The notes under the pieces were generated by a model. That model was not told where the DNA came from, searched no databases, and saw only the letters and a list, made by a program, of their open reading frames with translations. Positions 1-5,418 of a DNA stretch of 5,418 nt are shown one piece after another; the stretch's first letter is position 1, and every line of letters begins with the position of its first letter. This DNA comes from Candidatus Wukongarchaeum yapensis (GTDB lineage: Archaea > Asgardarchaeota > Wukongarchaeia > Wukongarchaeales > Wukongarchaeaceae), in the NCBI GenBank assembly GCA_016840425.1, contig JAEOSI010000161.1:1-5418 (forward strand), given 5' to 3'. The position numbers were made by a program, and so were the translations under genes.

Positions 1-685
1 TAATAAAAGATCTCCCTATAACATTCTTAAAAGCATCAATTGCAGCTCTTTTTTTATGAGGTTTCATGCCTAAAAGATCCACAAGACTCTCAAAGGTTTT
101 CATTAAAATCTCCCTTTCCTCCTTATTAGCAAGCCTATAAAACCTCTTCTTATCGGCACGTTTTTTCCCCCGGTAAAATGAATACAAGATTATTGCAACA
201 GCATGGGAAAGATTCAGAACCCGATACTCCTCACTACTATCTATGGTTAGAAGAAAATCACATTTTTCAACCTGTTTATTCGTAAGCCCGGCGCTTTCTC
301 TCCCAAAAAGTATTGCTACTGTACCGTTTATTTTACTAAAATTTTCTAAACGATCTAAAGTGATAGCCGTTCTTAAGAGATTATAATCACCTTTTGCTAT
401 ACGGGCAGAAGTCCCTATAATTATGTCAACCTTCTCTATAGCCTCATCTATACTCCCAACAACTCTTGCCCCTTCAAGGATATCATTAGCATGCATCGCA
501 AATCTTTGAACCTCATTATCCATCAGGCTAACCTTAGGATTAACAAGCACAAGATCCCTAAAACCAAAATTCTTCATAATCCTCGCAACACTCCCAATAT
601 TACCGCCAATTTCAGGCTCAACAAGAACTACCCTAACGTCAAAATCGTCCCTACCGCTATCAACCAGTTTTTCTTTCTCTTTCAT
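1..685 (-). CDS. trmJ: tRNA (cytidine32-2'-O)-methyltransferase, TrmJ/LasT SPOUT family; 3' end runs off the window
   Basis: Manual translation from ATG at 685: MKEKEKLVDSGRDDFDVRVVLVEPEIGGNIGSVARIMKNFGFRDLVLVNP...IIGTSAR...VAILFGRESAGLTNKQVEKCDFLLTI...YRVLNLSHAVAIILY...FKNVIGRSFI>. The VLVEP-x3-GNIGSVARxMKNFG, FGRE-x2-GL-N and LNLSHAV motifs are TrmJ hallmarks. The frame is open to position 2, so it has no stop in the window and is missing from the ORF track. Confidence 0.93.
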   Translation of the reverse strand, partial: MKEKEKLVDSGRDDFDVRVVLVEPEIGGNIGSVARIMKNFGFRDLVLVNPKVSLMDNEVQRFAMHANDILEGARVVGSIDEAIEKVDIIIGTSARIAKGDYNLLRTAITLDRLENFSKINGTVAILFGRESAGLTNKQVEKCDFLLTIDSSEEYRVLNLSHAVAIILYSFYRGKKRADKKRFYRLANKEEREILMKTFESLVDLLGMKPHKKRAAIDAFKNVIGRSFI

Positions 686-761
686 TATTAAGCATCCCTT
701 TGTTAAAATAATGAAAAAGCTGATATTTAAGCTGATTCAATGCAATATCAATAACCTCAAG

Positions 762-1121
762 TTATATGTGAAAACGTTTTTTTCCTCCACATTCCATGCA
801 AGTGTATGTCACGTGGGAGCGTGGCCCACTTCTCAGACGTATACGAAGGTTTATCCCCGGAACAAGAAAAGACTTACATTTTCTACATATCTGCCTCCGC
901 CAATAAACAGGAACACTAACCCTAGCCTTCATACCTATTTTCAAACCTATTTCAACGTAACTCCTAGCAAGATTAGGCTCCTCTTTAAAAACACTTTTAG
1001 CGAGAGAAAATAAATACTCCATTCTCTGCAAAGCTAGATCTTCAACACTTTTCTTTTTCGGAAAGAATCTTTTTTTCTTCAGTTTTTTCCTTTTCTTTCT
1101 TCTTACGATTTTTTCATTCAT
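762..1121 (-). CDS. rnp4: Ribonuclease P protein component 4 (Rpp21/Rpr2 family)
   Basis: 119 aa. LALQRMEYLFSLA...ARSYVEIGLKIGMK, CRKC-SFLVPG-N-RIRLR and a second CMEC pair (Zn ribbon) match archaeal Rpp21. Confidence 0.93.
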   Translation of the reverse strand: MNEKIVRRKKRKKLKKKRFFPKKKSVEDLALQRMEYLFSLAKSVFKEEPNLARSYVEIGLKIGMKARVSVPVYWRRQICRKCKSFLVPGINLRIRLRSGPRSHVTYTCMECGGKKRFHI

Positions 1122-1173
1122 AAAAGGAAGCCTCGCCTTCTACCATTATCACCATTTTAAACTTCTATAATAT

Positions 1174-1191
1174 TGTTACAATCGGTTTAAC
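1174..1191 (-). promoter_or_regulatory. Recurrent intergenic 18-bp motif, copy 1 (GTTAAACCGATTGTAACA)
   Basis: Shares GTTAAACC-N5-YAAMA with four other intergenic copies. It is embedded in the palindrome TATTGTT-N11-AACAATA (1171-1195). Confidence 0.45.
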
Positions 1192-1239
1192 AATAGGATA
1201 GATTAAGAAAACCTATTAAAAAACCTAAAAATTAAACAG

Positions 1240-1257
1240 TTTTAAGATAGGTTTAAC
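1240..1257 (-). promoter_or_regulatory. Recurrent intergenic 18-bp motif, copy 2 (GTTAAACCTATCTTAAAA)
   Basis: 16/18 identical to the copy at 2341-2358. Confidence 0.45.
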
Positions 1258-1378
1258 AGTAAGAATAGTTATGATCTTTATTGGATGATTATGTTATTTT
1301 TTACTTGCTTTCTTAATCTTCGTAACCATATGATATAAAAAATTAAAGTGAAATCTTGGAGATCCTAAGTTTCTTAGG

Positions 1379-2284
1379 CTATAATCTTAAGACTTTTCCG
1401 CTATGTAGTTTCTCAAATCTTCCTCCAAATTCTTTAAGAAATTTACACTCAGCTCTTAAACCGGTGCAGTGACCAGTGTAGATCTCTTTCACTTCCAACT
1501 CCTTTAAATTCTTAACAGTTTTCTCTATCCTTTCGTCTTCCGCGTCGATTAGGTGATAGCCTCCTATAACGGCTTTTACCTCATGGCTTCCTGTTACCTG
1601 CTTAGACTTCTTTGTGATGCTTACTATTCCAGCGTGAGAACATCCTGAAACTACGACTAGACCTTCTCTAGTTTTTATAGCCAAGGACATATCGTCCAAC
1701 ATATCATCCTTAACCATCTTTCCATCTTCTACGGTGTAAAGACCTAAAGTAACTTCCTTCTCAAAATCTACTCTTTCTTCTTTCGGGATCTCTCCTGTTG
1801 TAGTTACGCTTTCCATCAATTTTCTTGGTTGAGCGTCTAAAATCCACTTTGCACCATATTTCTCAATTTCTTCTTTAGTATAAGGAATTCCTACATGCCT
1901 AAAATCCTTTTTTTCAACCAAATTCCTTCTAAATATCTTTGGATGTGCGACTACGGTTACCTCCCTGTCCACCGCTTTTAAAATTTCAGCGAGTCCTCCA
2001 GTATGGTCGTAGTGGCAGTGAGAAAGGAAGATAGTATCTATCTCCTTAGGGTTAAGCCCCATTCTCTCCACGTTGTGGAGAATGGACTTACCTGACTGCC
2101 CAGTATCGAAAAGTATTCTCCTTCTCATATTCCCAGCGGCAACATCTATCAGGAAAGAGATGCCGTGTTGCCCGTAAAAGGTTGTTTCGTATCCAGCATA
2201 ATCATCCAAAAGGGTATAGATTGTTAAGTCATCTGCTTTTCCAAAGTTATTCTTCTCTACTCTATGTAGTTCAGCTCTTAACAT
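1379..2284 (-). CDS. MBL-fold metallo-hydrolase, COG1237-like (family often annotated as 7,8-dihydropterin-6-yl-methyl-4-(beta-D-ribofuranosyl)aminobenzene 5'-phosphate synthase); true substrate not established
   Basis: 301 aa with HGISFLI, LFDTG, SHCHYDHTGG (HxHxDH), DDMSL, SGCSHAG, IGGYHL and GHCTG motifs. A Shine-Dalgarno site lies 9 nt upstream of the ATG. Confidence 0.88.
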   Translation of the reverse strand: MLRAELHRVEKNNFGKADDLTIYTLLDDYAGYETTFYGQHGISFLIDVAAGNMRRRILFDTGQSGKSILHNVERMGLNPKEIDTIFLSHCHYDHTGGLAEILKAVDREVTVVAHPKIFRRNLVEKKDFRHVGIPYTKEEIEKYGAKWILDAQPRKLMESVTTTGEIPKEERVDFEKEVTLGLYTVEDGKMVKDDMLDDMSLAIKTREGLVVVSGCSHAGIVSITKKSKQVTGSHEVKAVIGGYHLIDAEDERIEKTVKNLKELEVKEIYTGHCTGLRAECKFLKEFGGRFEKLHSGKVLRL

Positions 2285-2293
2285 AGGTCAATA

Positions 2294-2299
2294 ACCTCC
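2294..2299 (-). promoter_or_regulatory. Shine-Dalgarno site (GGAGGT) of the MBL hydrolase gene
   Basis: The minus strand reads GGAGGT-TATTGACCT-ATG(2284), a 9-nt spacer. Confidence 0.7.
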
Positions 2300-2340
2300 A
2301 CACGCTTTTGGTCAGTTGCTTCATGCCTCCTTGTCCATTA

Positions 2341-2358
2341 GTTAAACCTATTGTAAAA
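2341..2358 (+). promoter_or_regulatory. Recurrent intergenic 18-bp motif, copy 3 (GTTAAACCTATTGTAAAA)
   Basis: Lies 56 nt upstream of the MBL hydrolase start and equals the consensus of the five copies. Confidence 0.5.
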
Positions 2359-2414
2359 ACTATTTCTTTTTATGTTTTTAATTTTTTTAACTTTTCAAAA
2401 AAACTTGGCCGCGG

Positions 2415-2440
2415 ATATGAGTCCGAAAGGACTTATTGAG
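2415..2440 (+). other. GAAA-tetraloop hairpin with possible tandem G.A pairs
   Basis: ATGAGTCC-GAAA-GGACTTAT (2418-2437), an 8-bp stem with one G.U, flanked by GAT (2415-2417) and TGA (2438-2440). Confidence 0.4.
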
Positions 2441-2679
2441 TGTTTTTGCTCTCTTTTTTCAAGGTTTGATTTTTCTCTTTTTTTTCCTTTTTTCTTAGAC
2501 CTTTAAAAATCGCGTTAAAAAGGGCCAACTCCTAAGAATCTCAGAGTGGTGAATTCGTCCCTCAAGAAAACAGGGTTTGTGACCGCCTACGACCTCTTCG
2601 TGCAAAAAATCAAAAGATTTGAAAAGGAAAACATACACCCCCCCAAGAAAAATCATAAGAAACTAAAGAACTAAATAAC

Positions 2680-2697
2680 TTTTACAGGAGGTTTAAC
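2680..2697 (-). promoter_or_regulatory. Recurrent intergenic 18-bp motif, copy 4 (GTTAAACCTCCTGTAAAA)
   Basis: 16/18 identical to the consensus, 18 nt upstream of nep1 TTG 2716. Confidence 0.45.
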
Positions 2698-2715
2698 CTG
2701 TGAGGTTTTAATATT

Positions 2716-3480
2716 TTGGTAGCTTTAACTCAAAATTTAAATGATAATACAAAGCCTATTACGTTTTTGGTAGTGGAATCAGCCATCGAACTTATACCTG
2801 AAGAAATTATCCGCCATCCAGTTATCGTTAAACATGCTAAACGAAGGGGAAAGAAGCCCTCTGAATGTTTATTGGATGATTCTACTCACTTCAGAGCAAC
2901 GCGGAATTTAAAAGACAACAAGCGTAGGGGTAGACCTGACATCATACACCTCTGTTTATTAGAAGCCATAGGATCACCTTTAATGGTGGAAAACAAGCTA
3001 GAAGTAGCTGTTCACACCTACCAAGACCAACTCTTACTATTTTCTAAAAATGTCAGAATACCTAGAAACTACTCCCGATTTTGCAGTCTAATGGAACAAC
3101 TTTTAGTAAAAGGGAAAGTGCCGCCAGAAAGTGAAAATCCCTTGATAAAAGTTGAAAAAAACATGCCCGTAAAAGATTTCGTAGAAAGAGCCAAACCTAC
3201 AAGCATCATCGGTTTTACGAGAAAAGGAGAACTGAAAAGACCATCAGAAATCGCAAAAGAGATCCTTGAAGAAAAACACCCCCTAATAATTGTAGGAGGG
3301 TTCCCCCATGGAAGCTTCAAACAAGAAACCATAAAAGTAATGGATAAAACCATATCCATATACCCAAAACCCTTAGAAGCCCACATAGTCATATCAAGAA
3401 TCCTAGGGGCATATGAAGAACTAATACTATTTACCAGCCCCAAAAACCAAAAAACCCAAAACCCTCGAGAAAACTTTTAA
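2716..3480 (+). CDS. nep1: 16S rRNA pseudouridine N1-methyltransferase Nep1/Emg1 (SPOUT); start codon uncertain
   Basis: ITFLVVESAIELIP, LLDDSTH, RGRPDIIHLCLLEAIGSPL, VRIPRNYSRFCSLMEQLL and IVGGFPHGSF are Nep1 signatures. There is no in-frame ATG before the conserved core, and TTG 2716 is the first in-frame start. Confidence 0.93.
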   Translation: MVALTQNLNDNTKPITFLVVESAIELIPEEIIRHPVIVKHAKRRGKKPSECLLDDSTHFRATRNLKDNKRRGRPDIIHLCLLEAIGSPLMVENKLEVAVHTYQDQLLLFSKNVRIPRNYSRFCSLMEQLLVKGKVPPESENPLIKVEKNMPVKDFVERAKPTSIIGFTRKGELKRPSEIAKEILEEKHPLIIVGGFPHGSFKQETIKVMDKTISIYPKPLEAHIVISRILGAYEELILFTSPKNQKTQNPRENF

Positions 3481-3636
3481 ATGCCACCCTATAACTTAAC
3501 AATCCCCCATAATGCCCCAGCAATTAAATAAACTTTAATTTCATAAAAAAAATAAAAAAGAAAATGGAGTAAAAGTTATAATAAACAAAAAAGAAACGGC
3601 TTCAAACGAGTGAAATTTTAGTTTTTAACAAAGTAG

Positions 3637-3711
3637 GCGACGGTAGTCAAGCGGTTAAGATTCCGGCCTTCCAAGCCGGCGTCCCGGGTTCGAATCCCGG
3701 CCGTCGCACCA
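3637..3711 (+). tRNA. tRNA-Gly (anticodon TCC), intronless, CCA encoded
   Basis: Acceptor stem GCGACGG (3637-3643)/CCGTCGC (3701-3707). Anticodon arm CCGGC-CTTCCAA-GCCGG with TCC at 3670-3672. T arm CCGGG-TTCGAAT-CCCGG. Discriminator A3708, CCA 3709-3711. Confidence 0.97.
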
Positions 3712-3741
3712 CCCCTCTCCCCCTAATTAGATTTTAACTTC

Positions 3742-3786
3742 TTCGGCGAGAAGTCCCCTTGCGAAAGCTGGGGGATGAAAGCCGAA
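3742..3786 (+). repeat. Left-end imperfect palindrome of the mini-IS (putative TnpA-binding hairpin)
   Basis: Outer stem TTCGGC (3742-3747)/GCCGAA (3781-3786), a purine-rich internal loop, GTCCCC (3753-3758)/GGGGAT (3771-3776), and an apical GC-GAAA-GC. Confidence 0.8.
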
Positions 3787-3790
3787 CAAC

Positions 3791-3810
3791 AATAATAAAC
3801 TATTTATAGT
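3791..3810 (+). promoter_or_regulatory. Putative archaeal BRE/TATA promoter inside the mini-IS
   Basis: A-rich AATAATAAAC followed by TA-TTTATAGT (3803-3810). Standard archaeal spacing would put the start site near 3832-3835, where the structured RNA begins. Confidence 0.5.
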
Positions 3811-3833
3811 CATAAGAATAACAATATAGAAGA

Positions 3834-3881
3834 GTAGGACAGGGACTGTCCGAATTTACGCCTGTGGAGATGGATGAATAA
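3834..3881 (+). pseudogene. tnpB: 3'-terminal remnant of tnpB (IS605 OrfB)
   Basis: Reads VGQGLSEFTPVEMDE*, which resembles the G-x-G-x-x-E-x-T-P-V-E tail at the end of IS605/IS1341 TnpB proteins (recognised from memory, not searched). The frame is closed upstream by TAA at 3819-3821, so only a fragment remains. Confidence 0.65.
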
Positions 3882-5223
3882 TAATGATCCCGTCGTTGAA
3901 ACAGGAAGCTTCCTGCAAAAGCTGGGAGTAGTTCACATGTTTCATAATTCCTCCTTTTTTATAATGGTAATATAGAAGGACTATTGTTATGGTCACGCTG
4001 GCAATCACTATTCCTGCCCAAAGCCAAGGAAAGCCTTTTTTAGGAGTTGTAACGCTTTTGGCTGTTTCTGAGTAATAGATTTTGTATTCACCGTCAACGT
4101 TTTTTTGCCATACTATGTGCGCTTTCCCCTCCTTATCAAGGAAAAGAGAAGGAAATTCTTCGTCTCCTTGGTTTCCGCTTACTTTTTCAGGCTCTTTAAA
4201 AAGTTCTTCCTCTACATTATTGGAAAAATAAATACCCCTTTTTTCCCCTTTTTCTTCCTTTCCCTGCCATACTATGTGGCTTTTTCCGTTTAAGTCGACA
4301 AAAATAGAGGGATGAACCCCTTCAAACAAAGTTTTTGAAACGTTTACTGGAACAAAGAAATTTCCGCTATAACCTTTTATATAGTAAATTTCTCCCCTAT
4401 CTTCCTCATAAAGCTCCCAAGCTATGCGTATTAGTCCATCAAGACCCACAAAAAGGGAAGGATAATAGTCATCAAAATCATTAGCTGTGACGTTCACCAG
4501 ATTAGAAAAATCAAGGGCGGCGGTTGAACTTTTTACATAATAAATTTCCGAATCTTTATCACCATAACCGTTCCAAGCAACATGTATATCCCTATTAGAA
4601 TCGACATATAGGGATGGATACATATCATTTAAAGGACTTTTTGAAACATTTACAGGGGTAAGAAAACTTTCTCCCGTCTTTTTTGTATAGTAGATCTCCC
4701 AGTCCCCTGTAGCGTTTCCCTGCCATACTATGTGAGCAATACCTTCTCCATCCACAAAAAGGGACGGATTCCAATCTTCAAAAACGTTATTTGATACATT
4801 TATCGGCTCTGAAGAGGATAGATTACCTATACTTGATTCTAAATAAAAGATTTCTCCTCCATTTTCAGTTTCTTCCTGCCATACCATGTATAAGATTCCT
4901 TCCGAGTCTACAACTAATCGGGGTTTAAGATCGTCCTTATCATTATCAGTCACAACTTTATAAGAAAAGCTACCGCCCAAATTATTAGCGTAAAAAATTT
5001 CAAAGTCTGTACCGTTTTTCCCACTCCAAACTACATGCGAAACACCATTACCATCCACAAAAAGGCAGGGATGACGATTATCAAAAACAGTAACCCCACT
5101 GATCTCCATTATGTCAGTGGGAGTTTTCCATCCTGCCTTAACTGCAAAGCAACCATTTAAAAGAAACAAAAAAGATAAAAAGACCACTAAAAACTTCTTA
5201 AAACCCGCCCTTTTCTTCTCCAA
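3856..5223 (-). CDS. Secreted/surface protein: signal peptide, seven ~50-aa repeats (probable 7-bladed beta-propeller, BNR-like), C-terminal transmembrane anchor; last 26 aa derived from the inserted mini-IS
   Basis: N-terminus MEKKRAGFKK-FLVVFLSFLFLL-NGCFAVKA. Seven repeats of P-S-L-F-V-D-x-x-G-x-x-H-I-V-W-Q-x(7-9)-E-I-Y-Y. TM segment WLWAGIVIASVTITIVLLYY followed by a basic tail. TTG start. Confidence 0.85.
   Translation of the reverse strand: MEKKRAGFKKFLVVFLSFLFLLNGCFAVKAGWKTPTDIMEISGVTVFDNRHPCLFVDGNGVSHVVWSGKNGTDFEIFYANNLGGSFSYKVVTDNDKDDLKPRLVVDSEGILYMVWQEETENGGEIFYLESSIGNLSSSEPINVSNNVFEDWNPSLFVDGEGIAHIVWQGNATGDWEIYYTKKTGESFLTPVNVSKSPLNDMYPSLYVDSNRDIHVAWNGYGDKDSEIYYVKSSTAALDFSNLVNVTANDFDDYYPSLFVGLDGLIRIAWELYEEDRGEIYYIKGYSGNFFVPVNVSKTLFEGVHPSIFVDLNGKSHIVWQGKEEKGEKRGIYFSNNVEEELFKEPEKVSGNQGDEEFPSLFLDKEGKAHIVWQKNVDGEYKIYYSETAKSVTTPKKGFPWLWAGIVIASVTITIVLLYYHYKKGGIMKHVNYSQLLQEASCFNDGIIIIHPSPQA
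3909..3928 (+). repeat. Right-end imperfect palindrome of the mini-IS
   Basis: CTTCCTGC-AAAA-GCTGGGAG with one T.T mismatch and one G.T pair. It is preceded by GAAG (3905-3908) and followed by TAGT-TCAC (3929-3936). Confidence 0.8.
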
Positions 5224-5298
5224 AACACAACAACCGCCTAAACCATCAAAAAGGAAACAAAAAGCTTCTTAAAAAATTCAAGACCGCTTTAAAAAAAT

Positions 5299-5316
5299 GT
5301 TAAACCTATTGCAAAA
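5299..5316 (+). promoter_or_regulatory. Recurrent intergenic 18-bp motif, copy 5 (GTTAAACCTATTGCAAAA)
   Basis: 17/18 identical to the consensus, 75 nt upstream of the beta-propeller gene start. Confidence 0.5.
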
Positions 5317-5418
5317 CTTGTTTAGTTTTAAGCTTTTTTATAGTTTTTGCGATCTCACCAGTCCTTTTCCAACCTTTTGATTTTTGGCTTTCAGAGGTTA
5401 TAAGCGCTCACAAACCCC

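Follow-up and report, generated by a model that had tools for sequence, protein, structure and literature searches.

From its ends and content, the 199-bp segment at 3738–3936 (+) derives by deletion from an IS200/IS605-family tnpB element and has no gene left; it is a PATE-like mini-transposon, hereafter called the mini. With only its ends, a candidate TATA box and a guide-RNA scaffold left, it probably depends in trans on a nuclease encoded by full-length sister elements. The explanation that we favor, with a probability of about 0.7, is a PATE-like mini whose guide RNA would be driven by the TATA box, loaded into a TnpB supplied in trans, and used to cut the empty allele. The window, meaning the whole stretch of DNA that was analyzed, is 5,418 nucleotides long; its features are collected in Table 1.

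Table 1. Features of the mini and its surroundings in the window
Feature	Position	Strand	Basis
tRNA-Gly(TCC), upstream neighbor, outside the element	3637–3711	+	ARAGORN; Rfam 68 bits
TTTAA target site / TAM	3733–3737	+	Abuts the left end on the 5′ side; retained in empty-site contigs
Left end (LE), with imperfect hairpin 3754–3775 (GAAA loop, T·T mismatch)	3738–3790	+	Alignment with LEs of full-length and other mini elements
TATTTATA, candidate archaeal TATA box of a putative LE-proximal promoter	3801–3808	+	Conservation across copies
AT-rich spacer from box to scaffold; predicted start site ~3833–3836	3809–3833	+	Spacing comparison
omegaRNA-type scaffold, 103 nt	3834–3936	+	Homology to the terminal ~117 nt of full-length tnpB elements elsewhere in this genome
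Stem 1, GGACAG-GGA-CTGTCC hairpin	3837–3851	+	Sequence
Stem 2, CCTG(T) with (A)CAGG; core 3861–3864/3902–3905	3861–3865 with 3901–3905	+	Sequence
Stem 3, hairpin with shortened apex	3869–3894	+	Sequence
Right-end hairpin	3908–3929	+	Sequence
Tip GTTCAC	3931–3936	+	Sequence
Predicted 16-nt guide ATGTTTCATAATTCCT, flank DNA	3937–3952	+	Empty site in contigs of runs X16 and X11; flanks copy-specific
Host gene, repeat/propeller-like protein with C-terminal membrane helix	3856–5223	−	Last codons displaced by the insertion

A gene-less element with a precise empty allele

The mini is a non-autonomous IS200/IS605 element that sits immediately 3′ of TTTAA. Across mini and full-length copies the left end is preceded by TTTAA, rarely by TTTTA; the TAM of ISDra2 is TTGAT. 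Imperfect hairpins are subterminal at both ends, which lack terminal inverted repeats, and the two hairpins have a 13-nt core in common, in direct orientation (family D4). The other terminus is GTTCAC. No sense open reading frame of at least 40 amino acids lies inside the element and tnpB is reduced to the equivalent of its last ~29 codons, bearing out the statement of an earlier, sequence-only reading of this DNA that nearly all of the gene is missing. The features named in that reading, a TATA-like box, the hairpins, the CCTGT/ACAGG pairing and the TCAC end, are all present where it had placed them.

At least nine copies of the mini are present in the genome, with identical ends and unrelated flanks. 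Because the same two ends recur in eight further full-length copies of the mini (73–97% identity) within unrelated surroundings, the element is no chance pattern. Six copies are 94–97% identical, which means that they were amplified recently and have had little time to decay. The older copies (73–86% identity), one of them in another species, keep the TATA box and the scaffold stems and show compensatory changes; their spacer and left end drift. Minis are more numerous in this genome than intact nuclease genes.

The element-free allele is found in metagenome contigs of related strains. In contigs of runs X16 and X11, ...GATTTTAA is fused straight to ATGTTTCAT without 3738–3936 (X11 carries the variant ATATTTCAT), and filled junctions are present in X1 and X3. 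The empty allele is precise: TTTAA abuts the right flank and there is no target-site duplication. Judging from these contigs, the insertion is polymorphic among natural strains, and it is recent. The sequence-only reading had predicted that the guide matches its own empty site. The TTTAA-ATGTTTCAT joint in the contigs means that this TAM-plus-guide target occurs naturally, and the prediction stands. A search of the genome for a second TAM-adjacent match to ATGTTTCATAATTCCT returned none. A genome of the same genus (G001) also lacks the element at this site, but we rejected it as a precise empty site because its spacer differs in length (26 nt versus 6 nt).

A conserved scaffold that includes the right end

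The compact structured segment that had been described downstream of the TATA-like box proves to be a complete omegaRNA-type scaffold supported by covariation. It was scored at 102.5 bits by model R1. In an alignment of 33 sequences from genomes of the phylum, which was fitted to the model and therefore favors the structure, 24 of the 31 pairs show compensatory (double) changes. Paired cells amount to 95% in this alignment, compared with 33–46% when the partners are slid, and none of 500 shuffles reached the observed pairing values. Stem 1 and the right-end hairpin also covary among the copies of this genome. The fold of the single sequence is modestly better than that of shuffled sequences (z = −2.5). 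We credit both the fold and the TATA box because of conservation and covariation, not because of the single sequence.

A covariance-model scan had been proposed as a check on the sequence-only reading, and here the expectation of a known family failed: when the complete window was scanned against Rfam with E values up to 10, nothing credible came up in the element, which is unmatched by any Rfam family. A chance match to CrcZ, at 18.7 bits against a gathering score of 95, overlaps 3786–3857. A candidate pseudoknot between GAAUU (3852–3856) and AGUUC (3930–3934) pairs in 27 of 27 copies of the genome; we do not claim it, since in distant relatives its 5′ partner is missing or fails to match, and we count the pseudoknot among the differences from the ISDra2 omegaRNA.

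Several separate gene-less types (C5; C144/C154; C175/C268) keep everything from the first base of the scaffold on, and the C175/C268 type has the same junction as the mini. The apical hairpin is the sole part of the scaffold altered in these types. Deletions that remove the scaffold do exist, as two LE/RE hybrid relics of ~49 nt (C104, C160) and one 51-nt remnant (C109). The natural truncations indicate which parts are dispensable, namely all that lies upstream of the scaffold plus the apical hairpin, in agreement with the engineering of ISDra2. Compact guide RNAs for archaeal or thermophilic TnpBs could be designed with the help of this truncation map.

A candidate promoter in front of the scaffold

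The TATA-like box of the sequence-only reading corresponds to TTTATAGT at 3803–3810, and the full box is TATTTATA. By itself, TATTTATA is not above chance in the AT-rich window (0.45 occurrences expected; at least one in 66 of 200 shuffles). Its conservation is what distinguishes it. The box is kept in eight of the nine copies of the genome, and its mean pairwise identity is 0.93, compared with 0.80 for the spacer. In the copy from the other species the box matches at 8/8 positions, whereas the 25-nt spacer matches at only 13/25. When the sibling copies are aligned, a comparison that had also been suggested beforehand, the TTTATA core (3803–3808) lies 24–26 nt from the scaffold in every copy, the intervening spacer diverges, and the 3′ flanks are different in each. 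In full-length elements, TTTATAAA is 24 nt from the tnpB ATG.

The claim that a deletion had placed the promoter directly in front of the omegaRNA is upheld for the box and its spacing, but not for placement by a lucky deletion alone, because the box belongs to a putative LE-proximal promoter region that is common to the C154 mini type. The mini and the C154 type are near-identical through TATTTATA and diverge immediately beyond it. The left end of the mini is of subtype GATGAAAGCCGAA, whereas intact tnpB copies have GATGAATCGCGG. A search of the genome for a full-length parent with exactly the LE subtype of the mini found none; contigs C68, C217 and C232 bear this subtype without tnpB. Among archaea, haloarchaeal IS1341-type tnpB genes have sense-overlapping transcripts (sotRNAs), non-coding RNAs that lie over the tnpB 3′ end. 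These sotRNAs are described at full-length genes, whereas in the mini the gene is deleted and the candidate promoter abuts the predicted RNA.

Candidate partners in trans

A search for full-length tnpB with a matching right end, also put forward with the sequence-only reading, was successful. Contigs C59 and C137 each encode an intact TnpB of 397 aa in which the RuvC triad is complete. The C59 protein matches ISDra2 TnpB with E = 1e-43, its D, E and D aligned to 191, 278 and 361; the C137 protein is 81% identical to it and keeps the same motifs. The right ends of the two elements are ~72–75% identical to that of the mini overall, with one 44-nt stretch at 91%. In full-length copies the tnpB stop is inside the loop of the right-end hairpin, ~15 nt from the element end, and the scaffold stems overlap the coding sequence.

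Based on these comparisons, we propose the following mechanism. The TATA box would direct transcription from ~3833–3836, yielding an RNA of ~120 nt that consists of the 103-nt scaffold and a guide of ~16–20 nt read from the flank (ATGTTTCATAATTCCT...). A catalytically intact TnpB from a full-length sister element, for example the one on C59 or C137, would take up this RNA in trans. The complex would then cut TTTAA plus guide, and so the element-free allele, whether this remains after excision or is carried on a sister or incoming chromosome. With the filled copy as repair template, the element would be restored, by retention or homing. Transposition would in addition need a Y1 TnpA in trans. 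The sole complete TnpA in this 92% complete assembly (contig C70, 139 bits) belongs to an element whose hairpin differs in sequence. A run of T at 3955–3960 could end transcription. Among listed RNA runs none matched an 801-bp stretch of the locus, and one metatranscriptome run shared 0.11 of the sequence words of the element; neither observation weighs for or against expression.

Alternative explanations

It is unlikely, though by no means negligible, that the mini is a passive MITE or PATE, a shell mobilized by TnpA in which the scaffold is an unused, untranscribed leftover of tnpB, conserved through youth and by hitch-hiking with the right end. The youth of the six most similar copies, the chance-level statistics of the TATA box taken by itself, and the occurrence of relics without scaffold are all in keeping with such a shell. 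Youth does not account for the 73–86% copies, including the one from another species, which retain the TATA box and stems with compensatory changes. Hitch-hiking would also have to explain why the whole scaffold is kept in several derivative types, and why ~100 nt persist when the ~49-nt LE/RE relics make do with far less than this, a right-end hairpin and tip. A role at the DNA level, in which stems 1–3 would serve as single-stranded substrate for excision and integration by TnpA and no RNA would be made, seems to us very improbable. Folded single-stranded DNA is the working form of IS200/IS605 ends, and the right-end hairpin is certainly also a DNA signal; being needed by TnpA in this form, its covariation does not separate RNA from DNA function. 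For stems 1–3, which are without counterpart in the left end, the kind of pairing is informative. At several positions G-U or U-G occurs more often than any other type of pair (13/27 at one stem-1 pair, 15/27 at one stem-3 pair) and would be a G·T mismatch in DNA, although such pairs make up only part of the support. The layout of the stems is moreover that of the solved ISDra2 omegaRNA.

The sequence-only reading had also raised the idea of a nuclease-dead partner. Here the RNA would guide a TldR-like TnpB derivative that binds and regulates the 3′ end of the host gene. The guide falls in the last codons of this minus-strand gene, and TldR-type repressors are known (PMC13622181). The idea nevertheless finds no support and we regard it as hardly credible: the D-E-D triad is intact in the TnpBs whose right ends match that of the mini, and a dedicated inactivated partner was not identified, while the guide is mere insertion flank, as in all copies, at an insertion that is polymorphic and recent. 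TldR-type guides go with an inactivated RuvC, a fixed locus and a guide aimed at a promoter, in contrast to the intact partners, mobile polymorphic locus and gene 3′ end found here. A trans-acting guide RNA working with an active sister TnpB remains our preferred reading of the mini. A stronger version of it is doubtful, namely that the mini family consists of selected, self-promoted trans-acting guides with a conserved promoter-scaffold fusion and a naturally minimized scaffold, and is not a passive parasite. If it were true, the minis would multiply the targets open to a small number of Asgard TnpB genes and would be a step towards effector-detached guide loci, comparable to CRISPR arrays.

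Comparison with known systems

A guide-only locus of this kind is less novel than the sequence-only reading had suggested, as PATEs encoding omegaRNAs (PMC10055086) and standalone omegaRNAs active in trans (PMC10691335) have already been published. PATEs of Geobacillus stearothermophilus often encode omegaRNAs that need TnpB in trans from other IS copies (Meers et al. 2023, PMC10055086). Like the mini, they are protein-less and consist of LE and RE only. The mini differs from them in its archaeal host with Asgard markers, its TAM of TTTAA, its candidate archaeal TATA box 24–26 nt ahead of the scaffold and its naturally shortened apex, and it is known here from sequence. Standalone omegaRNAs (Altae-Tran et al. 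2021), in the summary that PMC10691335 gives of them, resemble the mini in being mobilized loci without effector or transposase, in genomes that also have effector-bearing loci. The same summary reports them active in trans with compatible effectors; for the mini, scaffold homology alone suggests use in trans. Since gene-less omegaRNA elements have been described before, the mini is a clean new example and no new kind.

Similarity between the RNA sequences of the ISDra2 omegaRNA and the scaffold is nil. The two correspond in architecture: the functional ISDra2 scaffold is 116 nt long and the long form in this genome 117 nt, both overlap the tnpB 3′ end, and both have the tetraloop at −20 to −17 and the 3′ strand of stem 2 at −35 to −32. 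Stem 3b of the ISDra2 omegaRNA is disordered and dispensable (cryo-EM structure 8H1J; Nakagawa et al. 2023, PMC10097598). It is to this stem that the shortened apical hairpin of the mini corresponds, and the engineered variants Trim1 and Trim2 resemble the natural mini (PMC10097598).

The current picture of how such elements work is unchanged by the mini. What it appears to offer is a clean natural locus of effector-detached omegaRNA type in an archaeon with Asgard marker genes, one in which sequence alone is enough to see the precise empty site, the polymorphism of the insertion, nucleases that are candidate partners, and a scaffold supported by phylum-wide covariation.

Host gene and organism

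The insertion point lies four codons ahead of the stop of the host gene, whose open frame now extends 27 codons into the element. In the empty allele, reading the joint by hand, the tail of the host protein beyond ..KKGGIMKH would be LKSN-stop. A Pfam search with the host gene gave only a weak match to GH43. As for the organism, comparing Nep1 with a protein atlas placed it no more closely than among the archaea. The genome also contains a profilin match and a 444-bit actin match, which fits an Asgard archaeon.

A gene-less mobile element and its empty site

On inspection of the sequence, every feature listed by the sequence-only reading was found in its place. A BLAST search of the organism's own genome with window positions 3712–3960 returned eight further copies of the gene-less IS200/IS605 element (the mini), spanning the whole ~205 bp at 73–97% identity: two on contig C77 and one each on C88, C177, C160, C147, C201 and C268. 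When the copies are aligned with their flanks, homology begins exactly at TTTAA and ceases right after GTTCAC, and the flanks are unrelated, indicating a mobile, multi-copy, gene-less element.

Logan contigs of four metagenome runs were aligned to 3500–4300. A soil contig (X16) matches to 3721, continues as ...TAATTAGATTTTAA and picks up again at 3937; a mangrove contig (X11) has the same joint and picks up again at 3940, with ATA instead of ATG. The occupied junctions, left and right, are spanned by contigs from two other runs (X1 and X3). These joints place the element at 3738–3936 (199 bp), 3' of TTTAA and without duplication, and show that natural strains are polymorphic for the insertion. 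The predicted target, TTTAA plus ATGTTTCATAATTCCT, is exactly the element-free allele of the X16 and X11 joints. G001, a genome of another species in the genus, has no element at the corresponding site, and the spacer there is of different length.

The insertion point lies four codons upstream of the stop of a minus-strand gene and cuts the gene off from that stop; the encoded repeat protein has a C-terminal membrane helix. In the filled allele (3856–3948, minus strand), the host frame reads through the right end and acquires a 26-residue new tail (VNYSQLLQEASCFNDGIIIIHPSPQA); in the empty allele, with the joint read by hand, ..KKGGIMKH would be followed by LKSN and a stop. The window, which also encodes Nep1/EMG1, is contig C168 of an archaeal assembly of 2.16 Mb in 277 contigs, and a profilin match and an actin match (444 bits) in this genome fit an Asgard host.

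Coordinates of features in the window and of the intact tnpB genes
Feature	Position	Strand	Remark
tRNA-Gly(TCC)	3637–3711		
TTTAA	3733–3737		
TTTATAGT	3803–3810		overlaps box TATTTATA at 3801–3808
Stem-1 hairpin	3837–3851		
455-codon open frame	3856–5223	minus	extends into element region
CCTGT / ACAGG	3861–3865 / 3901–3905		paired
Hairpin (stem 3)	3869–3894		
Right-end hairpin	3908–3929		
GTTCAC	ends 3936		element terminus
Intact tnpB	C59 6013–7204		397 aa
Intact tnpB	C137 8308–9499		397 aa

The scaffold corresponds to the 3' end of tnpB elements

The TnpB TNB-domain family is matched 31 times in the genome. The two intact proteins are 81% identical and both contain HTH, OrfB_IS605 and TNB domains; that on C59 matches ISDra2 TnpB at E = 1e-43. 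Aligned to 9yyg_A, a 408-residue chain with the length and aligned range of ISDra2 TnpB, its residues at positions 191, 278 and 361 are D, E and D, and the C137 protein keeps the same motifs. The genome thus contains full-length tnpB genes with a related right end and retained RuvC residues, as the earlier proposal presupposed.

The scaffold (3834–3936, 103 nt) aligns with the terminal 117 nt of both intact elements. Searched with an nhmmer profile, the genome yields the complete module 27 times: 16 copies are long, 9 have the short form seen in the window and 2 belong to a third type. In full-length elements the tnpB stop falls within the right-end hairpin loop, with ~15 nt left before the element terminates. 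The module is therefore made up of the 3' end of the coding sequence and the right end, the location from which TnpB omegaRNAs are encoded.

In RNAalifold the 27 copies form a stem 1, a stem 2 that pairs over a long range, a stem 3 whose apex varies, and the right-end hairpin, with some covariation among the copies. Of 151 genomes sampled from the phylum, 39 contain the module according to a covariance model (R1) built from these copies; it adjoins open frames of 377–514 codons or lies at places without any long frame. In the 33-sequence alignment obtained with this model, which was fitted to the model so that its pairing figures are somewhat generous, 95% of cells pair, compared with 33–46% when partners are slid by 1–3 columns. 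Both sides change in 24 of 31 pairs, the observed values were reached by no shuffle, and stem 1 by itself occurs as five distinct helix sequences. A pseudoknot between 3852–3856 and 3930–3934 is not put forward, since its pairing is not kept in distant relatives. At loci L123–L151 of the phylum, module length ranges from 93 to 175 nt with variation confined to the stem-3 apex, and nearly all modules terminate in GTAGTTCAC.

In ISDra2, the functional omegaRNA scaffold is 116 nt and can do without any upstream sequence (Trim1); stem 3b is disordered, and activity improves on its removal (Trim2); and the terminal-hairpin tetraloop and the 3' strand of stem 2 lie at −20 to −17 and −35 to −32 (PMC10097598). 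Counted from 3936, the tetraloop (3917–3920) and CAGG (3902–3905) occupy the same positions, and the long module here is 117 nt. The short form differs from it solely at the stem-3 apex, where a CCGAGA-GAAA-TCTCGG hairpin gives way to an AT-rich loop 14 nt shorter; the copies on C144 and C154 have the same apex shortened in other ways. The natural minis thus come close to what was engineered in Trim1 and Trim2.

Candidate promoter, predicted transcript and breakpoints

By itself, TATTTATA is unremarkable in the AT-rich DNA here. It is present in eight of the nine mini copies; in a mini on contig C79 of G001 it is identical at 8/8 positions, next to a 25-nt spacer matching at only 13/25. In every copy, 24–26 nt separate the TTTATA core from the scaffold's first base, and full-length elements carry TTTATAAA 24 nt upstream of the tnpB ATG. 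Together, these observations lend weight to TATTTATA as a candidate TATA box. The C154 mini has ~35 nt, from GATGAAAGCCGAA through TATTTATA, in common with the window mini, with one base different, and diverges immediately after; judged by sequence, the box is part of the left-end-proximal region. The deletion thus probably joined a promoter already present at the left end of the element to the scaffold. This corrects the earlier idea of a promoter put in place by the deletion alone, the putative promoter being the element's own left-end-proximal region. The family that spread would be the one whose predicted start (~3833–3836) falls at the scaffold's first base. A T-run at 3955–3960, host sequence with no equivalent at other copies, could end the transcript ~20 nt into the guide.

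An identical junction is found in the window's family and in the C175/C268 type, a relative that retains the long apex. The C5 type keeps the left end, promoter and ~30 tnpB codons, then jumps to 8–10 nt upstream of the scaffold; in the C144/C154 type a different ~100-nt structured spacer abuts it, and C45 is a solo right end starting ~22 nt upstream. None of these breakpoints cuts into the scaffold. Counter-examples lacking it are two ~49-nt relics (C104:5115–5159, minus strand; C160:797–845), made up of TTTAA, the left foot, a single hairpin and the GTAGTTCAC right tip and apparently derived by recombination between the similar left- and right-end hairpins, and a 51-nt remnant on C109. Each relic is single-copy, against nine copies of the scaffold-bearing mini.

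A trans-acting omegaRNA locus as the favored reading

We consider it probable (roughly 0.7) that the mini acts in trans as an omegaRNA locus with its own promoter, the intact TnpBs serving it. The left-end promoter would drive an RNA of scaffold and guide, TnpBs supplied in trans would take it up, and cutting of the TTTAA-plus-flank empty allele would favor retention or homing. Mobility would depend on TnpA in trans. The only complete IS200-type TnpA in the genome (137 aa; C70 7589–8568) lies directly upstream of a tnpB that runs off the contig, in an element whose left-end hairpin (CTCAAATCC..GGGTTGAG, then GATGAAT) is like the mini's in layout and unlike it in sequence; we therefore assign no TnpA as the mobilizing enzyme.

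The main competing explanation, a passive shell whose scaffold has merely not yet decayed, is considerably less probable, given the conserved TATA box and the compensatory changes in the older copies of 73–86% identity. Stems 1–3 acting purely at the DNA level are unlikely, as G-U pairs are frequent. Less likely still is a nuclease-dead TnpB partner, an idea of the sequence-only reading that gained no support. Altae-Tran et al., as summarized in PMC10691335, report standalone, mobilized omegaRNAs that lie alongside effector-bearing loci and function in trans. Gene-less trans-acting omegaRNA elements are thus already known as a kind, of which the mini, read as such a locus, is a further example; what this case contributes is its Asgard-type host, the empty site seen directly, a covariance model covering the phylum, and truncations occurring in nature that parallel engineered minimal omegaRNAs.

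Other derivatives

A second mini type of ~280 bp (C144:3474–3747, minus strand; C154:4354–4634) has the left end and a TATA box, followed by a conserved, GC-rich spacer of ~100 nt and a scaffold shortened still further. The two spacers show compensatory changes (TCGAAATA/TATTTCG versus TCGTGCTAC/GTAGCACG) and may form an extra RNA domain. The left end found in the mini occurs in three copies (C175:3535–4060; C253:9828–10305 and C121:906–941, both minus strand) with a ~270–340-bp insertion in its hairpin loop, exactly between CCCTGCGAA and GAAAGCTGGGG; it begins ACAGTCTATCCGCG, ends GGGTAGACTG and looks like a second small element targeting the hairpin loop. The mini copy at C177:4059–4257 (minus strand) sits inside a tnpB gene, and its 16-nt guide matches at 14/16 positions directly after TTTAA at C61:1016 and C212:1832, tnpB copies without this insertion.
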